A DNA stretch of 64,000 nucleotides from the human T2T-CHM13v2.0 reference genome, Homo sapiens. Positions 1-64,000 of this stretch are shown here, in pieces. Every line of letters starts with the position of its first letter. Positions within the stretch are counted from its first letter, which is position 1. Made by a program: the position numbers and the translations under genes. The DNA lies in NCBI RefSeq assembly GCF_009914755.1, contig NC_060934.1. The stretch is one strand, 5' to 3'. The notes beneath the pieces were generated by a model. That model was given only the letters and a program-made list of their open reading frames with translations, had not been told where the DNA came from and made no database searches.

Positions 1-1080
1 TGTGAGGCTCCGGCCCTGCGGCTTGGTGGTGCCCTTGCTTCTGGGAGGTCAGCCTGCCTCTGCTGAGGGCTATTAGTATATATTCTGGTCAAGCGTCCTT
101 AAAACGGGGACTTCTTGAGGGCCTGAGCCTGCCCTGTTCTCACATGAGCGAGTCTCTGGGGTCTGCTTGAAGGGGACTGTGTACTTCCATCTCTGGCCAG
201 TGGATCATTTGGGTCCTGCTTCAGGGTCACCCCAAGTATGCAAGGCCAGGCAGGGGCCAAGAAACCCAGGCAACAGACGTTCAATCTTCCAGGACAACCG
301 AAACTATATAGTTTCACCCTGCATGTATACAGCTAACTAACCGGTCCTAACTCAGTCATCTCCGGTCCTATCCATTAAACTTCTTGAGTTTTCCAAGCTG
401 TCTCCCTTCTCGGGTTCATTTTCCCTGATGCTGTCGTAGGGTAGGCACGCCTGTTCTGGTGGTGGAAGAGACAAATTCTGCACAGGTACCTTTAGGTCCT
501 CCCCCTTCCCAGTTAATGTTGGCTCTTTAATCTTACCTGCTGTCCTTGATAAGCCCTCATTATTCTTTCCCCAAATCTCTCTCTCTCTACTACACTGTGG
601 TAGCCTTCCACCATTCAATTTCTTCTCATAATTTCCCAAGGGAAGAAGCAGCCTACTCTGCCTGTTAGAGCACTCTAGTATTGATAACTGGGGTAGAGGT
701 TCGCTGGGCAGCCATGACAGCGCCACGAGGTTAATGCATAGGACTGAGAGTGTGGTTGGTTTGATGTTTCTTTTGCAGTAGAAGTAGACTGACAACCCGG
801 CTGTGCTGGTCAGTGATGCTGCTAACACCGCATTTCAACTGTGTTGCAAATTGCCGAGCATTTTGTGCAAAGGGAAAAAGAATAACCACAGACTCCTCCT
901 CACCTGTGGGAGGCCAGTATCTGTCCTCCACAAAAGGCTGTAAAGCCTCAACCAACATCAGTTGGGTGGGTTGGGGTGGTGGATCATGCCACTTGTTCAG
1001 GGTCTAATCAGCAGATGTGGATATTGTCATTGACCCAGTTTTTAATTTTCCCATTAACGTAACAGACTTCATGGCAACAG

Positions 1081-1124
1081 AACTCTTACATAACTCTAAC
1101 ATAACTCCAACATAACTCTTACAT
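1081..1124 (+). repeat. 11-bp tandem repeat x4 (AACTCYWACAT)
   Basis: aactcttacat/aactctaacat/aactccaacat/aactcttacat. Confidence 0.85.
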
Positions 1125-1695
1125 CCAGAGACTCTACCTAGCCAAAGGTGATATTGGTTGACAACTACAGTAGGCTTTAAGCTTTGCGTGACTCACATCC
1201 TTTCAAACAGAGCTAAACAAATGCCCCCAAAATGGAAATGTAAACAGTCTTACAAAAGTGATCAAATCTGTGGTTATTCAAAACTAGGCAAACATAGACT
1301 AGAATTCAACATTATTCACCATTGAGATCTCATTTTGGAAGTGGAGGCTGCTGAATAGTGCCCTGGGTTCTCAGGCGCTGTGCCTAAGTGGCTCAGTGAG
1401 TGATAAATGGCAGAGATAAGCAGGTACCAGACATGCTGGACTCCAAGGCCTCGGAGCTTAAGGGGCCTCTGCCATTAGCCCCTTTGTCTGCCTGCCCAGG
1501 TGCAGAATGATAGATCTCCATCCATAGACTGGACTCGGCATTTCCCTGTTCATCAGTCTTTGCACTTTCTCATACTTTTGATGTTCTTTGTTTCAAAACC
1601 ATACAATTGGCCCATTCATGAGAGGGTGAGTGTAATCCTCTTTGTCGTATGATTAATGCTAACTGTTTTTTTTTTAATTAAAAACGATTCCACAG

Positions 1696-1839
1696 AGAGA
1701 GGCTGCTCACCCAACAGACGTCTCCATCTCCAAAACAGCCTTGTACTCCCGCATCGGGACCGCTGAGGTGGAGAAACCTGCAGGCCTTCTGTTCCAGCAG
1801 CCCGACCTGGACTCTGCCCTCCAGATCGCCAGAGCAGAG
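1696..1839 (+). CDS. TACC2: TACC2 coding exon (REAAHPTDVS...LQIARAE), 144 nt, phase 0-0
   Basis: cacag|AGAGAG acceptor, GCAGAG|gtatcg donor; translation recognised as TACC2 just upstream of the TACC domain. Confidence 0.96.
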
Positions 1840-2261
1840 GTATCGTGGCATGTGGTGTAATTACCCTCTTCCTGCCACTTATAAATACGTATGCTCGTGG
1901 TCCACAAAGCCAGAGTCTTTGGAGACAGACTTTGTCCTCTGAACGCTGCAGGCAAAGATGTGTGGCACACCATGCGTTTTGATCTTCCTAGACGCTATCG
2001 TGTAATGGGCCTTTTGGCCTTGTTGAATTTACAACAAAAAGCATGCCCCTTTCAGTTGCTCCCCAGTGGGCACTGTGAAAGTCTGATATCTGGCTGCTTT
2101 CTTTTTTATGCTCGGGGAAGTTCTCTGAATGTAATTATGGTTTGTTGTAGGAAGTTTTCATTCCACATTTATTCACCGTCTCCTTTTCTTGATCTATGAA
2201 TTGCTCAGAGCTGAATTCACTCATTTGGGGCTAACCTTTCTCTTCTTCTCTCTGAAACTAG

Positions 2262-2338
2262 ATCATAACCAAGGAGAGAGAGGTCTCAGAATGGAAAGAT
2301 AAATATGAAGAAAGCAGGCGGGAAGTGATGGAAATGAG
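2262..2338 (+). CDS. TACC2: TACC2 coding exon (IITKEREVSEWKDKYEESRREVMEM-R), 77 nt, phase 0-2
   Basis: polypyrimidine tract + aactag| acceptor, AG|gtcagt donor; in frame with neighbours. Confidence 0.97.
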
Positions 2339-2742
2339 GTCAGTTGGGGAGCTGGGCCTTCCTCGTGCCTGAGGGATACTTACCTGTGGTTTAATAATGA
2401 CCGGAGCTGGTGTGGTCCACAGAAGAGTGTCTTCTGTGGAAGTTCTCTCTTCTTTATTACACACAGTTCATATTTTTCTAAAAGTATTTTTACTCTATTA
2501 CTATTACTAAAATAGCATGCACATGAATTAAAGAATGCATTCAAATAAATGTATGTACAATGCAAAACAGATCTCCCCACTCAGCCTCCAGTTCCACAAC
2601 TCGCAGGTGACTATCTTCTGTTTCTGGTGGATCCTTCCAAGAATTTTCCATTTCTCATCACAAATGTAACAATGAGTGTAAACAGCCTCTTTTTTCTCCA
2701 AAATAAATGAGAGCTTGCAGTATACATCATTCTACACTCTTC

Positions 2743-3130
<388 letters not shown>

Positions 3131-3258
3131 TAATGGTCCATTGTATGGATATAACGTAATTAATTTAAACAGTCTCTGTGGACAAACATTTAGGATGTTT
3201 CCTGACTGTAGCTTAAATGATTTATTTTCATTTGTGGTATGTTGTAATAGAAATATAG

Positions 3259-3609
<351 letters not shown>

Positions 3610-4179
3610 CCGATACTAGTTTATTATCAAAATCAATTGCATTCCTGGCTACCATTTTAAGCAGAAAAGCGAACTGTAGGTAATCATATCCCGTTTTCTA
3701 GGTCATCGTAGGATCTTCCTGAAAATTCTCCTGTTCGTTCCTTCTTTCTGCTGATGGTTCCCTGTGACCACCTCTGGACATTGAGCCTAGCGTGCTATTT
3801 CACATTCAAACGAAAGCCCTGCATTTGCATTATTTTTAAACCTCTTTGTTTTTTCTCTTATTTGGGGGTATGGGTGGTTCTAGTTTTTTTACATGCACTG
3901 AAAATGAGGCATGGCACCCAGGAAGGCTGTAAGTTCTGTCTCTAATTTCTTTTGCCTCCTGGGAGCTTTGCCTTCTTGGTGCCTGGGGAGTGCTTATTCG
4001 TGGTTTGAGAAGTCGTACCACTGAGGGGCCCCCAGGAGGTGCCATTTACTAGCTGATGTGGTAGGATTTCAAGATGTCACCAGCTGGTGCAGATGTACCG
4101 GCATTTGGTAGCCCGAATGTCAGCCCGTCAGCCTCTGGAGCTAGACTAGGTGAAAACCAGGCTCTGCTTCCCAGCCACT

Positions 4180-4450
4180 CCGGGGCATCTTACTTAACTC
4201 TGCCTCACTTTGCTTATTAACTTGAAAATGGGGGTAAATAACAGTGCCTCAACAGAGTAGAGCAGAAGGATTATGAACAAAGGCTGCGGAGTGTGATGCT
4301 TGGATTCACATCTGGGCTCTGCCACTTGGCAGCCTTGGGATCCTGGAAGAGTTTCTGAATCACTCTGACTCCACCCCAGTGTCTTCATCAGTAATGCTGG
4401 GAACAGTGAGAGCACTGCCTCTTAGGGTCATTGTGAGGGTAAAGTGAAAA
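4180..4450. mobile_element. MIR fragments (representative; others near 10070-10240, 16470-16700, 18010-18160, 39810-39910, 42590-42790, 56630-56800, 62950-63150)
   Basis: MIR core motifs such as ctcagtttcctcatct / aaggtcacacagc / ctctgccactt. Confidence 0.65.
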
Positions 4451-5585
4451 AACAGCACAGCTAAGGTATTTTCAGGTCCCCGGTCTCTCCACGCTTCCAA
4501 AAGGACACGTCCCTTACCTCCTTGTGTCCTCAGCAGTGATGAGTGGTTAGACAGGGCAGCCTCAAAGATCTATCACAGCTTGGTGATTCTGAGATGCAAG
4601 GAGGTGTTGTTTAATGGCAGAAAACACAGAATTGCTCCTGTGTAGGATTTGGAAAGAACCCTCGGAGGCTCATCTCATGGTTACCTTTCTTGGGAGTCCA
4701 TTCTGGGGTGAGACACTGACCTTGGGACCAAGGTTGAGCAGCCAAGGGCAGGCACCCAGCATTAGACTTTGCAGAATGCATTCTACCTTCATTATCCCTT
4801 TTACCCTTATTGAATTTCCCATACAGCCCTGAAAGGTGGGGTCTAGGAAAATCCTTACTCTACCAAGGAGTAAGCAGAGCGCCCGCAGCTTCCATGAATG
4901 TCGTGCTCAGGGTCACACAGCTGGGAGGGGCAAGCTCAGCGGGATCCCAGGCCTCCTGACCGGGGTGGGGGTCTCTATGGTTTTCTGTCATTAGGGTCCT
5001 GGATCTTCAACAGTTATCCGCTCTTGGTTCTCTTGTGGGGAATAATTATTGGATAATGTAGGTGAACCCCTGATTCTTTTTGAGAAGTTTCTTCCAGCAG
5101 ATTGGCTTTGGAGAAAGGACGTCTTCACACATCAGTCCTTCCATTTGGGGACAGCTGGGAGGCAGTATGACAAACAGGGGATCTTAGTGCTTTTGTGCAG
5201 TTACTGTCTATTGAGGCTTCCCAAGAAGTTTACTCTGGGCCAGTAGGAGATGAGATTTGTGTTCAGTGATGCCAGATGCATGAGATGCTTTGGAAGAAGA
5301 TGCGGATAAAAGGTAATAGGGTTCCAAGGAGAAATCAAGGAAGGCTTCTTGAAAGAGACACCATTTGAATTGGACCTTGAGAAACAGACTGTGAGGGGTA
5401 GAAATAGAGAGAAAGTGAATAACATGGGCAGAGGCATGGGGATGAGAAGGCCGAGAGCAAACAAGAAATCGTTGGTTCTCGCTGAGCCACTGTGTTCATG
5501 ACGTGGTGTGGAAGGAGGTAAGATGGATGAGGGAGGTTGGGCCCAGGTTGCAAAGACCTCAGTTGTCGGGCTGGAGGTTTGGCTT

Positions 5586-6027
5586 TATTTTTAATTTTTA
5601 AATTTTTTTAGAGATGGAATCTCGCTCTGTTGCCCACGCTGGAGTACAGTGGCACAATCATAGCTCACTGTAGCCTCAGACTCCTGGGCTCAAGTGATCC
5701 TCCCACATTAGTCCCTCGAGTAGCTAGGATCACAGACGCAGACCACCACACCTGGTTAATTTTGTATTTTTTGTAGGGATGGTGTTTCACCATGTTGCCC
5801 AGGCTGGTCTCGAACTCTTGGACTCAGGCAAACCTTCTGCCTTAGCCTCTTGAGTAGGTAGGACTACAGGTGCACACCACTATGCCTTATTAATTTTTTT
5901 TTCATTTTTGTATAGGCAGGATCTGGCTGTGTTGCCCAAGGTGGTCTCAAAATCCTAGCCTTAAGTAATCCACCAGCCTCAGCCTTCTCAATACCTGGGA
6001 CTGCAGGCATGCACCACTCTACCTGGT
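5586..6027 (-). mobile_element. Old AluJ-type element with an extra left-type monomer (three arms)
   Basis: right arm followed by two left-arm-like units separated by T-rich linkers. Confidence 0.75.
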
Positions 6028-6258
6028 TTGATTTTTTTTCTTAGTGGGCAGTGAGGGATGTTGAAGGCTTTGCACAAGGGAGTGGCATATTTAGAGTCAC
6101 GCACCAGGAAAATGAGCGTGCAGGGCGAGGGCTGACATTGAAGGTGACCCTGGAAGTTGGGGCCCTGCTGGACATGGGTCAGGCTGTGGCGTCCAGCTGT
6201 GTGAGATGGAAAACCATTCTGTTGTCATGACTCCAACGTGTCTTTACTTCTCTTATAG

Positions 6259-6302
6259 GAAAATAGTGGCCGAGTATGAGAAGACCATCGCTCAGATGAT
6301 AG
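6259..6302 (+). CDS. TACC2: TACC2 coding exon (KIVAEYEKTIAQMI), 44 nt, phase 2-1
   Basis: ttatag|G acceptor, ATAG|gtaggt donor; peptide visible in ORF 6206..6400. Confidence 0.97.
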
Positions 6303-7088
6303 GTAGGTGTCCTGACCTGCGGGGGCTCAGGCCGGCCCCGATGTTTCTGAACTATGAGGAGGCCTTGGAAGATAGGAGGCTCAGAGTGGGTTTCTGGTAG
6401 AGCGTGAAGCCTTTCAGGGAAGGACCAGAGCATTCCAGAAAATATGGCTTTGCCCCAGGACAGAGTCTGGGGCTTCTTGGTAACACCCCCCTGAACTGTG
6501 CCATAGCATTATTCACACCCATGGAAAGCCATGGCAGTCACCTGCCAGCCACCATCTGACTCAGCCAAGGACTCTCTACTTTGTGGGGAAAGAGATTCCT
6601 TTTGGGTGGGATATTTGGGGGATTTTTTCTTTTCGCTTGTGGGAGATAATAGGAATCAAATCCCTAGACCCTAACTTAGTTTAGACTCAAATGACACCTC
6701 AGCCTTTCCACAAGGACCCAGGGACAAGGACAGTGGACCACGGCGTGATTGTCCGCCTCCTTCCTCCCGTGACCATGGCAGGCCCTGTTCACTGACCCCA
6801 GCACTGTTTCTCACTGAGATTGGACGCTGCCTCGGAATCCTTCTTAACACGGCGTCCCTGGCAGCCAGTACTGAGAAATTTGCTTTGGCTCACAATAAAA
6901 GAAGGCCTCAAGTTATAAGCTACACATCCCTGGGCCTTTTTTTCTTTTCTTTTCTTTTTTTTTAAATAATGAGAAAAGATCTTGCAGAAGTTCTAAGCCC
7001 AAGTTTTTATGCTAATGGTCACTATTCAGAAATCATATTATAACTGGGTCTGTGGGATTTTTTTAAAATTAATTAATTATTTGCTTAG

Positions 7089-7566
<478 letters not shown>

Positions 7567-9365
7567 TAAGGATATATGGAGTAAAAACTCCAGGTCACTG
7601 CAGACCACGCTTTATGTGTCCAAGTTTGACACTGTGCTGGCACCTGGTCCCCACCCCCAAGCATATGGATGTATGAGTCACATCACACCTCTAGCTTGTC
7701 CCAAGGTAAATATAATAGTAGCCTCAGGAATAGTGAAGAGGCCAACAATTGAGTGCTTTCCATTCAAAGGAGCTTCAATTTTGATTTATTGTAACAAAGT
7801 TCATTTCACCCAGAAAAGAAGCCCTTTCATGTTTAGCCTCATGGTGCATGCTTCCTATCAAAGTGAAACTTCTTTATTAAATTGGTATAAGAATTTATGA
7901 ACACATATGGATAAGATAAAAAAAAAAACTCTTGGAGTTGAAAATGCTGGCAAAAATGGTCAGGCTAAGGGATTGATGTCTTCCTTATGTGGTGTTTGGC
8001 AAGTAGAACACAACTTTTTGGCCTCCTGGAGTCTTGGGATTTGAGAACATCACTCAGGCCCTCCATAGTTCATCTGGAAACATCCTGCTCCATCTCAGAG
8101 CCATACACTTTCATTTTTGCCCTTGGTGATGACATTTTGGTAAATGTTGAAATGCGGGGGAAAGGGTGTGAGCTTTTGCTCCTGAGAGAAAGCTACCCAA
8201 GCCATCTTTTATTGCTCAGCTGGCGAAGTTGATATAAACAGACATTCCCTCTTGAAAATTAAAAGTGGAGAATTTCTCTAGTTGGCATAAATGTCCTGTC
8301 CTTGTCATGACAGAAAGATTACTCCCACGGTTTCCTCAAAGAATATCTGCAGGTGACAGCAGTGAGGACCTTTTCAATCCTAGGCAGTGTGAGTTCCCTC
8401 CAAGCCCTGGAGAGAATGCCACCTGCCTTCCTCTCATCCTGGTGCCAGGGGTTAGGGCCACACATCACCCCCCATCCCCACCCCTGCTCCCTGATGTGTT
8501 TGGCCTGAGGGGCCCTCTCTTCAAGAGCTGTACACACAATCCCTTAGAACATTTTCCTGTCCTTGGGGTACTCTCTGGGTGGCCCCTGAGACTCCTCCAG
8601 TGTCCCTGGCTGGGAGCAGCACTGCCACACAGAGGGGCATCTCACTGTGTGTCCGTTCCCCGATCCCCATCCTCATTCACCCATTGACCGTCCTCTGTCA
8701 TTCCAAGGCTTTTTTCATCAGGTGACAGGCCTGTGGTTGTCATTCCTTCAGCCACTGTTGCAGGTCATTGACTAAGGTCACCGTAGATTTCAAGGTCCTT
8801 GTGTCCTTGTGGAAGACAGCAGGGGGCTGAGGCATGGCTGGGACTCACTGTGGCTCTTGGCAGGACGTGCCTTCTTTCTGGCACGGTTCAGGTCAGGGTC
8901 TCTCCATGCTTGGTAACATGCCCAGGAGGCCCACCTGGGTTCCATGCTTTTCTTTCCATTTTCACTCACGTAACCAGCATCCCTTGTGAAAGAGGAAACT
9001 CAGGCCCAGAGAGATTGGCAGTTCAGGACCACCGTGACTGTAGTCGTATTTTGAAGTCAAACCAGCTCCAGCCCACATGTCTAGCTCTTCCTGGCTCTGC
9101 TCCATTCAGCTTTCACAGATGCTCCACACCAGTGTGACATCAGTCCTGCCGTTGTTATTCATTTGCATCAAATGTTACTGGAGAGATATGTTTTGTTAAG
9201 CTCACATAGTGACTATTTAGAATTCAGAAGAGAGAGAGACTTCTGTGCTTTCTGCATTCCAGGTTGTTGCAATTGATTTTTTTCTGCTTTTCTAACAACT
9301 GCCCTGATTATCTGTTTTGCTTCCATTTTCTGTTGCTTCTTGCCCTTTGCTTGCAAAACAAACAG

Positions 9366-9374
9366 GCAAGCCTG
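9366..9374 (+). CDS. TACC2: Putative 9-nt alternative TACC2 microexon GCAAGCCTG (inserts G-K-P), phase 1-1
   Basis: aaacag|GCAAGCCTG|gtaagt; no AG from 9263 to 9363; ctaac branch-like motif ~9292; many TGC motifs; length and phase match the host intron. Confidence 0.8.
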
Positions 9375-10238
9375 GTAAGTAAACGCTTTTCCCCCTAATT
9401 TGACACCTGCCCATTGCAACCCTTTGTTTGTTTGTTTTTCTATTTTTGTTATTTTTGCTTTGTGTATTGCTGCATTCCCCCCACATGATTTCATGATGTT
9501 TTGCCTGAAAAAGCCAGAAAAGTCTTCAGGAGCATTGTTTTGTTGTTGAGTGTAGGGTGTCTTTCTCCTGATTTGAAGAACCTAACTGCGTTTGTCATGT
9601 ACAAAAGGATTTGTGAAGCATTCTTGCCTCCCCCGTCTCCTGGGAACGGGGTAATTCTATTTTTAAAAAGGGTTAGGTTGAGAGGAAAGGAAACCTGAGG
9701 CAGGTGAAGTCTTGGATCCAGGAAATCAGATGGACTTGGTTTGGTAAACAGCTCCTTTACCAAGTCAGGTGAAACATACACATGGGCTCAGATCAGCCCA
9801 GAATATACACCATACAGCGTGCTGGGAACTAAGAAAGCAGCCAGAATTCCAAGAATAAAAACAAGCATTTGATTATTAGAGACATGTTGAAAGGCCCTTT
9901 CTTTTAGGAGTGTGGGTGTGGCAAGCAGGTTGTTGGCGATTCTATGTTAAAAAGCTCCCTCTTCGCAAGCCACTGTGACACTGTTGCTCTGATTCCAGGG
10001 GTCACAGAGTTTATTATGGACAATGAGGCTCTTAATAATGGGTTACCAATACGGGACTCTTCCTCCTTCTTGGGGGCTTTATATACATTTTCTCATTTAA
10101 TCTCCTGCAAATGCCAGGAGATACAAATACTCTTTCTTCCTATTTTAGACAAGGAGGCTGAGACTCAGAGAGTTTAAAACCCTGCTCAAGGTCACTCGTA
10201 TGGAAAGTGTCAGAGTGAGAGCTCGAACTCAGGCAGTT

Positions 10239-10316
10239 CAGAGGCTCCTAGCCACTGGCCTGGGCAGCTCTGGGCTCCAGAGGCTCCTAGCCACTGGCTT
10301 GGGCAGCTCTGGGCTG
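10239..10316 (+). repeat. 39-bp tandem duplication (2 copies, 2 mismatches)
   Basis: cagaggctcctagccactggc(c/t)tgggcagctctgggct(c/g) x2. Confidence 0.95.
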
Positions 10317-11849
10317 CTGGTGGTGAGCGCTCTAGGAGTCCCACGATCGCAGAGGCAGGTGGGAAGGATATTCGGCATCTTCAGGGCCAGTGGTTCTCCA
10401 AGCAGGGTCCCTGCCCCAGCAGCATCTGCGTCACTGGGGAACTTGTGACCTGTGCACGTTCTCTGCCCCACCCCAGACCTCCTAATCTCACGCCGTGGGG
10501 TGGGGTGTAGCAGCCTGCGTGTGAACAAGCCCTTCAGCTGAATAAATCCACACTCACGTGGGAGAGTTTTTGGAAATGAGGTGCTGGGACCCTAAGAGGT
10601 CAGAACTTTAGAGCAAGCTTATGTCGGGACCGGAGCTGAAACCGAGGAAATGACCCCACCACACCACACGGTAACAGTGTGCCTAGTCCTGGGGTATGGC
10701 AAGGTGCAGATATGTCCGGAACCTAAGGGAAAGAAACTCATACAACAAAATCTCCCTGCTACTAAGGGAGCTGCATCCTCCAAGGTCTGTCATTACATGG
10801 GGCCCGTGTAGAGACGTGGTTATGATCACGGCTTCAGGCTTGGCTTTGGGCTCTGCCATTTTCTCAGTGAACAGTGACTTAGCTTCTCAAACCCTCTGTT
10901 CCGCCTTCTGTAAAATGAGGGTGAGAAAAGCTGCCCGGGTGGTTGTGATGCTCTAAGTTGTTCACTCGTCGCATGGACATGTATCAAGACATCCTGTATG
11001 CCCGGCACTATCCTAGGCCCTGGGGCAGAGCAAGTGGACAAAACAGACTCTGGTGCCTGCCCTCACAGAGCGTGCATTCATCAGGGAGATGAGCCGCTGA
11101 TACACCAGCATAGGCACGCACGCACACACGTGCACACATGTGTGCACACATCTGATACAATGATAAGGGGTGGCTGCTGCTGCAAAGAGGAAAATGAAGG
11201 ACTCTAGAGGAAGAGGAGCCATTTCCAGTACCTCTGGGGAGGTGACATGGGATCAGAGCCCTGAGAGAATGTTGGAGAGCCCTGGAAGCCCTGGGGCGGG
11301 ACCCCCTGGGGCATTGGAGGCCTTCGTGGCTGGAGCAGAGAGGCCTGGGAGGGTAGAGGGCAGAGCATGTGGGCAAGGATTTGGGTGTTATTTCCATTTC
11401 AGAGGGAGGTCACTGCGGGGGAGCTCTGAGCAGGAGTGAGGTGGCCTGGTTTGCACATTAGGAAGCTCAGTCTGGCTGCTGAGTGCTGGCTTAGGGACAG
11501 TCAACACCTAGAGCAATCAGCAGGGTGCCCGCCACATGGAAGGGTCCAGTCAGCGCTGGCTCCCGTTGTTCTGTTATTTCCAGATGTGATCTGTCTATGG
11601 CAGCCAGCCCTCGGAGTCATTCCAGGTGGCAGGCAGCCCCCTCCCCAGTGACGAGGGCCTGGTAGAAAGACAGGTCTGCTGAGCTCCTTCCCCAGGAGCT
11701 CTGAGTGGGCGCTTCTCCCTTCCCCACTCTGCTGTCACCAAGAGAGCAAATGGTTCCTCACCCACCTGGGCCGGGGATGGATCCGCACAGAGGACAGAGG
11801 GGTGTTTTGTGTAGAGTAGTCAGAGAAGGCCTTTCCCATAAGTGTAGAA

Positions 11850-12205
11850 ATGATTTTCTAAGCAGCCATAAAAAAAGAACAAAGTCATGTCCTAGGTACC
11901 AGCATGGATGCAGCTGGAGGCCATTGTCCTCAGGGAATTAATGCAGAAACAGAGCGCCAAACACTGAGCATTCTCATTTATAAGAGGGAGCTACACATTG
12001 GGTACACACGGACACAAAGATGGGAACAGAAGACGCTGGGGAGTTCACAGTGGGGGTAGAAGGGAGACGGGTTGAAAACCTGCCTTTCAGGTACTATGCT
12101 CAGTACCTGGGTGACAGGCTCATTAGAAATCTGTACCCCAGCATTAGTCACACAGTATGGCCATGTAACCAACCTGCACATGTGCCCCAAATCTAAAAAT
12201 ATACA
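11850..12205 (+). mobile_element. L1 3' fragment (L1PB/old L1PA-like)
   Basis: agccataaaaaaagaac...catggatgcagctggaggccatt...aacctgcacatgtgcccc 3'UTR signature. Confidence 0.8.
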
Positions 12206-12943
12206 TTTTCTAGATATTTGGGGCAGATTATTAGCTTGGGATGGCCAAGGGCCGGAGAGGTGGGGCAGAGGACAATGGTTCCTCTCACCAGGATCAGCCA
12301 CTCGGAACTGAGCCAACACTGAATTAATATTGTACATCACTGAGAAGCTAACCTTGACAGAAATAGCTCCGTGTTTCTTGGAGTTACAACACTTGCTGTA
12401 TCGAAGACGCTATCTGTGCCTGCGTGAATGGAATTTCAGAGGAGATGCTTTTTTGGGCTCTGGGTTTCCAGATGTGTTAAGGATCTCCAAAGACCTCCTC
12501 TCTGTCCTGATACATAGGAGGGCCCATCCCTCACAGCCCAGACCTCACACCCTTTAATCGTCCCAACGCAAAATTCACTAGCGATGTCTTCTTTTTTACT
12601 TTACGGATCTGTCTGCTTGCTGTCAACAACCACATAGAATCACCAGGGACACCAATATAGACCTGTGAAGGGGCCGTACTGATCAGGTTAAGGAATAGTA
12701 ATGGCTCATTTCTACCTCACGCGAGGCTGCACAGGCCCGGGTCTGGGAAGCCAGGGCTCTGGTTTTTGTTCTGTTAGAGACAGTCTGGGAGGGCTCTGGG
12801 GCGTGGGTTCGTCCCAAGGAAAAGCTGGGGTTTGAGATGCCCCCACTGGTGAGGCTGAGTTGCATCTGAGGCCTCGGCTGGCCCCAGAGACCCAGTTTGG
12901 ACTTTCTGGGCTCCATCATTTGGCTCCTGGTCTCTCCTGCCAG

Positions 12944-13104
12944 AGGACGAACAGAGAGAGAAGTCAGTCTCCCACCAGACGGTGCAGCAGCTGGTTCTGG
13001 AGAAGGAGCAAGCCCTGGCCGACCTGAACTCCGTGGAGAAGTCTCTGGCCGACCTCTTCAGAAGATATGAGAAGATGAAGGAGGTCCTAGAAGGCTTCCG
13101 CAAG
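12944..13104 (+). CDS. TACC2: TACC2 coding exon (EDEQREK...EGFRK), 161 nt, phase 1-0
   Basis: ctgccag|AG acceptor, AAG|gtaggg donor; TACC motif DLNSVEKSLADLFRRYEK. Confidence 0.97.
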
Positions 13105-13350
13105 GTAGGGCTGAGTTTGGGGGCCACGGAGGAGGAGGATCTGATTGGGAGAGATTGTGGGAGCACTGGGAGGGGGTAGGATTCCAGAAGTTGGTCTTGA
13201 GCCACCTGCGAGGAGGGGGTCCATGCAGGCTGGGGAGGCAGACTTGGCCGCCTGGGGTTACACCTGCATCCGAGAGTTCCTGGGGTTCCCACCAGTGCTG
13301 GGCATTTGTTCTCGTGGGCTTGACGCCTGTCCTCTGCCCTGCTGTGTCAG

Positions 13351-13457
13351 AATGAAGAGGTGTTGAAGAGATGTGCGCAGGAGTACCTGTCCCGGGTGAA
13401 GAAGGAGGAGCAGAGGTACCAGGCCCTGAAGGTGCACGCGGAGGAGAAACTGGACAG
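13351..13457 (+). CDS. TACC2: TACC2 coding exon (NEEVLKRC...EEKLD-R), 107 nt, phase 0-2
   Basis: gtcag|AAT acceptor, AG|gtaaca donor; conserved TACC motif [13 protein letters not shown]. Confidence 0.97.
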
Positions 13458-13844
13458 GTAACATTTAGCCACTGGGGGTGGCTCCCAGGGGCCTCCCAGC
13501 AGCCCTTTTACCCAGGCAGGCTGGGACCTCTGGCAGCGCCTGTGACATTGGCTTGGAAAGGGGGCATCATCCAAGTGTGTGTTTCAATAAGACTCGAGAG
13601 AAGGCACACAGTTAGCATCATTTAATCAGTGGAGGATGCGTGTTGCAATGTCCAGGGTGCCCCGGCACCTTGGTCTCATGGCAATGGAATTGGGTTTGGT
13701 GTTCTCATGGGCTCCTGTGCTCCAGCTCCAGTTGGTGGCAGCTGGGGCCAGACCAGGCCACTCTCCCTGCCTGGACCTGGGAAGCAGGAGGTGTCTCTAG
13801 TGATCCACAAAAGAGTGATAATTCTGAGCTCCCTGTCTCCGCAG

Positions 13845-13965
13845 GGCCAATGCTGAGATTGCTCAGGTTCGAGGCAAGGCCCAGCAGGAGCAAGCCGCCC
13901 ACCAGGCCAGCCTGCGGAAGGAGCAGCTGCGAGTGGACGCCCTGGAAAGGACGCTGGAGCAGAAG
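13845..13965 (+). CDS. TACC2: TACC2 coding exon (ANAEIAQVR...LEQK), 121 nt, phase 2-0
   Basis: ccgcag|G acceptor, AAG|gtaata donor; in frame. Confidence 0.97.
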
Positions 13966-15210
13966 GTAATAGGGGAGGGGTGTGGCCTCCAGGTGGGCCG
14001 GGCTGCTGCTCTCTGTGCTGCTGGCCAGTCCAGCTAGACAGGCTGGCCTTCCCTGGCCACTGCTGCTCCTGAAGACGAATTCATGCTTCATGAGCATACC
14101 CTTGGTTCCTTCTAGAAGTTCCAATTTCATGCCAGCCCTAAGACCAGCTTCCTTTCCACCGTTCCTGGAACTGCAGCCTGCATGTGTGTTTACTGCCATT
14201 TTCATTCCTTTTCAACATTCGTTTATTTGTTGGATATTTATTAAGTGCCTACAATGTGTTAGGCGTAGCCCTTGAACCTCTGCATCCGGCATGCTTACTG
14301 GGTGAGTGGATGGGGTGCCCACCAGGCCCTGGCAGTGGTGGCCAGCTGATGCAGAACATGAGCAGTGTCAGGGCTGGAAGGGCGCCCAGGTGGCCTCTAA
14401 TTCCAGGGACAGGGGTGATCTTCCCGAGGACACTGAGCTTGTGCGCAGGTTTCCTCCTTTTGGATCTGGCACCCCTCCATCCACTGTGAGCACTGTCTCC
14501 CTGGGTGTCCAGATAAGAAGCTCCCTCAGCCCAGGAGGGCCCTCTGAGCGTTGGGCTGTTGAGACTGCGTGTGTGTGAGTGAGGGCCAGCCTCCCTCCTT
14601 GGATGTGTTTCTCAAGGAGAGGATTTCCAGATGTGCAGCCTCCTTCCAGTCAATTTCCTGAGCCTTGGGGTTCCCCTGCGTAGTCATCCACGAGCCCAGC
14701 AGCCTGGGTTGGCAGCACAATTTTTGCATTTTGGGCCTTGATAGGCAGTGATGGGGCATCCTTTGTTGGCATCAGAAATCCATGTGCCTCCCGAGTGGCC
14801 TCTACTACCGCAGGAGCACCCAGCCAGCCCCAGGGGATTGGCCGTCCTCCTTTGCCCACTGTGGTTGGTGGTGGTCTCTAGGGGCATTTGGGCCAAGCAG
14901 TGGTGATCTCTGCCCTGGGCAGGTGCCAGTCCTCACTCCACCTAAGTAATGTTGGGGAAGGAGCCCTGGGGAGCAAGAAATGGGGCTCCTGTCCCCACTG
15001 CACCATCTGTCATGGCCCTGGGCAAGCCTCGCACCCCACCTCAGTGTCTAGGTTCCATCTAGCCCTGAAAATTAGAAGCCTGTATCGTTGGGCAGATGGA
15101 TTTCCCTGAGGTCCATATCTGATACTCACCCAGTCTCCACTAGGCCCTGTGCCCTATTGGATGTTCCTGGTTATCCAGAATTTATTCATATTACAGATCA
15201 TTATTTTCAT

Positions 15211-15510
15211 TCTTTTTTTTTTTTTTTTTTTTTTTTTGAGGCAGGGTCTTATTCTGTTGCCCAGGCTGGAGTGCAGTGGTGCAGTCATGGCTCACTGCAG
15301 CCTCAACCACCTGGGCTCAAGTGATCCTCCTGCCTCAGCCTCCTGAGTAGCTGAGACCACAGGCATGTGCCCCCTACCAGGCTAATTTTTTTAATTTTTG
15401 TTTTCGTAGAGATGGGGTCTCACTTTGTTGCCCAGGCTGGTCTTAAACTTCTGGGCTCAAGCAGTCCTCCTGTCTCAGCCTCCCAAAGTGCTGGGATTAT
15501 AGGTGTGACA
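15211..15510 (-). mobile_element. AluJ-type SINE
   Basis: poly-T followed by reverse Alu with AluJ-type ggctcaagtgatcctcc. Confidence 0.88.
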
Positions 15511-15852
15511 TTAATTTAATTTTTTACCTTTCTTCTTAGGATGAAAAAGACAGATGGCTACTAGACAGTTTTAATATCAAAATTGCATTAGAAAATAGTT
15601 TGGAATATGCATATGTTCAACTACCTGTTTTGTAGGCTCTGATGATTGTTCTTAGCAGTATCCTCAGAACGACATATGCGGTCACAACTGTCAAGTGCAA
15701 GTTTTTGCTCACTCACCCAGTATTTATTGAGCATCATTATGGTTTTAGTGTTGAGTGTGCATTTTCTATTCCTTGTCTCTTGATAATCTATGTATGGCAT
15801 ATTTGGTGACTTGAAAAATGGAATGTTTCATTAAAATAAAGATCATACTAGA

Positions 15853-16030
15853 AGCCAGGCATGTTGGCATGCGACTGTGGTCCCAGCTATTCGGGAGGCT
15901 AAGGTGGGAGGACTGCTGGAGCCCAGAAGTTCGAGGCTGTAGTGCACTGTGATTGTGCCTGTAAGTAGCCAGCTGCATTGCAGCCTGGGCAACACAGCAA
16001 GACCCCGTCTCTAAAATAAAGAAATAAAAA
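15853..16030 (+). mobile_element. FAM-like fossil Alu monomer
   Basis: single monomer with cctgtaagtagcca segment; TSD-like aaataaagatcatact / aaataaaaaccatact. Confidence 0.75.
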
Positions 16031-16778
16031 CCATACTTCACAGTCATTTTGGCTATTGTAGCAGTTGAACATACAATGTTTCTTGGTGAGAAATGTAGCA
16101 ATGTGTGTGTTTGAGATGGTTCCCCCATTTCCATCAGGGTTTGATGGTGTTTAAATTGCATTATCTTAAACTGAACTTCCAGAGGAATGAACAAATCACA
16201 CAGGTTCTTCCCTGAAAGACCTGAGTGATATCTAGGGGATAGTCCCATCTTAAAGAGATTCAGAAACATGATTCACCCAGACAATTCTTGAATGGAGGCG
16301 CTGGGCATTTCGCCCAATCAGCGCTCTGTAAAGGCTTTTGCTCCATGAGCTGAGCTTTATGATGAGGCAGTTTGCTTAGTGGTGGCTGATGACGCCAAGA
16401 GAGAGCTTGGAAAACCTCCGGGAATCACTTTCTAACGGGTCTGCTGATGCCTCTTAGCCATCAGTCACTGTACATAACGTTGTTTAACAGTTATAATGGC
16501 AAAGCCATATAGGAGCTGGGGCAACCTGAATTTGTGTTCCAGGCTTGCCACATCTGACTGGCTGTGTGACCTTATACACAACCCTTAACTTCTCTGAGCC
16601 TCCATTTCCTCACTGAAAAATGAGGATAATACTGGCTTCCTTGAAGGCACTATTGAGGGAACCAGGGGAGGCCAGAGTGCCTGGGATGTCTTCAGCATGG
16701 TGAGCAGCTCACGGTGGGCACTCCAATAAGATGGAAGATCACCGTTAGCAGCCCCAGCAGGGGCCATAGTGGCAATGA

Positions 16779-17183
<405 letters not shown>

Positions 17184-18290
17184 TGACCTCAGATGCAAAT
17201 TTGAGCCAGGAGGTGGGCCAGGGTTCTGTTTGAGGCAGGCTTCTCCCACAGTGGGGACTGCTGCTGGGAAGGACTGGAACTTCCCCTCCACTGAGGAGAG
17301 CCACTTCCTCCCAGCACTGACACAATGATGAATGACACCAGGAGTTCTAACCTAGAAACAGAGGGCACGTGGCTCTGGGCTGGAACATGTCTCAGGAGTT
17401 CTGAGGTTTTCAGGGAAGGGCTCTGCACAGCCTCAGGGACAGGCTTTTGGTGAAGACTGATCTTCCATGGGAATCTCAAGGAAAAGCTGGCTGCAAAACA
17501 TCCCCAGTATGCTGGAGGGATCCAGCCCCCTTGGAGAAGGCCATTGGAGATCGGTCGTGCTGTTGAACTTGATCAGCATCAGAGCCAGCATGTAACCTAT
17601 CTGAAAGCAAAGCCACACGTCCATGATGGAGGGATCGTCCCGTTGGATCCCCTCACTTTCTGAGAAGATGGACAGTGTAGGATCATCTGTGCTAGACAAA
17701 CCTGTGGTTGGTTCCCCTTGATTAGACAGGCAAGGTGTGGTGGGAGAATCACCTTAAAGCCAGCTCGCATCTGCCCCCCACCCCCCATGACCCTGTAGCC
17801 ACAGCATCACCTATTTGGCATCCCTCTGAGCAATGCCAGTGATCCCATTCACGTAGAACTGCGTAACCCTCCTTATGCTACATCTCAAAAAAGCCACCGA
17901 GGGGTTTACCCCAGACGCTCCTCACCTCAGATCACATCCTTCCCGGGCAAATAAAGGGAAAGGAACCAGACTAGTTAGTCCTTCACTCTGTGCTGGTCAC
18001 TGCCAGGAAACTACATTTATCACCTCATTTACTTCTCAGAAAGAAACATGTTATCACCTATGTTCTAGAGATAAGGACACCAAGGCTCAGAGAGGTTGTG
18101 TAACTTGTGGAAGATCACACAGCTACAGCTGGGATATATACTCAGATTGTTTGGCTCCAAGTCATTTGTCTCACTGCTTTAGTGGGGACCAAGGGGCCTG
18201 GTGGTCCCCCATCTCCCCAAAAAGCCCCATGAGCATTCTGACTGGCCAGATTTCAAACATCAGCAACTTCTTCCTTGTCTTCACTTGCAG

Positions 18291-18356
18291 AATAAAGAAA
18301 TAGAAGAACTCACCAAGATTTGTGACGAACTGATTGCCAAAATGGGGAAAAGCTAA
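18291..18356 (+). CDS. TACC2: TACC2 terminal coding exon portion (NKEIEELTKICDELIAKMGKS*)
   Basis: ttgcag|AAT acceptor; TACC C-terminal motif ELTKICDELI; TAA at 18354-18356. Confidence 0.97.
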   Translation, partial: NKEIEELTKICDELIAKMGKS

Positions 18357-18842
18357 CTCTGAACCGAATGTTTTGGACTTAACTGTTGCGTGCAATATGA
18401 CCGTCGGCACACTGCTGTTCCTCCAGTTCCATGGACAGGTTCTGTTTTCACTTTTTCGTATGCACTACTGTATTTCCTTTCTAAATAAAATTGATTTGAT
18501 TGTATGCAGTACTAAGGAGACTATCAGAATTTCTTGCTATTGGTTTGCATTTTCCTAGTATAATTCATAGCAAGTTGACCTCAGAGTTCCTGTATCAGGG
18601 AGATTGTCTGATTCTCTAATAAAAGACACATTGCTGACCTTGGCCTTGCCCTTTGTACACAAGTTCCCAGGGTGAGCAGCTTTTGGATTTAATATGAACA
18701 TGTACAGCGTGCATAGGGACTCTTGCCTTAAGGAGTGTAAACTTGATCTGCATTTGCTGATTTGTTTTTAAAAAAACAAGAAATGCATGTTTCAAATAAA
18801 ATTCTCTATTGTAAATAAAATTTTTTCTTTGGATCTTGGCAA
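18357..18842 (+). other. TACC2: TACC2 3'UTR (end approximate)
   Basis: AU-rich sequence after the stop; AATAAA at 18484, 18618, 18795, 18814. Confidence 0.85.
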
Positions 18843-18870
18843 TAAGTGTGCCTCGAATTTATTTTCTGGG
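18795..18870 (+). terminator. Main TACC2 polyadenylation region (tandem AATAAA 18795/18814, GU/U-rich downstream element)
   Basis: two AATAAA 19 nt apart, upstream TGTA motifs, downstream gtgtg/tttattttct. Confidence 0.8.
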
Positions 18871-19389
18871 AAGGGTTGAGTCTTTTCTCACCTTTGTCAA
18901 ATACCAGATTTGGCTTCGTGCTCTTCTCTGTCTGGGCTCATTTCTTTGTCCATAGACTTAAATAATATTTCCTTTGTTATCGTGGCTGCATTTGTAGGAT
19001 GAAGCTAATGAGAAATACTGACTTTCTACTTAAATAATTAAGTGGAAATTAATTAATCTCAGCACTGGATTAGCTGAGATTTGGTTTTTACAAAGCCTCA
19101 TGACTTTAGGAAGCAAATCTATTTCATTTTATTGAGTCAAGGAAGTAACAGACTGCCACTCTTTCTGTTCAATCCTTTAGTGTTTGAAGGTCAACCTGAA
19201 ACCCCCATTCCCCTCTAAAGAAAGCACTGGGAAAGGGTGCACAATTGCCAGTGGCCGGCAGGTAATTAGGGCACTTTGGAGATTAAACTAGCAGTGTGCC
19301 TGGCCTGAGATCGCTTCATTGCTGCCGACTTGCTCAGGGTTCCCAGGTTGAAGGGTGGGTGGATGAGGGGAGTCGGGGGTGGAAAGGTG

Positions 19390-19820
19390 TGATCATTTCC
19401 TAGGGCTGCCATTAACAAATCACTGCAGACATCTGCAGCTTCAAACAGCAAAATTTATTCTCAGTTCTGGAAGGCCGAATCCAAAATCAAAGTATCAGTG
19501 GGGTTAGTTCCCCCAAGAGGCTCTGTGGGAGTCTGTCCCATGCCTCTTCCAGCAACTGGTAGCTGCTGGCTCTCCTTGGCGTCCCTTGGCGTGTAGCCTC
19601 AGCACCCCAGTCTCTGCCTCTGTCTTCACGTGACCTTCTCACTGCGTTTGAGATTTCCCTCCTTTCTTATAAGAACACCAGCATTGGATTTAGGCCCTCC
19701 CCCATCAAGGATGATCTTAGCTCGAGATCCTCAGTTACATCTGCAAAGACCCTGTTTCCAAATAAGGTCGCATTCACAGGTAGGAAGGATTAGGATGTAG
19801 TCATATCTTTTTGGGTACAT
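19390..19820. mobile_element. MLT1-type MaLR LTR
   Basis: tttcctagggctgcc...aaatttattctcagttctgga...ttacatctgcaaagaccctgtttccaaataaggtc. Confidence 0.8.
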
Positions 19821-20945
19821 GTGTGTCAATGGGATGTGTGGTATGGGCTGTAAACTTGGAAGGCAGATGAGAGCCCCTGATGGCCCAGAGCTTGACTGTC
19901 CCTCTTTCTGCCTCGGCACGGTGGCTACGGGCAACTCCTCTCACAGTAGGACAACCCCCACCCATAACAGGACAGGCCTTAGGCAGCCTCAGCTTTTCGG
20001 GGACAGGGTGGGGTGTTTTCTGTGATTTATAAGGTGGATGAATTTCGGCTGTGCCAGACAGCTCCAAGGAGAGAGGACTGCACATGTGCTGTTGGCCTGG
20101 CAGCCTGCTCCGGGTTGGGGGGCGGGGGGGCAGGATGCGCGGCGTCTTTTATGCTCTGAGATCCTTTGTTTTCTTTCTGCTACACTTTCGAAATCCATCC
20201 AGCAGAGCCTGCCTCTGGTGCCACTGAGACCCTCACCTGCCAGGCAACCTAAGCCAGGGTAGGGAACTGCCTCCTTCCCACTGCCAGCATCCTTTGCTTG
20301 GTCCAGCCTCCTGGTCACAGCATGTTCCAGGGCCCAGCCATGACCCCTTACCCAGGTGCTCGCTTCTCAAGGCCAAATCCCTGCTCTGCCCTCGCTCTGG
20401 ATTCTGACCTCGACTGCATTCTCAGAAATGCCCAGCTTGCATCTCTTGGAAACTTCTTTCTCATTAAGTAAAACATTTCCATTGTGAAAAAATCAGAAAA
20501 CAGGTAAGAAAAAAAGCTTATAACCCCCAAACTAAGAAACTGTTAATGTTTGTCTGTATGTTTAATGGCCTTTTTCTCCATCTGTAAAATATGTTATTTG
20601 TTATTTGTATTTTTAAAAGTGCCACCCGTACCACCCTGTGCAGCCACCTGTGGTGGTCCTGCATACAGTTTTGGAGACTTTTTTCACCTGATACTATAAT
20701 GTGACCATCATGTTATGGTAAACTTTTTATATCAATAAATATAGCCCTTCATCATTTTGAACGCTGCATAACATTCCATGCACCAAAATGTGTTTAACCA
20801 ACCCTCACCCCGGTACTGATGAGCGTTTATATTGTGTCCATGTTTCTCTATCATTATGCATGCCACATGAGTGTCCTTACATATATTTATGAATGTGAGT
20901 ATTCTTTAGGTCAAATTCCTAAGAGTGCATCACCTGGGTTAAAGA

Positions 20946-21628
20946 TGTCACTGCACTCCAGCCAGAGACCACTGGGACCTGCGGCTGAGCAAGTTGGGTT
21001 TATTGCTTGTTGCAAAAGTGAGCCAGGGCACACTCCAGAGGAAGCTCTGAGCATCTCAGTTGGAGGCTCTTAGGAAGGCTGTAGGCATAGGATTCGGACT
21101 TGGGTTAGTCATTGCAGGGAGGATTGCAGGAAGCTGGGCAATTCTAAGACTGGGTGCCTCGATAAATCTGACCTACAAGAAGACAGGACTCGGGGGAGGG
21201 GGGAGGGATAGAATTAGGAGATATACGTAATGCTAAATGATGAGTTAATGGGTGCAGCACACCAACATGGCACATGTATACATATGTAACAAACCTGCAC
21301 GTTGTGCACATGTACCCTAAAACTTAAAGTATAATAATAGTAAAATTAAAAAAAAAAAAAGGACTAGAGTAAGATAAAGCTGCAACTGGTAAAGAAGCAA
21401 CAGTCATACATATTAGCCAGGATTGAGAGATAGTTGGTCCTGCTGTGGTTTGGATGATGTCCCATGTGGGTGCAGACATTTGTGGAGTGGGCTGGTTCTT
21501 GTTTTTTAATTCACTGCAGTCCAAGTGGCCTGTCTGGTGCTGATGTTTTGTGAAATGGGTTATGGCCTCGCCCCAGCCATGAGTGCCAGGTCAGCTCCTG
21601 CATGCCACGGCTGCTTTTCTCTTTCTCA
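20946..21628 (-). mobile_element. Solo LTR (ERV-type, family uncertain) inside an old L1M, interrupted by an L1PA
   Basis: TG...CA termini; tttattg poly(A) signal in reverse; both flanks are continuous L1M-like sequence. Confidence 0.65.
21192..21360 (+). mobile_element. 5'-truncated young L1PA (approx. PA3-PA5) 3' end with poly-A
   Basis: ggggagggggga...gggtgcagcacaccaacatggcacatgtatac...ttaaagtataataa + A-tail; aggact on both flanks. Confidence 0.92.
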
Positions 21629-23799
21629 AAGGGTTTGCACATTTTTAAAGTTTGCGAAGCTCATTGCCAAATAGCCTTCCTCTAAGGTTGTACTGATACA
21701 TGGCCCTTCCCTCTGCTCTCAGTAGTCTGTACATTTTGGGGTATGTGATCCAGCCACTGGGCTGCACTCTCTCTACCTGTCAGCCCAGCCTAGCGAGGAG
21801 GAGGGAAGAGACATCCAGAATAGTAGTTGGAGTAAATAGTATAACTGACTATGAGAAAATGTTTATTGTTTTCCCTCCATGCTCTGATTTCACTTGTTCT
21901 CAACTGATTTGTTGGGCTGTCTACAAAGCCTGCAGTGAAAGAACATTTCTACTTGCTGTTGCAGGTAAGTATCTGAACTGAAGAGACCCTGCCTGACTGC
22001 CATCCAAATTATAGTGCCCAGAGCAGATGAACTCAGGGAAGCAGTCAATTCCCCGGCAGAATTGTGTCTTACCAGAGCTTATGTCTCTCTAGGTAAGTGT
22101 AACTCAGACTGAGAAGCAAGTGGCCCCAGAATATAATGGATCATTCCTGCCGCCGGAGACCTATGTTATGGCTCTAACAACGCCCATCTTGTGCAACTAC
22201 TATGAAGATTAGAGAAAATGATTGCAGCTGCTGGGCAGGTGGTAAAGCTTAATCAATGGTGGAGATGATCATGACAATGAAGATTACAGGGACTTCGCGA
22301 AGAAGTGGTAAGGGCCTTTGTGACCTGGGGCCCTGGAGAAGTGGGGCAGCTCTCTTGGCCCCGAGGGGTTTGGCCAGGCCTGCCTCATGTCCTGGGGGCA
22401 GGGGCCAAGCTATAGAAAGACTCCTCCATAGGGAGAGGGGTTTGCCTCAGTCCTCCTCCTCCCCAGGGGCTGCATGTAGGTGCCTTTGTGGATGGAGACG
22501 TGGAGGTTGGATCAAGCTTGCACTGTGTGCAATTATAGCCCACACAAACGAATGGAAAACTAAATCCCAGAATCCGAGGCTTGGCCTCAGGCCCACCTCC
22601 ATGCTTGGCTGCCTCGCTACCCCAGCATCACCCAGGCTGCGGCTCCGTCCCTGGGATGCTCGGGAAGTGGCGCGCATCAGCTCACCCATCGTTTGTTAGC
22701 ACGCTTTGCAGTGGGCCCTGAGCAGTGTACGTTTCTATTCAACTGGCTTCTCATTTGAAACCCTAAAGGGCTGTGTCAAGGCGAGCAGGGATATGAGATG
22801 GGGGACCCCCCCACGAGAGAGGGCTGGGGTGATGACTGCGCCCTCTTCCTCCTCCACTCCCCTGTGGGCGATCTGGCTGGAAGGTGGAGAGGAGAAAGCT
22901 CACCCCAGCGGCTAGAGGCTGCACCAGCCCCTGGTGAAGCACTGAGCTGTAGGATCTCAGCTCTGCCACCTTGTAACTGTGACGGGGGTAGGTCACACCG
23001 TCTCTGGGCCCACAGTGAGGATTCCTACTTAACCACAGGGCCATTGTGAGGGGTGCCTGGCCCCAGGACCCACATGGGCTCAGATGAGTCGCTTTTTCCC
23101 CTGCACTTACTTTCTCTCATGCACGTGTTCACCCTCGGGATGGCAGCTGAGAACTGTTTATGTTATTTTGCTTTGCTGAGTGGGAGCTCAAGAGCAGGCA
23201 CCTGACCCCATTTGAGGCTTCCCCCTTCCCCCGTACCCCAGCAGCTTTGGGATTCTCAGCATTCTTAAGAACTTTGGTTTGCTAAGTCAGCTGCAATCTT
23301 GAGCTTCTAACTTGTTTTTTCCTGGCTCAGCATTTCCTCGGGGCTCTCAAATTAAAGGTAGCTTTCTTGAGATACAAAGATTACCTTGTGAGGACAGGGA
23401 GTGGAAGTGAGTGGAGAGGGAGCTAGGAAAGAGGGGGGTGGGCACTGAGGATAGCAGGGCCGGGGCCAGGGGATCTTGGGGATTCCTTTTCTCAGCCCCT
23501 TGGGTGTAGATCTGAGGGGCCCAAGGGCCATGCCAGGGAACATCCCCCTGCAGACACCTCCCCATTCCAGGCTGCTGACCTGGGAGAGAGAAGCCATCAG
23601 TGCTGTGCGTGGGACAGGCGAGGGAGGTGACGGGGACAGAAAGAACTGCCTGGCTCACTGGCAATTGCTCCTTTCAACTACTTCTTGGCCCTGGTAAGGT
23701 GCTGAGGTTTCTTCCTTTTTTTTTTTTTTTTTTTTTTGTTTTGAAATGTGAATTTCAACATTTCAAATTACTGTTACTTTTAACATTGTCCTTTTTTTA

Positions 23800-28812
<5,013 letters not shown>

Positions 28813-29894
28813 GCAAAGCCTCTTTGTTTTCCACAATATTCTCACTAGAAAAAATTAAAGCAGGGTGGAGATGCATATGGGCAGGGTCAAAGTGTGTGTA
28901 TGCACAGGGATTGTTGGAAGGAGGAAAGATATTAACATTTGAGTACCCACAATGACTCACTCAAGTTAGTGCTATCTCTTTTTAGCTTTGAAATGATCTG
29001 GTGAATGAAAACTATTTTTATTTTACAAGGAGGAAACAGGCTCAGAGAAGTTAGAAGACTTGCTCAGGTCAATCAGGAAACAAGGCAGCCAGGATTCCAT
29101 CCCAGGTCTTGACAGAAAGGCCCACATCCTTTACAATCCCTGGAGAAGTGTTTTCTTTACAAGGAAGGTGGTGGGGAGATGAGGTACAGGGGTGAGGATG
29201 CTACCGAGCACATGTGGTGGGTCCTTACGTCCATTCTTTAGTCTAGTTGGTGGTGCTGCCTTCAAGTCTGGACTTGACTCCTCTATTGCATTTATGGACT
29301 GTAGAAAGCATCCTTCTTGTTCAATGGATGGAAGCGGCAGGGGGGCTCACCTAGGGTGTACATTGTTAGATGCGTTGGAGTGGCCTTCTTCTTCCTCATC
29401 TTGTTTGTTTCCCTTGGGTGGTCAGTGGACCAGTGGTACCTCCCCAGGTTGGTGGTGACCAGCCGGGCAGGGCTTCGGCGCTCTCAGGGCCGGACTCTCA
29501 ATGGCAGAATCTGGAGAGTTCACGGACTGTCTTTTGGGTTTATTTGAAAAAGCAACTTGGAGATCAAAAGAGATAGGACTAGATAAAACTCACACTCCTT
29601 GGCCTCTATGAGCCCTGGGATATCGAGCCGCTTCTCCCCTTCCTTCCTCCTTCCTCCTTCCTCCGTTCTCACCCTATACTGCAATCAGACTGCATGGGCC
29701 ATTCCTTCAGTGGCTCCTTATTTCTCCACTCCAGCCTAGCACACGCTGTTCTGTCTGCCTGAGACACTCACCCTTATCCCCATCATTTTGTCTCTCAGCT
29801 AACTTCTCTTCTGTTATGTCACTTCCTCCAGGGAGTCCTCCTTGAAGCCTTGGGCCTGGGTAAGTGTTTACAAATGTAGGTTTTATTATTATTT

Positions 29895-30420
29895 TGTTAT
29901 GATTGAGATATGGCGAGGCCAATAGATAAGGAGATAATTGCCTTTGAAAAGATAGTTTGTTACAATTCCCAAGAGGAGGGGGCATACCCCCACCACTGGG
30001 CACAGGGCACACAGGGAAGCAGTAGGGTTAGGAGGCAGAAAGGGTGAGGGGAAAACATGGGCAAGAGCCTTTATTGTGGATCCCATGGGAAGAAATGAGT
30101 GAAGCAGTGTAATCAGGTTTAGAATTGGTGAGTTTGAATAATTTCAGTGGGCTCTGGGATATAGGGATTGTCTCTCATCTGGTAGTACTTGGCCCTGGGT
30201 GATTAGGGCAAGTGGATAGTGACCCTGAGTTTGACAGCTTGATAAGGGAGGTGGTTGGGGAATAGGCTCTAGTTTAATTGGTTTGTATATGAAAGGCATG
30301 CTTGTAGGAGTCCTTTACTATCTCTAGGAATTATTAATAGCTAGCCCTGGGAGGGGCAGTCCCTCCAGGGTGAGCAAGGCCCCAGATGTCAAAGCCTCAG
30401 AATGAAAAAGCAGGTTAATG
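29895..30420 (-). mobile_element. ERVL-class LTR (MER68/MER77-like)
   Basis: ggcaagagcctttattgtgg...ggtttagaattggtgagtttgaataatttcagtgggctctgg. Confidence 0.65.
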
Positions 30421-31008
30421 CGGTCGACTGCCTCTCCTACGAATTCCTGCAGCTCACTGACTTAAATACACTGTGAGCCTTACAACGCAGACGTTAAACC
30501 TCCAAAAGTAAGGTGCCCAGGCACGGAAGGTGATTTTCAGGGGCAGCTCATGTATGACTTTTTTTAAGTTATGTAGTTATTTTAATGTATATTCCAAATA
30601 AACCAGCATACCAAATACTTTACTTCATTGATAAAATAAATTTAAGAACATCATAACAAAAATGTTATGTAAAAATGTAAGTCCAGTATTAAAGAACAAT
30701 TTTAAGCAAATAACATCAGAGGCTGTGAAGGTAGTGCACTTCCTTCTCTTTGTCCCCATTTTATCTCCAGCACCCAATACAATCTTGACACTCAGACCTT
30801 GTCTAAAGGAGTGAATGAGGCAGCCCTGGGCTAGCGGCATTGGCATCACCACACTCCAGAACATCTTGGAAAAGAGGATCAACAGTAGATGGAGCGGAGG
30901 AGTTGTTTTATCTGAACTTTTTTTGCAGATGAGAAAATAGGAAGCCAGAGCCAAAGAGAGGACTTCCTTGAGGTTCCACAGCAAGTTCATGGCCAGTTCT
31001 GACCCAAT

Positions 31009-31668
<660 letters not shown>

Positions 31669-32529
31669 GTGTTCTCCTTTCTTATCACTGAGATCAGCTG
31701 TGTTGCCATATAGGACTCAGTTCCAGGGCAGGACCCTTTGCTTCCTCCTGGAAGCCCCTGTCTGTCTGCTGGCTCATGCAAGGCCTCCGCCAGGGGCTGG
31801 TCTGGATGCAGCACTCCCAGCAGCAGCCTGGACCCTGGCTGGGTGCACTGGGGCTCTCAGGCACAGACTGTCCAATCTTCCAGGCCAACTGAGGCTCCGG
31901 ATTTTCTTTTTTCATCAATAGAGGTTAAGGATGTGTCCAGGGTCACACAGCTATAGCCAGTCAGAACCAGGTCAGAATTGGGTGTTCTTTTCAGTGTACT
32001 CCACCACCTCCCCATATGGGTGACTGGATGGAGTGGGCTGAAATGGGCTCTCTGGCAAGGTAATGAGCTCCCCATCCCTGAGTGTGCAAGAAGAAGATGG
32101 ATATCCCTTCATAATCCCCCTGGAACTGTGACACAGGAGATTTTGGCATAAGGTATTTCCAGCTAAGGGCAGTGCTCAGCGACATTTGATGTCTGAGTCA
32201 CTGACGACCTTTGCTCTTCAGATTTCCAGCTTGTTGGCTGCTTCATGGGCTGGGCCCAAGGGGCTCAGTTACTGACACCATCAGGAAAGGGCTCTCAGGG
32301 AAACATGCTGAAAGCTATTTCCATTTATTTGTATTTGCTGCCTTTGACTTTGGACAGTAGCTCAGCTCCTGGGAGATCTGTGGGGGATGTATGTGTTGAG
32401 AGTTCTGGGGGTGAGCTGAAGGCCCCGGATCCTTGAACTAGACCCTGCAGAAAGCGATGGATTCAGCCAAGGCCAGGGTTCTGCCTAGGGGCTGATGGGA
32501 GCGTGGCATCCTGGGACGCTTCCCCAGAG

Positions 32530-32548
32530 TGGCCACTAGAGGGGGCCC
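32530..32548 (+). promoter_or_regulatory. Candidate CTCF site
   Basis: TGGCCACTAGAGGGGGCCC vs consensus CCASYAGRKGGCRS (one mismatch). Confidence 0.5.
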
Positions 32549-32942
32549 GCTCTCAGCTGCACTCTAGAAGTGATACCTGGAGGGCATCCCTAGGTTGGCC
32601 CATGGTGGAGCAGGTGGGATGTCAAGCTGGTCCAGGGTAATAATGTCTTTCAAACTTGTTAATTGAAATCTTACATGGGGTCCCACATTCCAGGGACAGT
32701 TAGCAGGGAAAACTTTGGGGTGGAGGGGAAGGAGCAGCGTAGAGAGAGGAAATCTGTCCATTTGTACACAGACTTCTGCTCAGCCCCTCTCCGCCCCCAT
32801 GTTCTTGGCACTGGGCTAGGAGGGAAGCCATGGACCAGACTCGAGGGGGAGTGGAGAGCAACATGATGGTCGGGGAAGAGAGAAGGTGCACAGCAGCTGT
32901 GTGTGCACAGCCGTGCGTGGGTGCCTGGATGAGCCTCTGTCA

Positions 32943-33252
<310 letters not shown>

Positions 33253-33990
33253 GCACAGTGTCGCCATTAACAGTCATGTACAAAAATGCAGGAGAAAGCG
33301 TCTAACACTTAGTGAACAACTCATGTTAAACAGTACAGTAGGACCGCATTTTCAAAAATGTGTGTATACATACAAAATGTTAATGTACTATTAATGGTGC
33401 TGAATTCGGCTGTGGAATCCAAATGATTTTTATTGTTAAGAATTTTTGCCTCTGAATTTGTGCCTGTAAATGCATTGCGTTTGTAAAAGGAAAATAAATT
33501 AACAACAAGTGTTTGTTTTTCAAGCATGAGAGAGGGCCCACACCTGGCTCAGGAATGCAGCCTCGGCCTCTGGCTCCTGAGGCCCCTGCAACAGTTGTTA
33601 GAGGCCTGCTTCCGGTCTCATGCTGCCCCTGAGCGTCTAGGGATGGTGGGCAGACCCTGAACTGGGTTCCTAACCCCCCTGTCTAAGACATGCCAGTGTC
33701 TTCAGCCCCTTGTCGCCTACATTCTTCTCCCACTGGTTCTCTCATTGTGCACGTCCCTCCCTACCTCCTGATCTCCAGAAGAGCTAGGCTGAGAGGTGAG
33801 CACCAGTGGACTCCTTTGGGCCCCACCTCAAATCCTGTCTGCAGCACCAGCTGCTGCTGCTGCTACTAAACACCAAAAGCCTGACAATCAGCTGCTTCTC
33901 CAACCCGGTGGCAGTTGCTGGGATCAGTTGTATACTACCATGAAACCCTGTCGTCTCACTCTCAAACCCAAAATCCAAGGCACAACCAAG

Positions 33991-34134
33991 AGACATCGCT
34001 CTAAGCTGAAGTGCACCTCTGGAAGCTACTAGAACAGCCAAAGATGCTCTTAACACACGTGCATACATGGATGCAATTGCAAATGAGGACATAGGTGGGT
34101 ACAAACACCAGGGCCATGTTCGTACTCAAACACA
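33991..34134 (+). repeat. Dispersed direct repeat A, copy 1
   Basis: ~85-90% identical by hand alignment to 36470-36616. Confidence 0.9.
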
Positions 34135-34752
34135 GAAGCAGACACACACACCTATGCATACATAATCACATGTGCACACTTATGCATGTGGCACTCAAGC
34201 AGGTACACAGGCAGAGTGGTGGTTATGGACTAGGACATCCAATTACCCAATTCCAGAGATGTTTATTGAGCACTTTCTAAAGTCCAAGTTTGGTTGCTGG
34301 GCTCTGGGGATGCAGAGATGGGTAAGCCACTCACAGAACATTCCACAGCGATCGGCTTCTGTGCAAAGCAGAATATGGTGTTGGGAGGAGTAGAATCACA
34401 GGATTTGAGGGCTGAGGCGGGAGATAAATTCAGGGGTACCTCCCATTTATAGAGTGTTTCGTAGTTTCTAGATCACAGCCACAGGAGGCAGCGCAGCTAC
34501 TTTCCCGTTTTACTTTAGGATGTATGTGACCTAGGAGAGGCTGGCCTTGGGTCTTAAAAGCTGTACTGCCTCCTGGTTCCTATTACTGTAACTAGGGATT
34601 TCTGTGATCCCTGGGGTGGTGGTCCAGGCCTTTGATGGACCCGTGGTGACCCATGTGACTCTGACCCACATGGCCTCCACCTCCCCATCCCCTAGTTTGG
34701 GTCATGGGCTTCACAGGCCACGTCGCTGAGGACACTGTAAGATTGCACTTAG

Positions 34753-35145
<393 letters not shown>

Positions 35146-35499
35146 TTAGCTCCCAGAGAGAGCAGCATTAAAAATCATCATCAGCAAAGTACTTCATTAG
35201 GCATAGCTTTTAATAATGCGGAATGCTCAATTTTTATTGAAATATGTTTGTCAAAACACAGATAGAAAATGCTAGAAATAGAGCACCCCAGAATGCCAGA
35301 GCTGGGAGGCATCTGAGAAGCTTCTAGTCTAATCTTCTCCTTTGACAGATGAAGCCTGAAGATTTGGGGGTTGGTTCTCACTGAGGCTGTGCCCTGGGTT
35401 GCCCCAGGTGCTGTGAGGAACAGGAATGGAGGCACATGGCACCCACACTGGTCTCTGAGATGCCATCACTCACAGCTTCTCCCCATCAGCCAGGGCCTT

Positions 35500-35640
35500 G
35501 GACACAGCCCCAGCCTGAGTTGAAACCTGGCCCTGGAACAGGAAGTGCTTGGAAGCTTCCCTGCCGTTGCCGTGGTGCTCACAACCACCCAGGAAACCAA
35601 GGCAAGCTCCCCCTGTCAAAGCACCTTGGCCCATAAGAAG
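35500..35640 (+). promoter_or_regulatory. Putative BTBD16 proximal promoter (non-CpG-island)
   Basis: ETS-like ACAGGAAGTG 35538-35547; RFX half-site GTTGCC 35566-35571; directly 5' of exon 1. Confidence 0.45.
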
Positions 35641-35799
35641 AAAAGGGGGAGCCCCAGATGTGATGAGCGCTTCCAGGCTTCAGGCTCAGAAGGCGCCCCC
35701 AGCTCTCCTGTAACTCAGAGGCCAGTGTGATGGGAGTTCCTCCACTCAGCACACTTCCCCTGTAAACACGCCTGTGGTGGGCAAAAGGGCTTTGGAACG
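35590..35799 (+). other. BTBD16: BTBD16 non-coding exon 1 (5' boundary approximate)
   Basis: strong donor ACG|gtaagt at 35800, upstream of the ATG exon; the TSS cannot be fixed from sequence. Confidence 0.7.
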
Positions 35800-36469
35800 G
35801 TAAGTACAATGGGTATTTTTCAGCCACTTCAGAGACCAAGAAATGTGTCCTAGTGACAGGTGCTGTCTTAGCACCTGTCTAGACCCAGTGTTAGACTTGG
35901 GTGCCTCTGGTCTACTTGGCAGGGAGGGAGTTTAGGGAATCAGGAGGGGTCTGGGAGCTGAGAGACCATTGTAGGTAGCTCCTGCCCGCCCACAGGGACC
36001 TTGGCACAGGCTCTCAAAACACACGAAGGGGCAGATTGCCTGGTGGGATGAAAAAAGAACACATTTCCAGGCCATTGAGATGTCTCTGGATTTCAAGATC
36101 AGCTAAAAAAGTTCTTAGATATTGATCTAAGAAAGCAGGAGCTTTGGGTAGCTGAGTGCAAACCCCAGCCTCCCTCTCTCTGTAACTGAAGCGGTGCTCT
36201 GTGGGCATAGCGAGTCCCGTGTGGGGTTTATTCTGTGCTGACCAGGTCTGCTTTAGAATGGAACCCTCTTCTCTCTTCTCAGATTCCTTAAGGCCACGTT
36301 GAGGATTTGGGGGTCTATGTCTAGGGCAGTGGGAAGCTGGTGAAGGGCTTTAAGCTGAGGAGTTCATCATCCTGGCTCCTGTGAGGTAAAGGGATCAGAA
36401 AAGCATGTATGTGTTACCTGAGGTGGGAGAAGCCTCACGCAAGGTGGAAACTCAGCCATCAAGGAAAAC

Positions 36470-36925
<456 letters not shown>

Positions 36926-36961
36926 CCAGATATGTTTTCAAATTAGAGACTGGCAAAGGAA

Positions 36962-36994
<33 letters not shown>

Positions 36995-36999
36995 ACATA

Positions 37000-38150
<1,151 letters not shown>

Positions 38151-38895
38151 AAGGCAATTAAAAGGCAAAGAAAAACCTGTCTGCCCAAGTGGAATGGAAA
38201 TTCTATGAGGCAAGGATCGTGTGCATTTTGCTCACTGCTGTCTCTCAGAAACGGCTAACGCCTCTCTCCATATGGCGACTGCACAGGAGATGCTTGTTGG
38301 TGAATGGATGAACATAGCCATGGCTGTGATGCAGGTGAAGTGCTGTTTGGGGAGCAAAGGGAGGTCAGCTGAGGTTCTTGGTCATCAAGTGCCGTGGCTT
38401 CTGCTGGTTTCACCAGCTCACCCACTTCTCCTCTTCTCTGATGTTGCTCTGGGGAACTACCCAGTCCCCAGTGCACGTTCTTGTTGGGAGAATTAGTCAA
38501 GGTGTCTGCCCTCAGGGGCCAAAGAGTGGGCCCCTGAGCTAAGCCAGGCCAGTTGGGGCCTCTTGCTGAGAATCTGGATTGAAAAGAACCCTGCATAGAT
38601 GGACTGTGGGAGAGCCGACTCATGCTGGAGGCAGCGCCTGACAACAACAGCCACCAACTCCTGGTGCGTGCCACCCAGGTCCCTGCAGCTGCTTCCTGTT
38701 CTTTCCCGGAGAGTTCTCCAGTTTCCTTTTGAGTCTATGAGACCCTCCTCTCATCACCATCCTTCCAATCAATCTTAACCTCCCCGCAACCCCATAATCA
38801 AATGGGTTTCTGTTGCTTGTAACCCAACAGCCCTGATAATGTTCAGAGATAACTGGAAAGTCCTTGCACTCTTCCTCTTTCATGACCCTGTAAGC

Positions 38896-39018
38896 TAGGG
38901 TGACCATCAGTCTACAGAGCTCCAGGGCAGCCCTGGCCTACAGCCATTGTCCAGGCCTAATTATTAATATCATCCCTTTAGTCTCCTCGTCTGAATGATC
39001 AATTATGTGATCAGCCTA
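38896..39018 (-). mobile_element. MER94-like hAT-Blackjack DNA transposon (MITE)
   Basis: TIRs tagggtgacca ... tgatcagccta; internal taattattaat; degenerate 8-bp TSD ctgtaagc/cttatagc. Confidence 0.75.
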
Positions 39019-39366
39019 CTTATAGCTATCTTTTGGTCTTCCTCACTTTGGCAAAGGATTATCTTCTGTTTTGCTTTATCTGAGCCACTTTCCCAGAACA
39101 ACAGCAGAGATCTCTCTATTCACCTGCTTACAAAAAAAAACAAAAAACAAAACCAAACAAAAAACCCCAGCAACAACAAGATATTCTCTTGATTGATAAA
39201 TAACCCACATTCGAGGCTTATTCATTATTGTTCCTGTGGCAAAGTATAGATTCTTTAGGCCAATCTCCTCCATAATATTTTGAAAAGTATGGAAAATTTC
39301 ACCTTTACCTCTTTTGTCTTCTAGGTTGCTTGTCTTTTCTCTCCTGCGTAATTTCCACTTTCATTC

Positions 39367-39384
39367 ATGATAATGTCGAACACG
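39367..39384 (+). CDS. BTBD16: BTBD16 exon 2 coding part (MIMSNT); exon spans 39325-39384
   Basis: ttctag|G acceptor at 39324, ATG 39367, ACG|gtgagt donor; matches the BTBD16 N-terminus as I recall it. Confidence 0.9.
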
Positions 39385-40124
39385 GTGAGTAGATCAGTTT
39401 CTCAAGAAGGTAGGTGATGAGAAGAAGCATTTGCTTATGGTCATTTTGACAAATTTCCACAAGGGGCTGGGTCCTGCACCACCGAGGACCTCAAGCATTA
39501 TTGGCTGACTCGGCTGGAAAGAGCGCGTCCAGGCAGCACCGTCCAGAGGGCAGAGAGCAGGCTTGTGGTCTGAGCTGACGATGTTTTACTTTGACGTTTT
39601 ACGTGACAGCCGGACTACATCTAGACTCAGATTCCACAGTTTTTAATCACCCACCATCTTCTAGGCACTATACTAAGGCATATTTCCCAAACTTTATCCT
39701 ACTTTATACTTTTTACAGCATTGGAAACAAGATGATATCCCCACAATCCCCACCATCGCCATCCTCACTGTCGTTGTCACGATAACCATTACCGTCACCG
39801 CCACCACCCATTATTTCCATTTTACACATGAGAACTGAGAGCCTCAGAATGTTAAGTAACTTGCTCAAGGTCACACAACTAGAAAGTAAAATTTGAACTC
39901 ATATGCTCTAGTCCGTGGCCCATGGTCTCGTCACCTCTCCATTGGTGCCCTGGGTGGCTTGGGATCAATGACATCCATTCCTGTGGGTCCCTCCTCGTGC
40001 TTTTTTCCTTGCTAGGTTGCTTTGAGCCTTCAGTCTAAGGTTTACATCCATGCTGGGTATCGTCCTTCTTTTTTATGTAAATTGCTGAATTTCCCCTGGA
40101 GCCTCAAGAAAATGTCTAAGACTG

Positions 40125-40680
40125 AGCAGTTCTGCTCCTGGGCACATAACCAAAAGAATAAAAAGACAGGTGTTCAAAAAAAAACTTGCCCATGAATATT
40201 CACAGCACTCTTCACAATAGCCAAAAGGTATAAAAAACCCAAGTGTCCATCAACTGATGAAGGAATAAGCAAAATGTGGAATATTTACACAGTGGAATAT
40301 TATTCAGCCTTAAAAGAATGAAGTACCAATACATGGATGAACCTTGAAAACATTATGTTATGTGAAAGATGCCATCCACAAAAGGCCACATATTGTGTGA
40401 TTCCACTTGTATGCAATACCCAGAACAGGTGAAAACATAAAGTCAGAACATAGGGGCTAATCTGAGAAAGCAGGTTAGTGGTTGTCCCGGGCTGGGGACA
40501 TGGGAACAGGGAGTGACAATTTAATGGGTATGGAATTTCTTTGGGGGATAATGAAAATGTTCTGGAATTAGGTAGTGGTATTGGTTGCATAACGTTGTAA
40601 ATGTTCTAAATGCCACCAAATTGTACACTGTAAAATAGATACAATTTTATGTTTTGTATATTTTACCACCATTAAAAAAA
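40125..40680 (+). mobile_element. L1MB-like 3' end
   Basis: cacaatagccaaaagg...aagtgtccatcaactgatgaa...ttttaccacc + A-tail. Confidence 0.82.
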
Positions 40681-40946
40681 TTCCTTGCCCAAGATCTCCA
40701 CAGTTTAATATCTCTTTGTATGACAAGTTAGGATACGTACTCAAAGGACAGTACTTAAAGCCTAATACTATCCCTGCCTGTGGATTCTTCAGAGAGCTAC
40801 CTGCAAAAAACAGTCTTTCTCCTTGACCTCTTACCCTCTGACACCTCTTGTCCTAGATCCTAAATTCCAAATTACTTTGTAGCTTGAGATCCTTGGTCTA
40901 TGGAATACAGCGTCTTTGCCTTGAGTTGTCTTGTGAGAAATATTAG

Positions 40947-41285
<339 letters not shown>

Positions 41286-41710
41286 TGATGACCGGGCCAC
41301 TCTGATTGGCTGGAGTGGCTGTCAAGGGCACATCTGCAAGGAAGGCTCCCTCTGGAGCCAGCTCTCAGGCATGGACAGGGTCATAAGTAACTACTACCTC
41401 TGAGAATGTGGGTGGTTACAAAAGTGCAGAGAAAGATTGAATTTTTTTTTTTTTTTTTACAATTTTTCTTCCCAGTGGGAACTTTGAACCCAAACAGGAT
41501 TCTGAGTTTATTATCCAGGGACCAACTGATTTTTTGACAAACAAAACTTAGTTAGTCCTGGCTCAGTGTTTAGACAGCTTGTAAATGTCCATTTTCACCC
41601 AATGAATTGATCCTCTCTCAATCTCATGGCATTCCGAGCAGTAGGCTAGACCCACTTCTCCATGTGATGAGTTCTCTCTTGCCTCTCCTGGAAACACAGA
41701 GCTGGACCCT

Positions 41711-42140
41711 TGCCTTAGTCTGTTTGTGTTGCTATAAGGAAATACCTAAGGATCAGAAATTTATAAAGAAAAAAGGTTTATTTGGCTCAAGGTTCTGCAG
41801 GCTGTACAAGAAGCATGGCGCCAGCATCTGCTCAGCTTCTGGTGAGGGCCTCAGTCTGCTTGTACTCATGGTGGAAGGCAAAGAGGAGCCGAGTGTGCAG
41901 AGATCACATGGCAAGCGAGGAAGCAAGAGAGAGGAGAGAGGGGAGGTCCCAGGCTCTTGTTGACAACCGGCTCTTGTGGGAACTAAGAGAGTAAGAACCC
42001 ACCCCTGAGGGATGGTATTAATCTATTCATGAGGGATCTGCCCTTATGACCAAAATGCCTCCCATTAGGCCCCACCTCCAACATTGGGGATCAAATTTCT
42101 ACACGAGGTTTGGAGGAAACAAACATGTAATTTGTAGCAA
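41711..42140. mobile_element. MST-type MaLR LTR
   Basis: ttagtctgtttgtgttgctataaggaaatacc...cccattaggccccacctccaacattggggatcaaatttc. Confidence 0.85.
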
Positions 42141-43478
42141 CCCTATTGCAGAAGGTACACCTCATTTCCCTGGTGCCATGGACCTGGCTTGATGCCGTTA
42201 CCATCCTTAGGCTGGCAGCATCAGTCTTGTGAGCTCACAGCCAAATCAAAGTGAGCATGGACTGTACTCCTGGGACAGCACCTGGCACAGAAGAACTGCC
42301 TGCTCAATCTTTCTTCAGCGAGTAGCCAAATCTTCCCTCTCTAGAGCCACTGGCCAACACTTTTCCATTGCCGAGTTCCTTAGTGCCAGGGCTCGGCCAG
42401 GGATGCAGGTGCTGGAGCTAGGCCTAGGAACAGAGGCAAAATGATCCCAAAAGCTGATGAGAGGGTCTGGGCAGCAAGAACTAAATCTCTGTGAGTCACT
42501 GAGCTAAACTGGAGGCAGTGGCCTGAGGGGTGGGGTGTTGAAATGGCATTTGGTGCTGGGCATTTGGACTGTTAAAAGCAGTCTATCAATGGGGCTGGAA
42601 TCTCCACTTCTTCACTTACTAATTCTGTGACCTTTAGTCAGTGGCTAACCCTCTTTGGGCCTCAGTTTCCTCATCTTTCAAATGGTTATAGAGCACCTTC
42701 TTCAAGATGAAGAGTCATCTTGAGGATTAAATGAAGCCATATATTGAAAATGCTTTGCACTGTTTCTGGCAAATAGTAGATGCTTAGTAAACAGAACTAT
42801 TTTCTTTATTGCCTGGGCAGCATTTTAGTAATTAATCCCGGTGATTTCATCTTGGGGTGTCTCAGCTCTGTGCTCTGCCAGTCAACACCCCCTTTATTTC
42901 ACTCTGCCTCCTTGCACCTTCCCCAGTTCCTTCCTCCAGGACAACACCTTCCTCCAGCACAACAGGGGCAGAGGAGCCGGTCTTCTGGGGAGAAGCTTTT
43001 ACACATCTGGCCCTCTCCTTTGTGATATTGGGAAGCTGCATGTCCAGAGGCAGCAGATACTCTCAGGTGTTCTGGGTATGTCTACTGCCACGCATCTGGT
43101 GCTCAGCTGATTCAGGATTGGTTCTGCCAGGGCACTTGGGCTCTGTTCCATGAGCCTCTTGTCCTCCTCCTGAGATAGTGGGCTAGCCTGGGCACATGCT
43201 TATCATGGTGACAGCAGAGGGCATGAGGGTAAGCCCAGGAGCTCATGTGTCTTTCAAATCTTCCACCATTTCACATTCACTAGGCCCCATGAACTGAGGC
43301 AAGTCACGTGGCCAAACTCCCAGTCAAGGGACAGAAAACACACTCCGTCTCCTTATGGAGAGAAACTTTGCAGTATGGAGGCAAAAGGTTTGGACAGAGG
43401 GAGGGATGAAGAATTGAAGTCACTGGTGCAGTCTACTGAGTATGGGAGAAACTGATGTTCTGTAATAAACACAAACTT

Positions 43479-43792
43479 GTCTGGGCATGGTGGCTCATAC
43501 TTGTCATCCTAGTGCTTTGGGAGGTCTAGGTGGGAGGATTGCTTGAGGCTAGGAATTTGAGACCAGCATGGGGCAACATGGTGAGACCCTGTCTTTACAA
43601 AAAATTTTAAAATTAGCCAGGTATGCTGGCGTGAACCTGTAGTACCAGCTGCTTGGGAGACTGAGGTGGGAGGATCACTTGAGCCAAGGAGATTGAGGCT
43701 GCATGCAGTGACCTATGATTGTGCCGTTTCACTCCAGCCTGGGAGACAGAGGGAGATTTGTCTCTAAAAATAAAAAAGAGACAGAGAAAGAG

Positions 43793-43839
<47 letters not shown>
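43479..43839 (+). mobile_element. AluJ followed by (CA)n microsatellite (~43795-43839)
   Basis: Alu consensus; long CA run. Confidence 0.88.
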
Positions 43840-43840
<1 letters not shown>

Positions 43841-44846
43841 CTTTTCTTTGTGTTCACAATAGGAATTTGTTCCATGTGATTGTGAGTAACTTCTTAGAAA
43901 GAATAAAGGGTGTGTATAACATGAAGGGCTTATTCCTGGTAATTCTTGTGAACCTTCAGGCATCAGGCAACTCTCAGGTGGCAAACTCCACTGTCAGTAG
44001 GGGCCTGGAATGTCCCATGCAACATACGTTATATCCCCCAAAGCACTACATGGCTGTTTCTGCCCCACCTGGCAAGCTGTGTTCATGTCATGGATGGTGT
44101 CATTGCTGCTTTTCCCACCTGGGGGTGCTGTCTGCTTGGACAGGAGCTGGACCAGTCTATTTCTTGAGTTACGGAAAGGGTCATTCATGATGGAAAGCTG
44201 AGGGAACAGGCTCCCAGCTTCTCGTCTATTTCGGGTATGTAATTGTGCCCAGCTGGCCAACACTTCCTTCTGCCGTGTCTGGGTTTTCATGACGCAGGGA
44301 GTTCCTGGTCAGCCACTCAGAGGTGCTGATCTTCAGGCTGCTGATCGTCTTACCTTGGTCCTTTTGCAGGCTCTGGGGCACCGAGTGTGGGAGAGGAGGC
44401 TGAGAGGAGGAAATGTTAACTTCCTTGCGAGTACCCTAATCTTTTTGTGCCTTAGTTTATGTGCAAATCACGGATACTGTCTTACAGGGTTGTGTGAGAA
44501 TTATATGACATGATTCATGTAAGGAGCTTAGAAAAGTGTCTGGCACATATACGCTCAATGCACATGTGTCAAGCATGTCCCTGGGGTCCACAGGCGTGTA
44601 TGGATGCGTGCTGTCATGGAAACCCAGAGATCCAGCACGGGAGGTGTGTCTCAGGCCAGACTGGGGAGGGGGCACCCCCACGAAGGCTCAGGGGGTTGTG
44701 GCCCTAGGAAAGACCCAGAGCCCTCCTTGTCCCCAGCTGGTGAGGCTGCCTAGTGGTTTTCTCCCTTTCTGCCCGCAATGCCAAGTCCATTCAAGGGTGG
44801 GAGGAGGTCATGCTTAAGAGGTAAGAATGGGAAGAAGGGACCCCTA

Positions 44847-44908
44847 TATTTTTATTTTATATTATATTATATTGTATTATATTATATTATTTTATTTTAT
44901 TTATTTTT
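44847..44908. repeat. (ATATT/ATTTT)n simple repeat
   Basis: direct reading. Confidence 0.85.
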
Positions 44909-44954
44909 AACCAGAGAGTAGTTCTGGGATAGTGGGACTAGAGAACAATGACCC

Positions 44955-45906
<952 letters not shown>

Positions 45907-47089
45907 GAGACAATGAAAGAGAGAATGCTAACTGAAGGCATGTCCGTGCAAGTTATTCCAAACATTCACTCTTTCACTCCTCCCTTCCTCTGGGACCAAG
46001 AAGCAGAAAATGGAAGGACTGGGGTCCAGCCCCAGGTCTATGTAACTCTTCCTAGTTAATCAAATTGGCATTTTGCCCTTTGGATAGTTTGCTCCAGGAA
46101 GTCCGTATGTCCATGAGAAACTTACTTCCTCTTCTTCCCCTTCTGCCTTTCTCCATCATGGTCATGACTTGGGGGCGTGAGCTCCAGCCTAACAGCACGT
46201 TCCCAGCATCCCCGCACCAGGCATTGCAATGGGACCACTGAGTCCCAAACAGTGAGACAACTCACAGATGCCATGTGTTCCGTTCACTTTTCCAGTGATC
46301 CTAAAATGAACCACAGCCCTTGGGAACAGCAGAGCCTACATGACGAATGGTATATCTTGACAAGCAGCCCTCACACCCAGGAGAAGGCAGTGTGCTCACC
46401 TCTGTTTCCCGGCATCCCTTGGCTCAGCCGATGACACTGATGTTTGTGAGGGTAGTTGAGTTCATGGACCTTGTGCCATATTTTCCAAAGTCTGTGGCTC
46501 CATTTTGGGATCACGGTCTGAACTCTTGACTCTGGCCAGCTCTTTCCAGACGTGTCACCCAAGCCACGAGGGGGATCGAGGGAGGAAGCGAGGGTGGCTT
46601 GGGTCAGATCTCCACTGCTCCTGTTGAATAAGCAAGTCCAGCTCCCACTGCCTGCCTTAGGCTGAGTCATTGGCAGCCATCCTCCCCCCTTGGAAAGGGC
46701 AGCACGTAGTTGGCAATATTCTGGACACGGGCTCCCACCCATGCTTCCTGCATGCACCCTGACCCATGGGGTCTCCTGGGATTGTTGGAGACAGCGTGGT
46801 GAAGTTGACACTGCATGACACAGAGCAGCTGTGGTCACAAATGTCTCTTGGCTGGCTGGCTTTCTGGGATGACTGTCTTTAAGCTGCGAATATGTGACTC
46901 AAATTTTGTTTCACTTCCTGGCTTAACACGATGAGTCCATGGTGTTTATCTATGTGGTCATGGATTCATTAATGAATATTGCTGAGCACCTGCATGATGG
47001 CTTGTGCCAGGGTCATAGCAGTAAACACATGCCGTATCTGTCTTGCAGAGGATACACAAGTAAACAGGCAGCCACAAGACACTCCAGAA

Positions 47090-47750
47090 GGAGTTTTAAG
47101 GGGAAAATCCCAGGACGGGCAGGGGTAAAGCCACTGGCCCAGCATCCCCAGAGAAAGCGGCAATGAAGTTTATTCTGAAGAATGAGTAGGAGCTTAGCAA
47201 GGGGAAAGGCGAGGAGGAGAGCATTTGGGAGAGGGAGCAGTGCATGCAAGAGATGAAAGCAGCAGTTGGCAGGTCCAGGTGCAGGCTGCTGAGAAGGGCT
47301 GGAGTGGGGACCGTTGAGGGACCAGGCTGCAGAAATATGCAGGAGCTGGTTAGCCGTGCTAAGGAGTTTGGGCTTTCCCCCAAGAGCAATGGGGAAACAC
47401 TGGAGGATTCTCAGCAGGAGAGAGACAAGACCAAATTTGCATTTTGTGGGAGGCAGGCCTCCGAGCAGAGCAGGGCCGGAGGCTGGGAGACTTTGGCAGT
47501 GACTGGAGGGAGATCACAGGGGCTTAGACGAAGGCTGTAGCAAGAACAGCAAAGAGAGATGGACAAATTCGAAAGATCTAGGCAAGTGATGAGATGTAAC
47601 AACACTCAGCATGCTGGCTTGGGCAACTGCAGGCTGGTGGTGCCATTTCCTGAAATGAGAATCCGAGTGAGCAGGGTAGGATTTGGGGTAGATGCTAGGT
47701 TTAGTTTTTGGACACACTGAGAATGGGACCTGTATGACCTCTAAAGAAAA
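47090..47750 (-). mobile_element. L2 fragment (representative; others near 5300-5580, 10960-11500, 59500-60030, 61170-61560)
   Basis: L2-type aaggagtttgggcttt...gcaatggggaa...ttttggacac motifs. Confidence 0.6.
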
Positions 47751-48082
47751 TTGTTGGTGAGTTCACATCCCAGAAATGAGCAGAACCCTCTATTCTTTTC
47801 TCCCAGCAGATATTTACTGAGTGTCTACTATATGCTAGATAATGTTTTAGACACTGAATAAGGTGTCATTCAGGCAGCCAATTATGGCCTGAAATATCTC
47901 CTCGGTAAGGCCTACCCACAAACTGAACACAGCAATCACATTATGAGCCAGCTATCAGAAAGCCTACAGTTTTTCAGATCGGCAAATGGTGACCTGAGGA
48001 AACTCTTCCAAAGGGCGAGATATGATTAGCTTGATCAATGGGTGCTTTAAGGACATTTATGCTAGAATAATGCATGTTGTAG

Positions 48083-48235
<153 letters not shown>

Positions 48236-48473
48236 TAAGCCAGAATGTTGCTGATTTCAGGGGCATCTTGTGGTCTTTATGGAAGGAGACCAGTCCATAA
48301 ACCAGGGCGCTAGTGTATAAGTTGCAATTCTCATCCACTTCCCAGCGTCTAAGAAATAATAGGTGCCCGGTAAATATTTGTCAAATGTGCAGTGAGTGAA
48401 GTCAAGCTTGGTAAACACATTTTCATATGCTCCTCGCCATGATAAAGACAAATGTGTTGATGTCAATAAATAG

Positions 48474-48768
<295 letters not shown>

Positions 48769-49784
48769 CTAAACAGAGTGCAGCAAGCATAAAGCAGCTG
48801 TTCTTTGTCTCTTTGGGCTCTAACCAGTCATGTCTTGGACGTTCACAGCTGCACTTGTTCAAGAGGACTTTTCTGAGGCAGGATCAAGAATCAGGATAGG
48901 TCCTTTTTTGCTAGAAAAAGGTTCATTGAGCCTCATGAGGAGGCAGCTTCTTAAAGTGGATTTTTTTTTTTTTTTTGGATAAAGCCTACTGCATGGCGTG
49001 ACTGCCTGAGATCAGAGCCAGACTCCTTTCCAAAGAAAGGCTAATAAATTCTTTTCTCTCCTTCAACTCTGAACAGGAGAAGTAGTCTGAGACCATCTCC
49101 TGGCATGAGAGAAAGAGCTCTGGATTGATTAGTGATGGCTGCCATGCATTGGCCATCCTGAAAGTGGAAATTGACATCCAGTGAGTGAATATGCTGTATC
49201 CACAATTCCGCACCTGCCTATAATCACCCTGATGGGCTGAGACTTTTTCTAACTCAGCATAACCAGACCACCTAAGGCAATGTAATATTTGAGATGCAAA
49301 CCCCCCGGAACCCCAGCACTAAACAATATCATAACATGGGTGAATAACAATAATAATAGCAGGAAGAAGAATCAGGTACCCAAGGTCACACCGTGAAACT
49401 AATGGCAAAATCAAGAAATAGGTAGATGGGGCTAGTGGCCCTTCAGGTCCTGTCTGGCACTCAGATTGAGGGTTCTAGGCACCTCTCCTCCCCCCAGCTC
49501 TGTACTAACAACACAGGAGCTGAGCCATGCAGAGTCCTCTCCCCATGGCCTCTTGAGCCTCACCTGGCCTGGCATCCTTGGTTTCGCCATCTGCCCTCCT
49601 CTATCAAAAAGCCTCTTCTTTTAGTGATCACTGATTTTATCCTCAGGTTAGATGCCCCTGAAGAAAGTCTTCTACAGTTTGCAAAGAGCCTTCTTTATAT
49701 TGTCAAAGAGGGTCATGAGAATCCTACCCTCGTTGGTGGGCCTGCTATTGCCTTTCAGATGGGTCATGCTTTGTATTCATAGCC

Positions 49785-50006
49785 CAGTAGTTCTCAACAG
49801 GGAACTGGGGGGTGATGTGGCTTCATTGCGGACACTTGGCAATGTCTGGAAAGATTTTTGGTTGTCACCGCTGGGGAGGGAGTGCTACTGGCATGTAGTA
49901 GGTAGATGCCAGGGCTGCTACTGGGGATCCACAGTGCACGGGACAGCACCCCAACAGGCACGTATCTGGCCCAAAATGTTTACAGTGCCGGGGCTGAGAA
50001 ACACTG
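49785..50006. mobile_element. MER20 hAT-Charlie DNA transposon
   Basis: TIRs cagtagttctcaac / gctgagaaacactg; 8-bp TSD tcatagcc / tcataggg; internal ggcaatgtctgga...ttttggttgtcac. Confidence 0.88.
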
Positions 50007-50178
50007 TCATAGGGGAAGCCAGAATGAGGCCCCCCAAGAGTGCCCCAGACAATGTCCTCGTTCCACGAAGCTTTTCCTCATTCCCCACATTGGAGGGCAG
50101 CACGAGTGCCTCTGAAGTCCTACAGCTGTTAGCCGACAGCTGTCCTGGACACGTGACATGTCCTGGGTGACTCTGTAA

Positions 50179-50667
<489 letters not shown>

Positions 50668-53600
50668 TGACAGCCTCAGTTTCCTCAAGTGTAAAATGGG
50701 GATAATAGTTCTTAGGATGCGGCTTTGAAGAGTAGAGGAGGTACTAGGTGTGAGGTTCTAGAACAAGGCCTGGCACACAGCAAGCTCTCAGTACATGCCA
50801 GTTATTATCTTTGTAATAACCCGAGTCTTGTCTGGCCAGCCCAGACATAGAGACTCTACCTACTTCTTTGAAAAGAAAAAATAGGCTATGTGGAATTTTC
50901 TGAAGAGCTTTCTGGAAGGAAGGTGGAATTCTGATATCTGTGGCTTGTTTGGCCCTAAGTATGCTGGTTTGAGGCCCACATGTGTGCATCTATTTTGTTG
51001 TTGTCTTTGCTTTTCTTTCCTCTTCTCTTCTCGTCTCTCTTCCACCTTATTCCAGAAAGAATGTAGGCCACTTCTTTCTTTGTCTCCTTTTCCAGTCCTG
51101 ACCACCCCAGCCTCCTCTCACCTGGTCTCTAAGTCGTCTCCATCTGCACTGCCAGCTGCTGCTTTGGGCTACAGGTTGGCATCCCCTCGGGCTGACTCAT
51201 AAGCAGGTGCCACGGAAAATTCGAGGCCCCCAAAGCCAGCCAGCATACCAGTCATGACGGACTTTCTATTTCCAAGACATGACAGCAAAGCCCTGTTATT
51301 CTAGAGCCAGACAGGCAGCCGGAGCCCCCAGTCACTCCCCCTCCCTGAGCCTGAGCCTGGAGGGAGAGCCCCACTGCCTGCGGGAATCTGACTCAGCCCT
51401 TCCCCGCTGTGCAGGCAGTGAGAGCCAGCTGGGCTCCTGCAGAACTGCAACAAGCTTGGTGCTGGCTCATGAGCCTCTGTGCTCTTCTGAAGCCTTTGTC
51501 CCAGTGTCTTCAAGGGCCAGACTGGGCTCTTCCATCTCCCCTGTACCCAAGTCAAAACATTCATCAGGCCATCAGTGAAAGGCTCTGGTGAGCCAGACAG
51601 TGAGTTCATGGAAAAGCAGGAGAATTTGGAAGTGGAAATGGAGTCATTAACGTTACGGTCTTTAACATGTCTAGAATGGGTCCCTAAAATGAAAACATTT
51701 AGCCCTGCTAAGACAGCCACTCTGATCCAAGCCTCCCTGCTAGAGGCTACGCCTGGCTGAGAGACAAGAGGGAAGGTGCAGAGATGAAATCCCAGTGCCC
51801 TGGACTGTCACAACTCCAGGGTCTCCTCGCAAGTTCCATGGACCGATCAAGCCATGGGATTCACGTCTTTCAATAGGAACAGTCACAGTCCTTCATGTGC
51901 CTTTAAAAGCGAAAATATCTCACAATGGTGGTTTGCATACCTGTCTCACGGTTATCACTTTCATGTTCTCAATATCATCTGTGTTGCTATCCTGGAACTT
52001 CTGGCCAGACCCTGGATTGCTGGACTCTGCAGAGATGCACAGGCTCTCCAGCTGCTTGATTTCCTTCCATGGAGACTGGAGGAGCAGCTGTCCTGGAGAG
52101 GACGTGTTTATTCTCTAGCGTGGAATCCAAGGAGGAAGTGGCCCACTTACTAAAAACAAACTAACCACCTTGGCTTTGGAGAACTTTGGGGAAGAGTATG
52201 AACAAATTATTGATATCTTATCCAATTTTGGGGTTTTACTCAACCTGGAGGGAATACTGAATTCCTATCTTTCACTTACTCTGACATAACTGATTCCCTC
52301 CCTCCCTCCCTCTCTTCCTTCTTTTCTTCCTTCCTTCCTATGTGGAATGCTTAGCTTATGCCAGGCATTGTGCTAGGAGCTTACCATCTGAGGGGACAGA
52401 CAAGCCCAAAATGCTGGGAAAGCATGACAAATATTGTGACACATTGTAATATTAACTGCCACCTCCTGCATGCCTACTGTGTGCCAGGCACTCACATGCA
52501 TCCTCCCATTTACTCCCTGCCACGGGGTGGATGGCAGGCTGGCGTGAGCAGATGGGAGGCCGTGTAGTCATACTGGAGAAGAATGTGACCCAGAGTGGAA
52601 CAAGCCTGGTGCTTAGTAGGTTCTCAGTGAGTATTTACTCAGTGAGAGCCAGCACAGAGCCAGGTGACGGATGACAGCGAGGGGAGATGGAGGGGAAAGG
52701 ATCCTTTGCTCTCTCTTTCTTTATAGTTGCACAGGATGATGGGCTTTTTGGCTCTGGCTCACATCATTTTTCATTATCTGGAACCTTGAGCTCCCTGGTG
52801 ATGGAATCCATGTGCTGCGTTCATTCAGCTGATATTTACTAGCACCAGTGTGTGTGAGCCTGGGATGAGCCTGGGATGGGCCCAGGGGGTGGAGCGGCAA
52901 GTGAACCACCTCAGCTGAGCTGCTTGGGGGAAAAGCACAACAGGGACACAGAGTAGTAAATAGAAGGTCGTGGTCAAATTAGTCTCTGAAGAAGAATAAA
53001 ATCAGTTAGCAGGGGAGTGGGGTGCTACCTTACATTTGGGGTCAGGAAAGCCCTCTCGGCGGGAGGGACATGTGAGAAGACCCCCGATGAGGAAGGGAGG
53101 GCGGAAGCCCCACACCATCCCGAGGAGCATGCCGGTGAGGGGCTAGGTGGGGGCATGATGGGCAGAGCGGTGGGCAGGGGTTGCAGGCCATGTGGGAATT
53201 GGGGCTGCTAGTGGGGCCTTGGCTTTTGTGCCAAGGGTGTGGGGCACCTCTGGAGACCTGAGAGCAGTGCCACTCTGTAGCTCACATTCGAGGATGACTG
53301 AGTGGATGGCATTGGCTAGCAATGAATTGGGCTACCTTTTCCCTTCCTCCTGGAAATCCTTGGTGGCAGGGGTCCCCAGAGTGGAGCTCTCTGGGGCAGA
53401 GTGACAATAGCCACCACAGGGACACCTCAGTCCCATGTTGACCCTGCAGCAGGTGGCACTCCCACTGCCTGCCTGCACTGCTCCAGGTGCTCGGGTTACA
53501 GAAATGACTGAGGTTCAGTCTGCCCTTAAACTGCTCAAAGCCTAATAAGAGAAAGGATGGGGGAGGTCATAAATATGTAAAATGCAGTGTGAGCATCAGT

Positions 53601-53746
53601 TTCTCGGTTTTGACCATGCACAGGGCTATGTAGGATCGTTGGGGGAAGTTAGGCGAGGGATACGTGGGAACTCTGCACTCTTTTTGCAACTTCTTATGAG
53701 TCTTAAACTATTTCAAAGTAAATAAGTATTTAAAAATGCGTCTATA

Positions 53747-54062
53747 GGCCGGGCGCGGTGGTTCACATTTGTAATCCCAGCACTTTGGGAGGCTGAGGCT
53801 GGCAGATCACCTGAGGTCAGGAGTTCGAGACCAGCCTGGCCAACATGGTGAAACTCCATTTCTACTAAAAATGTAAAACTAGCCAGGCATGGTGGAGCAT
53901 GCCTATAATCCCAGCTACTTGGGAGGCTGAGGCAGGAGAATAGCTTGAACCCAGAAGGCAGAGGTTGCAGTGAGCCTAGACAGTGCCACTGCATTCTAGC
54001 CTGGGCGACAAGAGTGAAACTCCATCTCACACACAAAAATTAATTAATTAATTAATTAATTA
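53747..54062 (+). mobile_element. AluS-type SINE with (AATT)n tail
   Basis: ggccgggcgcggtgg...; tail aattaattaatt. Confidence 0.92.
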
Positions 54063-54104
54063 CATCTATGAAACAAATAAAATATAGTGTGATACATATC
54101 TTGA

Positions 54105-54347
<243 letters not shown>

Positions 54348-55299
54348 TAAAAATGCACAAGCAACAACAAAGCAAAACAAACCAACAGTAGACAGTGTTC
54401 AGTGCTTTCTTATTAAAAAGGCCCGAACGTGCAAAGAAAGAAGGGGCGAGAAGGCTAGGGTGACTTGGGGAAATGGAAGAAGGTGGAATGCTACTAAAGA
54501 GAGGTTCTTGTCATTGAGAAAGGGTGTGAAGGATGCAGAGACCGGGAGAAGACAGCGGCTTCTCAGAGACGGACCAAGCACAAAAGGAATTGCTGCTTTA
54601 GGCTCACACCCACCCAGGGAAGCCATCAGGCCCAGCCTTGCTCCCAAATAACACTTTACCGGCCTCTTCCTGCCAAGGACCACCCCTTACCTCCCCCAAC
54701 TTGGGCTCACTCTCTCCCCATCCCCTCACAGCCACTCATGGGCAGACTTCTTTGCTTGTGCAACATCCGTGATGTCATGTGATGGCACTTGTTTAGGAAT
54801 CGCTCGGTGAGGAAACTTCAGCACTCGTTGGGCCATTTGTCGCCAGAGGACACTCTGACGGTGAATCAGCTAAGTCCATCTGGCCCCTAGCCAAGGCAGT
54901 TCAGTTCCTGAACCATCAAATTATTCTGGCTCTTTCCAAGAGTCTTTAACCTTTTTGGAAGTCCCCAGACTCCAAGGAGAATCTGCTGTAAGATATATGT
55001 TGTCTCCAGAAAAAAAAAATACACGACGTGCACACAAAATTCTACACCTATATGGGCAGTCACATTCCTGCGCAGGCCACAGACCCCAGGTTAGGGGAGA
55101 ACCCAGGATGGTCTCACCCCTGAGAACAGGCTTAAAGGAGGATCCTTTCAGCAGAAGCTCAGCTTTCTTTAGCTTCAGCCTCAACTCCTTTGGGAAGGCT
55201 GGTAGCACAGATCGTCAGCTTCTGGGCGGTGCCTGCATCCAGGTGAGAGGTGGCGCATTTTCTCTAAGGGCACCTCTGCCTGCCCAGCTGCAGGAGTGA

Positions 55300-55485
<186 letters not shown>

Positions 55486-58400
55486 TAAGGAAACAAGGCT
55501 GACTTTGGGCAGGGCCGGGCCTGGGGGAAATCGGAAGGGCAATTCCTGGCCCATTTGCTGGAACATTCCTCTTCATTGGGCTAAGACACCTCAGGTGTCT
55601 TTGTGCCAAGCATGGCCTTGAGCCTGGAAAGGAACTGAGACACTAATTCACACTAACAGGTGAGCCATCTCTCCAGCAACACGCTAGTTTTAACCAAACG
55701 ATTCTCGACTCACAGGAATGAAATGCAAATGGGAGGATTTCTACCACTGGGAGAGACTTCATGTGTATACACAGTGACTTCCTAGTAGCCCCCAAACCAG
55801 GCTTGCTTATCAATTTCACCTCTTCTCATTGTTGGCTAAAAGAAAAAAAAAATCTCTCTCCTTTAAGTCATACACACACACAGAAGCTGGCCATTGGAGG
55901 ACAAGCTGACTTTTCCATCACTGTTGGGCCTACATTTTCCTGCTCATTTGAGATAAAGTCTTGTTTTTTCTTGTAAATAATATTTTTATTGTTATAAATG
56001 TTACATACAGTCATTGTAGGTCTTTTGGAAGAGAGGAAAATGCAAAGATCAAAGTTAAAATTGCCCTCAAATCCCCCTGCCCATTTTAGGCATAGCCTCT
56101 CTTTTGGACATTCAGACCCCGCTGGCCCACCTGGGCTGCCCATCGGGAGGGTTCATCAGGGTGTGTTGGGGGTGTGGGGAGGAGGTGGTGGGGAACCAGG
56201 AGGCATTCAAAGTGGGTTGGCATTGAATGTGAAAGCTTCCTCATCCTGACGAGGGTTGCCTGGGCTCATGGATGCAGAAATCATGAGCATGAGGGGGTAA
56301 CAGACATTGCTTGGTGTTTCCACCTGCATCCAAGCAGCCGAGGAAACACACCCTGGAGGGGTGAGACTCAGAGCTCCCAGTTTGCACTGGGCTTTTCCTG
56401 CAAAGTCAAAAGTAACCTGGGTCCGTGCAGGGTCTGTGCTCAGTTCTACAATAAGGTGCCCCTTAGTCTCTATGTACACTGGCAGTCTCTGACATAAAAT
56501 GTGGCTTATAACATTTGTCCCATCTACTTCCCAGGACTTTGTTGGGGATTAGGGGATGTCAGCACATAGGGCTTTAGGATGGAGTGTTTGCCTTTCAGTT
56601 CTCAGCCCCTTGCAGGGATGACCTCATTTCATCTTCCCTGCAACCCTAGGAGGTAGAACTATTACTATGCTCATTTTACAGATGAGAAGACTGGGGCTTT
56701 GGGAAGTAAGTAACTTGGCCAAGGCCACGCAGCTGCCAAGTAGAGAAGCCAGGACTCGTAGGTCAGGGGGCCCCAGAGCCTGGACCTCTAACACTGTACT
56801 ATTCCACTTCGCTTGGGTGAGGTGGTAATGTTGTCACTTGCTAATTTGTGGTTCTGACCCTCCCTTCAATGGCATTTAGTCAGGAGAGGTTTGCTTAGGG
56901 TCACTCACTTGTTGGTTTATTCACTCACACCTACACTCATTCATTCATCTGCCTCAAGGACAACTTCTTAGGCTCCTCTGGGAGGCCAAGAAGACAGTGA
57001 GGGACCAGATGGGCAGGATCCCTGCCCTCTAAAGTCTCCTGTCCAACAGTCTCCATGACACCAGAAGTGAATAAAGGTGGATGGAATGAAGTTTGGGAAT
57101 TCCTAACTGGAAAATGTTGTGCTATGTATTATTAAGTTCAAGCAAAATTAGTATCTATAATAAGAAAGAGCATTTCTTAGAATTTCTCCTCCCTTTTTTG
57201 TGTGTCCTGTAATATTCCTTCATTCCATTAATGCTTATGAAAGAGTAAGTGAACCAAGTGGAAAATCATTCATGGGATTCATTTCTCTAGAATATTTTGT
57301 TTCATCTCCTGGGCTTTTTGAGGGATGTGTGCCTACTGCATTGATGTCCTGAAGAGAGAGGTGGTATCTTGTAGCTTTTTTTCCCTAATTCCTGATGCAA
57401 TTCAGTATAAAGAAGAGATCAGGGCAGGAGGTGGTCTGCCTGTTTTGTTTACTTCTTAAACCTCAGGCTCATTATCTGACTGAATGAAGGAATGAATGAA
57501 TATACCATCCAAGCCAAGAGAAGACATTAGCTGCTCTGCAGAGGGGAGAGACAGATATCTCCTGGGGATCTTACAGGTTTCAATTCATTTTTTGTAGAGT
57601 TCACACAGTCAGATTCAACCCCATGGATGTTTTTGAGCTGGTGCCTCATTCTGGGGACTCATGAAATGACTAGGTCCAGGCCTTTGATCTGGAGCATGTG
57701 GCAGCCTCGTTGGGAACGCAGGTGTCTGGACCTCTCTGCAGGGGACACACATTGAAGAGGGCCTGGAGTCTTGAAGAAGCACTCCAGTGTGTCAGCATGG
57801 TCAGACTGTGGGGTTAGGTGGCCGTGGTAGATGGGAGATGAATAGTTGCAGGCAGAGCCAACTGGTGTAGCGTCTTAGAACCATCTAAGGAATCTGGCCT
57901 TGACCCTGAAGGTCGTGGGGTGAAAAGTCCAGGTTTTCCTGAGATTCCCGTGTCCCTTCCGTTGTATATATCACCCACTGTCAGCCCAGCATAGCCTTGT
58001 GATGTATAACTATGAAATCATAGCTCCTTTCGACAGAGTATTTCTGAGCAGCTATTTCCTGGTGCAGTCCAGGAAGTTATCTCTGACCTGAATGCTGGCA
58101 GGGTAGCTTCCATCTTGAAGTGGGGCCTCTGGCCACCTTCTGTCTCCAAGCCTCAGCTGCCCTACCTTAGGAGCAGACTGGAAGCCGCATTTAACCTTCA
58201 GAACTCTCGCCCTGGCTTATCCAGAGATGAACCAAGAAGGGCAGCTTCTTCATCCTCCTTTCCCCTCCCCCCACCTTGTTTTGAATGCCAGAGCAGGAGG
58301 GGCTTTGCAGCTAATGAGCCAAACCTTTCATTCCACTGATGAGCAAACATAGGCTTGCCTGAAGCTGATGGGACCTGCCCAAGATTCTCCAGATAATTGT

Positions 58401-59456
58401 GGTGGGGCTGGGATTCTAGGTCAGAGGCCAGGGCGGGCCTGCACATAGTTGGGCTGGGTCTTGCCTGCCTTTGAGAGGCTGATGGCGCAGTTGGCAGGGT
58501 GTGGCATCATAGGATACATGTGTGTTTGTGTGTCTGTGTAACGGAAGTGCCCCAGGTCACTCTGATAGCATCACAACGTTCAGGTGCTGAGTGAGACCTC
58601 ACAGGTTATCTCAGCTGAGCTCCCAGGCAGTGGGAAATTGCCAGATGACAGCTTAATTCTGAATCACACATACCTGAGGCCTCCCATCTTGAAGAGATGC
58701 AGTGTGTGTGCACACAGCTTCCACTGGGTGATGTTCCTTTGACTCTCATGTCAATATCTTTATTGGCACTTGGGCTGGAGTCACAGCAGGGATTGTGGCT
58801 GTCACATGCGTGTACCAGCACATATGTGCATGCATGTGTATGCACACACACGCTCACACACATACACATGGAGCATCTCCCTGGTTGTCACTTGGGTTCC
58901 TCCAGGCTCACAGGGCCAGAGGGGCATTTCCTTGCCTCCATGCAGGGCTGAACTTCCTCTGTGGGCAACTTCCTGGTCCTTTAGAATTTCCAGAAGAGGA
59001 AACCCCCCACTTCCCTGAGCCCAGAGGCGAGCCCGGATGGCTTTCTTTGCTTCCTTTGGTCTGGGAAGTCTGATCATTCCAGTCCAGCCCAGCCAATGGG
59101 TTTCACAGTGAGGAAGGGGAAGCATAAGAGAAGGTGCCAGCCTCCTGGGGCACTCATTTCTCCCCTGCAACTCCAAGCCCAGCTAGTGCTCCCTGTAGGT
59201 TTCGACAGACAAAAGCTGGCACCTAAAGGCTCCTGGACCCGATGAGGGTGGGGCCCGAGCCTCCTGTTCAGCCTCGTCACAGCTTGGGCTTCACCCTCTG
59301 CTGACCGGTGAGGCCATGAGCTCCAGGACGAAAAGGCCTCCACCTGTCCCTGGTGGCATTTCCAGAACCAGCAGCACAGGTCAGCACAGAGCTGGCACTC
59401 AGGATGGATTTGTATGGGGAGCGCTGCTTCCCGGCAGTCTGTTGTTTCATGGGAGG

Positions 59457-59633
59457 TGGAGGGAGGTAAGGAACCAGGTAGAAGAAGGAAGGCATGGAAA
59501 TCAAAACTAAGGCAGTATGTGGGGAGGAGCAATCAGGGTGACTTCCAAGAGGAGGTGGTGCTGGACCTGAGCCTGGAAGAATTACAGCAGTCAAAGGGGG
59601 AGAAAGAGGGGACAGGGTGGAGCAGCATCAAAC
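59457..59633 (+). repeat. Dispersed direct repeat B, copy 1 (L2-derived sequence)
   Basis: ~85-88% identical by hand alignment to 60988-61161. Confidence 0.9.
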
Positions 59634-60987
59634 TGGGATAAGCCTGGCCACTAAGACCCAATGCAGCTGCAATGGCCAGAGGTTTGGATGAGCCCAGGTT
59701 ATGCAGGATCTTGTAGCCACATGAGCAGGTCTTGGTTCAGTCAGCAGAGCAGGAAGCCTGGGCTTGGGAGGGGAGAGTGGCAGAGCCTCTGTGGTTTAGG
59801 CTGAGCCCCTCCTGTGTGAAGGATGTGGTATAAATGTGGGAGGCTGCAGGGCAGGGAGGCTGGCTGTTGAGAGGCTATGCAGAGGCTCAGCCGAGAGACC
59901 AGGAGGGTCTGAACTAGGCAGGGGAAGTGGGAGCGGGAGGAGGGGCACGCTCAAGAGACAGCCAAGATGCAGGATTGACAGGACTCAGCAGTCTTAGAAG
60001 GCAAAATGCCCAGGGGATGACAGCAGCGCCTCATGTTTACTCAGTACAGGTTTCCCCAGTACTCAAGACAACTCCTTCTAATGGGTAGAGTCAGTCTCCC
60101 TGTCTGAAGGGCCGATCCTAGCACACAAGGGGGTAGAGTGCCTTGGCCATGACCAGATTATTTATTCACTTATCATTTCTTACCTTGTTCTAGTAAAGGC
60201 TTTGAGTGGCTTCCATGAATACATGAAATGAAGCCACAGAACACCAATTTTCTTTTTTTTAAGGAGGAAGAAAAAGATGGAGAAGCTACCATTGTATACT
60301 AACTCTAATAACCACACTTTTTTCCTAAGATAGGCCATACATTCAGCTCTGAACTTGCTAGCGGCAGATAAAAAGGGAAACTTGATCAGTGATATTCGAT
60401 GCAAACTAGATAACAGTTTAAAAAACAATTCACTTGGGAGAAGTACAACTACTATTAGTATGAAAACTGTGGATGTCTTCAGCAGATGACCCCAAGCAAC
60501 CTAATGGTCAATGTCCTCAAGAATGTCTGTAGAGTAAATGCAATAATAAATCTTATAATGTTTTTTTCTTGGTTTTGGCAAAAGCGGCACACCAAAATGC
60601 AACTCAGTAAAAGCTACTCTCCAGGGATGTGGTTGTTGGTGGTAACAAGACCCCATCTGCCTTCTGGTCTGGCCTTATGGAAGGATACATTTTAGAATAA
60701 GTGCAAGAGGTACTGGATGTCCTTTAAGCCTCTGCCCATGAGCGGTGTGTATATCAACTGAGTTTAGGACAACCATTGAGTCATAATGAGTTTAAGGTTG
60801 TGCTTCCGTATGAGATCCCAGTGGCTACTCTCGGGTGCCCTGCTCAATGAAGTGAACATACTTCAAAGCAATTTTGCTGCAGAGAGGTTAGTATTAGCTG
60901 TGAAAGTTCAGTCACTGAAACATCTGTGACCCTACCTGCCACATAGCACGTCTACCACACTCCATTCACCTCGGCTCATGCCCTCCT

Positions 60988-61161
60988 TGGAGGGAGGCAA
61001 GGAACCAGGTAGAAGGAAGTCATGCAAATCAAAGCTAAGGGATTATGTGGAGAGGAGCAATCAGGGAGACTTCCAAGAGGAGGTGATGCTGGAGCTGAGC
61101 CCAGACGAACTACAATAGTCAAAGAGGGAGAGAGAGGGGACAGTGTGGAGCAGTGTTAAAC
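60988..61161 (+). repeat. Dispersed direct repeat B, copy 2
   Basis: shares aaggaaccaggtagaag, gaggagcaatcaggg and gacttccaagaggaggtg with copy 1. Confidence 0.9.
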
Positions 61162-61980
61162 AACGGCACTGCAGCTGTGCCAGCCCTGACATTCCTTCAA
61201 AGTGTGGCACCTGCTCCTGCCCCAGGGCCTTTGCACATGCTGTTTCCTCTTCTTGGAATGCTGGTCTTTGAATCCCTGGCCTGGCCTGTTCTTTTTCCTC
61301 CTCTTTCAGGTTTTAAGTGCTTCTCTTCTGACTTCTGGTCACTTTTCTGATTTAACCACACTAGGCTGAAGTCTCCATCATCTGCCTTCCCATCACACCT
61401 TGTTCTTTAACTTTTTAACCCTTAACATGACTGCCAAATGTGGTTATCTGTCTGAAAGTTGACTTAACATGTCACCTCACTGGCCCATCAGTTTTGTTCT
61501 TTGCACACCAAGGACCTCTCCAGGTGCCTAGCACACGGTATGTGTTCAGTGAATAGATCCTTCATGGGTGGGTGAGCCAAATCAACAGGTCCTAGTCATG
61601 AGCTCGCAGAGACCTTCATCTGAGAGCTGCTCTTTGATTCCATTTGTGCACAGAGAGGAATGGGACTTGAGGCCCCTCTGGTGGCACCATAAGGGTCTGT
61701 ACAGGAAGACAGTCCTCAGGCAGGGGGATGACCAGATGGCTATGTTGGCTAAAATCAAACCTCATCTCAGCACCTGGTGGCACTTCAGCTTTGAGCAATA
61801 ATCCTTGTTCCCTGCTATAGGGTTACTTTGTTTTCTCCTGAAGGATTTGATTTCTGGCCTCATCTCCCAGCCCAGAGCTATTTCTAACAAGCCATGTTGG
61901 TCTTGTCCTCTGGCCAAATGTCCATACCCCTAAAGCGAGGCTCCCTTCCGTTCAAAAGTCTGCTGCTGTCCTGGAGTTGA

Positions 61981-62337
<357 letters not shown>

Positions 62338-63293
62338 TAGAAAGACTTTAATCTTAGATGGGGGAAGAAGCAGCATAGCCTTTCTCACCGAAACAGCCGA
62401 AGACCTTCCAGAACATTCTTGCTGGAGTTGTGAGGTCTAGACTCACCTGGGTCTAATCAGTGTGTCAGGGTTAGGAATAAATGATAGAATCCAACCTCAT
62501 TCTCAGAGGAGAAAACAGAGCCAAGGAGGGCAGCAGCCTGCCCAGGGGAACCAGCTGGGTCCAAAGCCCAGGCCTCCTGACTTCAGCTCTCTCTGTATGG
62601 CCACCAGTGACCTGGGGGGGGATACCAAGCAGCATGCCACAGTTCTCCCATCATCGCGTCCTCCCCTTCGCCCCACTGGTAATTCCAAGGCCACTTGTGG
62701 TGGAAACTGCATCCTGGTCAGCATTTCTCAGCAATGCTTGGGCTGCAGAAGGACCCCAGGCCCAGAAGCTATTCGAGGTGTACTGAAGCTCTCTCAAGGT
62801 CCCTGGCTCTAAGACGCCTTTTCCACTTTCTCTGCCCTTCAATTCCTGCTTTTTGGGTGTGTTCATAGCCTCAGAACTCCTGCGAGGTACACCCCTTGGG
62901 CCCTCCATGATCAGCCACTGACTTGAACTAGTGGGCAAAGCCTATGGTCAGGTTGCCTGGGTTTGCATCCGGCTCTGCCACTTACGAGTTGTGTGACGAC
63001 AGGCAAGAGCAGGAACCTGGGAGCGTCAGTTTCCCCACCGGTGACCTAGGGATAACAGTGAACCCACCTCATAGGTTTTCGCTGAGGATTGATTTAAATC
63101 AACTGAGTGCAGCGCCTCGAGCATAGAAAACACTTAGAAAAGGTATCTGCTGTAATTCATGTATTTTGTAGAAAAGGTTTGAGCGCCTCTGCAGTGACTC
63201 TCCCTCTGAGCACACGTGTAGTGTCGTCTCAGGCCAGCAGAGGGTGCCAAGAGCTCAGGACTTCCTTCATCAACTGGCTTTTTTTTGTCTTAG

Positions 63294-63503
<210 letters not shown>

Positions 63504-64000
63504 TGATGGAGGCTGCACCCCCACCTTAAGCTTCCTGCCCTCCTGGACAGCTGAGCCTTGGCTGGGGCTGGAACTCAGGGTGCTGTGTGTGGGGCTGGGG
63601 AGAGGGCTCCCTTCTCGCTCCTTCTTGTGGGTAGGAACCCTCTGAGTACCTGCTGTCTCAGGTATTTTCACCTGGGTGCGAAAAATGAAAGACTTAATTA
63701 CCTAAGTAATTTTTAGAAAAAATCCTGACAACATCAATGCACATTCATTTTAGAAAATGAAATCTCTCACCCTAAATCAGCTTACATCTCCGGCGCTGGC
63801 ACCTCTGCTGAATAACTCTACACCCACGTATCTGATCGCCTGCTTGACCTCTCTGACAATTAAGATTAAAAGCCATCTCTCGGTGCCCCTGCCCTGTCCT
63901 GCACCCCAACCCTGCCCCCAGTGTTCCTCCACCATCTGACTAGCGGATCAAGCTAGACCCTTGATAGTCCTGGACGCCACTTTGACCATACCCCAACCCT

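What the first reader, a model, noticed from the sequence alone, without database searches (positions are those of the whole stretch)
9263..9380. 9-nt TACC2 microexon inserting Gly-Lys-Pro into the putative ch-TOG-binding part of the TACC coiled coil
Seen: aaacag|GCAAGCCTG|gtaagt in the middle of a 6.6-kb intron. The acceptor has a ~100-nt AG-free zone (9263-9363), a ctaac branch-like motif (~9292) and at least five TGC motifs within 50 nt of the AG. The donor is the GTAAGT consensus. The host intron is phase 1 and the exon is 9 nt, so inclusion changes ...EKTIAQMI-EDEQ... to ...EKTIAQMI-GKP-EDEQ.... Established: this layout is typical of SRRM4/SRRM3-regulated neural microexons. The segment EYEKTIAQMIE aligns with TACC3 RFEEVVYQAME, which as I recall (~aa 678-688, verify) is the coiled-coil stutter needed for ch-TOG/CKAP5 binding. 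Inference: a tissue-specific splice switch places two helix breakers and a 3-residue register shift at the microtubule-polymerase docking site, tuning TACC2-chTOG binding in neurons or muscle. The exon is too short for the ORF track to show.
Basis: partly seen in the sequence, partly recalled or inferred. Interest (0 to 1): 0.9.

Follow-up and report, generated by a model that had tools for sequence, protein, structure and literature searches.

The report
Known neural/retinal microexon in TACC2
This is a real, very old 9-base exon of the TACC2 gene, already catalogued as a neuron- and retina-type splice switch, that adds three amino acids right beside the place where TACC proteins hold the microtubule polymerase ch-TOG; what that insertion does has not been tested.

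Summary
It is not chance and not new. TACC2 protein models of many vertebrates carry exactly this insert: GKP in mammals and birds, GMP in ray-finned fishes. A 9-nt TACC2 exon is listed as VastDB HsaEX0063374 among 314 SRRM4 targets in HEK293 cells, PSI 0 to 57. Its mouse counterpart is retina/neural-enriched and its zebrafish counterpart drops in mutant eyes. By gapless alignment the insert falls between the equivalents of TACC3 residues 687 and 688, at the edge of the mapped ch-TOG docking site. My own heptad scoring adds one point: TACC domains have a +4 register shift there, and the three residues cancel it. The effect on ch-TOG binding is untested. No human tissue data were seen, and muscle use is unsupported. 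Verdict: the exon is already known, and the protein-level hypothesis is plausible, apparently unpublished and testable.

The parts
6259..6302 (+). Upstream constitutive TACC2 exon (44 nt). It encodes (R)KIVAEYEKTIAQMI and ends in phase 1.
   Evidence: plus the hub annotation. By the alignment these residues correspond to about TACC3 673-687, the segment modelled as the ch-TOG H5 groove.
9263..9363 (+). AG-free zone of 101 nt. It is pyrimidine-rich in its distal part and A-rich just before the AG. It holds the branch-point-like motifs and the TGC cluster.
9292..9308 (+). Branch-point-like motifs CTAAC (9292-9296) and CTGAT (9304-9308), about 70 and 59 nt upstream of the acceptor.
   Evidence: Use as a branch point is inferred, not shown.
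9318..9354 (+). Cluster of five TGC (UGC) motifs within 50 nt of the acceptor, the likely SRRM3/4-responsive intronic enhancer.
   Evidence: One search gives the motif positions. That such motifs mediate the SRRM4 response is recalled general knowledge and was not tested here.
9364..9365 (+). Acceptor AG.
9366..9374 (+). The 9-nt microexon GCAAGCCTG. With the flanking split codons it inserts Gly-Lys-Pro.
   Evidence: Orthologous GKP/GMP isoforms appear. A 9-nt TACC2 event HsaEX0063374 appears.
9375..9380 (+). Donor GTAAGT, matching the MAG|GTRAGT consensus at 8 of 9 positions.
12944..13104 (+). Downstream constitutive TACC2 exon, beginning (E)DEQREKSVSHQT...
   Evidence: plus the hub annotation.

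Best explanation
The feature is a genuine 9-nt cassette microexon of TACC2, conserved across bony vertebrates.

Splicing (partly shown). The exon is skipped by default. Its acceptor is poor: it has an A-rich stretch before the AG, no branch-like motif closer than about 59-70 nt, and a 101-nt AG-free zone. It is included when SRRM4 or SRRM3 is present, most likely through the UGC cluster just upstream, helped by a near-consensus GTAAGT donor. The SRRM4 response and the retina/neural enrichment come from published tables. The role of the UGC cluster is inferred.

Protein (position shown, effect inferred). Inclusion inserts Gly-Lys-Pro into the TACC_C coiled-coil domain, between the residues equivalent to TACC3 687 and 688. 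This lies directly after the segment that in TACC3 forms the groove for ch-TOG helix H5. It also lies inside the conserved register discontinuity (stutter) of the family. The three residues cancel the +4 heptad shift while placing a proline on a core 'a' position. The most likely consequence is a remodelled or hinged docking site that changes ch-TOG (CKAP5) recruitment by TACC2 in neurons and photoreceptors, probably weakening it. I put about 0.4 on a measurable change in ch-TOG binding and about 0.3 on a decrease.
For: Sequence and frame. Rarity of the architecture.

Conservation. One search tallied all 307 stored TACC2-type proteins for the sequence between ...IAQMI and ED(E/D)Q.
- No insert: 174.
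- GKP: 47. These are rodents, Cebus, Bos, bats, cat, dog, beluga, tenrec, jerboa and three birds.
- GMP: 41. These are ray-finned fishes, including paddlefish and gar.
- GSP: 2. GT: 2. GKF: 1.
- No pattern match: 40, of which 3 read GEF+K/Q.
Names come, and lineages. Gly and Pro are invariant in the 21 aligned inclusion isoforms.

Regulation.
- PMC7935315, supplementary file 7: 'TACC2 HsaEX0063374 chr10:122245065-122245073, 9 nt, PSI GFP 0, PSI SRRM4 57.28'. The list is defined as 314 exons with dPSI >=25 in both replicates of HEK293 cells overexpressing SRRM4.
- PMC9303857, supplementary file 1: mouse Tacc2 MmuEX0046126, 9 nt, retina 77.26, others 1.64, neural 35.3.
- PMC9303857, supplementary file 10: zebrafish TACC2 DreEX0008613, 9 nt, eyes at 5 dpf, mutant 54.74 against wild type 79.98.

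Position.
- The host domain is PF05010, residues 413-616 of P0072.
- The TACC3 orthologue P0442 aligns without gaps...FEEIVYQAM|EEAK against ...YEKTIAQMI|EDEQ. The residue after the junction is the 151st from the C-terminus in 89 of 148 representatives, including P0442. That is residue 688 of an 838-residue TACC3.
- Deletions of 678-681 and 682-688 abolish ch-TOG binding and map to a predicted 3-aa stutter (PMC3734082).
- ch-TOG H5 is modelled in the groove formed by residues 672-687 (PMC11921806).

Register.
- A +4 shift across the junction appears in 110 of 131 insert-free representatives.
- The shift is 0 in 5 of 5 representatives with a 3-residue insert.
- The mouse skip and inclusion isoforms give the same result.

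The TACC domain of Xenopus TACC2 is necessary and sufficient for plus-end tracking (PMC5063610).
Against: - I saw no human tissue PSI. TACC2 is absent from the hg38 retina-microexon sheet of PMC9303857 file 1, where the only 'tacc2' hit is the mouse row. By the hub table, the human RefSeq set shows no extra TACC2 exon in this window. No protein named Homo sapiens appeared.
- 'Tacc2' gave 0 hits in the 7 supplementary files held for the MicroExonator paper.
- The identity of HsaEX0063374 (hg38) with window 9366-9374 (CHM13) rests on indirect evidence, not a liftover. The evidence is the gene name, the 9-nt length, the absence of another AG-N9-GT site within 150 nt, and the fact that this is the only one of 24 such sites in the intron that encodes GKP.
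- Direct TACC2-ch-TOG binding through this site appears in none of the passages I read. The site is mapped in TACC3 only.
- The human TACC3 sequence itself was not in hand. The numbering comes through an orthologue and assumes no indel.
- The heptad scoring is my own crude scale. A proline on an 'a' position would not give a regular coiled coil, so 'cancelling the stutter' is arithmetic, not a demonstrated structure.
- The column meanings of the mouse and zebrafish rows were read from headers of neighbouring sheets. That 'MUT' means the srrm3 mutant is inferred from the paper's title.
Confidence: 0.75

Rival explanations
1. The microexon is real and regulated, but its role has nothing to do with ch-TOG. 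The Gly-x-Pro could act as a hinge that changes the geometry or stability of the TACC2 dimer. It could also make or break a site for another partner, or be nearly neutral.
For: Gly and Pro are invariant while the middle residue varies among K, M and S. That pattern fits a structural hinge better than a specific contact. TACC2-ch-TOG binding at this site appears in none of the passages read. The abstract of one zebrafish study says that removing developmentally regulated microexons has minimal impact on larval brain morphology and function (PMC12626420, search listing only).
Against: The insert abuts, to the residue, the segment mapped as the ch-TOG site in the paralogue. It sits in a register discontinuity conserved in 110 of 131 family representatives. 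The flanking residues are almost invariant across TACC2.
Confidence: 0.35
2. In humans the exon is hardly used in vivo. The splice signals would be kept by descent and would respond to forced SRRM4 expression, but inclusion in human tissues would be low.
For: The only human datum I saw is overexpression in HEK293 cells. The exon is absent from the human retina-microexon sheet and, by the hub table, from human RefSeq models.
Against: The nine bases encode the same GKP as in other mammals and birds. A New World monkey has 11 GKP-bearing models. Mouse retina PSI is 77. The human site keeps every element of the architecture. Absence from a list built with enrichment thresholds is weak evidence.
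Confidence: 0.1
3. The site is a chance splice-like motif in a long intron and not an exon.
For: There are 24 bare AG-N9-GT sites in the host intron.
Against: Only this site encodes GKP. Identical inserts appear in dozens of species. A 9-nt TACC2 event is measured in three species. In shuffles, 0 of 200 reach the observed architecture.
Confidence: 0.01

Closest known systems
VastDB events HsaEX0063374 (human), MmuEX0046126 (mouse) and DreEX0008613 (zebrafish), as listed in the supplements of PMC7935315 and PMC9303857
   Same: They share the gene, the 9-nt length and cassette-exon type, and the SRRM4-induced or retina/neural-enriched behaviour. This is almost certainly the very exon in the window.
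   Different: Identity with the window coordinates is inferred, because the tables use hg38 and the window is CHM13. The tables give only PSI values. No main text found by my searches discusses the exon or its protein context.
SRRM4/SRRM3-dependent neural and retinal microexon programme
   Same: The exon is 3-27 nt long and frame-preserving. It has a UGC-rich region close to a weak acceptor, a long AG-free zone and a strong donor. It is deeply conserved across vertebrates, switches on with SRRM4, and lies in a structured protein-interaction domain of a cytoskeletal regulator.
   Different: Nothing about it is atypical. Its inclusion on SRRM4 overexpression (57%) is lower than for many targets in the same table, which exceed 90%.
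TACC3 coiled-coil stutter, residues 678-688, the ch-TOG docking site (PMC3734082, PMC11921806)
   Same: The position in the TACC_C domain is homologous by gapless alignment, and the same +4 register shift is present in TACC2.
   Different: That site was mapped by engineered deletions in TACC3. Here a natural splice variant of the paralogue TACC2 adds three residues at its C-terminal edge. No binding data exist for TACC2 isoforms in what I read.

Membership tests
SRRM3/4-dependent neural/retinal microexon | Length of 3-27 nt and frame-preserving | tested here: met
   The exon is 9 nt. In the phase-1 intron it gives GKP with no stop.
SRRM3/4-dependent neural/retinal microexon | UGC motifs close upstream of a weak acceptor, a long AG-free zone and a strong donor (the definition is recalled) | tested here: met
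   There are five TGC motifs in 50 nt and a 101-nt AG-free zone. Pyrimidine content in the last 20 nt is 0.55, and the donor matches at 8 of 9 positions.
SRRM3/4-dependent neural/retinal microexon | Inclusion rises with SRRM4 or SRRM3 and falls on their loss | not testable with these tools
   Published tables give human HEK293 PSI 0 to 57.28 with SRRM4 and zebrafish eyes at 5 dpf 79.98 wild type against 54.74 mutant. I read these values and did not re-derive them.
SRRM3/4-dependent neural/retinal microexon | Neural or retinal enrichment of inclusion | tested here: inconclusive
   Mouse values are retina 77.26, neural 35.3 and others 1.64. No human tissue values were seen, and the exon is not in the human retina-microexon sheet.
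SRRM3/4-dependent neural/retinal microexon | Deep conservation across vertebrates | tested here: met
   G-x-P inserts occur at the same junction in mammals, birds and ray-finned fishes. Intronic DNA conservation could not be tested because no vertebrate genomes are held.
TACC_C domain (PF05010) of the host protein | Pfam match above the gathering score that spans the insertion point | tested here: met
   P0072 residues 413-616 score 287 bits against a cut-off of 29.9. The insert is at residues 469-471.
ch-TOG-binding stutter of TACC proteins | Homologous position to TACC3 678-688 | tested here: met
   The alignment with the TACC3 orthologue P0442 is gapless, and both junction residues are 151 from the C-terminus. 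Human TACC3 itself was not aligned.
ch-TOG-binding stutter of TACC proteins | Heptad register discontinuity at the site | tested here: met
   A +4 shift appears in 110 of 131 insert-free representatives and in mouse TACC2. The scoring scale is my own.
ch-TOG-binding stutter of TACC proteins | Binding of ch-TOG helix H5 to this segment in TACC2, and its change on GKP insertion | not testable with these tools

The most novel reading that the evidence does not exclude
The GKP microexon is a register-correcting insert. It erases the conserved TACC stutter that forms the three-helix docking groove for ch-TOG helix H5, much as the engineered 4-residue deletion 678-681 does in TACC3. Neurons and photoreceptors would then make a TACC2 that no longer recruits ch-TOG, or holds it differently. 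SRRM4-responsive, retina-enriched microexons also sit in CKAP5 (24 nt) and CLTC (12 and 3 nt). The switch would therefore be one arm of a coordinated rewiring of the TACC-ch-TOG-clathrin module in post-mitotic neural cells.
Probability: 0.25. Interest if true: 0.7.

Novelty: already known. Interest (0 to 1): 0.4.

Why it matters
The exon itself adds nothing new to catalogues. What could matter is its place in the protein. A splice switch conserved from ray-finned fishes to mammals and birds puts Gly-x-Pro exactly at the end of the segment that in TACC3 docks the microtubule polymerase ch-TOG, and it cancels the family-wide coiled-coil stutter.

TACC proteins and XMAP215/ch-TOG track growing microtubule ends in growth cones. 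The passages I read from PMC5063610 report that Xenopus TACC2 acts differently in growth cones and in mesenchymal cells. An isoform-specific change in ch-TOG docking would give a concrete molecular reason for that difference. It can be tested with two recombinant fragments and one peptide.

Tried and rejected
I dropped it and did not try it by another tool.
- RNA structure gave nothing significant. The stretch 9263-9420 folds no better than shuffles (z = 0.26). A local hairpin at 9339-9379 pairs both splice sites with the UGC-rich arm (-14 kcal/mol, z = -1.67; 12 of 200 shuffles fold as well).
- Rfam gave 0 matches over 6000-13500 on both strands.
- Solved structures cover only the C-terminal end of the TACC3 coiled coil, not the stutter.
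- Full-text literature searches gave no discussion of the exon:
  - 'TACC2'+'microexon': 0 papers.
  - 'TACC2'+'SRRM4': 6 papers, none on the exon by title or abstract.
  - 'HsaEX0063374': 0.
  - 'Tacc2'+'Srrm3': 1 unrelated paper.
  - 'Tacc2'+'nSR100': 0.
  - 'TACC1'+'microexon': 2 papers, neither about a TACC1 microexon by title or abstract.
  These searches do not cover supplements or subscription journals.
- The MicroExonator supplements gave 0 hits for 'Tacc2'.
- A look-up of the founding 2014 microexon paper by a PMC id recalled from memory failed.
- An attempt to anchor hg38 to the window through neighbouring VastDB events found only HsaEX0063378, which lies outside the window.
- The muscle reading is rejected on the mouse table.
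The supplements of PMC12871342, the main text of PMC9303857 and further tables could therefore not be read, and they may hold human PSI values or branch-point data for this exon.
- Whether TACC1 has a paralogous microexon could not be tested. No insert-bearing TACC1- or TACC3-like representative appeared among the 148, but that set holds only one protein per 50% cluster.
Full report
**Observation.**
The sequence is exactly as described. The acceptor ...caaaacaaacag ends at 9365, the exon GCAAGCCTG occupies 9366-9374, and GTAAGT follows at 9375-9380. The last AG upstream ends at 9262, leaving a 101-nt AG-free zone. CTAAC lies at 9292, and only two other yTnAy motifs (9273, 9304) lie in the zone. 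Five TGC start at 9318, 9334, 9341, 9348 and 9352, within 50 nt of the acceptor, and eight lie within 100 nt. The upstream exon ends ...ATG ATA G at 6302 and the downstream exon starts AG GAC GAA at 12944. The upstream exon translates as KIVAEYEKTIAQMI. Inclusion therefore reads G|GC AAG CCT G|AG and turns ...IAQMI-EDEQ... into ...IAQMI-GKP-EDEQ....

**Is it more than chance?**
- There are 49 AG|3-27 nt|GTRAGT candidates on the + strand and 62 on the - strand. Only this one combines an AG-free zone of 60 nt or more with three or more TGC in 50 nt.
- Six of 200 dinucleotide-preserving shuffles produced any such site. None reached >=100 nt with >=5 TGC. The thresholds were chosen after the fact.
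- Against the 15 annotated exons in the window, the site has the longest AG-free zone (101 against at most 73) and the most TGC (5 against at most 2). It has nearly the poorest pyrimidine content in the last 20 nt (0.55), and its donor matches at 8 of 9 positions.
- This is the layout I recall as typical of SRRM4-dependent microexons. That recollection comes from no call.

**Is it a real exon?**
I searched with the downstream exon's translation (120 of 1602 hits listed). Two of the 120 hits, a mouse and a prairie-vole TACC2 model, read IAQMIGKPEDEQ. I then searched with the mouse inclusion isoform's junction region, among proteins of similar length (120 of 460 listed) and among longer proteins (120 of 609 listed). 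One search tallied all 307 proteins then stored:
- No insert: 174.
- GKP: 47.
- GMP: 41.
- GSP: 2.
- GT: 2.
- GKF: 1.
- No pattern match: 40. Three of these read GEF with the next residue changed to K or Q. Most of the rest are short ORFs called on unspliced DNA.

These proportions mean nothing, because the query favoured insert-bearing proteins. What matters is which species carry the insert. GKP occurs in rodents, a New World monkey, cattle, bats, cat, dog, beluga, jerboa, a tenrec and three birds. GMP occurs in teleosts and also in paddlefish and gar (names; lineages). In 21 aligned inclusion isoforms Gly and Pro are invariant and the middle residue varies. The exon therefore predates the split of ray-finned fishes and tetrapods. 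No protein named Homo sapiens was listed, and the hub table shows no extra TACC2 exon in human RefSeq.

**Is it already known?**
Yes.
- Human. Supplementary file 7 of PMC7935315 lists 'TACC2 HsaEX0063374 chr10:122245065-122245073, 9, PSI GFP 0, PSI SRRM4 57.28' (supplement passages, part 1). The methods section, read whole, defines the list as 314 exons whose inclusion rose by at least 25 in both replicates of HEK293 cells overexpressing SRRM4.
- Mouse. Supplementary file 1 of PMC9303857 lists Tacc2 MmuEX0046126, 9 nt, with retina 77.26, other tissues 1.64, maximum of others 35.3 and neural 35.3. I read the column names from the human sheets of the same file and did not see the mouse sheet's own name.
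- Zebrafish. File 10 of the same paper lists TACC2 DreEX0008613, 9 nt, with eyes at 5 dpf 54.74 in mutant against 79.98 in wild type. I read the header from the next sheet. That the mutant is srrm3 is inferred from the paper's title.
- I did not read the main text of PMC9303857.

Equating the hg38 event with window 9366-9374 is an inference and no liftover was possible. The evidence has four parts.
- The gene name and the 9-nt length agree.
- No other AG-N9-GT site lies within 150 nt.
- Of 24 such sites in the intron, only this one encodes GKP.
- From memory only, the hg38 end of TACC2 puts the event within a few bases of the expected place.

No main text found by my searches discusses the exon. 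These searches do not cover supplements or subscription journals.

**Protein context.**
The insert lies in the TACC_C domain, PF05010, at residues 469-471 of a domain match spanning 413-616 of the mouse isoform P0072. A library-wide search returned 150 representatives. I aligned the C-terminal 235 residues of 147 of them plus the query, 148 sequences in all.
- One representative, P0442, is a TACC3 orthologue. It carries the Aurora-A-binding Pfam domain, and its last 80 residues match the solved human TACC3 chain 5lxn.
- P0442 aligns without gaps...FEEIVYQAM|EEAK against TACC2 ...YEKTIAQMI|EDEQ. In 89 of the 148 sequences, including both of these, the residue after the junction is the 151st from the C-terminus.
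- For a TACC3 ending at residue 838, as the constructs imply, that residue is 688.
- In the passages I read, PMC3734082 reports that deletions 678-681 and 682-688 abolish ch-TOG binding while folding normally, and that they map to a predicted 3-aa stutter.
- PMC11921806 models ch-TOG helix H5 in the groove formed by residues 672-687 of the TACC3 dimer.

The microexon inserts between the equivalents of 687 and 688. The 44-nt exon just upstream encodes almost exactly the H5-groove segment. The human TACC3 sequence itself was not in hand, so the numbering assumes no indel relative to the orthologue.

**An added observation.**
I scored heptad registers with a simple hydrophobicity scale.
- The 35 residues before the junction and the 56 residues starting 13 after it are out of phase by +4 in the mouse skip isoform and in phase in the inclusion isoform. 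A sliding window shows the same.
- Across the representatives, 110 of 131 insert-free sequences show the +4 shift, and 5 of 5 with a 3-residue insert show no shift.
- The stutter is therefore a family feature, and the microexon cancels it arithmetically. In the continued register the proline falls on a core 'a' position, so a kink or hinge is more likely than a regular coiled coil.
- The engineered deletion 678-681 in TACC3 also removes four residues and so also cancels a +4 shift. It abolished ch-TOG binding with normal folding, although it removes contact residues as well.

This analogy is my inference.

**Mechanism.**
- Shown: the exon exists. According to the published tables it is induced by SRRM4 in human cells, enriched in mouse retina and neural tissue, and reduced in mutant zebrafish eyes.
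- Inferred: the UGC cluster mediates the SRRM3/4 response. The weak acceptor explains default skipping (PSI 0 in control HEK293).
- Inferred: the insert remodels the ch-TOG docking site of TACC2.

The TACC domain of Xenopus TACC2 is necessary and sufficient for plus-end tracking. In the same passages, TACC2 overexpression speeds microtubule growth in mesenchymal cells but not in growth cones (PMC5063610). An isoform difference could explain this, but nobody has tested it in what I read.

**What counts against this reading.**
- I saw no human tissue data. The exon is absent from the human retina-microexon sheet and from human RefSeq by the hub table.
- 'Tacc2' gave no hit in the MicroExonator supplements.
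- There is no evidence of muscle use.
- There are no binding data for TACC2 isoforms.

**What could not be done.**
- RNA folding and Rfam added nothing.

**Verdict.**
The exon is already catalogued. The protein-level hypothesis, sharpened by the register-cancelling arithmetic, appears unpublished within the reach of my searches and is cheap to test.

Noticed in passing
outside the window (CKAP5 on chr11 and CLTC on chr17, as listed in the tables): The other two members of the TACC3-ch-TOG-clathrin complex carry microexons in the same tables. CKAP5 HsaEX0015457 (24 nt) goes from 0 to 90.8 in HEK293 with SRRM4, and reads retina 67.7 and neural 13.5. CLTC HsaEX0015815 (12 nt) goes from 0 to 47.8 and reads retina 20.7. 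CLTC HsaEX0015816 (3 nt) reads retina 57.8. Their positions in the proteins were not determined.
   Followed up: no
window 6259-6302: The 44-nt exon just upstream of the microexon encodes (R)KIVAEYEKTIAQMI. By my alignment this equals about TACC3 673-687, almost exactly the segment modelled as the ch-TOG H5 groove. The binding segment and the microexon are therefore adjacent exons.
   Followed up: partly
window 9339-9379: A local hairpin pairs the 3' splice site and the exon with the upstream UUUGCUUG, and pairs the 5' splice site with CUUGCC. Both splice sites and two UGC motifs sit in stems. The energy is -14 kcal/mol with z = -1.67, and 12 of 200 shuffles fold as well, so it is not significant. 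Conservation could not be checked.
   Followed up: partly
window 9423-9459: A T-rich stretch about 50 nt downstream of the donor has short tandem units, (TTTG)x3.8 and (TTTTGCTAT)x2.8, and further TGC motifs. It may be a downstream intronic element or may be nothing.
   Followed up: no
proteins P0141/P0143, P0247, P0142/P0257/P0258, P0334, P0363, P0323, P0357, P0358: Some gene models show variant inserts at the same junction. These are GT (a frog, 2 residues), GKF, GEF with the next residue K or Q, VVP, AGLP, and longer inserts of 11 or 27 residues in some fish models. I did not sort out whether these are lineage changes, alternative splice sites or model errors.
   Followed up: no
proteins P0001-P0020 and similar: Many short unnamed database proteins begin with residues read through the intron end just before exon 12944 (for example ...SLLPE followed by DEQREK). 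They are ORFs called on unspliced genomic contigs, not real N-termini.
   Followed up: no
window 9369-9370: An internal AG inside the microexon would give a 4-nt, frame-shifting exon (CCTG) with the same donor. The upstream AG is the first one after the long AG-free zone and is the one that matches the orthologous proteins.
   Followed up: partly
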